Below are positions 1 to 40,000 of a stretch of 40,000 nucleotides of DNA, piece after piece. The DNA is from Halobacterium sp. CBA1126. Its GTDB lineage: Archaea > Halobacteriota > Halobacteria > Halobacteriales > Halobacteriaceae. The DNA is taken from contig NZ_WPCF01000007.1 of NCBI RefSeq assembly GCF_009741975.1, positions 5,311 to 45,310 of the forward strand, read 5' to 3'. A program made the translations under genes and the position numbers. Each line of letters starts with the position of its first letter. The stretch's first letter is position 1. The notes below the pieces were generated by a model, which saw only the letters and a program-made list of their open reading frames with translations, ran no database searches and was not told the origin of the DNA.

Positions 1-55
1 TCAACCCGGATTCGCACGCTTTTTCAGCCCTCGGGGAGTAGACGTGTTCCAACGA

Positions 56-1051
56 ATGATTTCGAAGGGCTGCGAGCAGTGCGCGAAGGGCGGGAAGATG
101 GTGCTCTTCGTCTACGGGTACTGCGACCAGCGCGACTGCTTCTACTGCCCGCTGGGCGAGAACCGGAAGAACGTCCAGCAGGTGTACGCCAACGAGCGTC
201 CCGTCGAGGACGACGAGGACATCGTCCAGGAGGCGAAGCTGATGGACGCGCTCGGCACCTCGATTACGGGCGGCGAGCCGCAGGAAGTGCTGGACCGCAC
301 CTGCCGGTACCTCCGCCTGCTGAAAGACGAGTTCGGCGAGGACCACCACACGCACCTCTACACGGGCATCACGGGCGGCCGCGAGAACGTGCGCCGCCTG
401 AGCGAGGCGGGCCTCGACGAGATCCGGTTCCACCCGCCGTACGAGCAGTGGGGCGACCTCCACGGCACCGAGTGGGAGGAAATCCTCTACACCGCCCGCG
501 AGGAGGGCCTGACGCCCGCGTTCGAGATTCCCGGCATCCGCGCGGAGCCGGAGTTCCTCGAGTTCCTCGACGAGGGCGCCGCGGAGTTCTGCAACGTCAA
601 CGAGTTCGAGATGAGCGACGGGAACTACGAGCGCATGCAGGAGGCGGGCTACGAGCTCCAGGAGGACCACATGAGCGCGGTCGATGGCTCGAAGGAGGCC
701 ATCCTCGAGGAGATGGCCGACCACGAGAAGGTGTACTTCTGCACGAGCGTCTTCAAGGACGCCGCCCAGCACCGCTCGCGCCTGAAGCGCATGGCGCGGA
801 ACGTCCGCCGGGAGTTCGACGACGTCACCGAGGACGGCACGCTCGTCTACGGGAAGACCACTGTCAGCCCGCAGCGCATCCGGGACCTCGGCGTCCCCGA
901 GGAGTTCTACACGGTGAAGTCCGACCACGTCGAGGTGGCGTGGTGGCTGCTCGAGGAGATGGTCGAAGAGGGGGACATCGACAGCGGCGAGATCGTCGAG
1001 CAGTACCCGACGTACGACGGGCAGGTAGTCGAGCGGACGCCGCTGGCGTAG
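56..1051 (+). CDS. radical SAM domain protein (activase-like)
   Basis: ORF 44..1051 (GTG at 44, first in-frame ATG at 56). N-terminal Cys cluster GYCDQRDCFYCP and TGGEP motif; acidic composition. The last 9 codons plus stop lie in a 33-bp direct repeat. Confidence 0.75.
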   Translation: MISKGCEQCAKGGKMVLFVYGYCDQRDCFYCPLGENRKNVQQVYANERPVEDDEDIVQEAKLMDALGTSITGGEPQEVLDRTCRYLRLLKDEFGEDHHTHLYTGITGGRENVRRLSEAGLDEIRFHPPYEQWGDLHGTEWEEILYTAREEGLTPAFEIPGIRAEPEFLEFLDEGAAEFCNVNEFEMSDGNYERMQEAGYELQEDHMSAVDGSKEAILEEMADHEKVYFCTSVFKDAAQHRSRLKRMARNVRREFDDVTEDGTLVYGKTTVSPQRIRDLGVPEEFYTVKSDHVEVAWWLLEEMVEEGDIDSGEIVEQYPTYDGQVVERTPLA

Positions 1052-1052
1052 C
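1020..1052. repeat. 33-bp direct repeat, copy 1 (GGCAGGTAGTCGAGCGGACGCCGCTGGCGTAGC)
   Basis: Read directly; identical to 1113..1145. Covers the end of the radical-SAM ORF including its TAG. Confidence 0.95.
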
Positions 1053-1112
1053 GGGCTTTTTTAGCGTAGATTTTTGCGGCCGAGCGCAGCGAGGCCGGAA
1101 AAAGGTACACGT
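1053..1112 (+). repeat. T5/A5-flanked hairpin cassette, copy A (terminator-like)
   Basis: CTTTTTTAGCGTAGATTTTTGC (1056-1077), GGCC..GGCC palindrome, then GGAAAAAGGTAC. A near-identical motif is present in reverse orientation at 32025..32090. T-tracts occur on both strands between convergent genes. Confidence 0.8.
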
Positions 1113-1145
1113 GGCAGGTAGTCGAGCGGACGCCGCTGGCGTAGC
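1113..1145. repeat. 33-bp direct repeat, copy 2
   Basis: Identical to 1020..1052, offset 93 bp. Confidence 0.95.
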
Positions 1146-1207
1146 TCCACGTCTCTTCTCCGGTACTCTCTGACGTCGAAAAGCGGTCGCAGCGGCCGGC
1201 CCGCGCT

Positions 1208-1477
1208 TCAGGTCGAGATCGGGTCGCGGTGCCAACCGGGGTCGTGGCCCGTGCGCTCGATGAGGTCCGAGCGGCAGGCCGGACAGAAGTCGGGAACGGA
1301 CGAGTCGCTCCGGGGAACGTACACCGCGCCGCCACACTCCACGCACGCGTCGTCGACGACGGTCGCACAGTCCGCGCAGACGTTGAAGTCGTCGACTGTC
1401 AAATCTCGAAGGGGTTCGAGTTGTTTGTCCAGGACGTACTCGTCGATGACCGTCTGACAGTTTTGGCACGGTTTCAT
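1208..1477 (-). CDS. small zinc-ribbon protein (four Cys pairs)
   Basis: Last 89 codons of ORF 1208..1753, starting at the ATG (cat 1475-1477): MKPCQNCQ...CADC...CVEC...CPAC. The upstream part of the long ORF is Arg/Ser-rich and lies in a repeat element, so the internal start is preferred. Confidence 0.6.
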   Translation of the reverse strand: MKPCQNCQTVIDEYVLDKQLEPLRDLTVDDFNVCADCATVVDDACVECGGAVYVPRSDSSVPDFCPACRSDLIERTGHDPGWHRDPIST

Positions 1478-1559
1478 GGCGATGCGTCTTGTCCCATGTG
1501 ACCGAGTGGCAAGTACCTGTCCCTGCCGGCGAAACGGCGGTCCGGTGAACTGCCGCGGA

Positions 1560-1810
1560 GGAAGCATCCGCGAGCGGGGGTTCTCTGAACCCCCGCGAAG
1601 CGGTTCACTTCGCGACCGAGCGTAGCGAGGGAGCGAAGGCCGACGACTGAACGGAGTCGTTCGAGAGAGCGAAGCTCTCTCGTGATGACGAGAGACGCCG
1701 CTGGCGTCTCTCGAACCACGAAGCGAAGTGAAGGCGGAGTGCTTTTTCCGCAAGTTTTTGCCGAACGGGGGTCGCCTGCGGCGACCCCCGTGCAGCGCAA
1801 AAAGTGCGCC
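1560..1810 (+). repeat. hairpin-mosaic intergenic repeat (includes cassette copy C at 1742..1804)
   Basis: Chain of perfect GC-rich hairpins at 1574-1596, 1643-1660, 1662-1682, 1690-1712 and 1766-1790. Collinear blocks are shared with the reverse complement of 13670..13925. Confidence 0.8.
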
Positions 1811-3061
1811 TTAGACGCCCGTGCTGTACCGCAGCAGGCCGGCGATGCCGCCGAAGGCGGTGAGCAGCTGTTCGCCCTTCTCGAAGTCGGTGGAGATGAA
1901 GTGGGTGTCCGTGCCGCGCTGTTCGGCGATCTCCATGAGGTGGTCGATGGCGTCGTCGCGCTCGTCGACTTCGGCGTCCTCGCCGCACTCCGAGCAGGTG
2001 TGTTCGGGGGTGTCGGCGCGCTGGCTGACGAGTTCGCGTTCCTCGTGGCCGTTCGGGCACTCGTAGGTGACGACGTCCTTCCGGAGGTCCTCGGAGATGA
2101 GCAGCGTCTCCACGGAGCCCATGACGAGGTTCTTCCGCGTGGGCTCGAAGCCGTAGGTGGCGAGGTCGCCGCCGTTGAGCTCCTGGAAGAACTCCTCCAT
2201 GTCGGACTTGTCGTCCATCAGGTCGGCTTCCGCGAGCGTGTCCTGCGCGCGGTCGACGAGCTCCTTCAGGCCGGACTCGTCGGTGTAGGAGACGTCGAAC
2301 TTCCCGAGGACGTGGTCCTGGAGCTCGTGGTGGAGGTAGTCGCCGTCGAGGAACTCGTCTTTCGTCGGCGACGGGCCGCCGACGAGGATGCCGTCGAGTT
2401 CGTGGCGCTTCGGGACGAAGAGGTCGTCGGCCATCCCGGCGACCTCCTGGTAGAAGTTGTCGATGGCTTCCAGCCGGAGGCGGGCGAACCGCTGTGCGGA
2501 CTGGCCGCCCTTCCGCTGCTTGCCGGGGACGAGGCTGGACGCGGACTTGACGGCCTCGATGCGCTTGCCCTTCAGCCAGCCGACGTTGGCTTCGCGGCGA
2601 TCGAGGACGATGAGCCCGTAGAGGCCCTTGTCCCCGAGCATCTCCTCGAGGGGTTCGGTGAGGAACTCGTCGTCACAGTGGTAGCGGAACGACTGGATCT
2701 CCTGTGGCGGGGACTCCAGGACCTCCGTCACCATCTCCGTGCGGCCGCCGCCGGTGTCGACCGCGCCGGAGAAGACGACGAGGCCGTTCTCGGGCGGGAA
2801 CGTGTCGTAGTACCGCAGCCGGTCCTTGATTGACTTCAGCGCGTCCTGGACGTTCGTCCGGGTCTGCTTGGACTTGATGTTGGAGGCTTCCGAGTGCTCC
2901 TGCGTGACGTGGGCGACGACGTCCGAGATCTGCTTGTCCGGGGGGATGTAGATGGTCACCAGCTGGGTGCCGCTCCCGGTGTAGTCCTTCAGGTCCTCGA
3001 TGACCTTCTGGAACTCGTACTTCCGGCGGTCCTCGGACGGTGCGCCCTCCTGCTCGCTCAT
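1811..3061 (-). CDS. prf1: peptide chain release factor aRF1
   Basis: Within ORF 1811..3166; ATG (cat 3059-3061) gives MSEQEG.... NIKS motif (SNIKSKQTR) and GGQ motif (RKGGQSAQRF); about 416 aa. Confidence 0.95.
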   Translation of the reverse strand: MSEQEGAPSEDRRKYEFQKVIEDLKDYTGSGTQLVTIYIPPDKQISDVVAHVTQEHSEASNIKSKQTRTNVQDALKSIKDRLRYYDTFPPENGLVVFSGAVDTGGGRTEMVTEVLESPPQEIQSFRYHCDDEFLTEPLEEMLGDKGLYGLIVLDRREANVGWLKGKRIEAVKSASSLVPGKQRKGGQSAQRFARLRLEAIDNFYQEVAGMADDLFVPKRHELDGILVGGPSPTKDEFLDGDYLHHELQDHVLGKFDVSYTDESGLKELVDRAQDTLAEADLMDDKSDMEEFFQELNGGDLATYGFEPTRKNLVMGSVETLLISEDLRKDVVTYECPNGHEERELVSQRADTPEHTCSECGEDAEVDERDDAIDHLMEIAEQRGTDTHFISTDFEKGEQLLTAFGGIAGLLRYSTGV

Positions 3062-3168
3062 TACCCGGAGATAGCCGGCGTGCGCGTAAGTAACCTTTGA
3101 CCTCCGGGTTTCGGGGCGCCGGCCAGCGGCGGGGCGTCGGACGCTCGCACGCCGAATCCCGCCCAACG

Positions 3169-3175
3169 CTTTAAG
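3169..3175 (+). promoter_or_regulatory. TATA-box-like element (CTTTAAG) for the MinD-type gene
   Basis: AT-rich heptamer about 25-30 nt upstream of ATG 3199 in otherwise GC-rich spacer. Spacing fits a leaderless haloarchaeal promoter. Confidence 0.4.
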
Positions 3176-3198
3176 GCCCGCTCTGCGTACGCGGGAGT

Positions 3199-4041
3199 AT
3201 GACTGGACGCGTGTTCGCCGTCGCCTCCGGGAAGGGCGGCGTCGGCAAGACGACGACTGCCGTGAACCTCGCGGCGGTGATGGCGGAGGCGGACCGCTCG
3301 GTCGTGCTCGTGGACTACGACCTCGGGATGGCGAACGTCGGCGCCGTCCTCGACGTGGAGCCCGCGGAGGCGACGCTCCACGACGTGCTCGCCGGGGACG
3401 CGGACGCGCTGGACGCCGTAGCGGAAGCGCCCGGGGAGTTCGACGCGATGGTCGGCGGCACGGACATCGAGGACTTCGGGCGCGCGGACCCGTCGAAGCT
3501 CCGCGAAGTCGCCGAGGACCTCCGCGAGGAGTACGACGTCACCATCGTGGACACGGGCGGCGGCCTCAGCCACGACACGACCGTCCCGCTCGGCCTCGCC
3601 GACGACGTACTGTTGGTGTCGACGCCGCAGGTCGCGGCGCTGGAGAACACCGCGAAGACCCTGGACCTCGTCGAGCGCGTCGGCGGCGACGTCGAGGGCC
3701 TGATTCTGACCCGGGTCGGCGGGGCGGCCGTCGACGTCGACGAGGCCGTCGAGCGCGTCGACGCGCCGCTGCTCGGGACGATTCCCGAGGACGGCGCGGT
3801 CGCCGACAGCGAGGCGGCGGGCGAGCCGCTGGTCGTCTACGCGCCCGAGAACCCGGCCGCGCAGTCGTACCGGGAACTCGGCTACGAGCTCCTCGGCGAG
3901 TCGCCGCCGGTGTCGTTCCGGGACGGCGACGAGGACGGCGAGGTGTCCGCGGGCGCGGCGTTCGCGGAGGTCGCCGACGAGCAGGCGGAGGCGGACAACG
4001 AGTCGCTGCTGTCGCGGCTGACGGGCGGCCGGCTCGGCTGA
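3199..4041 (+). CDS. MinD/ParA-family P-loop ATPase
   Basis: Deviant Walker A VASGKGGVGKTTTAVNLA; MinD-like body followed by an acidic C-terminal extension. Confidence 0.85.
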   Translation: MTGRVFAVASGKGGVGKTTTAVNLAAVMAEADRSVVLVDYDLGMANVGAVLDVEPAEATLHDVLAGDADALDAVAEAPGEFDAMVGGTDIEDFGRADPSKLREVAEDLREEYDVTIVDTGGGLSHDTTVPLGLADDVLLVSTPQVAALENTAKTLDLVERVGGDVEGLILTRVGGAAVDVDEAVERVDAPLLGTIPEDGAVADSEAAGEPLVVYAPENPAAQSYRELGYELLGESPPVSFRDGDEDGEVSAGAAFAEVADEQAEADNESLLSRLTGGRLG

Positions 4042-4081
4042 ACGGGAACAATTAAGCGAGTACGGCCGCGGAGTGTCGACC

Positions 4082-4183
4082 ATGGCAAACGAGAACTCCG
4101 TCTCGACCGGCTGGCTGGTCGTCTACGTCGTGGTCGCGTTGCTCGTCGTCTACGGGTCGCTGGTGTTCGTCGGCGCGCTGTAA
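4082..4183 (+). CDS. possible 33-aa single-pass membrane micro-protein
   Basis: ATG 4082 to TAA 4181-4183: MANENSVSTGWLVVYVVVALLVVYGSLVFVGAL. One clear hydrophobic helix. Below the ORF-track cutoff; no homology can be asserted. Confidence 0.3.
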   Translation: MANENSVSTGWLVVYVVVALLVVYGSLVFVGAL

Positions 4184-4188
4184 CTGTT

Positions 4189-5942
4189 CTACATCGACTC
4201 CGGGGCTTCGATGCCGAGGACGTCCAGCGCGTTCGCCAGCGTGCGCCGCGCCGCGGTCACGAGCGCGAGGCGCGCGGCCGCCACGTCGTCGTCGACGTCC
4301 TCGCCGAGGACGTGCCGCGAGCGGTAGAACGCGTTGAACACGTCCACGAACTCGCGCGCGAACGTCGCGACCTGGTGTGGTTCGCGTTCGGCGGCGGCTT
4401 CCTCGACGACGCCCGGGAACCGCGCGATGGCCTTCAGGAGGTCGCGCTCCTCGGGCGTGTCGAGGAGGCCGGCGTCTAGTTCGGGCTTGAGGCCGTCGGC
4501 TTCCGCCGCGATGCCGCAGGCGCGGGCGTGGGCGTACTGGACGTAGGGCGCGCTCTGCCCCTCGAAGTCGAGGGCGTCCTCCCAGTCGAACGTGATGGCC
4601 TTCGTGGGCTGCTTGGAGACGATGTCGTAGCGCACCGCGCCGATGCCGACCTGCCGGGCGATGCGTTCGACGTCCTCGTCGGTGAGGTCGTCGCCGCGGA
4701 TGCGGTCGTCCAGCCGGGAGCGGACGGCCTCCTCGGCGCGCGCGACGGCCTCGTCGAGCAGGTCGTCCATGTCGACGCCCGTCCCCTGCCGGGTGCTCAT
4801 CGACTCGCCGCCCGGGAGGTTCACCCACGCGTAGAACACCTCTTCGAGGCGGTCCGTGTCGTTCCCGAGGATGTCGAGGGCGGCGTTGAGCTTGTTCGCG
4901 TGCAGCTCCTGGTCCTCGCCGAGCACCGTGATGGCGTAGTCGAACGCCTCGAACTTCCACTCGTGGTGGGCGAGGTCCCGCGTCGTGTACAGCGTGGTGT
5001 CGTCCGAGCGCAGGAAGACGAACGACTGCTCGATGTCCCACGCTTCGAGGTCGAGCTGCCACGCGCCCTCCTCGCGGAAGGCGTGCTCGGAGTCCCGGAG
5101 GTCGTCGACGACGTCGTGCGTGGAGCCGTCACGGAGGAACCGCGTCTCCTTGACGAACTCGTCGAACTCCGCGGGGAGGCGCCCGAGGGTCTCCCGCATC
5201 CCGCCGAGCACCTGGTCGACGACGGTCTCGACGCGCTCGTAGGTCTCCTCGTCGCCGGCGTCCAGCCCCTCGATGATGGCCGCAATCTCTTCTTCGGCCT
5301 CCTCGACGGCCTCGGGGTCGCCCTCCTCGAGGAACTCGTTGCCCTTCCGGTAGTAGCGCACGAGCTCGTAGTCGGGCTTCTCGCGCTCGGGCTCGGGGAG
5401 GTCGCGCTCGTCGAAGGTCTCGTACGCCCACGTGAACACGGCCATCTGGCGGCCGGCGTCGTTGACGTAGTACTCGCGGGTGACGTCGTGGCCGGCGTAG
5501 TCGAGGACGCGAGCGAGCGCGTCGCCGAGAATCGGGTTGCGGGCGCGGCCGACGTGGACGGGCCCCGTGGGGTTCGCGCTCGTGTGCTCGACGACGACCG
5601 ACTGGCCGGTGTCCGGGAGCCGGCCCCACTCCTCGGACTGGGCGTCGGCGAGCGCGCCGTCGAAGTACGCCTCGCTGGGCGAGAAGTTCACGTACGGGCC
5701 CTGCGTGGACGCCTCGGCGACGTACTCGGCGTCCGAGAGGTCGACGCGTCGGCGATTTCGGCGGCGACCTCCGGCGGCGGCGCCTGCGCCTCGCCGGCGA
5801 GTCGGAACGCCACGCTGGACGCGAGCACGGCGGGCACGTCCGCGGGCGGTTCCTCGATGCCGAGGTCCTCGGTCGGGTAGCCGAGGTCGCCGAGGGCGGC
5901 GTCGAGGGCCGCCTCGACTTCGCGGCGGAAAGCGATGAACAT
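4189..5942 (-). pseudogene. argS: arginine--tRNA ligase, reading frame broken once at about 5746-5747 (probable sequence error)
   Basis: Catalytic and anticodon-binding body in ORF 4189..5691 ([17 protein letters not shown]). The N-terminal domain [33 protein letters not shown]... is in another frame (tail of ORF 5688..7325, ATG = cat 5940-5942). The frames join at sense GCC GAC GC|GTC GAC, one nucleotide short. Confidence 0.9.
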
Positions 5943-6056
5943 GCTCGCCCGTTCGACGCGACGGCTAAAGGGATTTCCGAAGCGGCCGGGCGCGCTCGCT
6001 TCCGGGGGATGGGGCCGAGCGCCACGCTTTTCCACGCGCTCGGCGAACGCAGTGGT

Positions 6057-7013
6057 ATGCCGAAGCAGGTGGACGACCCGGACTACCACCACGACAACCA
6101 TACCGCCGCCCAGACCTGCGGGTGGACGGCGAACTCCCTGCGCGGCGAGGGCACCTGTTACAAGCACGCGTTCTACGGCATCCGCTCGCACCGCTGCATC
6201 CAGATGACGCCCGTGGTGCGGTGCAACGAGCGCTGCGTGTTCTGCTGGCGCGACCACGCCGGCCACACGTACGAGCTCGACGGCGTGGAGTGGGACGACC
6301 CGGAGGCGGTCGTGGACGCCTCCATCGAGCTCCAGAAGAAGCTCCTCTCGGGGTTCGGCGGCAACGACGACGTTCCGAGAGAACGCTTCGAGGAGGCGAT
6401 GAACCCCCGCCACGTCGCCATCTCGCTGGACGGCGAGCCCACGCTGTACCCGTACCTCCCGGAGCTGCTGGAGGAGTTCCACGACCGCGGGCTGACGACG
6501 TTCCTCGTGTCGAACGGCACCCGGCCCGAGGTCCTCGAAGAGTGCGACCCGACGCAGCTGTACGTCTCCGTGGACGCCCCCGAGCGCGCGACGTTCGACG
6601 ACGTCGTGGGCGCGACCGAGGACGACGCGTGGGAGAAGCTCGTGGACACGATGGACGTCCTCCGGGAAAAGAAGGCGACGCGGACGGTGCTGCGGACGAC
6701 GCTCGTCGGCGGCGAGAACATGCAGAATCCGGACTGGTACGCTGGGTTCTACGACCGCGCGGACCCGGACTTCGTGGAGCTGAAGGCGTACATGCACGTC
6801 GGCGACTCCCGGGACCGCCTCGACCGCGAGGCGATGCCGAGCCACGAGGACGTCGTCGAGTTCGCGGAGGCGGTGCAGGAGCACATGCCCGAGCACACCG
6901 TGTTGCGCGACCAGGAGGTCTCGCGGGTGGCGCTGCTCGCCCGCGAGGAAGACACGTGGGTGCCGAAGCTCGAGGCGGACTCGGAGTTCTGGGCGGGCTC
7001 GACCGCCGACTGA
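6057..7013 (+). CDS. taw1: 4-demethylwyosine synthase (radical SAM, Taw1/TYW1)
   Basis: ORF 6009..7013; ATG at 6057 (MPKQVDD) preferred, 6009 possible. [18 protein letters not shown] radical-SAM cluster, [11 protein letters not shown]. Confidence 0.85.
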
Positions 7014-7080
7014 CGCCCTCACTTTCGAGACGCGTTCCACTTCCGGTATCCTTATGCGGCGCGCGCCCGAATCTGTGGCC

Positions 7081-7788
7081 ATGTCGCAAGCCACGGGCAC
7101 GCGCGAGGTCGGGTACGACGAGCTCGCCGTGCTGAAGCTCCTCGCGCTCGACGGCGCGCGCCGCGGCGAGGTGAAGGTCTCCTGCGGGGACCTCGCGGGC
7201 CGCCTCGACGCCTCCAACCAGACCGCCTCCCGCCGCCTCCAGGCGCTCGAGGACGCGGGCCTCGTCGAACGCGACCTCGTCAACGACGGCCAGTGGGTCG
7301 CCATCACGGACGCCGGCGAGCGCACCCTCGAACGCGAGTACGAGGACTACCGCCGCATCTTCGAGGACGCCGACGAGCTCGCCCTCGAGGGGTCGGTCAC
7401 CAGCGGGATGGGCGAGGGACGCCACTATATCAGCCTCCCCGGCTACATGCGCCAGTTCGAGGAGAAGCTCGGCTACGAGCCGTACCTCGGCACCCTCAAC
7501 GTCGAGCTCACCGCCGAGAGCCAGCGCGCGCGCTCCGCGCTGGAGGCGATGGACGGCGTCCGCATCGAGGGCTGGGAGGACGAGGAGCGCACCTACGGCC
7601 CGGCGACGTGCTACCACGCCACCGTCGAGAACGCGGACGGCGACGCGTTCTCGCCGGCGCACGTCATCGTCCCGGACCGCACCCACCACGACGAGACGCA
7701 GGTCGAGCTCATCGCGCCGGAGAAGCTCCGCGAGGAACTCGGCCTGCTCGACGGCGACGAGGTGACTGTCCGTGTCGAAGAGCAGTAA
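7081..7788 (+). CDS. ribK: CTP-dependent riboflavin kinase with N-terminal HTH
   Basis: ORF 7054..7788, ATG 7081. A winged-helix-like N-terminus precedes the archaeal riboflavin kinase signature [19 protein letters not shown]...GTLNV. Confidence 0.85.
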
Positions 7789-8434
7789 CGCCACACGCGT
7801 CGAGGCGGCGGTCGCGGCGTTCCGCGCCGGCGACCCCGTGCTCGTCCACGACGCCGCCGACCGCGAGGGCGAGGTCGACCTCGTCTACCCCGCGGAAGCG
7901 GTCACGCCCGACGACGTCGCGCGCCTCCGCAACGACGCCGGCGGCCTCATCTGCGTCGCGGTCGGCGAGGCCGCCGCGGACGCCTTCGACCTCCCGTTCC
8001 TCGCGGACGTCATCGACCACCCCGCGGCGGACCACGGCCACCTCGGCTACGACGACCGCTCGTCGTTCTCGCTGCCCGTGAACCACCGCGACACGTTCAC
8101 CGGCATCACGGACGACGACCGCGCGCTCACCATCACCGAGCTCGCGGCCGCGACCGCCGACCCCGCGAGCGTCGACTTCGCCGCGGAGTTCCGCGCGCCC
8201 GGCCACGTCCACGTGCTCCGCGCCGCGCCCTCGCTGGACGACCGGCAGGGCCACACGGAACTCGCGGTCGCGCTCGCCGAAGAGGCCGGCGTCGCGCCCG
8301 CCGCGGTCGTCTGCGAGATGCTCGACGCCGACACCGGCGGCGCGCTCTCGGTCGCGGACGCGAAGGCGTACGCCGACCGCGAGGGCTTCGTCTACGTCGA
8401 AGGCAGCGACCTGCTGGCGGCGTTCGCCGAGTAA
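7772..8434 (+). CDS. ribB: 3,4-dihydroxy-2-butanone-4-phosphate synthase
   Basis: [19 protein letters not shown] and HTELAVALA motifs. Overlaps ribK by 17 nt (operon). Confidence 0.9.
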
Positions 8435-8452
8435 GCAGCCCGAGCGACTCCT

Positions 8453-8911
8453 TCACCCGTCGCAGGGACTCTCCTGTCTGAGTAGCCGGCGGCCCGCTTC
8501 TCGGAGTCGCTGGCGCGCTTGCCGGCCGACGCTGGCGAACCCGAGCGTAGCCGCGCACAGAACCGATGCGACTCGGAGGCCGGTCGCCGTCCACGGGTTC
8601 GGTGTCGGTCCGGCTATCGCGATCACCAACAGCAGGTGGGCGGCGAGGTGCGTGAGGAAGTACACTGCGCTCTCGCGGACCGACGGCCGAAACCCCGCGG
8701 TCCAGAGCGCCGCCGCGGCGACGACGGAGAACGCGAACGCCGCCGTCGGGCTGGAGACGGGGAGCCGGACCGCGAGTGCGTCGTGGACGCCGAGCCAGAG
8801 CCCCGCCAGCGAGGCCCCGACGAGAAACCAGAACGCGACGAGCCGTCCCAGCGACGCGGACTGGCTGGGCGCGGCCGACTCGGAGTCGCGCAATCCACTC
8901 GAGGGGCGCAT
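8453..8911 (-). CDS. hypothetical multi-pass membrane protein
   Basis: ORF 8453..8992; internal ATG (cat 8909-8911) preferred. Several hydrophobic segments; no recognisable family. Confidence 0.4.
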   Translation of the reverse strand: MRPSSGLRDSESAAPSQSASLGRLVAFWFLVGASLAGLWLGVHDALAVRLPVSSPTAAFAFSVVAAAALWTAGFRPSVRESAVYFLTHLAAHLLLVIAIAGPTPNPWTATGLRVASVLCAATLGFASVGRQARQRLREAGRRLLRQESPCDG

Positions 8912-9016
8912 CGTTGCGTAGCCACTGCGTCCAAGCGTATGAACCCACGTGCAGTTCGCAGGGCGCGAAACTGGCCCGTAGAACGGCGACATCGCGTTCC
9001 GGGGCCGCTTCTCGGG

Positions 9017-10468
9017 CTAGTCGTCGGCTGGCGCCGGGGCGTCGGCCGGCTCGCTCTTCTGGGTGTAGCCGTGGCCGGTCAGCGCCATCGCGAACAGCAC
9101 GAGCGGCGAGAGGATGCCGAAGAAGTAGAACGGCACCCACCACCACGAGATGGCGCCCGGCGCGCTGTAGAGCGCGCTCGTCATGAAGACGGCGCCGGCG
9201 TGCCACGGGAAGAACGGCCCGGTCGGCGTTCCGGCGGCTTCGACGGCCCGGGAGAGGTCCGTCTCGGGGAGGTCGTACTCCTCGTAGAGGTTCCGGAGGC
9301 TGAGCCCCGGGACGACGATGGACATGTACTGCTGGGCGGAGAACGCGTTCGTCACTATCGCGGAGATGCCGGTGCCGGCGACGAGGCTGCCGGGCGACCA
9401 GACGGCCTGCGTGAGGTGGTGGGCGAGCGTCGCGAGCACGCCCGTGCCCTCGAGCAGGCCGCCGAGCGCGAGCGCGGCGACCACCACGGCGATGGTCCAC
9501 GCCGAGCCCGCGATGCCGCCGGCGGTCAGGAGGCCGTTGACGAGTTCGCTCCCGGTGGCGGGGTCGGTGCCGTTGAGGAAGATGGTCCACGCCGCGGTGA
9601 AGCTCACGCCCTGCACGACGACGGTGGTGAGCGCGCCCGCGAAGATGCCCGCGATCAGCGAGGGCAGCGGCGGGTAGCCGCGAATCGCGAGGCCGAACGT
9701 CACGACGAGCGGCAGGAACACGAGCGGGCCGAGCGCGTACGAGTCCGCGAGCGGGCCGCTGATGGCGGCGATGTCGGGGCTCCCGCCTTCGAGGAAGTAC
9801 ACGCCGAGGACGGCGTACGCGACGACGGAGAGGCCGAACGCGATCGCGGTGCCGGTCCGCATCGCCTTGATGTGGTCGTAGAGGTTGGCGTTGGTGACGG
9901 CGGCCGCGAGGTTCGTGGTGTCCGAGAGGGGGCTCTGCTTGTCGCCGGCGTACGCGCCGGAGACGATGGCGCCCGCGGTCATCGCCAGCGGGACGCCGAG
10001 CCCTTCGCCGATGCCGACGAACGCGACGCCGAGCGTCCCGACGGTGGTCCACGAGGAGCCGATGGCGAACGCGACGATGGCGGCGAGTACGGCCGTCACG
10101 GGCAGGAAGACCACGGGCGTGAGCGTGCCGAGTCCGTAGTACATCAGGCCGGGGATGGTGCCGGCGCTGATCCACGTGGCGATGAGCCCGTAGATGACGA
10201 ACAGGATGAGAATCGCCTGCAGGCCCATGCGGAGGCCGGAGGCGGCGGCGTCGTAGACGCCGTCCCAGTCGTAGCCGAACCGGTAGCGCGCGAACAGTCC
10301 GGTGAAGGCGATGCTCCAGAGCAGGGGTGCGTGCGGCGCGAGGCCGAGGTAGCCGGAGCCGACGCCGAGCGCGACGACGACGGCGAGAATCGGCACGAGC
10401 GCCTCGCCGAGGCTCGGGCGGCGAGCCTCGTCGATGTCCTCGTACGCGAGGGGTGCGTGGTCGCTCAT
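9017..10468 (-). CDS. nhaC: Na+/H+ antiporter, NhaC family
   Basis: 483-aa polytopic membrane protein with NhaC-like blocks (SWTTVGTLGVAF, GAYAGDKQSPLSDTTN). Confidence 0.85.
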   Translation of the reverse strand: MSDHAPLAYEDIDEARRPSLGEALVPILAVVVALGVGSGYLGLAPHAPLLWSIAFTGLFARYRFGYDWDGVYDAAASGLRMGLQAILILFVIYGLIATWISAGTIPGLMYYGLGTLTPVVFLPVTAVLAAIVAFAIGSSWTTVGTLGVAFVGIGEGLGVPLAMTAGAIVSGAYAGDKQSPLSDTTNLAAAVTNANLYDHIKAMRTGTAIAFGLSVVAYAVLGVYFLEGGSPDIAAISGPLADSYALGPLVFLPLVVTFGLAIRGYPPLPSLIAGIFAGALTTVVVQGVSFTAAWTIFLNGTDPATGSELVNGLLTAGGIAGSAWTIAVVVAALALGGLLEGTGVLATLAHHLTQAVWSPGSLVAGTGISAIVTNAFSAQQYMSIVVPGLSLRNLYEEYDLPETDLSRAVEAAGTPTGPFFPWHAGAVFMTSALYSAPGAISWWWVPFYFFGILSPLVLFAMALTGHGYTQKSEPADAPAPADD

Positions 10469-10580
10469 CGCCAGCTTGTAATTCTCTTCGGTAATTAAGC
10501 GTCTCGGTTGGATTATCCTCGGACATTCGCGCCGGTTTTCGAATTCGCCGGCAACGACTGCCGGTCGCCGGCACTCGTGG

Positions 10581-10590
10581 TTTTATGATA
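10581..10590 (+). promoter_or_regulatory. TATA box (TTTTATGATA) for ilvE
   Basis: About 22-31 nt upstream of ATG 10612; implies a leaderless transcript and argues against the 10585 start. Confidence 0.5.
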
Positions 10591-10611
10591 CGGCCCGCCC
10601 TTCCCGGGAGT

Positions 10612-11538
10612 ATGAGCGGATTCGACGACATGGACGTCGACACCATCTGGATGAACGGCGAGTTCGTGGACTGGGACGACGCCCAGATCCACGTCCTCAC
10701 GCACGCGCTCCACTACGGCAGCGGCGTCTTCGAGGGCGTCCGCGCGTACGACACCGCCAACGGCCCCGCGCTGTTCCGCTGGGACGAACACCTCGACCGG
10801 CTGTTCGCGTCCGCGAAGCCCTACGACCTCGACATCGACTTCACCCGCGAGGAGCTCACGGAGGCGACCGTCGAACTCCTCGACCGGCAGGACCTCGCGT
10901 CCTGTTACGTCCGCCCCATCGCGTACTTCGGCTACAACTCGCTGGGCGTCTCCCCGAAGGACTGCCCGACCGAGGTCGCCGTCGCGGCGTGGCCGTGGGG
11001 GACGTACCTCGGCGAGGAAGCCCTCGAGGAGGGCGTCGAAGTGATGGTCTCCTCGTGGCGCAAGCACGCCTCCAGCCAGATTCCGACCAACGCCAAGACC
11101 ACCGGCCTCTACGTCAACTCCATGCTCGCCGGCGAGGAAGCCCGGCGCAACGGCTTCACGGAGGCCATCGTCCTCAACAAGGAGGGCAACGTCGCCGAGG
11201 GCCCCGGCGAGAACCTCTTCCTCGTGCGGGACGGCGAGATCTTCACGCCCGGGCTCTCCGAGAGCATCCTCGACGGCATCACCCGCGACACCGTCATCAC
11301 GCTCGCCGAGGAGCGCGGCTACACCGTCCACGACAACGCCTCCATCTCGCGGGGCGAACTCAACACCGCCGACGAGCTGTTCTTCACGGGGTCGGCCGCC
11401 GAGGTCACGCCCATCCGCAAGGTCGACAACGTCGTCATCGGCTCGGGCACTCGCGGCCCGGTCACGGAGGAGCTCCAGCAGGCGTTCTTCGACGTCGTCG
11501 AGACCGGCGACCGCGAGGAGTGGTTCCACTACGTCTGA
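10612..11538 (+). CDS. ilvE: branched-chain amino acid aminotransferase
   Basis: ORF 10585..11538, ATG 10612. HALHYGSGVFEGVRAY...; class IV aminotransferase pattern (EGPGENLF, FFTGSAAEVTP). Confidence 0.9.
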   Translation: MSGFDDMDVDTIWMNGEFVDWDDAQIHVLTHALHYGSGVFEGVRAYDTANGPALFRWDEHLDRLFASAKPYDLDIDFTREELTEATVELLDRQDLASCYVRPIAYFGYNSLGVSPKDCPTEVAVAAWPWGTYLGEEALEEGVEVMVSSWRKHASSQIPTNAKTTGLYVNSMLAGEEARRNGFTEAIVLNKEGNVAEGPGENLFLVRDGEIFTPGLSESILDGITRDTVITLAEERGYTVHDNASISRGELNTADELFFTGSAAEVTPIRKVDNVVIGSGTRGPVTEELQQAFFDVVETGDREEWFHYV

Positions 11539-12147
11539 CTACTCCTCGTCGTCGTTGTCGTCGTCGCTGACGAACGGCTCCGGGACGTCGCGCTTGTTCT
11601 CCCCGAACCCCGCGCTGAGCACGCGCGTCAGCGCGTCCTCCGTGGACTCCTCGGCGTCCTCGATGTCCTCGGGCTCCAGCTCCATCACGAACCCGGAGGT
11701 GATGTTCGGCGCGGTCGGCATGAACACCACCTCGCGGCCGTCGCTGGTCGTCTTCCCCGTCTTGAACGCGGTCAGCCGCATCCCCTCCCACGGCTCGACC
11801 TTCACCGGCTTCTGGAACTCGTCGGCGCCCCCCGACAGCACCGTCTCCACGGCCATCTTCGAGGCGTTGTAGACGATGCGCAGCCCCGGCAGCCGGTTGA
11901 TGAGGTCGTCCAGGACCTCCTCGGCGAACGTCCCGAGCGCGGTCCGCATCAGGTAGCCCACCGAGAACACCAGCAGCACGAAGATGACGACCGTCAGGGC
12001 CACCGCGACCACCGGGTCGTCGACGTTCGTCGCGAGCAGCGAGAACCGCGCGATGAGCGAGAACAGCCAGTACAGGACGTACAGCGTGACCAGAATCGGC
12101 GCGAGCACGACGAGCCCGCTCGCGAAGTCCCGCTTCCACGAGGTCAT
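11539..12147 (-). CDS. DUF502-family membrane protein
   Basis: ORF 11539..12159, ATG at 12147. Two N-terminal TM helices, then PNITSGFV-type block and an acidic tail. Its stop abuts the ilvE stop. Confidence 0.7.
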   Translation of the reverse strand: MTSWKRDFASGLVVLAPILVTLYVLYWLFSLIARFSLLATNVDDPVVAVALTVVIFVLLVFSVGYLMRTALGTFAEEVLDDLINRLPGLRIVYNASKMAVETVLSGGADEFQKPVKVEPWEGMRLTAFKTGKTTSDGREVVFMPTAPNITSGFVMELEPEDIEDAEESTEDALTRVLSAGFGENKRDVPEPFVSDDDNDDEE

Positions 12148-12195
12148 ACGGGAGTCCACTGAGCGCCGACGTATAGGGATTTCGAGACGACCGCC

Positions 12196-13035
12196 CTACC
12201 GCCCCAGAACCGCCCGCAGCGCGAACAGCAGGTTCTCCTTGCGCTCCATCGCGCGCCGGTAGAAGTACGAGAACCACTTCCCGCCGTACGGCACGTACTG
12301 GTAGACCTCGACGCCGTCGGCCGCGAGGTCGACCTGCGCGTCGTCGCGGACGCCCATCAGCATCTGGACCTCGTAGTCGGTGCCGTACTCGTCGTGGAGG
12401 TCGCGGGCGAGCGAAATCATCTCCGGGTCGTGGCTGCCCACCGCGACGCCACCGTCGAACTCCCGGAACATGTACTCGAGGTCCTCCCGGTAGGCCTCGT
12501 TCACGCGCTCCTTGCGCTTGTACGCCAGCGACTTCGGCTCGTCGTACGCGCCCTTCACGAGCCGCACCTTCCCCGGGAGGCCCGCGAGCCGCTCGAGGTC
12601 CCCCTCCGTGCGCTTGAGGTTCGCCTGCACGCAGACGCCGACGCCGCCGCCGTACTCCGTCGTCAGCTCCTCGTAGGCGTCCAGCGTCGCGTCCGTCGTC
12701 TCGTGGTCCTCCATGTCCACCCACGTGAACACGTCGTGCTCGTCGGCCACCGCGACGATGCCCGCGAGGTTCTCCGCGAACACGTCCTCGCCGACGTCCA
12801 GCCCGATCTGGGAGGGCTTCACCGAGATGCAGGCGTCCACGCCGCTGCTCTCGATGTCCCGAACGAGGTTCTCGTACGCCGCGGCGTCCTCGTCCGCCGG
12901 CGGCCGCTCCGCGTAGTGCTCCCCGAGCAGGTTCAGGATGGCCTTCACGCCGCGGTCGTTCAGCGCCGCGGCGTGCTCGACGGCCTCCGCGGGCGTCTCC
13001 CCCGCGACGAACTTGCTCGCGACGGGCGGTATCAT
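12196..13035 (-). CDS. putA: proline dehydrogenase
   Basis: Part of ORF 12196..13386; ATG (cat 13033-13035) gives [13 protein letters not shown].... PutA/ProDH-like TIM-barrel blocks ([20 protein letters not shown]). Confidence 0.8.
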
Positions 13036-13125
13036 ACCCGGATTTCGGGCGCCGCGTTCCTTAAACGGCGCGGCTCCCCCGGCGGAACCCGCGGGTTTTT
13101 CCGCCGGCCGCGTCCACCCCCACGC

Positions 13126-13669
13126 ATGGGTCTCGCAGCGACGGTCGCGACCGCAGTCTGGGTGATGCTGCCCGCCTACGTCCCCAACAACGCCGCGGTG
13201 CTCGCGGGCGGCGGCCGCCCCATCGACGGCGGCCGCACGTGGGGCGGCAAGCGCGTGCTCGGCGACGGGAAGACGTGGCGCGGCACCGCCGTCGGAACCC
13301 TCGCCGCGTCGCGCTCGCGCTCGCCCTGAACGCCGTCGAACACGCCGCCAGCGACGCGCTCGACGTCGCGCTCCCGGCGTTCCCACCCGCCGCGATGGTC
13401 GCGCTCCCCGCCGGCGCGATGCTCGGCGACGTCCTCGCCTCCTTCCTCAAGCGCCGCACCGGCCGCGAACGCGGCGCCGCCTTCCCCCTCCTCGACCAGC
13501 TCGACTTCGTCGTCGTCGCGCTCGCGCTCGCCGCCGTCGCCGCCCCCGCGTGGTTCGGCGCCACCTTCACCCTCGACGTCGTCGTCGCCATCCTCGTGCT
13601 CACCCCGCTGCTGCACGTCCTCACCAACGGCATCGCTACCTGCTCGGCCTGAAGCACGAGCCGTGGTGA
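13126..13669 (+). pseudogene. carS: CDP-archaeol synthase, frame broken twice (about 13306-13307 and 13635-13636); probable sequence errors
   Basis: Three frame segments: [36 protein letters not shown]...[15 protein letters not shown], then VALALALN...GAMLGDVLASFLKRRTG...LLDQLDFVV...LTNGIA, then YLLGLKHEPW*. Each junction leaves a 2-nt GC remnant. Confidence 0.75.
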
Positions 13670-13925
13670 GCGACCGTTTGCGCTGCGTTCGGCGCGCTTC
13701 GCGCGCCTCACTCGGCAAAAGCTCGGCCAAAAGCACTCCACGGCTCCAGCGCACCGCTTCGCGGTGCTTAGTCGCTCGTCGGCCCGCGCTCCCTCACTGT
13801 GTCCGGTCGCGGAGTGAACCGCTTCGTTCGGGTTCTTCGAACCGCTCACGGGTCACTCCGTTCCCCGTTCGCGCAAACCGAGGCGCTCGTCCCTCGCGCC
13901 TCGTGCCGCTCACTCGCGGATGCCT
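13670..13925 (-). repeat. hairpin-mosaic intergenic repeat, inverted copy of 1560..1810 (degenerate cassette D at about 13672..13738)
   Basis: The reverse complement shares ordered blocks with 1560-1810: GCATCCGCGAG, GAAGCGGTTCACT(T/C)CGCGACCG, GAGGGAGCG..GGCCGACGA, GGAGTGCTTTT, TTTTGCCGA, GCAGCGCAAA. Hairpins at 13691-13707, 13751-13767 and 13880-13902. Confidence 0.8.
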
Positions 13926-14002
13926 GTCACTGCTGGTCTCATCGCCGACAGAGTTAACACGGAGTGTAAGGTATACTTTACTGTAAAGCGAACTTTCCAC
14001 CC

Positions 14003-14443
14003 ATGTACGAGACAGACGACCCCTCCATCGAGCAACGGACGCGCTACCGCGAGTGGATGAACCGCTCGGTCGGCGCCGGCACCCTCGGGTTCTTCCTCGC
14101 GGTCGCCGTCAGCGTCCTCGCCAGCGGCCCCGTCACCGACTGGGTGCTGTTCGCCGGCCTCGGCGCCTACTACCTCGGGTACATCGGCTACCTCGCCGTC
14201 TGGCAGCGCACCGGCGTCCGCCACTTCGACGAACGCGAGGCCGAGATCGAGCGCCGCGCCGCCAGCCTCACCGCGGTGTTCGTCGTCAGCGTGACCATCT
14301 TCGGGCTCCCCGGCCTCGTCGTCGTTCAGGGGACCGACGTCGCCACCGTCCCCGCGTTCGTCGAGGGCGTCGTCTGGGGGTACATGGGGCTGGTGCTCGT
14401 GTTCCTCGGGCTCTACGGGTACGTGGAGCGGCGGTACTCGTGA
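14003..14443 (+). CDS. four-TM membrane protein (DUF2178-like)
   Basis: 146 aa with four hydrophobic helices. Stop overlaps the GTG of the downstream XRE regulator (GTGA). Confidence 0.6.
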   Translation: MYETDDPSIEQRTRYREWMNRSVGAGTLGFFLAVAVSVLASGPVTDWVLFAGLGAYYLGYIGYLAVWQRTGVRHFDEREAEIERRAASLTAVFVVSVTIFGLPGLVVVQGTDVATVPAFVEGVVWGYMGLVLVFLGLYGYVERRYS

Positions 14444-14634
14444 ACAACGACGTCCGCGAACGCCGGGAGGCCGAGGGGCTGAGCCAGGGCGAGCTCGGCG
14501 ACGCCGTCGGCGTCTCCCGCCAGACCATCAACGCCATCGAGCGCGACCGCTACGACCCGTCGCTGGAGCTGGCGTTCGCGCTCGCGGACTTCTTCGACTG
14601 CCGGGTCGAGGACCTCTTCGACCCCGACGGCTGA
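14440..14634 (+). CDS. XRE-family HTH transcriptional regulator (short, YozG-like)
   Basis: GTG 14440: VNNDVRERREAEGLSQGELGDAVGVSRQTINAIERDRYDPSLELAFALADFF; canonical Cro/C1 HTH. Confidence 0.8.
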   Translation: MNNDVRERREAEGLSQGELGDAVGVSRQTINAIERDRYDPSLELAFALADFFDCRVEDLFDPDG

Positions 14635-14676
14635 CGACCGCACCCCTTTTGGTGGGGTGGCCCGCCAACTCCGGTA

Positions 14677-15198
14677 ATGACCGACGACCTCGTGCAGCTG
14701 CTCCGGGACGCGGACGCCGTGAAGTTCGGCGAGTTCGAGCTCTCCCACGGCGGCACCTCGGAGTACTACGTCGACAAGTACCTCTTCGAGACCGACCCCG
14801 ACTGCCTGCGCGCCATCGCGGAGGCGTTCGCCGAGCGCCTCGACGCGGACGCGAAACTCGGCGGCGTCGCGCTCGGCGGCGTGCCGCTGGCCGCCGCCAC
14901 CGCGGTCGAAGCCGACGTGCCGTACGTCATCGCGCGCAAGCAGGCCAAGGAGTACGGCACGGGCAACCGCATCGAGGGGCGCCTCGAGGACGGCGAGGAG
15001 GTCGTCGTCGTGGAGGACATCGCGACGACCGGGCAGTCCGCCGTCGACGCCGTGGAGGCGCTCCGTGACGCTGGCGCGGAAGTGAACCGGGCGCTGCTCG
15101 TGGTGGACCGCGAGGAGGGCGGCCGGGAACTGCTCGCCGAGCACGGCGTCGAGATGGAGGCGCTCGTGACGGCCAGCGACCTGCTGGACGCCGAGTGA
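14677..15198 (+). CDS. pyrE: orotate phosphoribosyltransferase
   Basis: 173 aa; PRPP-binding loop [13 protein letters not shown] and [18 protein letters not shown]-terminus. Confidence 0.9.
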
Positions 15199-15294
15199 GC
15201 GGCGGCCGCGCGCCCGCCAGATGAGCGCGTTTGTGGTTTCTTCCCACGCAGAGCCTTTCGGGGTATTCAAGTTTGTGGAAACTTGTGGGTCTGT

Positions 15295-16008
15295 ATGAAC
15301 CGAGCAGAGAAGGCCGCCCTCCAGCTGCGCGCGGTCGACGTGCTGCGGACGCTGAAGGAGACCCGGACGTACGACGAGCTCTCCGCGGAGACGGGCCTCC
15401 CGGCGGGCGACCTCAACCGCTACGTGAACGGCCACGTGCTCCCGAGCGCCGAGCGCGCCCGCGAGGTCGTCGACGACGCCGGCGCCGACCTCCTCCGCGA
15501 GGAACTCGAAGCCCGCGTGCGCCTCGACGACGAGGGGTACGTCGACAACTCCGGGGTCGTCTTCGACCAGTCGTTCCTCGATCTGGTGGCGCCGGTCGCC
15601 GCCGAGACGTTCGACTTCGAGCGCCCGGACGTCGTGCTCACCGCGGCCACCGACGGCATCACGCTCGCGGCGTCGCTGGCGTCGTACTACGGCGCGCGCT
15701 GCGCGTACGCCAAGAAGTCCAAGGAGACTGCCGTCGAGGAGTTCATCGAGGCGCGCAAGCGCTTCGCCTCCGGCATCGAGCTCACCTACTACCTCCCCGA
15801 GTCCGCCGTCGACGCCGGCGAGACCGTCCTCGTCGTCGACGACCTCATCCGGTCGGGCGAGACCCAGGAGATCCTGCTGGACATCGCGGACGCCGCTGAC
15901 GCGGACGTCACCGGCGTGTTCACGCTCATCGCGGTCGGCGACGACGGCGTCGAGCGCGCCCGCGAGCTCACCGACGCCCCGGTCGGCGCGCTCGCCGAGC
16001 TCGAATAG
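15295..16008 (+). CDS. PyrE-like protein with N-terminal HTH (GfcR-type regulator architecture)
   Basis: ORF 15283..16008, ATG 15295. N-terminal wHTH-like region (TYDELSAETGLPAGDLNRYVNG) plus a C-terminal PRT fold (VLVVDDLIRSGET). Confidence 0.75.
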   Translation: MNRAEKAALQLRAVDVLRTLKETRTYDELSAETGLPAGDLNRYVNGHVLPSAERAREVVDDAGADLLREELEARVRLDDEGYVDNSGVVFDQSFLDLVAPVAAETFDFERPDVVLTAATDGITLAASLASYYGARCAYAKKSKETAVEEFIEARKRFASGIELTYYLPESAVDAGETVLVVDDLIRSGETQEILLDIADAADADVTGVFTLIAVGDDGVERARELTDAPVGALAELE

Positions 16009-16139
16009 CGCGCTCGCACCCGAATTTAGGCACGAACGTGTATTTTCTGTACGGTTCTTCATCCCCAGACGGCACACCCTTCCAACGTGCATAACAACGC
16101 TTAAGCGGGCGGTGTAGTTATGCCCGAACGTGCATCATA

Positions 16140-17576
16140 ATGGGGCTCGCTGACTACTTCGGCTTCGACGAACACGACACGGACCTGCGCACCGAGGTCA
16201 TCGCGGGCGTGACGACGTTCCTCACGATGTCCTACATCGTCGTCGTCAACCCCGCGGTGATGACCCAGGTGACTCAGGACGGCAAGGTCGTCAAACCCGG
16301 CATCGCGCTCGCGAACCACAGCTACGCCGAGACGGTCCAGATGCTGGCCGTCGTGACGCTGCTGGCGTCGGCGGTCGCCATGCTCGTGATGGCGTTCTAC
16401 GCGAACCGCCCGTTCGGGCTCGCGCCCGGCCTCGGCCTGAACGCGTTCTTCGCGTTCACCGTCGTCGGCGCGCTCGGCATCCCGTGGCAGACCGCGCTCG
16501 CCGCCGTCGTCACCGAGGGCGTCGTCTTCATCCTCCTCACCGCGGTCGGCGCCCGCGAGTACGTCATCAACCTCTTCCCCGAGCCCGTGAAGTTCGCGGT
16601 CGGGACCGGTATCGGCCTCTTCCTTGCCATCATCGGCCTCGAAGCGATGGGGGTCATCGTCGGCGACGCCGGCACCATCCTCGCGCTCGGCAACCTCGCG
16701 CAGAACCCGGTCGCCGTCCTCTCCATCGTCGGCCTGTTCTTCACGCTCGCGCTGTACGCCCGCGGTATCACCGGGAGCATCATCCTCGGCATCCTCTCGA
16801 CCACCGTCGCCGGCGCCGTCCTCACGTTCGCCGGCGTCGTGGAACCCGGCGTCCTCATCGACGGGTTCGTCCGCAACGGCGGCTTCGCCGCCAGCCAGCT
16901 CCCGCAGGCCCAGTACGACATCACGCCGCTGGCCGGCGCGTTCGTCGCCGGCTTCCAGAACGTCGAGGCGCTGAGCTTCGCGCTCATCGTGTTCACGTTC
17001 TTCTTCGTGGACTTCTTCGACACCGCGGGCACGCTCGTCGGCGTCGGGCAGGCCGGCGGCTTCCTCAACGACGAGGGCGACCTCCCGGACGCCGACAAGC
17101 CCCTGATGGCCGACGCGGTCGGCACCACCGTCGGCGGCATGCTCGGCACCTCGACGGTCACCACGTACATCGAGTCCGCGACCGGCATCGAGGAGGGCGG
17201 CCGCACCGGTATGGTCGCGCTCGTCGTCGCCGTCCTCTTCCTGCTGTCGCTGGTGGTCGTCCCGCTCGCCGCCGCGGTTCCCCAGTACGCCAGCCACATC
17301 GCGCTCGTCGTCGTCGCGCTGCTGATGCTCGGGAACGTCACCGCCGTCCAGTGGGACGACGTCACCCACTCCGTCCCCGCCGGCCTCACCATCCTCGTGA
17401 TGCCGTTCACGTACTCCATCGCGTACGGCATCGCCGCCGGCATCGTCTCCTACCCGGTCGTGAAGGCCGCGACCGGCGAGTACGACGACGTCTCCCCCGG
17501 CCAGTGGCTGCTCGCGGTCGCGTTCGTCGTGTACTTCTTCGTGCGCACCAGCGGCGTCCTCCAGACCGTCGCCTAG
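16140..17576 (+). CDS. NCS2-family purine (adenine/guanine/hypoxanthine) permease, AzgA-like
   Basis: 478-aa polytopic protein; N-terminus MGLADYFGFDEHDTDLRTEVIAGVTTFLTMSYIVVVNP is typical of AzgA/PbuG permeases. Confidence 0.9.
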   Translation: MGLADYFGFDEHDTDLRTEVIAGVTTFLTMSYIVVVNPAVMTQVTQDGKVVKPGIALANHSYAETVQMLAVVTLLASAVAMLVMAFYANRPFGLAPGLGLNAFFAFTVVGALGIPWQTALAAVVTEGVVFILLTAVGAREYVINLFPEPVKFAVGTGIGLFLAIIGLEAMGVIVGDAGTILALGNLAQNPVAVLSIVGLFFTLALYARGITGSIILGILSTTVAGAVLTFAGVVEPGVLIDGFVRNGGFAASQLPQAQYDITPLAGAFVAGFQNVEALSFALIVFTFFFVDFFDTAGTLVGVGQAGGFLNDEGDLPDADKPLMADAVGTTVGGMLGTSTVTTYIESATGIEEGGRTGMVALVVAVLFLLSLVVVPLAAAVPQYASHIALVVVALLMLGNVTAVQWDDVTHSVPAGLTILVMPFTYSIAYGIAAGIVSYPVVKAATGEYDDVSPGQWLLAVAFVVYFFVRTSGVLQTVA

Positions 17577-17625
17577 GCCCGCCGCTACCCCGCTGCTCTT
17601 CCGCGTCGACGCCGTACTCGGGAGT

Positions 17626-17871
17626 GTGACACTCGAACTGTACGCGCTCCCGGGCTGCCCGTACTGCGCGAAGGTCAAGACCAAGCTCGACGAGCTCGAC
17701 CTGGAGTACGTCGAACACGAGGTCCCGAGCTCGCACAGCCAGCGCACCGAAGTCGAGGAAGTCAGCGGCCAGACCGGCGTCCCCGTGCTCGTCGACGAGG
17801 AGCACGGCGTCGACGGGATGCCCGAGTCGGACGACATCGTCGACTACCTCGAGGAGACGTACGGCGCGTAG
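17626..17871 (+). CDS. glutaredoxin
   Basis: GTG start; CPYC active site (LYALPGCPYCAKV) and GVPVL motif; 81 aa. Confidence 0.8.
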   Translation: MTLELYALPGCPYCAKVKTKLDELDLEYVEHEVPSSHSQRTEVEEVSGQTGVPVLVDEEHGVDGMPESDDIVDYLEETYGA

Positions 17872-17932
17872 CGGCGTTCTGCTCTTCTCGCCGCCAGAAG
17901 CGACTTGCCGCCGGCGGCCGCAGTCCCCGACG

Positions 17933-18301
17933 ATGTACGAGAAACTCGACCGGAGCAGCGGGCGCGTCGTCGGCTACCGCGTCCGGGACGAGCTCTCGGA
18001 GGCGGACGTCGAAGCGATGCTCGAGGACGTCGGAGAGACGATTCGCGAGGAGGGGTCGGCGCGGGTGTTGGTGTACATGCCGACCGTCCCGGTGCCGGAC
18101 GTCGACGCGCTCGACGAGGACGTCGGCTTCTGGCTGCAGCACGGCGACGACGTCGAGAAGTACGCGGTCGTCGGCGACAACCGACTCCTGGAGTGGGTGA
18201 CCGGCCTCGAGGACCGCGTCACCGGCGTCGACTTCGAGTACTTCGACGCGGCCGACCTCGACGACGCGTGGGCGTGGCTGCGCGAGGACGAGTCGGCGTA
18301 G
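17933..18301 (+). CDS. SpoIIAA-like/STAS-fold protein (DUF3478-like)
   Basis: 122 aa; C-terminal pattern KYAVVGDNRLLEW...DFEYFDAADLDDAWAWL resembles the SpoIIAA-like family. Confidence 0.55.
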   Translation: MYEKLDRSSGRVVGYRVRDELSEADVEAMLEDVGETIREEGSARVLVYMPTVPVPDVDALDEDVGFWLQHGDDVEKYAVVGDNRLLEWVTGLEDRVTGVDFEYFDAADLDDAWAWLREDESA

Positions 18302-18305
18302 CCAG

Positions 18306-19268
18306 CTACGCTTCCTGCGGGGCGCCGCGGTCCGCGAGCAGGTCCCGGAGGTCCTCGGAGTCCTCGACGTCCTCGAGTTCCTCGCGCTCCACGATGGCGG
18401 TGTCGTCGACGGAGTCACGGGAGGCCTCGTCGACGACGTAGACGGCGCTCGTTCGCGTGATGGCGCCGAGCGAACTCATGATGCGGGCGCGCTTGACCGC
18501 GGCCTCGGTAAAGGAGGAGTGGCCGGTCAGCATGCGGTCGGCGCCCGTGGCGTCCTCGCTGACGGCCTTGAACGGCGCGCGGTCCGTCGGGTGGACCTCG
18601 AAGCCGACGCGCGCGAGCACGGAGAGCACGGGCACGTCCTCGGGGTCGGCTTCGGGGTCCTCGGGGGTCGGCTCGGCGTCCCGGACGTCCTCGGCGCCGT
18701 CCATCACCGAGACGGGGGAGGTGAGGTCGCCGCCGAAGAGGTCCTCGAGCTCCATCGCGACGTCGATGCTGGCGTTCATCCCGTCCTCGTACTTCGAGAC
18801 GGTGCGCCGGGAGACGCCGAGCTCGTTGGCGAGCTGGCCGAGGCTGAGGTCCTCGTTCTGGCGGCGGTCCGCGAGCACGTCGCCGTCGATGTTCACGTAG
18901 AGGCCGCCCGGGGCCGCGTAGATGAGCGGCGGGACGCCCTCCACGAAGAACTCCATCGCGGTGTCGGGGCTGAGCACGGGGACGCCGTGCCGGAAGTAGA
19001 CGACGCCGGGCTTGAGCTCCTCGTCGCGGGTGCGGAGGCCGATGACCATCGGCGTCGCGTCGAGGTAGGTGCCGAGCCGCCGCATCTCCGCGCCGGTCGG
19101 CGCGTCGAAGGCGTCGATGTTGCCGAGAATCTTCACGAGGATGACGTCCTCGTCGCGGCGCGCGGCCACGTCGAAGCTCTTGGGCCGCGTCGCGCACCGG
19201 TCACTCACCGTGAACCCCGCGTCCGCGAGCATGGCGGTGACGTTCTCGATGAGTACCGACCGTGACAT
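18306..19268 (-). CDS. putative HTH-type transcriptional regulator (archaeal COG1395-type, central XRE HTH)
   Basis: C-terminal 320 codons of ORF 18306..20648 from the ATG (cat 19266-19268): [19 protein letters not shown].... Central [23 protein letters not shown] helix-turn-helix. Confidence 0.8.
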
Positions 19269-19397
19269 ACTCGAGGATAAGCCGTCGGCGACATATATGC
19301 GTTGTGCCGATACGGCGCCGCTGCCCCGCGGTTTCGGTGATTCGACCGCGGGGTTCGACCGGAAGCGCGAAAAGCGGCGGGCCCCTACGCGGGAGCG

Positions 19398-20660
19398 ATG
19401 ACGGTCGTCGCCCTCGACGACACGGACTCCCGCGAGCGCGGGATGTGCACGACGTACGCCGCCCACCTCGTCGCCGAGCGGCTGCGCGAGCGCGGCGCGA
19501 GCGTCGAGCGCGCGCTGCTCGTGCGCCTGAACCCCGCCGTGGAGTACAAGACCCGCGGGAACGCCGCGCTCGCGGTCCACGCGGACGTCGACCCCGCGGT
19601 CGGGCTCGCGGTCGCGGAGGAAGTCGTCGCCGAGGCCGCCGAAACCGACGACCCCAGAACGAATCCGGGCGTGGTGGTCGCGCCCGACGCCGACGCCCCC
19701 GACCCAATCACGGAGTTCGCCGAGCGCGCGATGCGCGAGCACCTCGACCCCGGTGAAGCCAGCGCGCTCGCTGCCGCCCACGGCTACGAGACCGCGCAGT
19801 GGGAGAACGGCCGCGGCGTCGTCGGCGCGCTCGCCGCCGTCGGCGCGTGGTCCGCGTTCGGGGAGTGGACCCGCGAGCGCATCGACTACCGGGCACCCGA
19901 GCGCTGGGGGACCGAGCGCGACGTGGACGCCGAGAGCGTGTTCTCCGCGGCGGACGCCGCCTACCCCGACGCGTGGGACACCGTCGACCGCGAGGCGGAC
20001 GAACTCGTCTGCGTGCCGCACACGCCCGGCCCAATCCTCTACGGCATCCGCGGCGAGGACGCCGAGACGGTCGCCGAGGTCGCGGACGCCATCGACAGCG
20101 AACCCGTCCACGCGAGCGAGCTGTTCGTCACGAATCAGGGGACCGACGCGCACCTCCGGGAAGCCAACCTCGCCGACCTCGAAGACGGCCGCGCGTACCG
20201 CGTCGCCGCGACGGTCGCCGGGGAGCCCGAGACGCGCCGCGGCGGCCACGTCTTCGTCCCCGTCGAGGACGACGGCGTCCGCGTGGAGTGCGCGGCGTTC
20301 GAGCCGACGAAGCGGTTCCGCGACCGCGTGCGGGCGCTCCGGCCCGGCGACCGCCTCACGGTCTGCGGCGAGGTGAGCGACGGCACCCTCAAACTGGAGA
20401 AGTTCGCCGTCCGCGACCTCGACGCGACCGAACTCGCGACCCCGCAGTGTCCAGACTGCGGGACGTCGATGGAGAGCGCGGGCGCGGACCAGGGCTACCG
20501 CTGCCGGGACTGCGGGACGGCCGCGCCCGGGAAGGTCGAGCGCGAGGTCGACCGCGACCTCGAACGCGGCTGGTACGAGGTGCCGCCGTGCGCGCGCCGC
20601 CACGTCGCCAAGCCCCTGATTCGCGGCGGCTGGGACGCGCCGGTCCACCCAGAGCGGTAG
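19398..20660 (+). CDS. tiaS: tRNA(Ile2) 2-agmatinylcytidine synthetase
   Basis: N-terminus [20 protein letters not shown] (TiaS kinase domain), an OB-like segment and a C-terminal Zn ribbon CPDCG...CRDCG; 420 aa. Confidence 0.85.
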
Positions 20661-20753
20661 CCCGCGGCCCGACGCCCGCGGCGACTTCGACGTATGTCAA
20701 TCTTTGACGGGCAGCCACAACGCTTTATTCCGGTGGGTGGCGTAACTGCAACC

Positions 20754-20969
20754 ATGCGCCCCGACCGCCGCAGTCCCGACGAGGGTGGCGTCGCCAGCGA
20801 GACGACCGACAGCGACACCGCTGCGGGGCGACTCGCTGCGCACGTCGAAGTGCAGGACGGCGAGCGGGCGTGCACGCTGTTCCCCGCGGACGCCGACGGC
20901 GACGAGCTCGTCACCACGTGGGTGACCGCCGAGGACGACGCGTTCGTCTCCCTCGCGGACTGGCGGTAG
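20754..20969 (+). CDS. small conserved haloarchaeal acidic protein
   Basis: ORF 20694..20969. ATG 20754 is preferred because a TATA-like CTTTATT lies at 20723-20729, about 28 nt upstream. C-terminal pattern CTLFP...WVTAEDDAFVSLADWR. Confidence 0.5.
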   Translation: MRPDRRSPDEGGVASETTDSDTAAGRLAAHVEVQDGERACTLFPADADGDELVTTWVTAEDDAFVSLADWR

Positions 20970-22042
20970 TCACTCCTTCAGGCCGCTGCCCGTCAGCGCC
21001 ACGGCCACGTCGCCCGCGAGGCCGCGCTCGCGGTAGGCCTCGAGGCCGGCGACGGCGACGGCGCTCGTCGGCTCGACGTAGAACCCGCGCTCGTGTAACG
21101 CCGACAGCGCCGCCTCCGTCTCCCCGGCAGTGCACGCGACGGCGTCGCCGTCCGTCGCGTCGATGGCCGCGAGAATCTGGTCCGTCCGCGCGGGCTCGGC
21201 GATCTGGATGCCGTCCGCGACGTCGTTCGTGCCGGCGCGCTCGGCGCCGTGGAGTTCCTCGACGATCGGCGCGACGCCCGCCGCCTGCACGCCGAGCAGC
21301 CGCGGCACCGAATCCGTCCAGCCCGCCTCGCGCAGCGCCGCGAAGCCGCGGTACGCGCCGAGGAACAGGGTCCCGTGCCCGAGCGGTAACACCACCGCGT
21401 CCGGCACCGTCCAGTCGCGCTGGGCCGCGAGCTCCAGCGCGAACGTCGACGTGCCCGCGTAGAACGCCGGGTTCCACGCGTGGCTCGCGTACCACGCGTC
21501 CCCGCCGACCGCTTCCCGAACACAGGCGTCGGTGACGTCCTGCCGGCTCCCCTCGACGCGGACCGCGGTCGCGCCCGCCGCTTCGATGGCGTCGAGCTTC
21601 GACTGCTTCGCGTCTGCGGGCACGTAGATGTCGGCGTCGACGCGGCCCGCGCGGCGTACTGCGCGATGGCCGCGCCCGCGTTCCCCGAGGAGTCCTCGAC
21701 GACGCGCTCGACGCCCATCTCGGCCGCGCGGGAGAGCGTCAGCGCCGCGCCCCGGTCCTTGTAGCTCCCCGACGGGAACACGTAGTCGAGCTTGAACTGG
21801 GCGTCCCACTCGGGGGCGTCCGCCAGCGGCGTCCACCCCTCGCCGAGCGTCACCTCCTCGCCGACCGGGAGGAACTCCTCGAACGCCCACAGCCCCTCGC
21901 GCGGGTCGACGGCCGGGTCGTCGCCCGCCGGGAGCGGCCGCTCCGCGAAGTCCAGCGCGTGCCCGCACTCGCAGCGCCACGGCTCCTCGGGCCCGGACTC
22001 GTAGGCTCGGCCGCAGGAGCGGCACTCGAGGTTCGCCGGCAT
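20970..22042 (-). pseudogene. threonine-synthase-family PLP enzyme with N-terminal Zn ribbon, frame broken at about 21642-21643 (probable sequence error)
   Basis: N-terminal part (MPANLECRSCGRAYE...CECGH...FPSGSYKDRGA...EDSSGNAGAAIAQYAARA) is in the frame of ORF 20993..23074. The C-terminal part (VDADIYVPADAKQSKLDAIEAAGA...LTGSGLKE) is in ORF 20970..22025. The junction GCC GC|GTC GAC is one nucleotide short. Confidence 0.8.
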
Positions 22043-22998
22043 CAGTACTTGTCGACGTCCGTGCCGACCGAGCAGACGTACTCGCCGGTGGCGACCTGCG
22101 GGAGCCGCCGGGAGCGCCAGAAGATGCCGTCGTTGTCGGCGGTGACCGTGGCCTTCAGCGTGCCGAAGACGTCGGTCACCTCGAAGAGCGTGTCGCCGGC
22201 GCGCACCGTCTCGCCGAGGTCGCGCTCGTACTCGACGATGCCGCCGACGGGGGAGCCGTAGCGGTCGAAGTCCTTCGCGCGGGTCTGGCGCTCGGTCTCG
22301 ACGTCGCCGTCGAGGAAGCCGTAGTACCGGAGGACGTTGAACACGCCGTCGACGCCGTACCGGATGGACTCCTCGTCGAAGCCGACCGCGCCGCCGAGCT
22401 CGGGGTCGACGGTGGGGATGCCCTCGGAGGGCGCGGTGCGCGCGAGCTGGCCCTCCGGGCCCTTCTGGTCGAGGACGTGCCCCGTCCCGAACGCCTTCGC
22501 GAGTTCGAGGCAGTCGCCGTGGAGTCGGTGGTGGCGGCCGCAGCGCACGCGCACCTCGTTTATCATCCGGGAAGTAGAGCCCTGGTGGAGGTCGAGGATG
22601 AGGTCGGCGTCCTCGGCGGCGGAGAACGTGGCGTGGGCGATGCGCTCGGAGGAGGAGCCGTTCGCGCTGCCGGGGTACGCGCGGTTGAGCTTCGTGTCGT
22701 CGATGGGGTTGCGGTGTTCGGCGACCTGGAACGCGTGGAAGTTCGTGATGCCGACGATCCGAATCTCGCCCGCGAGCTCGGCGGGGTCGAGCTGGGGGAC
22801 GACGCGGCGGAGCACGCCGACGCCGTTCAGTTCGTCGCCGTCGCTGGCGGCCTGCAGGTAGAGGGTCTTGCCGTCGCGTTCGCCGTTCACGACCGCGACC
22901 GGGAGGCCGGCCGCGGTGCCGTCCCGCATCTCGCCCACGGTGAGCCGACCGGTGTCGAACTCCCCGGGGTCCGCGGACGCCGTACCGAGCGTAGTCAT
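22042..22998 (-). CDS. succinylglutamate desuccinylase/aspartoacylase (AstE/AspA, M14-like) family protein
   Basis: ORF 22042..23142; ATG (cat 22996-22998) gives MTTLGTASADPG.... Motifs SDGDELNG, NRAYPG and DLHQG. Its TGA overlaps the downstream ATG (TGATG). Confidence 0.8.
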   Translation of the reverse strand: MTTLGTASADPGEFDTGRLTVGEMRDGTAAGLPVAVVNGERDGKTLYLQAASDGDELNGVGVLRRVVPQLDPAELAGEIRIVGITNFHAFQVAEHRNPIDDTKLNRAYPGSANGSSSERIAHATFSAAEDADLILDLHQGSTSRMINEVRVRCGRHHRLHGDCLELAKAFGTGHVLDQKGPEGQLARTAPSEGIPTVDPELGGAVGFDEESIRYGVDGVFNVLRYYGFLDGDVETERQTRAKDFDRYGSPVGGIVEYERDLGETVRAGDTLFEVTDVFGTLKATVTADNDGIFWRSRRLPQVATGEYVCSVGTDVDKY

Positions 22999-23083
22999 TA
23001 CGTAAATTCCACGCACGCGTGGCCTTGAGCGGTTCGGTCCCGGAATCGGCGCTGTTTTCACGCGGCGCGGCCAACCCCCGCGT

Positions 23084-23371
23084 ATGTCCGAGCCGTCCGA
23101 GCGGCCGGCCGACGCGGCGTCCGACCGCCCCGGCGTCGACAACTTCGTGCGCGCGCTCGGCGTCGCGACGCAGGCGAAACGCGGGTTCGCGGTGGGCCTG
23201 CTGGTCGCCGTCGGGACGTACTACTTCTTCGTCGTCGCCTCCGGCGGGTCGCCGTACTCGACGCCGTACCTCGTCGCGCTGGCGGCCGTGCTCGCGTTCA
23301 CGGTCGGCCTGCTCGCGACGTTCGCGTTCACCGCGGGCGCCGCCTACCGGCTCTACCGCGAACTCGAGTAG
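23084..23371 (+). CDS. small two-TM membrane protein
   Basis: 95 aa; acidic N-terminus followed by two hydrophobic helices. Confidence 0.5.
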   Translation: MSEPSERPADAASDRPGVDNFVRALGVATQAKRGFAVGLLVAVGTYYFFVVASGGSPYSTPYLVALAAVLAFTVGLLATFAFTAGAAYRLYRELE

Positions 23372-23421
23372 TCAGCCGCGCGGAGAAAACCTATTGTAGC
23401 CGCCTCCGCTCGTCTCCGAGA

Positions 23422-24018
23422 ATGGCCGAGGACGACTTCCCGACCCGGCTCGCCGCGTACACGGGCGACGACGCCGACGACGGCGAGGGGCTGCCGTCGC
23501 CGTCCGCCGTCGTCGCGGGCGTGCTCGCGCCGCTGCGCGGCGCGGAGAAGTCCCCGGGCGGGGCGCGCTTCGCGGTCGCCGAGACCAGCCACGCGGAGAA
23601 GCGCTACGCGTTCACCACTCGGGTCGAACTCGCGAACACGGACTGCACCGCGCGGCTCGTCGTCAGGCGCGAGGACGGCTACGTGTACGCGCGCCACGCC
23701 GTCCGGCCGCTCGAGACCGGCGGCCTCCTCGCCCGTGTTCGGGGCGGCGGTTCGGGCTACGACGCCCTCGACGTCGACGCGGACGCAGTTTCGACGCTCG
23801 CGAAGCGCCGCCGGAAGGTGGTCGCGGACGGCGTCGACTCTCGGGTCGTCACGCCGCGAATCACCGACGACCCCGTCGGCTTCGAGTTGCGCTTCGAGAC
23901 GGCCGACACCGCCGTCCTCTCGGTGACGGGCTACGCGGACGGCCGGGACTACCTCTCGGTGCCGCTGCCGGACCTCGCGCTGCGCGCGGTCGCCGCCGAG
24001 CGCGCCGTGCTGGACTGA
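23422..24018 (+). CDS. hypothetical protein
   Basis: 198-aa ORF with haloarchaeal acidic composition; no motif I can name. Confidence 0.5.
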   Translation: MAEDDFPTRLAAYTGDDADDGEGLPSPSAVVAGVLAPLRGAEKSPGGARFAVAETSHAEKRYAFTTRVELANTDCTARLVVRREDGYVYARHAVRPLETGGLLARVRGGGSGYDALDVDADAVSTLAKRRRKVVADGVDSRVVTPRITDDPVGFELRFETADTAVLSVTGYADGRDYLSVPLPDLALRAVAAERAVLD

Positions 24019-25212
24019 CTACGCCGACGCCAGCCCGCGGAGCCGGTCGGCGCTCGCGCGCGTCCCCTTCGCCAGCAGCACGTCCCCCGCGGCCACCTGC
24101 GTCTCCGGGCCGGGCTGGACCACCCACTCGTCGCTGTCCGCGTCCGGCCGCCGCACCGCGATGACGCGCATCCCCGTCTCGGTCGCGACCTCCTCGCCGC
24201 CGAGCGTCGCGCCGTCGAGCTCGCTGCCGGCTTCGACGGTCTCCCGGACGATGACCTCGTCGGACTCCTCGACGGCCTCCTGCACGACGACGTGGGTGTC
24301 CAGCCCGCGCAGGACGCCCTCGCTGATCTCCACTGCGGCGTCGCTGATGACCTCGGTCGCGGTGGCGATGTGGACGAGCCCGCGAAGCGAGACGGGGTCC
24401 TCGACGCGGCTCGCCGCCCGCAGCGTCCACGCCTCGAAGCGCGATTTGAGCGCGTCCACTTCGGCCTCCAGTTCGACGACTTCGGCGGCGAGGTCCGTCG
24501 AGTCGAAGAGCACCGCGCCGTACGCGAGGTCGACGGACAGCTCGCTCATGTTCTTCATCGTCACCACGGAGTCGACGGCGCGCTCGAGGTCGTCGATGCC
24601 CGGCTCGGGGACCGCGGGCGGCTCGTAGGCGTCGCCGGTCGCGGTCTCGTAGACGCCGCCGATGCGCTCGTCCGGCCCCCGGAGCAGGAGCACGTCGCCG
24701 GCGGTCAGTTCGGTGTCGCGGTCCGGGTTCAGCAGCCAGTCGCCGCCGCGCCGAATCGCGAGCACGCGCACCCCCGTCTCGGTCTCGAGGTTCACGTCCA
24801 GCAGCGTCCGGCCCGCGTACGCGGAGTCCGGTGCGAGTTCCGCGCGCACCAGCGACTCGACGGCCTCCGGGAGCGCCGCGCGGATGGCCTCGGGGACGCG
24901 GATGTCCTCGAGGACGACCTTCGCGATGTCGCCGGCGGCGTCGCTGATCTTCTCGGCGGCGCCGACGACGCCGAGCACGGGCGCCAGCGCCTCCGCGTCC
25001 TCCGGGTTGCGCGCCGCCATCAGGAGGCTCATCCGCGCGCGCAGCTGGAGGACGTCCATGCGCTCCTCGAGCTTGAGGACTTCCGCCGCCACGTCGTCGC
25101 TGCCGTGCAACACGGCCGAGTACGAGAGGTCGATGAGGAGCTCGGCGGTGTCTTTCATCTCCGCGAGGAGGGTCTTCACGCTCGCGGGCTCGTACTCGAC
25201 GCGGCCGCTCAT
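24019..25212 (-). CDS. PhoU-like / TrkA-C (RCK_C) tandem-domain regulatory protein
   Basis: Two repeats of a PhoU-like helical segment (LIDLSYSAVL / SVDLAYGAVL), each followed by a TrkA-C-like beta domain (GRTLLDVNLETETGVRVLAIRR / GATLGGEEVATETGMRVIAVRR). Confidence 0.75.
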   Translation of the reverse strand: MSGRVEYEPASVKTLLAEMKDTAELLIDLSYSAVLHGSDDVAAEVLKLEERMDVLQLRARMSLLMAARNPEDAEALAPVLGVVGAAEKISDAAGDIAKVVLEDIRVPEAIRAALPEAVESLVRAELAPDSAYAGRTLLDVNLETETGVRVLAIRRGGDWLLNPDRDTELTAGDVLLLRGPDERIGGVYETATGDAYEPPAVPEPGIDDLERAVDSVVTMKNMSELSVDLAYGAVLFDSTDLAAEVVELEAEVDALKSRFEAWTLRAASRVEDPVSLRGLVHIATATEVISDAAVEISEGVLRGLDTHVVVQEAVEESDEVIVRETVEAGSELDGATLGGEEVATETGMRVIAVRRPDADSDEWVVQPGPETQVAAGDVLLAKGTRASADRLRGLASA

Positions 25213-25385
25213 GTCACCGGGTTCGCTCCCGCTCCCGAAAAACGTTCGCGTCGGGTCGGCGCCCGCCCTACTTTGTTAATCGTTACCACGAAACGCGTTC
25301 GATTCGTTCGCTCGCGCAATATTTTCGTAGACGACCGTGAAGGAAACCGACACACATTAGGTAGAACCGTCAAGAACCCACACGC

Positions 25386-26522
25386 ATGGCCGACGAACTC
25401 AAGAAGGGACTGGAGGGTGTGCTCGTCGCGGAGTCCGAGTTGAGCTACATCGACGGCGACGAGGGCAAACTCGTCTACCGCGGGTACACCATCGAGGACC
25501 TCGCGCGCGGCGCGAGCTACGAGGAGGTCCTCTACCTGCTCTGGCACGGCCGCCTCCCCAATCGGGAGGAACTCGAAGCGTTCAGCGAGGAGATGGCGGG
25601 CCACCGCGAGCTCGACGACGACGTCCGCGACCTCGTCGAGGACCTCGCGGCCGCCGACGAGGACCCGATGGCGGCGCTGCGCACGGCGGTCTCGGAGCTG
25701 TCCGCGTTCGACCCGGACGCCGACGCCGACCCCACGGACCGCGAGGCGAACCTCCGGAAGGGCAAGCGCATCACCGCGAAGATTCCGACCGTCGTCGCCG
25801 CGTTCACGCGCCTCCGCGAGGGCGACGACCCCGTCCCGCCCCGCGAGGACCTCGGCCACGCCGCGAACTTCCTCTACATGCTCAACGACGAGGAGCCCGA
25901 CGACGTGCTCGCGGACGTCTTCGACCAGGCGCTCGTGCTCCACGCCGACCACGGGCTGAACGCGTCGACGTTCTCCTCGATGGTCACGTCCAGCACGCTC
26001 GCGGACCTCCACTCCGCGATCACGTCCGCGGTCGGCACCCTCGGCGGCAGCCTCCACGGCGGCGCGAACGCCAACGTCATGCGGATGCTCAAGGAGATCG
26101 ACGACTCCGGGAAGGAGCCCGTCGAGTGGGTCGCCGACGCCCTCGACAGCGGGAAGCGCGTCGCCGGCTTCGGCCACCGCGTCTACAACGTCAAGGACCC
26201 CCGCGCGAAGATTCTCGGCGAGCGCAGCGAGGAGCTCGGCGAGGCCGCCGGCGACACGAAGTGGTACGAGATGAGCGTCGCCATCGAGGAGTACGTCAAA
26301 GAGGAGAAGGGGCTCGCGCCGAACGTCGACTTCTACTCCGCGTCGACGTACTACCAGATGGGCATCCCCGTCGACATCTACACCCCCATCTTCGCGATGT
26401 CCCGCGTCGGCGGCTGGATCGCCCACGTCCTCGAACAGTACGAGGACAACCGCCTCATCCGCCCACGCGCCCGCTACGTCGGCGAGGAAGACCAGGAGTT
26501 CGTGCCGCTGGACGAGCGGTAG
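25386..26522 (+). CDS. citZ: citrate synthase
   Basis: 378 aa; GLEGVLVAESELSYIDG, HADHGLNAST, GFGHRVY and DFYSA signatures. Confidence 0.95.
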   Translation: MADELKKGLEGVLVAESELSYIDGDEGKLVYRGYTIEDLARGASYEEVLYLLWHGRLPNREELEAFSEEMAGHRELDDDVRDLVEDLAAADEDPMAALRTAVSELSAFDPDADADPTDREANLRKGKRITAKIPTVVAAFTRLREGDDPVPPREDLGHAANFLYMLNDEEPDDVLADVFDQALVLHADHGLNASTFSSMVTSSTLADLHSAITSAVGTLGGSLHGGANANVMRMLKEIDDSGKEPVEWVADALDSGKRVAGFGHRVYNVKDPRAKILGERSEELGEAAGDTKWYEMSVAIEEYVKEEKGLAPNVDFYSASTYYQMGIPVDIYTPIFAMSRVGGWIAHVLEQYEDNRLIRPRARYVGEEDQEFVPLDER

Positions 26523-26729
26523 ACGCGACTGGTCACCTCGTCCGCCGCCCAGTTCTCTCGTCCTCCACACACGCCATCGACTCGTTCCCGCCCCGCACTT
26601 TCACTTTCACCGCGCTTTGGTCGGTTTTATCACCGTCCGGGTCCTCGTCGCAACTGTCACACGCTCCGTTCCCCGTATTCTTGGAGCGCACCACCAACCG
26701 TTAACAGCGGCAGCGCCGTATCCGGGAGC

Positions 26730-27959
26730 ATGATCGGACTCGACGACGTGCTCGACGCCCGCGAGCGCGTCGCTGACGTGGCGCGACACACCCCGCTGGA
26801 CTACTCGAACACGTTCTCCCGGATGACCGACGCGGAGGTCCACCTGAAACTGGAGTGCTTCCAGCGCACGGGCTCGTTCAAGATCCGCGGCGCCACCAAC
26901 CGCGTCCGCACGCTCTCCGAGGCCGAGCGCGACGCGGGCGTCGTCACCGCCTCGGCGGGGAACCACGCGCAGGGCGTCGCGCTCGCGGCCTCCCGGTCGG
27001 GCGTCGACGCGAAGGTCGTGATGCCGGAGGCCGCCCCCATCTCGAAGATCAAGGCGACGAAGAGCTACGGCGCCGAGGTCGTCCTCCACGGCGTCGACTA
27101 CGACGCCGCCCAGGCCCACGCCCACGAACTCGAAGACGAGGAGGGCCGAACCTACGTCCACGCCTTCGACGACGAGCGCGTGATGGCCGGACAGGGGACG
27201 CTCGGCCTCGAGATCGTCGACGAGCTCCCGGAACTCGACACCGTCGTCGTCCCCATCGGGGGCGGCGGGCTCATCGCGGGCGTGGCGACCGCCGTGAAGG
27301 CCCACGACCCCGACGTCCGCGTCGTCGGCGTGCAGGCTGAGGGCGCCTCCACGGTCGCCTCCTCGCTCCAGAAGGGCGAGCCCCAGGCCCTCGACTCCGT
27401 GGACACCATCGCGGACGGCATCGCCGTGCGCCGGGTCGGCGAGCGGACGTTCCCGGTCATCCGCGAGCGCGTCGACGAGGTGGTCACCGTCTCCGACGAC
27501 GAGATCGCGACCGCGCTCGTGTTGCTGCTCGAACGCGGGAAGACCCTCGTCGAGGGCGCTGGCGCGACGCCGCTCGCGGCGCTCCTCGAGGGGAAGTTCG
27601 TCTACGACGAGGACGAGGTCGTCGTCCCCGCGCTCTGCGGCGGCAACATCGACCTCAACCTCCTCACGACGGTGGTCATGCGCGGGCTCGTCGACCAGGG
27701 CCGCTACGTGAAGATTCGCACCGTCCTGAAGGACCGCCCGGGCGCCCTCGACGACCTCATCGACGTCGTCGCCGGCGAGCGCGCGAACATCTACGCCATC
27801 CAGCACGACCGCACGAACCGCGACATCGCGATGAACGCCGCCGAAGTGGAGCTGGACCTCGAGACCCGCGGCCCCGAACACGTCGACGAACTCCTCGACC
27901 GCATCCGCGAGGCGGGCTTCGAGGTCACCGTGCTCAACGGCCCGCGCCCGCAGAACTGA
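26730..27959 (+). CDS. ilvA: threonine ammonia-lyase (threonine dehydratase)
   Basis: PLP lysine motif TGSFKIRGA, SAGNHAQG and GGGGL loop; C-terminal ACT-like domain. Confidence 0.9.
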   Translation: MIGLDDVLDARERVADVARHTPLDYSNTFSRMTDAEVHLKLECFQRTGSFKIRGATNRVRTLSEAERDAGVVTASAGNHAQGVALAASRSGVDAKVVMPEAAPISKIKATKSYGAEVVLHGVDYDAAQAHAHELEDEEGRTYVHAFDDERVMAGQGTLGLEIVDELPELDTVVVPIGGGGLIAGVATAVKAHDPDVRVVGVQAEGASTVASSLQKGEPQALDSVDTIADGIAVRRVGERTFPVIRERVDEVVTVSDDEIATALVLLLERGKTLVEGAGATPLAALLEGKFVYDEDEVVVPALCGGNIDLNLLTTVVMRGLVDQGRYVKIRTVLKDRPGALDDLIDVVAGERANIYAIQHDRTNRDIAMNAAEVELDLETRGPEHVDELLDRIREAGFEVTVLNGPRPQN

Positions 27960-28802
27960 CTACGCGGGCACGACCGCGTACTCGACGGTGAGGAACTTCG
28001 CGCCCGCGAGCCACATCTCGTGGGTCGCCAGCGCCGTCGCCGCGCCCCCTGTCGGGTCCTCGACGACGGACGGCGGTTCCACGCTCCCGCCGGCTGGCCA
28101 CACGCGGAACCGCTGGTCCGCGGGGAGCGCGAACCCGACCGGCGGCACGACCCAGTACAGCCCGGGGTCGCCGGGCGCTCCGGTGGTCAACTCCACGCCG
28201 GTCGCGTCGCCCGCGCCGAGGTGGCCGATGCGCAGCACCGTCGAGAGGTTGCCGCCGGGCAGCGGCGCCGCGATGTTCACGTACCGCTCGCCGTCGCGCT
28301 CGTGGCTCGCGTACAGCGCGACGAACGCCGCCGCCCCGGTCTCGTCCGTGCGAATCCACGCCCGCGCGCCGTCCCGCGGGTCCGCTTCGCACTCGAGCGC
28401 GACGAACCGACTCGACAGCCGGCGCCAGTCCTCGTCGCCGGGCGCCGGGAGGTTCAACTGCCGGACGCGAGTCGTGACGGGAGCGGCGAGCGCCGCGCCC
28501 GTCCGGAACGGCCGGTGCCACCGCGCGCGGAGCAGCATCTCGTATTCGGCCGTGTGCTCGTAGAAGTCCCGCACCTCGGGCGCGACCCGACCGGGGTCGA
28601 AGCCGGGGCGCGCGAACTCCGCCATGTCGTTCATCTCGCCCGCGAGTTCGCCGTCGTCGGCGCCGAGGCCGCGCCGGTCCACGAACCCCGCGCCGATGCG
28701 GCTGCCGCCGGTCACGGGACTGAACGGCACGTCCCGCGCTCGCCACGCCGCGGCGCCGGCCAGCGACGCGGCGACGCCGGCGGCGACTGTTCGACCGCGC
28801 AT
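27960..28802 (-). CDS. hypothetical protein with hydrophobic N-terminus
   Basis: 280-aa ORF; Ala/Gly-rich N-terminal segment MRGRTVAAGVAASLAGAAAW may be a signal or anchor. No family assigned. Confidence 0.5.
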   Translation of the reverse strand: MRGRTVAAGVAASLAGAAAWRARDVPFSPVTGGSRIGAGFVDRRGLGADDGELAGEMNDMAEFARPGFDPGRVAPEVRDFYEHTAEYEMLLRARWHRPFRTGAALAAPVTTRVRQLNLPAPGDEDWRRLSSRFVALECEADPRDGARAWIRTDETGAAAFVALYASHERDGERYVNIAAPLPGGNLSTVLRIGHLGAGDATGVELTTGAPGDPGLYWVVPPVGFALPADQRFRVWPAGGSVEPPSVVEDPTGGAATALATHEMWLAGAKFLTVEYAVVPA

Positions 28803-28894
28803 ACGCGCTCTTGGGCGCGGACCGACACGAGTCTGGCGGCGTCCGCCGAGCGCTGAGGCTGGTCTTTAATACGGCTGACCCCGACCCATCGGAC

Positions 28895-29276
28895 ATGAAA
28901 CGCATCATCGACACCCCGGACGCCCCCGCCGCCGTCGGCGCGTACAGCCAGGCCACCACCGACGGCGACGTCGTCTTCACCGCCGGCCAGATTCCGATGA
29001 CGCCGGATGGCGAACTCCTCGACGACGAACCCATCGCCACCCAGACCCGCCAGAGCCTCGAGAACGTCAAGGCCATCCTCGAAGCCGAGGGGCTCACCAT
29101 GCAGGACGTGCTCAAGGTGTCGGTGTTCCTCGACGACATCGACGACTTCGAGGAGATGAACGACGCCTACGCCGAGTACTTCCAGGACAACCCGCCCGCG
29201 CGCTCGGCGCTCGAGGTCTCCGCGCTCCCGAAGCGCGGCCGTCGAGATCGAGGCCGTCGCCGCCCAGCGCGACTAG
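28895..29276 (+). pseudogene. ridA: RidA/YjgF-family reactive-intermediate deaminase, frame broken at 29234-29237 (probable sequence error)
   Basis: MKRIIDTPDAPAAVGAYSQA...PARSALEVSALPK is in the frame of ORF 28811..29653. The conserved end AVEIEAVAAQRD* (TAG 29274-29276) is in another frame. Four nt (CGCG) lie between AAG and GCC, which means a +1 or -2 change. Confidence 0.8.
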
Positions 29277-29465
29277 ATGCGACGCGCCACGCTGGACACG
29301 CTGGCGTGGGGCGCCGTCGGCGCGCTGGCGTTCCTCGTGCTCGCACAGGCCTACCGGGCGCTCGCCGACGGCGGCGTCGGCTTTCTCCCGCTGCTCGGTG
29401 TCGCCGTCGTCGTCTTCGCGGCCTCGGCCGCGGTCGCCCGCGTCGCCGCCGACCGCCTCCACTGA
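29277..29465 (+). CDS. small two-TM membrane protein
   Basis: 62-aa ORF; its ATG immediately follows the ridA TAG (TAGATG). Confidence 0.4.
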   Translation: MRRATLDTLAWGAVGALAFLVLAQAYRALADGGVGFLPLLGVAVVVFAASAAVARVAADRLH

Positions 29466-29479
29466 CGCGAAAAGAAGGG

Positions 29480-29485
29480 TTTAAA
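29480..29485 (+). promoter_or_regulatory. TATA box (TTTAAA) of the tRNA-Ser gene
   Basis: GGGTTTAAACG, 27-32 nt upstream of tRNA position 1 (29512). Confidence 0.55.
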
Positions 29486-29511
29486 CGACCGACCCGGGTA
29501 GGGTACGACGG

Positions 29512-29593
29512 GCCGGGATGGCCGAATGGCAAAGCGCACGCCTGGAAAGCGTGTCCCCTTACGGGGTTCAGGGTTCAAATCCCTGTCCCGGCG
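29512..29593 (+). tRNA. tRNA-Ser (anticodon GGA)
   Basis: Folded by hand. Acceptor GCCGGGA/TCCCGGC, discriminator G. Anticodon arm CACGC-CTGGAAA-GCGTG, long variable arm (TCCCCTTACGGGGT), T arm CAGGG-TTCAAAT-CCCTG. CCA is not encoded. Confidence 0.9.
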
Positions 29594-29650
29594 TTCTACC
29601 CGTACTCGCGCCGTCCAGCGACGGTTCTGTCGCTGGGCTCGATGGCTCTG

Positions 29651-29673
29651 TGAACGACGGCGGGATTTGAACC
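29651..29673 (-). repeat. tRNA 3'-end-like fragment (GGTTCAAATCCCGCCGTCGTTCA on minus strand)
   Basis: Contains the T-loop core GGTTCAAATCCC, the inverted complement of 29707-29718. No matching 5' half is present. Confidence 0.6.
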
Positions 29674-29705
29674 ACGGCAGACCGAACGCAGTGAGGTCTG
29701 GCATT

Positions 29706-29728
29706 GGGTTCAAATCCCTGTCCCGGCG
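29706..29728 (+). repeat. exact 23-bp duplicate of the tRNA-Ser 3' end
   Basis: GGGTTCAAATCCCTGTCCCGGCG is identical to 29571-29593 (T arm, 3' acceptor strand and discriminator). Confidence 0.95.
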
Positions 29729-29792
29729 TCTTCTCGTGATACAGCGGCCGAAGCGGCGCGACGAGACGCGCCGCGAGGCGCAGAACTGTGCA

Positions 29793-29814
29793 GTCGCCGT
29801 AGGGATTTGAACTC
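29793..29814 (-). repeat. tRNA 3'-end-like fragment (GAGTTCAAATCCCTACGGCGAC on minus strand)
   Basis: Shares GTTCAAATCCCT with the tRNA-Ser T arm in inverted orientation. Confidence 0.55.
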
Positions 29815-29901
29815 TGGACGTCGCAGCCGCGCAGCGGAGCGAGCAGGAACGTCTTCTGTGCGGCCCCAGCGTTCTTCTCGCCGGCCGGCGAAGCACTCTG
29901 T

Positions 29902-30123
29902 ATGAGTAACGGAGACAGTTCCGCACCGGTCGAGATGGGCGAGGAGTACGTGGTGGACGTCGAGAGCATCGGTGAGGAGGGCGACGGGGTCGCACACGTC
30001 GACGACTTCGTGGTGCTGGTGCCGGAGGGCGAGATGGGGGACCGCGTGCAGGTGCGCATCGACCGGGTGGAGTCCGACTACGCGATGGCCGAGGTGGTCG
30101 ACCACGAGTCCGACGTCGCCTAA
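29902..30123 (+). CDS. TRAM-domain protein
   Basis: 73 aa; EEYVVDVESIGEEGDGVAHVDDFVVLVPEGEMGDRVQVRIDRV is the archaeal stand-alone TRAM pattern. Confidence 0.8.
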   Translation: MSNGDSSAPVEMGEEYVVDVESIGEEGDGVAHVDDFVVLVPEGEMGDRVQVRIDRVESDYAMAEVVDHESDVA

Positions 30124-30257
30124 CTTAAAGGCAGGTGCGCCGCCCGCGGCTCGTGTGAACGACTGTCACACTATTCGGGTTCTGTAGTCATTTTGCACGG
30201 GATTCAGGGCGTGTGGGGCGGGTCGCGGTGCGGTCGCCGACACGCCTCGATAGCAAC

Positions 30258-30266
30258 TTTTATATA
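30258..30266 (+). promoter_or_regulatory. TATA box (TTTTATATA) of the thermosome gene
   Basis: Textbook archaeal TATA, 28-36 nt upstream of ATG 30294. Confidence 0.65.
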
Positions 30267-30293
30267 GAATCACAATCAATCCTTCGGATACCT

Positions 30294-31964
30294 ATGGCAC
30301 AACAACAGCAGCGGATGCAGGGTCAGCCCATGATCATCATGGGCGACGACGCCCAGCGCGTGAAGGACAAGGACGCCCAGGAGCACAACATCTCCGCGGC
30401 GCGAGCGGTCGCGGACGCCGTCCGCTCCACACTCGGCCCGAAAGGGATGGACAAGATGCTCGTCTCCTCGATGGGCGACGTCACCATCACGAACGACGGC
30501 GTCACCATCCTCCAGGAGATGGACATCGACAACCCGACCGCGGAGATGATCGTCGAAGTCGCCGAGACCCAGGAGGACGAGGCCGGCGACGGCACGACGA
30601 CCGCGGTCGCCATCGCGGGCGAACTCCTCAAGAACGCCGAGGAGCTCCTCGAGCGCGACATCCACCCGACCGCCATCATCAAGGGGTACAACCTCGCCGC
30701 CGAACAGGCCCGCGAGGAAGTCGACAACGTCGCCATCGACGTCGACCCCGACGACGAGGACCTCATCCGCAGCGTCGCGGAGACCTCGATGACCGGCAAG
30801 GGCGCCGAGCTCGACAAGGAGCTGCTCTCCGGCATCATCTACGACGCCATCAACCAGGTCGCCGTCGAAGCCGCCGACGGCAGCACGGTCGTCGACGCCG
30901 CGAACATCAACGTCGAGACCCAGACCGGCCGCGCGGTCGGTGACTCCGAGCTCCTCGTCGGCGCCGCCGTCGACAAGGACCCGGTCCACGACGAGATGCC
31001 CACGGACGTCGAGGACGCGAAGATCCTCCTCCTCAACGAGGCCATCGAAGTCGAGGAAGCCGAAGCCGACACCTCCGTCAACATCGAGAGCCCCGACCAG
31101 CTCCAGCAGTTCCTCGACCAGGAAGAGGAACAGCTCAAGCAGAAGGTCCAGCAGATCAAGGACACGGGCGCCAACGTCGTCTTCTGCCAGAAGGGCATCG
31201 ACGACATGGCCCAGCACTACCTCGCGAAGGAGGGCATCCTCGCGGTGCGCCGCACCAAGAAGTCCGACATCGAGTTCCTGACGAACGTCCTCAACGCGTC
31301 GGTCGTCACGGACCTCGACTCCGCGACCGAGGCCGACGTCGCCACCGGCTCCGTCTCTCGCGACAGCGAGGACGAGCTGTTCTACGTCGAAGGCGACGAC
31401 GAGGACGCCCACGGCGTCACCATCCTCCTGCGCGGCTCCACCGACCACGTCGTCGACGAGCTCGAGCGCGGCGTCACTGACGCCCTCGACGTCTCCGCGC
31501 AGACGCTCTCGGACGGCCGCGTCCTCCCCGGCGGCGGCGCCATCGAAGTCGAAGTCGCCGACCGCCTCCGCGACTACGCGGACTCCGTCTCCGGCCGCGA
31601 GCAGCTCGCCGTCGAAGCGTTCGCGGACTCGCTGGAGCTCGTGCCGCGCGTGCTCGCCGAGAACGCCGGCCTCGACTCCATCGACACGCTCGTCGACCTG
31701 CGCTCCGCCCACGAATCCGGCGAGGAGCGCACCGGCCTGAACGTGCTCTCCGGCGACCTCGAGGACACCTTCGAAGCCGGTGTCGTCGAGCCCGCACACG
31801 CCAAAGAGCAGGCCGTCACGAGCGCCTCCGAGGCCGCGAACCTCGTGCTCAAAATCGACGACATCATCTCCGCCGGCGACCTCTCCACCGACAAGGGCGA
31901 CGACGAAGGTGGCGCCGGCGGCATGGGCGGCGGTATGGGCGGCGGCATGGGCGGCATGATGTAA
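30294..31964 (+). CDS. ths: thermosome subunit (group II chaperonin)
   Basis: ORF 30213..31964, ATG 30294 ([16 protein letters not shown]). [25 protein letters not shown] and VLPGGGA motifs; C-terminal [15 protein letters not shown] tail. Confidence 0.95.
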
Positions 31965-31987
31965 AATCGGTCTGAGACCGATTTTAC
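31961..31987 (+). terminator. perfect 12-bp-stem hairpin overlapping the thermosome stop codon, ending in a T-tract
   Basis: GTAAAATCGGTC-TGA-GACCGATTTTAC; the stem includes the TAA at 31962-31964. Confidence 0.5.
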
Positions 31988-32024
31988 AGCAGCCGACGGA
32001 GCTCCGCTCAGTCGGAATGATGTA

Positions 32025-32090
32025 GTACCTTTTTGCCACGCTCGGCGCGCTCGGCGCGCCGTCGCTGGCAAAAAGCTACGCTAAAAAGCG
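32025..32090 (-). repeat. T5/A5-flanked hairpin cassette, copy B (inverted relative to copy A)
   Basis: The reverse complement reads GCGCTTTTTAGCGTAGCTTTTTGCCA...TGGCAAAAAGGTAC. Copy A reads GGGCTTTTTTAGCGTAGATTTTTGCGG...CCGGAAAAAGGTAC. Confidence 0.85.
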
Positions 32091-32300
32091 CCGTCACCCA
32101 CCTTCGGTGGGTTCGCGCCCGAGCGCTCCGCGCTCGGTGAATCGCGCGGCTCCGCCGCGCGAATGCTACCCGTTCCGCGTCGCACCGCTTCCGCGTCGCT
32201 TCGCGCTGCACCGCTCGCTGGCTATCTCGTCTTTCTTTCGGCGCTCGTCGGGTAGCGGCGGCTCAGTCGTTCGGGTGGTCGTCGAAAGAGTGGGTCTGCG

Positions 32301-32762
32301 TTACTCGTCGTCGATGTCGAGCTCGAACTGCTGGTGTTCGGCGGCGGCGTTGAGCACGACGCTCGTGTTCGACTCCTTGATGTCGGCGTCCGCGAGCAGT
32401 TCCTTGATGAGCGAGTTCATGTCGTCGGTGTCGTGGAACTTCCCGACGGCGATGACGTCGTGGTCGCCGGTGACTTCGTAGACGGAGACCATCTGCTTGT
32501 GGTCGCGGAAGCGGTCCGTGATGTCCGGGAGCGCGCCGCCCTCGACCTTGAGCTGGATGATGGCGGTGACGTCGTAGCCGAGCTGGTCGTAGTCGACGAC
32601 CGGCACGTACCCCTCGATGACGCCCGCTCCTTCCAAGTCCTTGAGGTGGTTGGAGACGGTAGTCACGGACACGTCGAGTTCGTCCGCGAGGCTGCGGAGG
32701 CTGGCGCGGCCGTCGGCGAGCAGTTCGTTGACGAGGTGCGCGTCGAGGTTCTCGTACGTCAT
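32301..32762 (-). CDS. lrp: Lrp/AsnC-family transcriptional regulator
   Basis: 153 aa; HTH ([25 protein letters not shown]) plus RAM domain. Divergent from glnA, as in other haloarchaea. Confidence 0.9.
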
Positions 32763-32886
32763 ACACTCCCCTACCGTCTCGGGGGTATAGAAGTTTACGA
32801 ATGTTCAGTTATCGTTACGTCTCTCAAAATTACGCTAACCGCTACTGCTTTAATGGTGGATGTAGTCGTCTGCAGTGTCCACAGAT

Positions 32887-34262
32887 ATGACGAACGGGAA
32901 TCCCAGCGGCGACCTGAACGCGACCGAGCAGGCGGTACTCGAAGAGATCGACGAACAGAACATCGACTTCCTCCGCCTCCAGTTCACGGACATCCTCGGC
33001 ACCGTGAAGAACGTCTCCATCCCCGCCACGCAGGCGGAGAAGGCGTTCACCGACGGCATCTACTTCGACGGCTCGTCCATCGAGGGCTTCGTCCGCATCC
33101 AGGAGTCGGACATGCGCCTCGTCCCCGACCCGGACACGTTCTCCGTGCTCCCGTGGCGGACCCGCGACGACACCGAGGAGGGCGGCGCCGCGCGGCTCAT
33201 CTGCGACGTCATCGACACCTCGACCGGCGAGCCCTTCGAGGGCGACCCGCGCCACGTGCTCAAGCAGGCCCTCGACCGCGCCGAGGAGATGGGGTACACC
33301 GTCAACGCCGCGCCCGAACCCGAGTTCTTCCTCTTCGAGGAGGACGAGGAAGGCCGCGCGACGACGAAGACCAACGACGCCGGCGGCTACTTCGACCTCG
33401 CGCCGAAGGACCTCGCGAGCGACGTGCGCCGCGACATCATCTACGGCCTCGAGGACATGGGCTTCGAGATCGAGGCCTCCCACCACGAGGTCGCGCAGGG
33501 CCAGCACGAGATCAACTTCGAGTACGACGACGCGCTCACCACGGCTGACAACGTCGGGACGTTCCGGACGGTCGTGCGCGCCATCGCCGCCCAGCACGAC
33601 CTCCACGCGACGTTCATGCCCAAGCCCATCCCGCGCATCAACGGCTCCGGCATGCACACCCACATCTCGCTGTTCACCGAGGACGGCGAGAACGCGTTCC
33701 ACGACGGCGACGACGAGTTCGACCTCTCGGAGACCGCCAAGCAGTTCACCGCCGGCGTCCTCGAGCACGCTCCGGCGCTGGCCGCGGTCACGAACCCGAC
33801 CGTGAACTCCTACAAGCGCCTCGTCCCCGGCTACGAGGCGCCGGTGTACGTCGCGTGGTCGGACCGCAACCGCTCCGCGCTCATCCGCAAGCCCGCGGCC
33901 CGCGTGCCCGCCGCCAGCCGCATCGAGGCGCGCTTCCCGGACCCGTCGTGTAATCCGTACCTGGCGTTCGCGGCGCTCATCCACGCCGGCCTCGACGCAT
34001 CGAGAAGGGCCTCGAGTGCCCGGACCCGGTCCGCGAGAACATCTACGAGTTCGACGAGCAGAAGCGCGAGGAGTACGGCATCGACACGCTGCCGTCGAAC
34101 CTCGGCGAAGCCCTCGACGAGCTCGAGGACGACGAGGTCGTGCTGAACGCGCTCGGCGACCACGTCGCCGAGAAGTTCCTCGAGGCGAAGAACGCCGAGT
34201 ACGACGACTACCGCGTCGACGTCTCCGACTGGGAGCTCGAGCGCTACCTCGAGAAGTTCTAG
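32887..34262 (+). pseudogene. glnA: glutamine synthetase type I, frame broken at about 33997-33998 (probable sequence error)
   Basis: ORF 32875..34146 carries the GS body ([34 protein letters not shown]). After ...IHAGLD the conserved tail [19 protein letters not shown]...[10 protein letters not shown] (TAG 34260-34262) is in another frame. The junction GAC GC|ATC GAG is one nucleotide short. Confidence 0.9.
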
Positions 34263-34349
34263 TCGGCTCCGCTCCGTCTCTTCTTTCGCGCCCGCCTCGC
34301 CAGCGGCGTCAGTCGCCGAGTCCGGGAATGCCGACGCCCCTGTCGAGGG

Positions 34350-35546
34350 TCATCGCCACGACCGGACGCGGTCGGCGATGCGGCCCGGTAAGCCGAGCGC
34401 GTCCACGCTCAGGCCGAACAACACCATCAGCACGTACAGCCCCAGCGTCGACAGCCACACCACCACCATCGCCAGAATCGACCAGCCGCCGCTCAGGTAG
34501 ACGAACGCGCCGACGGTCATCAGGGTGCCGTACAGCAGCACGAGGTACGGTCCCCAGCCGCGGGCCTTCCCGCGGCGCAGGCGCTGGCGGACGTACTGCT
34601 TGAGGTCGGCTTCCAGCTCGGACTTTGAGACGGTCTTCGCGTCGAGCTCGGCGCGCAGCGCCTCGACTTCCGCGCCGAGCTCGGCGACGTCCGGCGCCTC
34701 GTTGGGTGGCTCCGGCTCGGGCTGCTCGTCGTCGTCGTCAGGTCGTCCCGACAGCACGGCGTTGAGTACCGCACCGAGGGTGATAACGATGCCGCCGAAG
34801 TACAGCCACGTCACCAGCAGCAGCGCGCCGCCGAGAATCCCGTACAGCTCGCCGCCGCCGACGTACGCGGCGTACACGCGGAACCCCTGCGCGAGCAGCG
34901 TCCACCCGACCGCGGCGAACAGCGCGCCCGGGAGCGCCTCACGGGCGCCCATCTCGACGTCCGGGAAGACGTAGTACGCGGGCAGGAACACCAGCGTGAG
35001 CGCGACCGGGAGCGTCACCGCGCTCGCGAGGTCGAGGTACGGCACGACCTCGAGGTACGGCACGACCACCGTCACCGCGATGGCGGCGCCGGCCGCCAGC
35101 GGCAGCGTCAACAGCACGACGGCGCCGTCGACGAGCTGTTCGAGCAGCGACTCCGCCTTCCGGGCGCCGTACACCTGCGAGAACGCGACGTCGAGGCCGC
35201 GGAACAGCTTGAGCGCGGACCACGTCAACAGCAGGAGGCTGACCGCGGTCGCGCCGGTGCGGCCGCGGTCGTTCGTCAGCGCGTCCCGGAGCGCCTGCTC
35301 GCCGGACGGCGCGAGGAACGCCTCCAGCGAGCCGACGACGGCGTCCGCGAGGCCGACGTCGCCGAGCGCGGTGCTGACCGCCACGGCGAGCACGAGCAGC
35401 GGGATCAGGGAGACGAACGCGTAGTAGGCGACGGCCGCCGAGAGGAACGTCACTTGCTCGTCGCTGGCCGTCTCGGCGACCCGTCGCGCGACCTCGACGG
35501 CGGACCCGATTCGTGTCACGTCACGGGCTTCGACGCGGTGGGTCAT
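34350..35546 (-). CDS. YihY/BrkB-family membrane protein with coiled-coil plus 2-TM C-terminal extension
   Basis: FLSAAVAYYAFVSLIPLL, LLLLTWSALKLF and LLVTWLYFGGIVITLGAVLN blocks; 398 aa. Contains an exact 18-bp tandem duplication. Confidence 0.8.
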   Translation of the reverse strand: MTHRVEARDVTRIGSAVEVARRVAETASDEQVTFLSAAVAYYAFVSLIPLLVLAVAVSTALGDVGLADAVVGSLEAFLAPSGEQALRDALTNDRGRTGATAVSLLLLTWSALKLFRGLDVAFSQVYGARKAESLLEQLVDGAVVLLTLPLAAGAAIAVTVVVPYLEVVPYLDLASAVTLPVALTLVFLPAYYVFPDVEMGAREALPGALFAAVGWTLLAQGFRVYAAYVGGGELYGILGGALLLVTWLYFGGIVITLGAVLNAVLSGRPDDDDEQPEPEPPNEAPDVAELGAEVEALRAELDAKTVSKSELEADLKQYVRQRLRRGKARGWGPYLVLLYGTLMTVGAFVYLSGGWSILAMVVVWLSTLGLYVLMVLFGLSVDALGLPGRIADRVRSWR

Positions 35547-35568
35547 AAATCGGGCTACTGCGCGCCGC

Positions 35569-36687
35569 CTACTCGCGGACCGCGGCCTCGACGTCGGCGA
35601 GGTCGCCGTCGGTCTTGAACGTCGTGCCGCCGTACTGCGTGCGGGAGGCCGCCAGCCCCGCGTCCCGGAGTTCGTCGAGGAACTCGTCCATGCCGACCGC
35701 GGGCTCGGACCACCGCTTGTAGAGGCGGTGCTGGTCGAAGTGCGTCGGCTCGTGGAGCTCGTCCGCGATCGTGTCGAGGAGCTTCCGCGCGCGCTTCGCG
35801 GTGCCCATGTAGTCGGTGACGTGCTCGCGGACCTCGGCGACGAACGCCTCGTCGTGGGCGGGGCCGAGCCACAGCGGGCCCGCGGCCAGCACCTGCCGGC
35901 CGCCGCAGTGCGCGCACGTCTCCGGCGCGTCCGCGACGAGGCCGTACTCGTGCTCGCGGTGGAGGCACTCCTGGCAGTGGTAGACGTAGCCGAGCTCGTC
36001 GACGGCCTCGTTGGCCTCGGTCGCGGTGTGCGAGAGGTCCAGGTACGTGCGGACGTAGTGGTCGCTGACGTGGCTGAAGACGGGCGTGACGCCGACGTCG
36101 TAGCGCGCGGCGGTGCGCGCGAGCGCCGACAGCAGCACGCGCAGCCCCATCTCGGCGTGGTACTCCGTGTTCCGGGGGACCGCCGAGTACTTCCGGACGC
36201 CGGACTCGAAGTGCGCGCCGCACAGCGGCGCGGTGTCGGTGGCGGTGACGCAGACGAGGTTGCGGGCGTTCGCGAACGCCGCGTCAGCGAACGGAATCGG
36301 CGACCCGAACGGGTCGAGGTCCACCACGTCGAAGAACCGGCCGTCCTCGTGGAGGAGGCTGTTGACGTTCCGCTCGACGACCTCGCCGTCGAGGTCGTTG
36401 CGCGCGAGGTTCTCCCGCGCGAGTTCGACCGAGTCGGGGTCGAGGTCCGCGAGCGTCGCCGTCCAGCCGTTGTCGGCCGCGCGCACGCCGCGGACGCCGC
36501 TGGCCGCCATCGCGTCGAGGTACGTCTCCGCGCGCGGCTCGCGCTCGCGGTACGCCGACAGCGCCGCGACCGTCAGGTCGCGGTTGAGCTCCTGCGTCGG
36601 GTTGAAGAACACGCCCTCGGCGGCGCCCTCGCCGCCGCCGGACTCCCCGGGCACTTCGACGGTCACGCCGCCTTCCTCGACGAGCAT
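35569..36687 (-). CDS. trm1: tRNA (guanine(26)-N2)-dimethyltransferase
   Basis: Part of ORF 35569..36879; ATG (cat 36685-36687) gives [13 protein letters not shown].... [21 protein letters not shown] and a Cys4 insert (CQEC...CAHC). Confidence 0.9.
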
Positions 36688-36699
36688 ACCGCTACTCCG

Positions 36700-36835
36700 A
36701 GCGACGCCGAAAAAAGCACGACGGTTGCGAGGGCGCGAAGCGCCCTCGGAGACGCGAGCGGCGACCGGAGGGAACCGCGAGCTACGGGAGGCACAGCCGC
36801 CTCGGAAGTACGACCCGCAAAAAGAGGGCGTCGCC
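36700..36835. repeat. degenerate member of the hairpin-mosaic family between aceB and trm1
   Basis: GAAAAAAGCAC at the left end (reverse complement of the GTGCTTTTTT motif), hairpin GAGGGCGC-GAA-GCGCCCTC (36729-36747), and CCGCAAAAAG at the right end. Confidence 0.45.
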
Positions 36836-36894
36836 GTTGATGCCGACGGCGAGCGGTGCGGCCGCGGGCGGGTGAGCACGTCCGCGTACGGCCG

Positions 36895-38199
36895 TCAGTT
36901 CCCGACGTTGGTGGCGCGTTCGACGACGTCGGTGCCGTACTTCTCTTCGAGTTCGTCGTGTTGGTCGGGGCGGTGCTCGTAGACGTCCTGGAAGAGTGTG
37001 ATGGGGGTTTGGGCGGCCTGGTAGGTGGCTTCGTCCCACATGCGGTCTTTGCTGAGGTCGACGGTGACGCCGTCGACGTCGAGGGTGGCGGACTGGGTCA
37101 TCGCGATGGCGCCCTTGCCCGCTTCCTTGGCGGCTTCGAACTCCTCCATGGAGTCGACGATGTCGCTCATGCTGGGGACGTAGGCGGTGCGGTCGAGCAG
37201 CTCCTCGCGGAGTTCGTCGTCGTCGAGTTCGCGTTCGTCGCCGCCGACGCGGAGCACGTAGCCGTCGCCGGACGCCTCGAGGTCGAGGTCGTCGCCGTCG
37301 TAGACCTGGCGGCCGTCCTCGGCGTCGAGTTCGACCTCGCGGCCGCCGACGTCGAGCAGCCACGACCCGGACTCGGGCGGGAGCGGCGCGGTGTTGGCGA
37401 CTTCGACCTGCGCGGGGGTCAGCGACCAGATGCCGGTCATCCCCTTCGCGCGGTTCTCGCGCATGCGCTCGCGGTAGCCGTCGACGTCGCGGATGTCGTC
37501 GTAGGGGCCGTCGACGGCGACGAGGCCGGCGGCGCTGGCGCCCCGGGAGGTGTTGTGGCGCAACTCGGGCCACTCGGGGAGTTCGCCGGTGGGCGTCATC
37601 GCGCGCATGTCTTTGGTGTAGTCGACTTCGCCGTCGACGAGCAGGAACATGCGTTCGAGGGTGTTCGACGGTTTGCCCATCTCCTCGCGGAGGTCGCCCA
37701 TCGCGAGTTCGGCCTCGCCGCTCTCGACGATGACCGACATCGAGAGACTCCCCTCCTCGAGGCCGTGCTCGTGCTCGACGACGGTGATGGCCTCGTCGGC
37801 CTTCTTCCAGTCGTCGATATCACCGACCTCCGGGATGACGAAGCCGTCGATGTGGTCGACGGCGCCGCCGTCGGGGTCGGCGATGGTGAGCATCTGCTGG
37901 AAGCCGCGGTAGCGCGTGCTGGGGCTGTCGCGGTGCCACACCACGCGCGGGTGAATCTCCCCCGGGAAGTCGTCGCCGCGCTCGGCGACCACGTCCACGA
38001 TGTTCTCGGCGCCCTCCGCGCGCATCGACGGCGCGGTGGCGTCCTCGTTGTCCGGCACCCAGACGTCGGGCGCTTCGATGCCGCGGAGCTCCGCGGCGCT
38101 GCGCAGCATCTTCGCGGAGTCGTCCTCGCCTTCGACCGCGGTCGGCGTCGTGAAGAACGTGCGCACGAACTCGCGGTCGTACTGTCGGTTCGTACTCAT
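36895..38199 (-). CDS. aceB: malate synthase, haloarchaeal type
   Basis: 434 aa beginning MSTNRQYDREFVRTFFTTPTAVEGEDDSAKMLRSAA.... This matches my recollection of the Haloferax volcanii AceB-type malate synthase. Sits directly downstream of aceA. Confidence 0.85.
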   Translation of the reverse strand: MSTNRQYDREFVRTFFTTPTAVEGEDDSAKMLRSAAELRGIEAPDVWVPDNEDATAPSMRAEGAENIVDVVAERGDDFPGEIHPRVVWHRDSPSTRYRGFQQMLTIADPDGGAVDHIDGFVIPEVGDIDDWKKADEAITVVEHEHGLEEGSLSMSVIVESGEAELAMGDLREEMGKPSNTLERMFLLVDGEVDYTKDMRAMTPTGELPEWPELRHNTSRGASAAGLVAVDGPYDDIRDVDGYRERMRENRAKGMTGIWSLTPAQVEVANTAPLPPESGSWLLDVGGREVELDAEDGRQVYDGDDLDLEASGDGYVLRVGGDERELDDDELREELLDRTAYVPSMSDIVDSMEEFEAAKEAGKGAIAMTQSATLDVDGVTVDLSKDRMWDEATYQAAQTPITLFQDVYEHRPDQHDELEEKYGTDVVERATNVGN

Positions 38200-38245
38200 G
38201 GTCCCGTCATGTGTCGCATCCCATATTAATCATCGTCGTGACTCG

Positions 38246-39301
38246 TCAGTCGTCCTGGTTGGGTTCCGCCGCCGCTTCGTCGGCGGTGATGGGGTCGCTC
38301 TGGTCCTCGGTGAACCCCTCTGACTCCTCCATGCGCCGGCGGGCTTCGGGGTCGAATTGGGTCTCGATGTCCTGGTAGCGGCTGACCAGCGAGAGGTCGT
38401 GGTGGGACTCGGTCTCGTGGCCGAGGTAGCGGTCCTCGAGGTCGAACTGCGCCTGCTCGGCGTTCTCGGCGATGTTCTCCATGTCCTCGTAGACGGCGTG
38501 GGCGCCCGAGTGGAGCCCGTAGAGGGTGATGAAGATGTACTCGTAGCCGAGGTCGCCGAGCTCCTCGAAGGTCAGCGGGTCGTCCTGTTCGCTCCACGCG
38601 AACGACGACGAGTAGTTGAACGCCAGGTCGAGGTCCGGGTGGGTCTCGTGGATGGTCTCGGCGTACTCGACGGCGTCCTCGCGGGACGGGTCGGGCATCT
38701 CCGGCCAGACGAGGTCGGCGCCGGCGTCCGCGTAGATGCGGCCGCGCTCGAGGTGGTCCTCCCAGTCGCCGTTCGCGGAGCCGTACGAGTCGATGCGCGC
38801 GATGATGACGGTGTCCTCGGACTGCTTGGCGTCGACGGCGGCCTCGAACCGGGAGCGGGCCTTCTCCTGGGAGACGACCTCCTTCCCGGCGATGTGGCCG
38901 CAGCGCTTCGGCGTCGTCTGGTCCTCGATGTGGATCGCGGCGACGCCGGCCTTCTCGTACTCGCGGACCGCGCGCCGGACGTTGTGGACGCCGCCGTAGC
39001 CGGTGTCGGCGTCCGCGACGACGGGCAGGTCGGTGGCGTCGACGATGCGCTTGGCGTTCTCGACCATCTCGGTCATCGACACCATCTCGAGGTCCGGGAA
39101 GCCGAACTGCCCGAGGACCGTCGAGTAGCCGCTCATGTAGACGGCGTCGTGGCCGGCGCGCTCGGCGAGCCGCGCGTCGAGGGCGTGGTAGAGCCCGGGC
39201 GCGAACACGTAGGGGTCGTCGTTCGCGAGCAGCTCGCGGAACTCGCGGCCGGCTGCGTTGTCGATGTCTCGGTGCGTGTAGTCGGGGTAGTCGTCACTCA
39301 T
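38246..39301 (-). CDS. aceA: isocitrate lyase (ICL/PEPM superfamily, haloarchaeal type)
   Basis: 351 aa with the catalytic KRCGH motif ([15 protein letters not shown]) and the DADTGYGG Mg-binding block. Confidence 0.9.
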
Positions 39302-39425
39302 CAGTTGGCTCCGTGTGTCGGTGGCTCCAGACGGTCTCTGACAGCGATTCTTCCTCGTCGGCGTCGCCGCGGAGGTCCGGGACGACGGGGGCGCCGGTGT
39401 TCTCTATGTCGGTGTAGGTGGACAT
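39294..39425 (-). CDS. candidate 43-aa acidic upstream ORF overlapping the aceA start
   Basis: ATG (cat 39423-39425): [43 protein letters not shown]. Its stop lies 8 nt inside aceA. Below the ORF-track cutoff and supported only by position and composition. Confidence 0.25.
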
Positions 39426-39526
39426 GGTGGGGTCTCTGTGGGTGGTCGCGGTGGTCGGTAGCCGGTGCGAGCGGGCGTCGTGTGGCGTACTGCGTGCATC
39501 GCATTCGGTGAGGGGACGAGCTACCG

Positions 39527-39597
39527 CATAAAGTTAATGAATAATAATGTAATATGGGTCGAATGGCATTAACAATAATTAAGGAATCAGTTTGACA
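39527..39597. promoter_or_regulatory. AT-rich island in the divergent aceA / SWIM-gene spacer
   Basis: CATAAAGTTAATGAATAATAATGTAATATGGGTCGAATGGCATTAACAATAATTAAGGAATCAGTTTGACAC is the most conspicuously AT-rich stretch I noticed in a very GC-rich window. It contains several TATA-like runs on both strands. Confidence 0.5.
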
Positions 39598-39661
39598 CGT
39601 CACTACGTACCACGGGCCCGCGACCGAACCTGCTAAACCACGCGCCACCCAACAGAGGGTC

Positions 39662-40000
39662 GTGCCCGAGGTCGACGACTGGCGGACCGCGCTCGCCGAC
39701 GCCGGCGAGCTCACCGCCCCCATCGTAGAACGCCTCCTCGCCGACCACGGCGACCGCGGCCAGCGCGCCGTCGAGGCCGCCAGCGAGGGCCGCGTCAAAC
39801 AGTACAACGACTTCACCGTCGTCGTCGGCCACGAAGACGAGTACATCGTCGAAGGCGGCAACTGCAACTGCCAGGACGCCCAGTACAACCTCGACCCCGA
39901 CGAGTCCTGCTGGCACGCCATCGCCGTCGACGTCGCCGAACGCGTCGGCGAAGTCGACCACCACGACATGTACTACAGCGAAGTCCGAGACTTCCTGTAG
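39662..40000 (+). CDS. SWIM zinc-finger protein
   Basis: GTG start; CxC-x(n)-CxH signature GGNCNCQDAQYNLDPDESCWH; 112 aa, ending with TAG at the window edge. Confidence 0.7.
   Translation: MPEVDDWRTALADAGELTAPIVERLLADHGDRGQRAVEAASEGRVKQYNDFTVVVGHEDEYIVEGGNCNCQDAQYNLDPDESCWHAIAVDVAERVGEVDHHDMYYSEVRDFL

Follow-up and report, generated by a model that had tools for sequence, protein, structure and literature searches.

A terminator-like hairpin element accompanied by duplicated gene ends in Halobacteria

Introduction

Short non-coding elements that occupy intergenic positions in many copies are described from several prokaryotic systems. MITEs, and the "small mobile repeats" (SMRs) and PATEs described in the haloarchaeon Haloquadratum walsbyi (PMC3119063), are short (50-140 bp) and have complementary termini; MITEs give a short target duplication of fixed length set by a parent transposase, SMRs and PATEs give none, and the means by which SMRs are mobilised is unknown. 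Bacterial REP/BIME elements, the RAYT-associated extragenic palindromes, are GC-rich hairpins lying just downstream of stop codons, mosaic and nested, with conserved structure and variable sequence, and are linked to mRNA 3'-end stability and termination. Integron attC sites are imperfect palindromes of variable length with conserved ends and conserved unpaired bases, located directly after the ORF of a cassette and recognised as folded structures. Integrative elements that use the 3' end of a gene or tRNA carry their own copy of the target's 3' end, so that the gene stays intact and the old end is displaced downstream, giving direct repeats (attL/attR) of 20-60 bp. In homology-facilitated illegitimate recombination, described for naturally transformable bacteria, one side of the incoming DNA is anchored by homology and the other is joined illegitimately, which explains foreign DNA next to a conserved anchor gene at a synteny break.

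Here we analyze a duplicated gene end in a stretch of 40,000 nucleotides from Halobacterium sp. CBA1126 (referred to as the window), and compare it with orthologous loci from other Halobacteria, denoted below by L and a number. A first-pass annotation had pointed out a perfect 33-bp direct repeat copying the end of a radical-SAM gene on both sides of a 60-bp hairpin cassette.

Results

The duplicated gene end and its cassette

The observation made in the first-pass annotation is confirmed in the sequence. The 33-bp sequence GGCAGGTAGTCGAGCGGACGCCGCTGGCGTAGC occurs exactly twice in the window, with no mismatches between the copies, and 0 of 100 dinucleotide shuffles gave any match when up to 3 mismatches were allowed. 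The 60 nt between the copies read exactly as annotated. The predicted hairpin is recovered with both DNA and RNA parameters, and comprises GTA/TAC, a GA.GG internal loop, the T5.A5 clamp, a G.G mismatch, CGGCC/GGCCG and the loop GAGCGCAGCGA; the core at 1063-1111 folds at -20.3 kcal/mol with z = -3.4, and the opposite strand gives z = -3.2. The recurrence of the 14-mer GACGCCGCTGGCGT, at 1036, 1129 and 1694, is real as well: counting matches with up to 1 mismatch gives 7, against 0.18 expected. The flanking genes are convergent, and oligo-T is presented on both strands between them, which fits the known archaeal T-stretch termination signal (PMC7237163): a run of at least 5 T lies downstream of the stop codon on either strand, with T6 and T5 on the + strand and T5 on the - strand. 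Features of the locus and of the other copies in the window are listed in Table 1, where A1 and A2 denote the upstream and downstream copies of the gene end and E denotes the element between them.

Table 1. Coordinates of the repeat copies, element E and neighbouring features in the window
Position	Strand	Feature	Basis
44..1051	+	Host gene: radical-SAM protein (335 aa), C-terminus ..QVVERTPLA*; 85-96% identical across Halobacteria	ORF list; Pfam Radical_SAM (PF04055); 517 relatives found, 80 loci kept
1020..1052	+	A1, the functional gene end: last nine codons, TAG stop (1049-1051) and one further base (C); contains the palindrome ACGCC-GCT-GGCGT at 1037-1049	Repeat search, shuffles
1053..1108	+	Element E: GC clamp plus T6 (1053-1062; T6 at 1057-1062); outer-stem left arm GTA (1066-1068); internal loop GA (1069-1070); T5 (1071-1075); G1076 mismatch; stem CGGCC (1077-1081); loop GAGCGCAGCGA (1082-1092); stem GGCCG (1093-1097); G1098 mismatch; A5 (1099-1103); GG (1104-1105); outer-stem right arm TAC (1106-1108)	Folds; architecture shared by 22 copies with a covarying terminal stem; same subfamily ends at 32025-32090
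1109..1112	+	4-nt filler (ACGT) between the 3' end of E and A2; other events have 0-9 nt here	Comparison of E 3' ends and junctions
1113..1145	+	A2, a non-functional second copy of the gene end, followed by the native spacer shared with L002	Repeat search, comparison of loci
1208..1477	-	Convergent neighbour gene (DUF7571, 89 aa); its transcripts would meet the T5 on the - strand (complement of 1099-1103)	ORF list; Pfam; protein look-up
1694..1707	+	Third occurrence of the 14-mer GACGCCGCTGGCGT, here the core of a perfect hairpin GAGAGACGCC-GCT-GGCGTCTCTC in the intergenic hairpin mosaic	Sequence, motif count
1745..1812	+	Another E-type element (T5...A5 clamp, outer stem CGCA/TGCG) abutting the aRF1 stop codon; no flanking repeat	Fold, z = -5.2
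32025..32090	-	Second member of the window's own E subfamily (GCTTTTTAGCGTAGCTTTTTGCC...GGCAAAAAGGTAC), between an Lrp-like gene and the thermosome gene; no long repeat	Structure-aware scan; fold, z = -5.6

Recurrence in other Halobacteria

To determine whether the arrangement is unique to the window, we examined the 80 orthologous loci retained from other Halobacteria. The same gene-end/E/gene-end layout is present in 15 of the 80, with at least 11 distinct junction positions across about 12 genera, and two further loci, both from Halobellus, carry tandem gene ends without E. The layout also occurs at three or more other genes: at an EtfA-like gene (L069, L039, L183, and a diverged case in L009 with z = 8.5), at a gene in L010 and at a gene in L104. 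Arrays of the form A-E-A-E-A occur in L028, L030 and L069, the last with a run of N inside its array, and a second E follows A2 in L018, L028, L031, L044, L063 and L075. By contrast, no E follows A2 in the window or in L001, L002, L012, L013, L030, L038 and L077. The arrangement in the window is reproduced in an independent assembly of a 99.7% identical strain (L081), where the only indel is 50 bp inside the hairpin loop, flanked by a 13-bp repeat.

Empty sites and further genomic copies of the cassette, whose absence had been named beforehand as grounds for rejecting an insertion, were both found. In L012, A2 is followed by the 17 nt that follow the stop codon directly in L006, and L003, L004, L005 and L007 have a single gene end. 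L068 has a single gene end plus E, where L063 and L075 have A-E-A-E. Besides the three copies in the window, about 30 copies of the cassette family are found in 730 kb of related loci, just after stop codons. About two thirds of complete copies are flanked by a duplication of the upstream flank, most of these perfect, and the repeat is target-specific at each of at least five genes.

Structure of element E

The copies of E share an architecture: a GC clamp and T5-6, about 8 nt, T5, a variable hairpin, A5, then GG plus 3-5 nt that pair back to the left side. The T5.A5 clamp is invariant in 22 of 22 copies, and the outer-stem pairs are formed in 22 of 22 copies, with 7 and 9 double compensatory changes. 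Overall, 86.7% of cells are paired, against 45-62% when the partners are slid, and the covariation score is 0.315 against 0.089 in shuffles, with 0 of 500 shuffles reaching it. A structure-aware scan gives 23 hits against 0.3 in shuffles. The 3' end of E is sharp, ending in A5GGTNN, whereas the interior is variable and the left boundary of the unique part varies from the stop codon to deep inside E. Genome-specific subfamilies exist: two copies in the window share their ends, and the motif GTAG occurs only in the window's subfamily (AGCGTAG), while other subfamilies have GGTCCAGA.

Repeat boundaries and divergence of the copies

Repeat length is not fixed, ranging from 17 to more than 70 nt, and 0-9 filler nt sit at the right junction. 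All radical-SAM repeats share GGACGCCGCTSGC and include the palindrome ACGCC-GCT-GGCGT, but their boundaries vary and other genes use unrelated sequence; one EtfA repeat contains a 7-6-7 palindrome, and other target genes lack one. By eye, the nucleotides between E and A2 resembled a decayed continuation of the gene repeat, but an alignment test against shuffles was negative (p = 0.71) and the idea was dropped: the E-to-A2 junction is sharp, with no residual homology.

Where A1 and A2 differ, they do so mostly at synonymous sites: 34 synonymous against 11 nonsynonymous codons (0.76), where the neutral expectation is 0.24 +/- 0.06 with a maximum of 0.53 in 5000 simulations. In 4 of 4 testable cases (L013, L012, L002 and L020/L024), A2 and its flank look native, while A1 (plus E) looks foreign. 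A sliding-window identity search for the 3'-terminal recombination tract expected in L013 gave only a weak signal: 92% identity to Natronorubrum against 81-90% to Natrinema in the last 90 nt. The downstream neighbour of the radical-SAM gene differs between relatives.

Database and literature searches

A search of Rfam 15 matched no family, with only two weak chance-level hits elsewhere in 900-1900. Phage and plasmid BLAST searches with the cassette or the locus gave nothing useful, and scans of viral contigs found no haloarchaeal E. A pattern scan of metagenomes (CAGATTTTT..GAAAAAGGT) was too unspecific: only 4 of the returned contigs were haloarchaeal, though they added new cases. An exact look-up of the radical-SAM protein returned no record, while that of the neighbouring DUF7571 protein returned one near-identical strain. 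Full-text literature searches turned up no description of this element or of the gene-end duplication.

Discussion

The interpretation offered in the first-pass annotation is only partly supported. The cassette is an inserted module and not ancestral spacer, its family has other genomic copies, and the presentation of oligo-T on both strands between convergent genes agrees with the bidirectional terminator it proposed, a function that remains inferred. The suggested 93-bp tandem duplication is rejected: only 1.35 units are present, the structure is A-E-A rather than (A-E)x2, and TRF reports nothing. A classical att site is not supported either, as no integrase gene lies in or beside the 60 bp, and the repeat boundaries vary from 17 to about 70 nt between genomes and lie at other sequences in other genes. 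The annotation also suggested that the C-terminus ..VVERTPLA may be element-derived. At the protein level it is shared by nearly all of the orthologues inspected (a few end in V, e.g. ..TPLV or ..TPVA), so nothing new is encoded; at the DNA level, the four testable cases do suggest that the functional upstream copy is the incoming one, although in the window the copies are identical and cannot tell. Read-through of the stop codon into the second copy is ruled out by the frame, which hits TAG again after 5 codons. CRISPR-like and diversity-generating retroelement readings were considered and rejected: against the latter, the repeats are identical here, the differences in relatives are synonymous rather than adenine-specific, and no reverse transcriptase ORF lies nearby.

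Our preferred reading, held tentatively, is that E is a family of small palindromic elements widespread in Halobacteria, and that the repeat is the hallmark of how E arrives at a gene end. In this view, a DNA segment made of a functional gene 3' end plus E becomes installed in front of the resident gene end. The left side would be resolved by homology within the conserved gene, whereas the right side would be an illegitimate joint between the sharply defined 3' base of the E hairpin (plus 0-9 filler nt) and a point 17-62 nt upstream of the resident stop codon. The ORF stays intact as A1, and the old end survives as a silent copy, A2. The sharp right junction and the variable left boundary fit one fixed end and one homology-resolved end, and since the downstream neighbour differs between relatives, incoming alleles would have homology on one side only. 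The recurrence, the empty sites, the structure and sharp 3' end of E, the variable repeat boundaries and the synonymous-biased divergence of the copies with A2 native are demonstrated by the comparisons above. The one-sided-homology pathway (of the homology-facilitated illegitimate recombination or template-switch kind), the idea that the hairpin defines the end of the incoming or nascent strand, and the plausible role of E as a (bidirectional) transcription terminator or insulator are our inferences from sequence alone. The model is not without difficulties: no donor-recipient pair is caught in the act, and why the joint always falls within about 62 nt of the stop codon is argued rather than shown. 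Most repeats are perfect, including 33 of 33 positions in the window, which fits an in-situ duplication (a true target duplication or a template switch) just as well, and frequent allelic replacement of the gene after such an event could also produce the synonymous bias and the native appearance of A2. In Natronorubrum the ancestral site already had an E (L068), arrays such as L044 look like near-tandem duplications, and the E-less arrays in Halobellus are not explained.

An alternative that we consider unlikely is that E is a non-autonomous transposable element, moved by an unknown enzyme acting in trans that makes widely and variably staggered cuts, so that gap filling duplicates 17-70 bp of the target in situ. 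The dispersal of E, its terminal inverted complementarity and sharp 3' end, the frequent and mostly perfect, target-specific duplications and the genome-specific subfamilies agree with this reading, and the Halobellus tandem gene ends could be excision footprints. By contrast, the repeat length is not fixed, filler sits at the right junction, the left boundary has no fixed position in E and the divergence of the copies is synonymous-biased. No candidate enzyme was found, with nothing turning up in the viral-contig, phage or plasmid searches, and the radical-SAM gene is a strong hotspot (17 of 80 loci) without a recognisable target consensus at the junctions.

Somewhat less likely is a local replication error at a resident hairpin terminator, in which the nascent strand stalls at the base of the hairpin, slips back into the gene end and recopies it, sometimes skipping the folded hairpin on the second pass, with nothing mobile involved. 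The arrays with a second E after A2 look like near-tandem duplications whose right breakpoint is at the 3' base of E, and the perfect repeats and the indel in the hairpin loop of L081 are in line with it. However, no E follows A2 in the window and seven other loci, L006 shows that the site lacked E before the event, the upstream E is not a copy of the downstream one in L048 and L063 and is the more complete one in L044, and A1 plus E look foreign in all four testable cases.

Site-specific recombination of mini-cassettes appears improbable. Here E would be a folded recombination site, like an integron attC site or a phage att site, and small circles made of gene end plus E would be excised and integrated by an unidentified recombinase, giving n cassettes and n+1 gene ends. 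The A-E-A-E-A arrays, the resemblance of E to attC sites, the palindromes within the repeats and the apparently donor-derived upstream copy speak for it. On the other hand, no recombinase gene is associated, there is no conserved crossover sequence at the junctions, repeat boundaries vary, other target genes lack a palindrome, and circles of 93-160 bp are implausibly small as double-stranded DNA. A more far-reaching possibility, not excluded but likewise improbable, is that E is the recognition structure of a so far unknown structure-specific recombination system in Halobacteria that moves gene-end cassettes (gene 3' end plus terminator hairpin) between genomes: an archaeal, integron-like or CRISPR-adaptation-like mechanism that replaces gene 3' ends and leaves the old end behind as a repeat. 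A chance repeat or assembly artefact, for which there is only the general risk that hairpins disturb assemblies and the run of N in L069, is refuted by the shuffles, by the independent assembly of L081 and by the presence of the arrangement in many complete genomes.

These findings define a conserved, structured, terminator-like palindromic element shared by many haloarchaeal genera, and a recurrent, easily recognised signature of gene end, element and gene end again. If the signature records one-sided recombination of foreign alleles, it is a ready-made marker of inter-lineage gene flow at synteny breaks and would also show how terminators spread; if instead it is a long target duplication or a cassette system, it points to an unknown mobilisation enzyme. 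In practice, it explains odd duplicated gene ends and pseudo-ORFs that annotators meet in haloarchaeal genomes.

Comparison with described systems

E shares with MITEs, SMRs and PATEs its short, non-coding, multi-copy intergenic nature and complementary termini. It differs from them in being accompanied by a duplication of variable length, 17-70 bp, that always covers the upstream gene's stop codon, and in having one sharp end and an invariant T5/A5 clamp; no parent IS is known. Like REP/BIME elements, E is a multi-copy extragenic palindrome after stop codons, but no gene-end duplication is part of the REP definition, no RAYT is known here, the conserved 5' GTAG of REP elements is present only in the window's subfamily (AGCGTAG), and the elements are archaeal, with oligo-T/oligo-A clamps. 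E resembles integron attC sites as an imperfect palindrome of variable length with conserved ends and conserved mismatches, placed directly after an ORF, but has no GTTRRRY core, no IntI or attI and no integrase nearby, and the cassette would carry only a gene fragment. Homology-facilitated illegitimate recombination offers the same combination of an anchored and an illegitimate side; it is classically described as replacing or deleting resident DNA and not as leaving a short duplication of the anchor's end, a hairpin-defined donor end is not part of the known mechanism, and we found no paper reporting it in archaea. As with the att duplications of integrative elements, the direct repeat is formed by the 3' end of the target gene. 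Here, however, only 60-190 non-coding bp lie between the repeats (60 in the window) without an integrase or element genes, repeat boundaries differ between events at the same gene, and the same cassette type occurs with different genes' ends.

The repeat and the intervening cassette

The 33-mer GGCAGGTAGTCGAGCGGACGCCGCTGGCGTAGC occurs twice and nowhere else in the window, even with 3 mismatches allowed, and no shuffled sequence gave a match. The first copy is the end of the radical-SAM ORF, which matches Radical_SAM: it comprises nine codons, the TAG stop and one more base. The 60 nt between the copies read as transcribed in the first-pass annotation. As either DNA or RNA, they are predicted to fold into GTA/TAC, a GA.GG internal loop, T5.A5, a G.G mismatch, CGGCC/GGCCG and an 11-nt loop, and the core has z = -3.4 on the + strand and -3.2 on the - strand. 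The next gene, encoding DUF7571, is convergent. The 14-mer GACGCCGCTGGCGT recurs further downstream.

Coordinates of the features in the window and in related loci (L numbers designate the related loci)
Sequence	Position (strand)	Feature
Window	44..1051	Radical-SAM ORF
Window	1020-1052	First copy of the 33-mer
Window	1049-1051	TAG stop codon of the radical-SAM ORF
Window	1113-1145	Second copy of the 33-mer
Window	1082-1095	Region compared with L081 (reverse strand), site of the 50-bp indel
Window	1208..1477	DUF7571 gene
Window	1694	Recurrence of the 14-mer
Window	1540-1812	Intergenic hairpin mosaic
Window	1745-1812	E-type element abutting the aRF1 stop codon
Window	29512-29829	tRNA-Ser(GGA) region with repeated 3' end
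Window	29512-29593	tRNA-Ser(GGA)
Window	29706-29729	Second copy of the last 24 nt of tRNA-Ser(GGA)
Window	32025-32090 (-)	Second member of the window's own cassette subfamily
Window	31956-32024	Region adjoining the cassette at 32025-32090
Window	31956-31963 and 32017-32024 (-)	TACATCAT, repeat of the thermosome stop region
L020	4979-5085	Tandem gene-end units, x4 (Halobellus)
L024	about 4975-5030	Tandem gene-end units, x2 (Halobellus)
L009	7389-7446	Cassette upstream of the Cys-rich gene
L073	7481-7542	Cassette upstream of the Cys-rich gene
L065	7108-7178	Cassette upstream of the Cys-rich gene
L144	8870-8941 (-)	Cassette upstream of the Cys-rich gene
L069	1100-1112	Run of 10 N in the three-copy array
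L048	5104-5135	Left half of the cassette alone
L011	4997-5035	Left half of the cassette alone
L043	522-540	Left half of the cassette alone

Recurrence in orthologous loci and at other genes

To determine whether the arrangement is a private accident of this genome, we retrieved 80 orthologous loci from one genome per species and examined the sequence downstream of the gene. Fifteen loci (L001, L002, L012, L013, L018, L028, L030, L031, L038, L044, L048, L058, L063, L075 and L077) carry a second copy of the gene's 3' end after a cassette of 60-190 nt, and Natrinema thermotolerans and a Natronomonas carry three copies. The second copy starts 17 to 62 nt upstream of the stop codon, at 11 or more different junctions, so the events are repeated and independent. 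Many relatives have a single gene end (for example L003, L004, L005 and L007). Two Halobellus genomes (L020 and L024) carry 27-bp units of the gene end (GTCGTCGAG...GCGTAG) in direct tandem with no cassette between them; all substitutions between the units are synonymous, although the second unit of L024 also has a 1-nt deletion. A near-identical strain (L081, 99.7%) has the same arrangement as the window, but with 50 extra bp of nested hairpins inside the hairpin loop, flanked by the 13-bp repeat GAGCGCAGCGAGG. This is the only indel in 5.3 kb, and represents either an insertion with flank duplication or a repeat-mediated deletion at the strain level.

The phenomenon is not restricted to the radical-SAM gene. 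The same cassette type, followed by a copy of the upstream gene's end, is found after an EtfA-like gene in Halogeometricum (L069), in a Natrialbaceae MAG (L039), in a metagenome contig (L183) and, in a diverged form, in Salarchaeum (L009, z = 8.5), as well as after another gene in Halospeciosus (L010) and after a further gene in locus L104. The three-copy array in Halogeometricum limi contains a run of N at a scaffold gap, and its copy number may therefore be an assembly estimate. Across about 730 kb, roughly 21 complete cassettes have such a repeat, whereas about 8 independent ones do not.

Architecture of the cassette

All copies of the cassette, here termed E, share one architecture: a short GC clamp or small hairpin, T5-6, about 8 nt (GGTCCAGA, GGTGCAGA, or AGCGTAGA in this genome), T5, a hairpin of variable sequence and length (often with nested hairpins and loops of the type GAGCGNAGCGA), A5, GG, and 3-5 nt that pair with the nucleotides preceding the GA/GG before the T5. 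In 22 copies the T5.A5 clamp is invariant. The two outer pairs are formed in 22 of 22 copies, with 7 and 9 double compensatory changes. Overall, 86.7% of cells pair, against 45-62% when the partners are slid, and the covariation score of 0.315 compares with 0.089 in shuffles (0 of 500 reach it). A structure-aware scan finds 23 copies where shuffles give 0.3. We found no match to E in Rfam, and searches of phage, plasmid and viral collections returned nothing.

The window holds two more copies. One lies between an Lrp-like gene and the thermosome gene (fold z = -5.6), and has the same subfamily ends as the copy under study (…TTTTTAGCGTAGNTTTTTGC…GCAAAAAGGTAC) but a different interior; next to its GGTAC end lies a 10-of-11-nt repeat of the thermosome stop region. 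The other terminates an intergenic hairpin mosaic, in which the stems differ but the loops recur (GAGCGNAGCGA, GAACG..AGTGA). These can form a GC-GNA-GC mini-hairpin flanked by tandem G.A pairs, and the same loop motifs occur in cassettes of many genera. The left half of the cassette (small hairpin, T5, GGTCCAGA/GGTCGAGA, T3-4) also occurs alone in three loci (L048, L011 and L043), without the clamped hairpin, and is either a remnant or an independent terminator module.

One copy sits at an orthologous position upstream of a conserved promoter in three genera, with different interiors, which argues for a retained function. The cassette at an orthologous position just upstream of the promoter of a small Cys-rich gene (MADCPLADEC...) occurs in Salarchaeum, Natronomonas and a metagenome contig, where the hairpin interiors are unrelated. 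E puts T6 and T5 on one strand and T5 on the other, and a T stretch is the established haloarchaeal termination signal (PMC7237163). A role as a bidirectional terminator or insulator is therefore the natural inference, although it is drawn from the sequence alone.

Junctions and the origin of the two copies

The 3' end of E is sharp: the subfamily consensus sequences A5GGTGGGA, A5GGTGGTCGT and A5GGTAC run to within 0-4 nt of the second gene-end copy (0-9 nt if counted from the paired stem). The filler shows no residual similarity to the gene (p = 0.71), so this joint is illegitimate. By contrast, the other boundary is not fixed. The repeat may end at the second base of the stop codon, a few nucleotides after it, inside the first small hairpin, in the first T run, or deep in E when another E follows the second copy. 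So there is one fixed end and one end resolved by sequence similarity, which is not the signature of a transposase with two defined ends and a fixed stagger.

Relatives in which the copies differ suggest which of the two is new. In Halarchaeum salinum (L012), the downstream copy ends GCC TAG and is followed by the 17 nt that directly follow GCC TAG in H. rubridurum (L006), whereas the upstream copy ends GCA TAA and is followed by E. In Natrinema zhouii (L013), the downstream copy and its flank look like other Natrinema, while the upstream copy plus E look like Natronorubrum, and all changed codons are synonymous (four, plus the stop). In locus L002 and in Halobellus the downstream copy is likewise the clade-typical one. 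Over 14 copy pairs, 34 changed codons are synonymous and 11 are not; random substitution gives a synonymous fraction of 0.24 +/- 0.06, and never more than 0.53 in 5000 trials. Later allelic replacement of the gene, which is frequent in these mosaic genes, could give the same picture after an in-situ duplication. With this caveat, the silent copies are therefore mostly former functional ends of another allele, not decaying in-situ duplicates.

Possible mechanisms

The recurrence of the layout, the architecture of E and the anatomy of its junctions are read directly from the sequences compared, whereas both the termination function and the mechanism are inferred. In the most likely mechanism, which we propose tentatively, a segment consisting of a functional gene end plus E enters in front of the resident end. 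On the left it would be resolved by homology in this very conserved gene. On the right there would be no homology, because the downstream neighbor differs between relatives, and the strand end, limited by the stable hairpin, would be joined or would prime a short distance back inside the resident gene end. In this view the ORF is kept, the old end remains, and unequal exchange between the copies gives arrays. The model does not explain the E-less arrays in Halobellus, which none of the models accounts for, and it is not proven for the window, where both copies are identical. It does account for the hotspot at a conserved gene that borders a synteny break, the sharp 3' end of E, the variable other boundary, the filler, and the synonymous bias with the downstream copy being native.

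Among the alternatives, a long, variable target duplication made by an unidentified enzyme is suggested by the perfect repeats and dispersed subfamilies, but the variable length, the filler and the lack of a fixed left end speak against it. Local slippage at a resident hairpin fits the arrays with a second E and the 50-bp loop indel, but fails where the empty site lacks E and where no E follows the second copy, as in the window. Mini-cassettes similar to att or attC sites fit the n/n+1 arrays and the attC-like look of E; however, no recombinase gene is associated, no conserved crossover sequence is seen at the junctions although all radical-SAM repeats share the palindrome ACGCC-GCT-GGCGT, and the circles would be implausibly small. 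Duplication of a 3' end is also seen elsewhere in the window: the last 24 nt of tRNA-Ser(GGA) are repeated perfectly after 111 nt, and further GGGATTTGAAC fragments lie on both sides of the second copy. This looks like stacked att-site remnants of integrative elements, with no T5/A5 element and no integrase before the thermosome gene. Chance or an artefact is excluded by the shuffles and by the near-identical strain.

The observation made in the first-pass annotation is correct. Its interpretation is supported in part: the readings of an inserted module with a long flanking duplication and of a bidirectional terminator are reasonable, the former now being backed by empty sites and other copies, while the alternative of a tandem duplication is rejected. 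The proposed att site is unsupported but not excluded. The reading of an element-derived C-terminus is meaningful only at the DNA level, and is suggested by relatives and not by the window.

Comparison with known elements

We found no description of this element, or of gene-end duplication around it, in literature searches that included the Haloquadratum mobile-element catalogue, the Halobacterium salinarum strain comparison and the Haloferax 3'-end study. The closest known systems are MITE/SMR/PATE repeats, bacterial REP/BIME elements, att duplications of gene 3' ends, homology-facilitated illegitimate recombination and integron attC sites, and the element has some defining features of each of these but lacks others. 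We regard it as a small non-autonomous palindromic repeat, a kind of element already known, set apart by a distinctive and unexplained gene-end duplication.

Follow-up and report, generated by a model that had tools for sequence, protein, structure and literature searches.

The spacer between a zinc-ribbon gene and aRF1 in the stretch of Halobacterium sp. CBA1126 DNA analysed here (40,000 nt; the window) is not a single structure. It is a composite of a repeat unit of about 240 nt, a later insertion of a double-hairpin (DH) element, and a cassette of the form T5-N7-T5/hairpin/A5. On balance, the spacer is probably made up of several short palindromic repeats, non-coding and stacked together, such as haloarchaea accumulate 3' of genes; we infer their spread and turnover. 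Their nearest known counterparts are the haloarchaeal PATE and small mobile repeats (SMRs) (Dyall-Smith et al. 2011), not the bacterial REP sequences. Haloarchaeal spacers are usually left unannotated; this one resolves into modules (a DH covariance model, a unit profile and a cassette pattern) which can be searched for and annotated class-wide.

The spacer spans 1479-1810 (332 bp). The zinc-ribbon gene (DUF7571; 1208..1478) and aRF1 (1811..3061; stop codon TAA at 1811-1813) are both on the minus strand; both were identified as open reading frames with an exact-protein look-up, and aRF1 also by its Pfam domains eRF1_1/2/3. The view of aRF1 itself is unchanged by the spacer findings.

A preliminary description of this DNA reported a series of palindromes in the spacer, and all of them are found where it placed them. 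Four are perfect and have no strand assigned: GCGGGGGTTC-TCT-GAACCCCCGC (1574-1596; 10 bp, loop TCT), CGAGAGAGC-GAA-GCTCTCTCG (1662-1682; 9 bp, loop GAA), CGAGAGACGCC-GCT-GGCGTCTCTCG (1689-1713; 11 bp, loop GCT) and ACGGGGGTCGCC-TGC-GGCGACCCCCGT (1765-1791; 12 bp, loop TGC). The second and third are hairpins 1 and 2 of the DH element; the fourth lies between the T and A tracts of the cassette. The weaker palindrome ACGACT..AGTCGT (1643-1660) is a junction by-product, because its 3' arm consists in part of the first four bases of the inserted element.

Chance does not produce such a density of palindromes. Positions 1560-1810 contain four perfect stems of 9-12 bp with a 3-nt loop; in 2000 dinucleotide shuffles, stems of at least 9 bp with such a loop average 0.004 and never exceed 1. 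Palindromes of this type occur at 20 per 100 kb in the whole window, half of them within 1560-1810, compared with 5-6 per 100 kb in unbiased haloarchaeal DNA and about 0.7 in shuffles; DH loci were left out of this count, as runs of N inflate it (409 'NNN' loops). The heptamer GCGAAGC, which had been singled out at two hairpin apices, is not enriched window-wide (21 copies versus 15.2 expected; 8 of 100 shuffles reach 21). Modules of the spacer recur, as had been claimed, in four other spacers of the window (1052-1207, 13653-14002, 31965-32300 and 36689-36894), and they recur in other genomes as well. For this spacer, the description as a mosaic holds: its extragenic palindromic modules are repeated, are joined by conserved linkers and lie at a gene 3' end.

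The hairpin-rich repeat unit A (1562..1803, plus strand) aligns with a paralogue in the window and with orthologous copies after aRF1 in related genomes. Its backbone is AAGCATCCGCGAG ... GCGGTTCAC ... GGCCGACGACTGAACGGAG ... GCGGAGTGC-T5-N7-T5-GCCGA-hairpin-GCAGCGC-A5. The paralogue, unit B (13667..13934, minus strand; E = 8e-45), has the same backbone blocks with other hairpins and is without the DH element. Orthologues after aRF1 (L125-L130, with L128 among them, and L133/134) carry different hairpins at fixed positions, in relatives whose aRF1 identity is 84-97%. One such position is the imperfect hairpin TTCGC...GCGAA (1609..1637, plus strand), where the orthologue stems differ yet pair (TCCAC/GTGGA, TGCG/CGCA, CGCCGCC/GGCGGCG). 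Diverged unit copies are present in Natronomonas, Natrinema, Halolamina and Haloarchaeobius. In different genera the unit stays in its place after aRF1, with its hairpin positions preserved, which would also fit a selected RNA or terminator function.

An alternative explanation, which we consider unlikely, is that the unit is a gene for a small structured RNA (about 1562-1747, plus strand), convergent to aRF1, and that DH is a tolerated insertion in one hairpin position. Such a gene would yield a discrete plus-strand transcript, about 190 nt from AAGCAUCC to GGAGUGCUUUU, with a closing helix of 5' AAGCAUCCGC with 3' GCGGAGUGCUU, four internal hairpins and a double U-tract terminator. Kept backbone and hairpin positions with different yet pairing stems are what an RNA gene would show. 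The 5' and 3' ends of the unit are mutually complementary (-19.6 and -15.3 kcal/mol for the two copies in the window), T5-N7-T5 follows the 3' block directly on the same strand, the 5' boundary is sharp, and TTATAAAT boxes lie upstream in some Halorubrum relatives of the DH context. The plus strand of 1560-1810 has a minimum free energy of -143.8 kcal/mol as RNA (z = -8.4); however, the minus strand folds nearly as well (-137.8 kcal/mol, z = -8.2). An RNA gene is also at odds with the absence of a TATA-like box at the right distance upstream of 1562, with the weak S1:S4 complementarity in L126 and L133, and with loops that invert and whole hairpins that are gained or lost between near-identical strains. 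There is no G:U excess in the sole hairpin family with enough copies to test. A scan of the window against Rfam 15 at gathering score gives only a tRNA, and nothing relevant is found in 1000-1900 at E up to 10; therefore a known structured RNA, which the preliminary description had named as an alternative that would refute it, does not apply here. GTGATGA was considered as a K-turn or C-box and rejected, as there is no partner GA strand next to either stem.

The hairpins behave as DNA palindromes, with near-pure Watson-Crick stems on both strands, loops in both orientations and flips between near-identical strains. In the DH family, stem pairs comprise 1195 Watson-Crick, 12 G:T, 15 A:C and 17 other pairs. 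Loops of this family are GAA (54) or TTC (35), GGA (18) or TCC (20), and AAA (9) or TTT (13); GNA triloops predominate, and among them is GAA closed by C-G. Selection at the RNA level on these hairpins was rejected, since G:T pairs are not above A:C pairs and loops are found in both orientations. The TGC loop at 1765-1791 is inverted to GCA in L001, which is 99.4% identical; stems at this position differ among orthologues, and L126 differs from L127 by a GAA/TTC flip. The window also differs from L001 by a 50-nt indel of two hairpins, located between 14-nt direct repeats. The missing G:T excess and the loop flips between close strains thus point to palindromes that act at the DNA level.

Minute hairpin-loop inversion and quasipalindrome template switching are known from chloroplast non-coding DNA and from bacterial quasipalindrome mutagenesis. 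The same behaviour is seen here: loops invert between identical arms (TGC/GCA, GAA/TTC) while stems stay perfectly complementary. In contrast to those systems, where hairpin-loop inversion is known as a mutational process and defines no element family, the inversions here affect members of repeat families. Loop flips and hairpin indels in strains that are 99.4% identical offer a way to follow, in nature, how palindromes mutate in polyploid, GC-rich archaea.

The DH element (1657..1718, plus strand, 62 nt) has the structure TCGTTCGAG-hairpin 1-CTCGTGATGACGA-hairpin 2-TCGAACCA; it is backed by covariation and junction analysis and scores 75.6 bits with covariance model R1. Its terminal inverted repeats, T[C/G]GTTCGAGAG, match at 10 of 11 positions (ends TCGTTCGAGAG versus TGGTTCGAGAG). 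Comparison of filled and empty sites (the window versus L128 and L125; ISNph12 versus HqIRS46) shows that DH is inserted at G^C with no target duplication. The empty site in L128, GAACGGAG joined to CGAAGCGAAGTGA, is the window site minus the 62 nt; L125, at 97% aRF1 identity, is also without DH.

A blastn search of plasmids with the spacer has matches in 22 haloarchaeal plasmids (about 65 nt, 80-94% identity); these span only query 91-182 (window 1630-1721), which covers the DH element plus the bases just left of it. GTDB genomes, scanned for the exact pattern, contain at least 120 copies in more than 25 genera, several per genome; among the matches listed, all but one chance match are from Halobacteria. 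Element size across the family is 51-62 nt. Density in an unbiased sample is low (0-1 copy in 447 kb). IMG/VR viral contigs contain no exact-pattern match, and a literature search for the core strings returned unrelated primers only.

Some DH copies are found in the ends of IS605-type transposons. In published alignments (Table S9, PMC3119063), DH is a 54-nt insertion in the right-end hairpin loop of ISNph12 relative to HqIRS46. In L102 and L123, the right ends that carry DH have full TnpB open reading frames (Pfam OrfB_IS605 and Cas12f1-like_TNB) immediately upstream. About 10 of 109 DH copies are hosted by near-terminal IS605/PATE palindromes (L102, L123, L029, L072, L068, L025, L095 and others). 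Whole DH elements sit inside the right-end hairpin, not as split halves, and the possibility that DH represents the fused ends of one IS, with halves 1-2 kb apart, was rejected because no isolated half-sites flank TnpB in about 1 Mb. General targeting of hairpin loops was also rejected: the best stem formed by DH flanks is 4.46, versus 4.65 in controls. Flank complementarity is no better than in controls, so hairpin-loop targeting holds only for the IS605 subfamily. A partner protein encoded beside DH was sought by all-against-all clustering of 348 neighbouring open reading frames; no recurrent family is present.

Other DH copies are found in frame within genes: gltB, acyl-CoA synthetase, dihydroorotase and GatA (L019, L089, L018 and L020). 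Alignment of GatA and dihydroorotase to solved structures places about 34-35 extra residues at these sites. All in-frame copies are from other genomes; none is in the window. Since DH is found both in open reading frames and in the RNA-scaffold region of TnpB elements, whether it affects TnpB and omega-RNA activity is directly testable.

The left part of unit A resembles the right end of an IS200/IS605 element. This PATE-like module (1562..1608, plus strand) consists of the leader AAGCATCCGCGAG, the hairpin at 1574-1596 and the terminal GAAGCGGTTCAC (1597-1608); it is present again at 13804-13826 on the minus strand. Its architecture and terminal GGTTCAC match the 3' ends of ISNph12, ISNph8 and ISNph20 (Table S9, PMC3119063). 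The likeness covers the architecture and about 10 nt; the module may be akin to IS605 right ends. The near-terminal hairpin followed by a ...TTCAC oligonucleotide, a trait of PATEs and IS200/IS605 elements, is shared by unit A, unit B and the orthologues. ISNph right ends and PATEs reduced to their 47-52-bp termini likewise have a leader, a single hairpin and terminal GGTTCAC, and repeat-mediated core deletions in PATEs have a parallel in the 50-nt indel relative to L001. Unlike PATEs and IS605-type elements, however, the unit copies share no 5' target oligonucleotide, and the unit runs 130-200 nt past its supposed right end. An IS605-type target (TTAC, TCTAC, TTAG) is absent from the 5' boundary, where the flanks of 10 unit copies differ (GGA, ACG, GCG, ACA, CAG, TAC and others).

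TnpB was not found in 48 kb of this genome by tblastn. Related elements which carry TnpB occur in close relatives; in L128, an ISNph20-like element lies between aRF1 and the unit, at the aRF1 stop codon. IS605-type elements have therefore been active at this very site. The ends of haloarchaeal IS200/IS605-type (IS1341/TnpB) elements, including the sotRNA/omega-RNA region, have been described previously (PMC3119063, PMC4615843). A link to IS200-like Y1 transposons, proposed in the preliminary description, was right in direction: the spacer contains a module which looks like an IS200/IS605 right end, and DH is found inside such right ends beside TnpB genes.

Short repeats of this general kind are better known in haloarchaea than that description allowed. 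PATEs and small mobile repeats have been known in Haloquadratum and Natronomonas since 2011 (PMC3119063), and haloarchaea are the most MITE-rich archaea in a 2024 census (PMC11602168). DH has terminal inverted repeats and no target-site duplication, and was rejected as a classical MITE on the latter ground. The SMRs of Haloquadratum walsbyi (HqIRS40-43, HqIRS55; PMC3119063) are closer: like them, DH is short and non-coding, has terminal inverted repeats unrelated to known transposases, lacks a target duplication, and can be found in either orientation at one site. Some DH copies, about 10 of 109, occupy near-terminal palindromes of PATEs or IS605-type transposons, which SMRs preferentially enter. 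This likeness is one of described traits. DH differs in being about half the size (51-62 nt versus 80-300 nt), in its defined two-hairpin core, and in its presence in more than 25 genera, also in ordinary spacers and in frame in genes. In the latter respect DH copies in other genomes resemble Rickettsia palindromic elements (RPE), which are small palindromic repeats found in frame in genes, where they add a peptide segment; RPE are from a different domain of life, unrelated in sequence and longer (100-150 bp).

Bacterial REP/BIME arrays, to which the spacer had been likened, are also GC-rich extragenic palindromes in mosaic arrays at gene 3' ends. It is very improbable that the palindromes here are true REP sequences whose copies were made by a dedicated RAYT (TnpA-REP) with a single gene elsewhere in the genome. 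The extragenic, mosaic-clustered arrangement with a bias to gene 3' ends stands, as does a kinship in mechanism with IS200/IS605 elements. A single REP consensus is lacking: the four spacer hairpins have unrelated stems, recurrence is limited to the linker blocks and the DH element, there is no conserved GTAG-type head or common 5' tetranucleotide, and DH copy density is low. No RAYT was seen in the 48 kb of this genome that were searched for TnpB. REPs are imperfect palindromes, unlike the perfect stems with 3-nt loops found here. Likely shared features of the REP/BIME-RAYT system and the present elements are recognition of single-stranded hairpins by HUH-type enzymes and possible side roles in termination or mRNA stability. 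DH can be regarded as an archaeal counterpart to the REP and RPE repeats.

Taken as a stack of palindromic repeats, the spacer would consist of non-autonomous elements that spread and turn over at the DNA level. The most plausible route would be through single-stranded hairpin intermediates on which an enzyme supplied in trans, of the IS200/IS605 type (Y1/HUH) or another, would act. The stems are probably kept perfect by template switching and by deletion between repeats, which would also flip loops and let entire hairpins come and go. The elements may be tolerated because they lie in a dead zone that separates two transcription units.

The oligo-T tracts at this site are most likely real terminators, for aRF1 on the minus strand and for transcripts from the other side on the plus strand. 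Oligo-T is an established archaeal termination signal. The double T tract T5-CCGCAAG-T5 (1743..1759; T5 at 1743-1747 and 1755-1759) would serve plus-strand transcription; the same format is present at 1057-1075, 13717-13732 (minus strand) and 32070-32087 (minus strand). On the other side, the A5 at 1799-1803 ends 7 nt from the aRF1 stop codon, and is read as T5 on the aRF1 strand (1799..1803, minus strand), where it is a likely aRF1 terminator signal; this T5 is conserved in L125-L130. The cassette at the aRF1 end thus has oligo-T on both strands, pointing inward. By sequence, both aRF1 and the radical-SAM gene have a run of at least five T on the sense strand soon after the stop codon, as expected of archaeal terminators.

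A sister cassette about 700 bp away, T6-AGCGTAGA-T5-hairpin-A5-GGTAC (1052..1112, plus strand), directly follows the stop codon of the radical-SAM gene, with its T6 5 nt after the stop. It is flanked by a second copy of the last 32 nt of this gene (1113..1144, plus strand, equal to 1020-1051). The cassette is present in the window and in L126, where the site has a 62-nt duplication, and is absent from L127 and L125. The 50-nt indel relative to L001 also falls at this cassette. Another, T5-AGCGTAGC-T5-hairpin-A5-GGTAC (32025..32092, minus strand), lies downstream of the thermosome gene and has a 20-nt match to 1058-1077 at 95% identity. Strict cassettes number four in the 40 kb of the window, versus four in 920 kb of other haloarchaeal DNA.

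These tracts could also be explained if the hairpins and T/A tracts had evolved in place, either as a device to terminate and insulate transcription of aRF1 and its neighbour or to stabilise the 3' UTR, with the likeness between spacers due to convergence. The conserved T5 close after the aRF1 stop codon, the location of elements at gene 3' ends and the T tracts that cassettes always show on both strands are consistent with such a device, as is the general role of oligo-T in archaea. Convergence does not explain identities of 20-60 nt between unlinked spacers and between genera, however, and clean insertions with empty sites and copies inside coding sequences are left without explanation. In addition, the T tract precedes the hairpin on each strand; an efficient terminator would therefore leave the hairpin untranscribed. 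We regard evolution in place as quite improbable. As with plain archaeal oligo-T intrinsic terminators, T5 tracts are found no more than about 10 nt from stop codons, and some T tracts are double; unlike them, these are packaged as a recurrent cassette with a conserved spacer (AGCGTAGA, GGTAC), which is itself gained and lost.

A broader reading, which we offer tentatively and hold to be somewhat doubtful, joins the DH elements and the cassettes as two mobile kinds. DH would then form a family of its own, made up of ultra-small mobile palindromes that occur throughout Halobacteria and insert at G^C without target duplication by an undescribed mechanism. It would colonise genes, in frame, and the right-end/omega-RNA region of TnpB IS605-type transposons, as a hyperparasite that may disable or retune the TnpB guide-RNA scaffold. 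The cassettes would be a portable bidirectional terminator which integrates at stop codons with a duplication of 31-62 nt of the gene end. The presence of the radical-SAM cassette in some strains and its absence from others suggests that a terminator, too, can be gained as one unit.

Two minus-strand genes, aRF1 (1811-3061; Pfam eRF1_1/2/3) and a DUF7571 zinc-ribbon gene (1208-1478), are separated by a 332-bp spacer (1479-1810). All of the palindromes listed in the preliminary description are found in this spacer: stems of 10 bp with loop TCT (1574-1596), 9 bp with loop GAA (1662-1682), 11 bp with loop GCT (1689-1713) and 12 bp with loop TGC (1765-1791), and a weak 6-bp pair (1643-1660). T5 tracts are located at 1743-1747 and 1755-1759, and 7 nt separate the aRF1 stop from an A5 tract (1799-1803). 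Four stems are perfect, with 9 bp or more and a 3-nt loop, where 0.004 would be expected on the basis of 2000 dinucleotide shuffles; the predicted folding energy of 1560-1810 is 8 SD below that of shuffles on both strands. Per 100 kb, such palindromes occur 20 times in the window (half of them in this spacer), 5-6 times in unbiased haloarchaeal DNA and about 0.7 times in shuffles. The heptamer GCGAAGC is not enriched across the whole window. The sole Rfam or ARAGORN match in the window is a tRNA-Ser(GGA) at 29512-29593.

Part of the spacer is a repeat element with relatives in many genera of the Halobacteria. In blastn searches against plasmids, matches to the spacer are confined to query positions 91-182 (window 1630-1721) and mostly cover about 65 nt at 1652-1721; they lie on 22 haloarchaeal plasmids from many genera, at 80-94% identity, and are unannotated in every case. 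The region corresponds to a double-hairpin element (DH) with hairpins at 1662-1682 and 1689-1713. When one genome of each GTDB species is scanned for GTTCGAG-N12-30-CTCGTGATGACGA-N12-30-TCGAAC, at least 120 stretches match. The matches listed are from Halobacteria throughout, bar one long-gapped chance match; they include Halorubrum, Haloarcula, Natrinema, Halococcus, Natronomonas, Halolamina, Halovenus and Halosimplex, with multiple copies in several genomes and tandem pairs in Halorubrum coriense. DH copies do not vary in the linkers or at the base of either hairpin; variation is apical and preserves pairing (98% of cells, against 29-55% with the partner column slid), with double changes in seven pairs. 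A DH covariance model finds one copy in the window (1653-1722, 75.6 bits) and, in other genomes, additional diverged copies that cluster no more than 100-200 nt from primary ones. Since it finds at most one weak copy in an unbiased 447-kb haloarchaeal sample, the family is widespread, not dense.

The boundaries of DH can be read from filled and empty sites among 80 aRF1 loci from metagenomes. The site is empty in locus L128 (94% aRF1 identity), GAACGGAG|CGAAGCGAAGTGA, and filled in the window, GAACGGAG[TCGTTCGAG...CTCGAACCA]CGAAGCGAAGTGA; L125 (97% aRF1 identity) likewise lacks DH. This comparison places the 62-nt element at 1657-1718. It is bounded by inverted repeats (10/11), and relative to the empty sites the window shows no duplication of the target. 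Among 109 distinct copies, nearly all have a G immediately to the left and a C immediately to the right; the insertion point is therefore G^C. Complementarity between DH flanks is not above controls.

Two classes of haloarchaeal repeats, PATE and SMR, were defined by Dyall-Smith, Pfeiffer et al. 2011 (PMC3119063). PATEs are IS605-derived and have near-terminal palindromes without inverted repeats or duplications, the shortest being 52-bp terminal-only forms; SMR have inverted repeats without duplication and insert into PATE palindromes, and their mobilisation was termed enigmatic (PMC3119063). In Table S9, where HqIRS46 is aligned with the right end of ISNph12, the latter has a 54-nt insertion in its hairpin loop, TCGTACGGAAGACGGAGTCTTCCGTGATGACGAGAGACGAAGTCCCTCGAACCA (PMC3119063); this insertion is a DH element. 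The ISNph12-type arrangement, GCCTCGGGG[DH]CTTGACCCCGAGGCGATTCAC, is also found at two loci (L102, L123) downstream of full TnpB ORFs that match Pfam OrfB_IS605, Cas12f1-like_TNB and HTH_OrfB_IS605. At two others (L021, L042), more distant TnpBs lie upstream of DH. Most DH copies have no TnpB nearby, and the proteins encoded beside them include no recurrent family; a mobilising enzyme would presumably act on DH.

DH is also found in frame within ORFs, in either orientation: in gltB (L019 1507-1568) and in genes for an acyl-CoA synthetase (L089 416-483), dihydroorotase (L018 542-609) and GatA (L020 6907-6974). Precisely at the DH sites, GatA and dihydroorotase have about 34-35 residues more than the solved structures to which they were aligned. 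Rickettsia palindromic elements provide a parallel.

Stem pairs in 107 distinct DH copies comprise 1195 Watson-Crick, 12 G:T, 15 A:C and 17 other pairs; with 12 G:T against 15 A:C, there is neither wobble excess nor strand asymmetry. Identical stems carry their 3-nt loops in either orientation (GAA 54/TTC 35, GGA 18/TCC 20, AAA 9/TTT 13), and two thirds of the loops are GNA on one or other strand. Strain L001, 99.4% identical to the window, differs in the spacer solely by an inverted loop (TGC vs GCA, 1777-1779); the orthologous first hairpin after aRF1 has loop GAA or TTC between loci L126 and L127. L001 also has 50 extra nt (two hairpins) in a T-tract/hairpin/A-tract cassette at 1052-1112, between 14-nt direct repeats GAGCGCAGCGAGGC. 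This difference (window 1081-1096, L001 11981-12016; GAGGCGC-TCT-GCGCCTC and ACGGC-GAA-GCCGT) is a repeat-mediated indel. Loop flips, hairpin indel and pair counts are the marks of DNA palindrome dynamics, namely template switching, minute inversions and repeat-mediated deletion. They do not point to a selected RNA fold; stems are Watson-Crick without wobble excess, and loops are inverted.

DH lies within a larger hairpin-rich repeat unit (1562-1803). As proposed previously, modules of the spacer are present again elsewhere in the window, in a second unit, in cassettes and in hairpin-rich spacers. The second unit, 13667-13934 (-), repeats the whole arrangement, with five backbone blocks in the same order in both copies: AAGCATCCGCGAG, CGAAGCGGTTCAC, AGYGAGGGAGCG..GGCCGACGA, GGAGTGCTTTT-N8-TTTTGCCGA and GCAGCGCAAA. 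The hairpins between the blocks differ. The backbone is found downstream of aRF1 in L125-L130 and L133/134 (84-97% aRF1 identity), with different hairpins at fixed positions; among the aRF1 loci compared, it is absent in more distant relatives. In L128, an IS605-type element that is ISNph20-like and encodes a TnpB of 370 aa (3749-5453) lies between aRF1 and the unit, inserted after TTAG, which is complementary to CTAA at the aRF1 stop; GTTCAC, the right end of the element, provides a new stop (GTG TGA), and aRF1 length is therefore kept. Searches with the unit alignment (nhmmer) find copies at other loci in Natronomonas, Natrinema, Halolamina, Haloarchaeobius and Natronolimnohabitans; the Natrinema copy is positioned after the thermosome gene.

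The first 47 nt of the unit (1562-1608), a leader followed by a hairpin and GAAGCGGTTCAC, resemble in their architecture IS605-type right ends and terminal-only PATEs. No conserved target is found in the 5' flanks of unit copies; consequently, membership of either group is not established. That the unit is an sRNA gene is a live alternative: its 5' and 3' blocks pair (-19.6 and -15.3 kcal/mol in the two window copies; weaker elsewhere), and downstream on that strand is a double T tract. However, no promoter-like box was seen. The unit may be transcribed.

The likeness to bacterial REP/BIME repeats suggested in the preliminary description is apt for appearance and perhaps for behaviour, but the defining REP/RAYT features were not seen in the sequence examined; the region is best placed with the haloarchaeal PATE/SMR repeats. 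In the searchable literature, no description was found of a class-wide DH family, of in-frame DH copies in genes, of DH in TnpB right ends, of the loop flips or of terminator-cassette gain and loss.

Cassettes are located at 1052-1112, 1742-1804, 13680-13740 (-) and 32025-32092 (-); two of these four share TTTTTAGCGTAGNTTTTTGC. The window's 40 kb holds 4 strict cassettes, a far higher density than the 4 in 920 kb of other haloarchaeal DNA. A T tract precedes the hairpin for polymerase on either strand, a single T5 in the aRF1 direction and T5-N7-T5 on the plus strand. Since archaeal transcription is accepted to terminate at oligo-T, the cassette most likely serves as a terminator in both directions. 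Relatives are polymorphic for insertion of the sister cassette at 1052-1112. In L127, the near-twin of L126, and in L125 the radical-SAM stop codon is directly joined to downstream DNA, without a cassette or a duplicate of the gene end. The window and L001 have the cassette and a 32-nt duplicate of the radical-SAM gene end (1020-1051 = 1113-1144). L126 (about 4420-4640) has the same cassette type and a 62-nt duplicate of this gene end.

Two further spacers are hairpin-rich. In the first, 32090-32300, perfect palindromes (8-9 bp, 3-nt loops) are found at 32043, 32119 and 32142; the other, 36689-36894, has CGAGGGCGC-GAA-GCGCCCTCG (36728-36748) between A6 and A5 tracts. The thermosome stop codon lies within a perfect 14-bp palindrome with a 1-nt loop, TGTAAAATCGGTCT-G-AGACCGATTTTACA (31960-31988), beyond which are further hairpins and a T/A cassette.

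At several Halorubrum loci (L011, L013, L024, L039, L065, L100, L115 and others), DH, sometimes in tandem, caps a long hairpin, CCAAAGCCCCAGCCG...CGGCTGCCCCTTTGAG, of about 200 nt, with TTATAAAT boxes upstream; these may be a transcribed repeat family. A second, distinct double-hairpin module, GGCGTTCACGAGAGC-GAA-GCTCTCGTGAGCCAATCAGAACGC-AAA-GCGTTCTGATGACGACGCA, adjoins DH (L039 3823-3889, L077 4933-4999, L024 6894-6960, L061 681-747). A mini-hairpin with conserved feet, GCGAACGG(N)-loop-(N)CCGTGAGC, recurs in the L001 cassette, at about 13860-13880 (-) in the window and in L042, L128, L096, L026 and L033, often nested in other hairpins.

Follow-up and report, generated by a model that had tools for sequence, protein, structure and literature searches.

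REP/BIME elements are known from enterobacteria and pseudomonads, and BIMEs have been implicated in termination, mRNA 3′-end protection and protein binding. In haloarchaea, Haloquadratum walsbyi carries transposase-free palindrome-associated elements (PATEs) and small mobile repeats (SMRs); PATEs end like IS605-type transposons, and the homogeneous ones among them are >90% identical over their full length (PMC3119063). Halobacterium salinarum contains MITEHsal1-14/ISH2, which are ∼400–520 bp long, AT-rich (∼48% G+C) and have ISH-related TIRs and short TSDs (PMC7002104). At gene ends, work in H. volcanii has established that transcription terminates at T-stretches, with 95% termination for T5C (PMC7237163).

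The window is the whole stretch of 40,000 nt from Halobacterium sp. CBA1126 that was analysed here. Judged by its sequence, 13670–13923 of the window is a member of an old, dispersed family of non-coding elements of Halobacteria. This copy separates carS, which has two 1-nt deletions in the window (at 13306 and 13636), from an independently promoted DUF2178/HTH_3 operon that is leaderless and starts with the ATG at 14003. Apparent frameshifts occur at 5746 and 21643 of the window too. The parts of the copy, its surroundings and the second member in the window are:

13667–13669, plus strand: TGA stop of carS, the true stop, as in GCA_049705405.1 (99.6% identical), a relative whose carS is intact
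13670–13687, plus strand: left end of the element, with outer-stem arm X (GCGACCG), TTT at 13677–13679 and the invariant GCGCTGCG
13691–13707, no strand: hairpin slot 1, perfect palindrome GGCGCGC-TTC-GCGCGCC
13713–13739, plus strand: family anchor, with CGGCAAAA, N8 GCTCGGCC (3′ arm of the outer stem) and AAAAGCACTCC
13751–13767, no strand: hairpin slot 2, GCACCGC-TTC-GCGGTGC, missing from the orthologous spacer of L007
13776–13795, plus strand: invariant linker, TCGTCGGCC then CGCGCTCCCTC
13804–13826, plus strand: core 23-mer CGGTCGCGGAGTGAACCGCTTCG, 22/23 against 1596–1618, including the family block GTGAACCG at 13814–13821
13831–13843, no strand: hairpin slot 4, GGTTC-TTC-GAACC
13842–13905, plus strand: 64-nt nested module, CACGGG...CCCGTTCG and the hairpin GAGGCGC..GCGCCTC (13880–13902)
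13913–13923, plus strand: right-end block CTCGCGGATGC, the reverse complement of GCATCCGCGAG at 1564–1574
13972–13988, plus strand: TATA-like box and palindrome CTTTACTGTAAAG, outside the element and preceding the DUF2178/HTH_3 operon
1564–1806, minus strand: the other member in the window, downstream of aRF1 (1811–3166, minus strand), N9/T5 subtype

Several of these parts differ between copies. The orthologue in the sister species has GGCGGCC-TGC-GGCCGCC in slot 1, and other Halobacterium copies have GGCTT/AAGCC, GGCTC/GAGCC or GGTCC/GGACC in slot 4. The 64-nt module, which reads as flanked by an 8-nt direct repeat CCGCTCAC (13842–13849 and 13906–13913), is not found in the sister species L007 and is 82% identical to 7302–7369 of L106, which lies in another Halobacterium genome and occupies neither the same locus nor the same slot. 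The right-end block is kept in the Halobacterium-type copies L007, L098, L106, L067 and L104. The palindrome CTTTACTGTAAAG is conserved in L007–L010, including loci that do not carry the element. Downstream of aRF1, a nested insertion (module M) occupies 1655–1722 and belongs to a 60–65-nt GTGATGAC module, with 7 further loci carrying it and both orientations represented. For the GTGATGAC junction of module M, a hammerhead or C/D-box (K-turn) was considered and dropped because the partner motifs GAAA/CUGA vary between copies and no Rfam model fires. A third spacer, 31965–32300, gave no confident assignment to the family (E = 0.05).

The family has a common layout. A stop codon is followed after 3–10 nt by T3-5 GC(G/T)CTGCG, a variable perfect hairpin, CTCGGCAAAA, N8/9 and AAAAGCACTCC, and then by a slot, TCGTCGGCC, a second slot, GTGAACCG, a hairpin and CGCGGATGC. 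The T-run is set in a long stem, X-TTTTGC ... GCAAAA-X′. The linker blocks (AAAAGCACTCC, TCGTCGGCC, GTGAACCG and CGCGGATGC) are pyrimidine-rich and fixed in order, and the slots hold perfect palindromes or nested mini-elements that vary between copies. All ordered blocks are present in the carS-downstream copy, at 13677–13923. A profile built from 69 copies of other genomes, and thus from no window sequence, detected 13670–13852 at E = 8.4e-25 and 1806–1572 at E = 4.6e-19.

Scanning genomes with the anchor yielded at least 117 stretches, and ∼70 of those listed are from Halobacteria. Among the matches listed, the family is found in Halobacterium, Natrinema, Natronorubrum, Natronococcus and Halovivax, with single copies each in Haloferax and Haloprofundus, and many genomes hold 3–5 exact-anchor copies. 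The gap within the anchor is 8 nt in the haloarchaeal matches listed, or 9 nt in a Halobacterium subtype, and is scattered from 6 to 11 in the chance bacterial matches listed. The left arm T3-5 GC(G/T)CTGCG occurs in 75 of 84 family copies among the matches listed, nearly all of them with the T4-5 that is the family norm. As copies were collected by exact match to one anchor, the figures for copy number and taxonomic range are minima, and the statistics on genomic context come from a biased sample. A full-length HMM added only 5 copies lacking the anchor in 0.7 Mb of flanks, and HMMs of 20–30-nt blocks were too insensitive for a census of further copies. The best-conserved block of the window, GAAGCGGTTCACTNCGCGACC, had no exact match in a search of one genome per species; the core is limited to close relatives and is not the family signature. 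In a search for carriage by viruses, 2.9 million viral contigs gave no more than 2 matches. Rfam 15 gave nothing at gathering threshold for the window, with only 12–16-bit noise in the spacers at E ≤ 10, and no match for 15 canonical loci; ARAGORN found only a tRNA-Ser at 29512 in the window. The open-access literature, searched also with verbatim block sequences, held nothing relevant on the element, and this haloarchaeal hairpin-mosaic family is apparently undescribed so far.

The family resembles REP/BIME elements in being extragenic, often located behind stops, present in many copies and organised as a GC-rich palindrome/linker mosaic that acts at the DNA level. In REP/BIME, however, the palindrome is the conserved, species-specific unit, whereas here the palindromes vary (30 arms in 59 copies), differing even between orthologues, and it is the linkers that stay constant from one family of Halobacteria to the next; a GTAG/CGTC head was not observed. 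PATEs and SMRs are likewise haloarchaeal, non-coding and palindrome-rich, with nested targeting and, in the large elements, no terminal inverted repeats. Module M is SMR-like, being short and bounded by terminal inverted repeats, and its insertion duplicates no target sequence. Unlike PATEs, the copies have only the linkers in common, occupy conserved sites behind housekeeping genes and include three with long target duplications; the palindromes lie near the left end. A MITE is not indicated either, since the whole element lacks terminal inverted repeats and ends in X-TTTTGC and CGCGGATGC; MITEHsal1-14/ISH2 are also non-autonomous repeats of Halobacterium but resemble it in neither sequence nor architecture and are unrelated. 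With archaeal oligo-T terminators (PMC7237163) the family norm shares a sense T4-5 followed by G/C, 3–10 nt past the stop, and two T4-5 runs on the other strand, but the carS-downstream copy has only T3. The known terminators are bare T-stretches, whereas the element is a conserved mosaic of 130–260 nt with covarying stems. Integron attC sites also lie directly after an ORF in fixed orientation, act at the DNA level through structure over sequence, and have conserved outer boxes that form a stem with an asymmetric internal loop and a variable palindromic tip. The element differs from attC in having no RYYYAAC/GTTRRRY core, integrase or cassette array, in its syntenic housekeeping neighbours and in reaching far past the single stem, and an attC reading of the left stem was rejected on the general lack of core sites and on the housekeeping neighbours.

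The element starts 3–10 nt past the stop and its orientation is fixed relative to the upstream gene. According to a crude gene caller, a same-strand ORF ended ≤40 nt upstream in 41 of 83 copies among the matches listed, compared with 6 of 83 for an equally close ORF on the opposite strand. In 42 copies among the matches listed the T-run lies 3–10 nt past a same-strand stop, and so it does in the carS-downstream copy (stop at 13667–13669, T-run from 13677). By Pfam, the upstream genes include L10e, TFS, RadA, GyrB and SAM synthetase; two thermosome paralogues and NusA-, CDC48- and PolD-like genes were assigned by C-terminal sequence only. Several genera carry the element behind the same gene, and it has been inherited at orthologous positions in different species and genera.

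The linker blocks are invariant although neighbouring synonymous sites diverge. In thermosome-downstream copies from several genera, GTCGTCGGCCCG is identical in 9/9 and TTTTGCTC in 8/9, compared with 74–87% identity at the thermosome fourfold sites for those copies. Between the carS-downstream copy and that of the sister species, the blocks form identity runs of 19, 19, 16 and 11 nt, and overall identity is 78%, which is the level of the fourfold sites. The linkers are thus conserved beyond synonymous-site divergence, for which gene conversion among copies could be an alternative to selection.

The hairpins behave differently. Slot 1 holds a perfect hairpin in 59 of 70 copies among the matches listed, with 30 different arm sequences, and hairpins are swapped wholesale between copies, even between orthologues, with almost no G·U pairs. 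The contents of the slots evidently turn over and shuffle, and modules recur in different slots. Perfect stems numbered 116 of 178. Stem cells were paired in 90.3%, compared with 68% in shuffled and 37–42% in slid controls; 149 were changed on both sides (52 in shuffles), and the covariation score was 0.418 (0.089 in shuffles), with the outer stem covarying too. Among ∼700 paired cells there were 2 G·U cells, and one-sided changes amounted to 1. The mismatches showed no strand bias (39 G·T and 27 A·C), and the palindrome loops occur in both orientations (TTC 25, GAA 15). As G·U pairs are almost missing, the arms of the palindromes are complementary at the DNA level.

Target duplications flank only 3 of about 83 copies among the matches listed and are 32 bp (L027), 77 bp (L044) and 47 bp (L079) long. 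These three copies are not behind a sense stop; each runs antisense to the gene that has its end duplicated. They show occasional de novo insertion with long target duplication.

On balance we lean towards the view that the family is an old, once-mobile BIME/PATE-like mosaic that has been kept at gene 3′ ends, where it would serve as a T-tract terminator or boundary. The element may have spread as a non-autonomous mobile or templated DNA insertion, and copies landing just past stop codons would have been retained because the left module acts as a transcription boundary. The sense T-run and the two antisense T-runs, which appear as A-runs in the sense strand, would be archaeal oligo-T terminators working in both directions. 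The GC palindromes and linkers may act on the DNA itself as a pause site or roadblock, or may offer a conserved factor a platform to bind; the candidate linker sequences for such a putative trans factor are AAAAGCACTCCTCC, GTCGTCGGCCCGCTCGCTC and GTGAACCGCTTCG. The T-run precedes the hairpin instead of following it, and the element is therefore not a bacterial-type intrinsic terminator; a scan for bacterial-type promoter and terminator consensus sequences found none in 13400–14200. Further points against the boundary view are that the carS-downstream copy has a T-run of T3 only (T4 in the sister species), that the ∼150–250 nt of conserved linkers beyond the T-run are superfluous for a simple terminator, and that the three target-duplicated copies are not placed behind a sense stop.

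A bolder version, which we offer tentatively, is that of a class-wide, vertically inherited “hairpin-cassette” boundary element. Its linkers would be read by a putative conserved trans factor, its slots would be rewritten in the DNA itself (templated, or through ssDNA hairpins), and the unit would spread copies of itself to further gene ends, duplicating long target stretches as it does so.

Alternatively, the family could be a purely selfish, non-autonomous mobile element of the MITE, PATE or SMR type, with no host function, although we regard this as rather doubtful. An enzyme recognising ssDNA hairpins, such as one of the IS200/IS605 type, would mobilise it in trans; the linkers would be the recognition sequences of this enzyme, and the proximity to stops would reflect target preference plus tolerance. 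Such a reading accommodates the three target-duplicated copies, the nesting of module M and other palindromic modules in both orientations, the DNA-level palindromes in which G·U pairs are virtually missing, and the occurrence on plasmids as well as chromosomes. It also has an analogue in the transposase-free PATEs and SMRs of Haloquadratum, which insert into one another (PMC3119063). The intragenomic copies are not near-identical, however, and have the linkers alone in common. Retention behind the same gene across genera and conservation of the linkers above the synonymous level are unexpected for decaying selfish DNA. In addition, terminal inverted repeats are missing from the element as a whole, the duplications range from 32 to 77 bp, unlike transposase-made TSDs, and an unsystematic look noticed no associated transposase gene.

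We consider it unlikely that the family encodes a structured RNA, either a 3′-UTR element for stability or regulation or an antisense small RNA ending at GGAGUGCUUUU. The strong covariation of the stems would fit an RNA, as would linker blocks that appear conserved and single-stranded and antisense T4-5 runs that could terminate a ∼190-nt RNA. Both strands fold somewhat better than shuffles (z = −2.4 and −2.95). Yet an RNA is at odds with the near absence of G·U pairs, the single one-sided change, the lack of strand bias in the mismatches and the occurrence of both TTC and GAA loops. No Rfam family was found at any threshold, and a promoter for an antisense RNA is not consistently present. A convergent gene in L098 has a stop that reads as lying ∼20 nt past the right end of the element, and a sense T-run at the start would end most transcription before the remaining element.

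The initial annotation had described the carS-downstream spacer (spacer 2) as a second, inverted and decaying copy of the spacer at 1560–1810 (spacer 1). The collinearity of 1560–1810 with the reverse complement of 13670–13925 was confirmed by a Smith-Waterman score of 68, compared with 22.2 ± 3.1 (maximum 40) in the shuffled control that had been proposed (300 dinucleotide shuffles) and with 20 in the wrong orientation. In a self-comparison of the window, no inverted repeat ranks above this pair (I1, 68 nt, 79%), and nhmmer with spacer 2 as query matched 1805–1565 on the minus strand of the window at E = 7.4e-10. The shared blocks were all recovered where they had been placed, collinear and mostly unique within the 40 kb:

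GCATCCGCGAG: 1564 in spacer 1; reverse complement at 13913 in spacer 2
GAAGCGGTTCACT: 1597 in spacer 1; 13813 in spacer 2
GAGGGAGCG: 1627 in spacer 1; 13787 in spacer 2
GGCCGACGA: 1638 in spacer 1; 13776 in spacer 2
GGAGTGCTTTT: 1736 in spacer 1; 13729 in spacer 2
TTTTGCCGA: 1756 in spacer 1; 13712 in spacer 2
GCAGCGCAAA: 1792 in spacer 1; 13677 in spacer 2

The three hairpins described for spacer 2 (13691–13707, 13751–13767 and 13880–13902) are exact, and the peptide RSRSEPLR does occur in spurious ORFs over both spacers. Strong similarity is limited to a core of ∼80 nt and the short blocks; elsewhere the spacers align solely via the common block order. The suggested modular shuffling gains support from the parts between the blocks, which are individually exchangeable (the 64-nt segment and module M recur elsewhere). 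The length of 333 bp given for both spacers (1478–1810 and 13670–14002) holds if carS ends at the TGA at 13667–13669, and the equality is a coincidence, the orthologous spacer of the sister species being 257 bp. Likewise, the copies are inverted in window coordinates only: relative to their upstream genes (aRF1, minus strand; carS, plus strand), both have the same orientation.

That spacer 2 arose by a recent inverted duplication of the 1560–1810 spacer within this genome and is now decaying is very improbable. The collinear block order, the 22/23 core and the equal spacer lengths speak for it. However, spacer 2 scores 130, 117, 113 and 109 with L098, L044, L106 and L114 from other genomes, compared with 68 for spacer 1, which ranks 12 of 17 among its matches; both window copies are more like foreign copies than like one another. 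The proposed comparison with sister species located the carS-downstream copy in L007 and L098, both from other species, at the site orthologous to that in the window, and the spacer length is not kept (257 bp). Nor does spacer 2 look like a decaying copy. Its A4...A4 is the family norm (N8 subtype), only its first T-run is one base shorter (T3, T4 in the sister species), and it fits the family profile better (85 bits, compared with 67 for spacer 1, whose T5/A5/A5 is the Halobacterium-specific N9 subtype). Orthologues, profile fit and cross-genome scores thus already contradict a recent duplication. Chance resemblance between GC-rich, hairpin-prone spacers, as might be suspected in a window of 69.5% G+C whose self-comparison yields many low-identity “repeats,” has a negligible probability and is already refuted by an alignment score ∼15 standard deviations above dinucleotide shuffles, by the nhmmer match (E = 7e-10) and by the independent family profile, which also matches.

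To our knowledge, gene ends and insulation are poorly understood in archaea, and almost no cis elements besides a run of T are known. The family is a recognisable conserved module behind core genes (two thermosome paralogues, L10e, TFS, RadA, GyrB, carS and aRF1), and the role in termination or at 3′ ends that we favour is directly testable with existing Haloferax reporter assays. On the practical side, spurious ORFs from such spacers, for instance the one with RSRSEPLR, can contaminate annotation, and a family profile would mask them. Invariant linkers combined with wholesale replacement of palindromes without G·U intermediates are an unusual evolutionary pattern. Together with the target duplications of 32–77 bp, it points to a DNA-level renewal or mobility of palindromes that is uncharacterised in archaea. 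If the hairpin-cassette version is true, the family would be a haloarchaeal counterpart of BIMEs, undescribed so far and domesticated for bidirectional termination or chromosome organisation.

The element in the spacer downstream of carS almost certainly belongs to a family of hairpin mosaics, in which invariant linker blocks alternate with variable hairpin slots. The family is apparently class-wide, stop-codon-proximal and so far undescribed.

Features of the window discussed here
1208-1477, minus strand: 89-aa ORF
1478-1810: spacer 1, downstream of aRF1
1655-1722: module M, nested in the spacer-1 copy
1811-3166, minus strand: aRF1
13667-13669, plus strand: carS stop codon
13670-14002: spacer 2, between carS (upstream) and a DUF2178/HTH_3 operon (downstream)
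13670-13923: spacer-2 element
13972-13988: conserved palindromic putative operator
31960-32300: third hairpin-mosaic spacer, behind a thermosome gene (stop 31962-31964)

In a BLAST search against haloarchaeal plasmids, unrelated loci of Natrinema and Halomontanus showed the spacer-2 architecture. We then scanned one genome per species for an anchor, the two blocks that all copies share (CGGCAAAA-N-AAAAGCACTCC), and found at least 117 stretches. Among the matches listed, about 70 are from Halobacteria, with an anchor gap of 8 nt, or 9 nt in a Halobacterium subtype, and many genomes hold 3-5 exact-anchor copies; those most like the window's are in Halobacterium. The bacterial matches listed are scattered, and their gaps range between 6 and 11 nt, in keeping with chance. 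In viral contigs the element is essentially absent. A profile HMM of 69 listed copies, with the window sequence excluded, matched 13670-13852 (E=8.4e-25) and spacer 1 at 1806-1572 (E=4.6e-19). On the third spacer it gave only E=0.05. There, a perfect 13-bp hairpin overlaps the thermosome stop, with T4 next to it. Beyond lie a left module that is family-like but diverged (TTTTTGCC-hairpin-GGCAAAAAG-N7-AAAAAGCGCC) and a further block, CCGAGCGC-TCC-GCGCTCGG / GTGAATCG; Natrialbaceae have canonical copies behind the same gene.

Order of parts in the element, read in the direction of its upstream gene
1: stop codon of the upstream gene
2: 3-10 nt, including the 5-nt arm X
3: T3-5 GC(G/T)CTGCG
4: slot 1, filled by a perfect hairpin
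5: CTCGGCAAAA
6: N8/9, pairing with arm X through its first bases
7: AAAAGCACTCC(TCC)
8: slot 2
9: (G)TCGTCGGCC(CGC)
10: slot 3
11: GTGAACCG(CTTCG)
12: slot 4, a hairpin
13: CTC(A/G)CTCGCGGATGC in Halobacterium, with related right ends in Natrialbaceae

Every family block is present in the spacer-2 element, and the left arm is found in 75/84 of the copies listed. Between the window and a sister species (L007), identity is 78% at the fourfold-degenerate sites of seven flanking genes and again 78% over the aligned columns of the element, which has 93 gap columns besides. Within the element the identity is concentrated in block runs of 19, 19, 16 and 11 nt. Slot 1 of the sister species holds a perfect hairpin unrelated to the window's, and its slot 2 is empty. 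Natrialbaceae genera carry the element behind the stop codons of two different thermosome paralogues whose fourfold sites are 74-87% identical, and two blocks outside the search anchor, GTCGTCGGCCCG and TTTTGCTC, occur in 9/9 and 8/9 of the copies examined, respectively. The linkers are thus either constrained or homogenised, and what fills the slots is replaced over time.

The position of the element relative to genes was assessed with a crude GC3-based gene caller in 83 listed copies. A same-strand ORF ends within 40 nt upstream in 41 of them and an opposite-strand one in 6, and the T-run starts 3-10 nt past the stop in 42 of the copies listed. On the other side, the next gene downstream runs convergently in 39 and co-directionally in 27. 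Upstream are mainly core genes: L10e, TFS, RadA, GyrB and SAM synthetase were confirmed by Pfam, two thermosome paralogues and NusA-, CDC48- and PolD-like genes were recognised by C-terminal sequence alone, and the window contributes carS and aRF1. One and the same gene bears the element in several genera, so such copies are old and vertically inherited. The carS-downstream copy is retained at the orthologous site in two more species, L007 and L098. The left arm of the L098 copy is of the subtype seen in the window's aRF1 copy, and at another locus (L106) the spacer-2 subtype lies behind SAM synthetase, so arms have been exchanged or replaced between loci. Tail-to-tail element pairs were seen between convergent genes at L049 (3327-3624) and L114 (4653-5015); in the latter, the first element begins beside its gene's stop codon.

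The element is also inserted occasionally. Host DNA is directly repeated on both sides of three copies, L027 (~5380, reverse strand), L044 (~1400) and L079 (~5029), over 32 bp (~71 bp if mismatches are allowed), 77 bp and 47 bp, respectively. The repeat always consists of the final 20-25 codons, together with the stop codon, of a convergent gene that remains intact; this gene is aminotransferase-like at L027, GNAT-like at L044 and SufS-like at L079. The duplication-flanked units are 228, 130 and 113 nt long, with a constant left and a variable right end. At L079 the gene end occurs a third time, as a partial copy, and the junction has TCGCGG microhomology. At L119 (reverse strand, past the anchor at 5675), unrelated lower-GC sequence with an apparent gene start breaks the copy after slot 2 and may be another mobile element inserted in the repeat.

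Smaller units move within the mosaic. A 64-nt segment of the window copy, absent from L007, is bounded by an 8-nt repeat (CCGCTCAC) and recurs with 82% identity in a different slot of another copy in another Halobacterium. Module M, 60-65 nt long, is a unit of its own: terminal inverted repeats (TCGTTCGA/TCGAACCA) bound it, and two covarying hairpins flank GTGATGAC, a segment that BLAST against haloarchaeal plasmids found in 22 records from more than 10 genera. It occurs in the window and at L002, L003, L004, L023, L040, L049, L093 and L125, in both orientations, and at L125 it is cleanly inserted at CTG|CG of a family left arm without target duplication. This reuse at other slots and loci bears out the initial annotation's idea of modular shuffling.

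On balance, we lean towards an old, once-mobile mosaic that has been retained as a 3′-end boundary, a role suggested by sequence and position. Intergenic termination in H. volcanii takes place at a T-stretch, with 95% termination at T5C (PMC7237163). Retained copies could act likewise as a transcription boundary. In the family, the sense strand has a T4-5 run 3-10 nt past the stop and the opposite strand two more, and in both directions the T-run is followed by GC-rich palindromic DNA, which might bind a factor or make the polymerase slow down. It counts against such a role that the spacer-2 copy has T3 only, that a terminator leaves 150-250 nt of conserved linkers unexplained, and that none of the fresh insertions lies behind a sense stop codon. 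A purely selfish element, to which those insertions would point and the orthologous retention would not, seems possible but rather unlikely.

When the left modules of 42 sequences are aligned, the outer stem and slot-1 hairpin are paired in 90.3% of cells, vs 68.4% with 3′ partners shuffled and 37-42% when slid. Both sides changed in 149 cells vs 52 in shuffles, the covariation score was 0.418 vs 0.089, and one outer-stem position shows all four Watson-Crick pair types. In a separate permutation test, 25/43 distinct X/N8 combinations were fully paired (permuted mean 3.3, maximum 9). Perfect stems of at least 7 bp make up 116/178 in 83 elements vs 12/62 in equal-length coding controls, and the spacer-2 element folds moderately better than shuffles on both strands (z = -2.4 and -2.95). 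A selected RNA helix should pass through wobble pairs and favour one strand. The alignment holds one one-sided change and two G·U cells, and in the 83 elements transition-type mismatches lack strand bias (39 G·T vs 27 A·C) and loops occur both ways (TTC 25, GAA 15). These patterns identify the hairpins as DNA-level palindromes, and a structured RNA is quite improbable.

Chance similarity and intragenomic duplication have little in their favour. The initial annotation had seen spacer 2 as a second, inverted and decaying copy of spacer 1. Its blocks are indeed collinear between 1560-1810 and the reverse complement of 13670-13925, most being single-occurrence in the 40 kb (69.5% G+C), the three spacer-2 hairpins are exactly as it described, and both spurious ORFs contain the peptide RSRSEPLR. 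The local alignment score is 68, vs 22.2±3.1 (maximum 40) for dinucleotide shuffles and 20 in the non-inverted orientation; nhmmer matches 13673-13854 to 1805-1565 (E=7.4e-10), and the pair is the window's longest inverted repeat. The two do not form a duplicate pair, however: spacer 2 scores 130, 117, 113 and 109 against other Halobacterium copies, and spacer 1, too, is nearest to foreign copies among those listed. The inversion holds in window coordinates, because the upstream genes lie on opposite strands; relative to these genes both copies share one orientation. Nor is spacer 2 decayed, since its A4/A4 tracts are the family norm, with merely the first T-run one base short, and the T5/A5/A5 of spacer 1 marks the Halobacterium subtype with the 9-nt gap. 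Both spacers do measure 333 bp, given the carS stop at 13667-13669, which is that of the intact gene; this is coincidence, the orthologous spacer of the sister species being 257 bp.

A near-identical genome (L001, GCA_049705405.1; 99.6% identity across 20.4 kb) reveals four single-base deletions in the window, all within genes (5746, 13306, 13636 and 21643). The reading frame of carS, unbroken in L001, is shifted by two of these. All four are probably errors in the assembly of the window's genome, not signs of real pseudogenes. The 89-aa ORF begins directly after spacer 1 and is zinc-ribbon-like with abundant CxxC pairs; a longer ORF call overlapping it had no Pfam match. The leaderless DUF2178/HTH_3 operon has its own TATA-like box, and directly upstream lies the palindrome CTTTACTGTAAAG (13976-13988), found also at L007 2975, L008 2966, L009 1059 and L010 215. 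It is kept from Halobacterium to Haloterrigena and metagenomic contigs, even at loci without the repeat element, and is likely the operator for the co-transcribed HTH_3 regulator.

Among known systems, those most like the family are REP/BIME mosaics, Haloquadratum PATE/SMR repeats (PMC3119063) and archaeal oligo-T terminators, with integron attC sites similar in structure. The family lacks the conserved palindrome sequence that defines REPs, the terminal inverted repeats and short fixed TSD of MITEs, and the core sites and cassette context of attC. Module M resembles SMR-type small mobile repeats of Haloquadratum, and the Halobacterium MITEs (PMC7002104) are unrelated to the mosaic. Rfam 15 holds no match to the element, and open-access full text, including verbatim block sequences, no description of the family; less searchable literature might hold one. 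What had appeared as a two-copy repeat is thus one member of a class-wide family.
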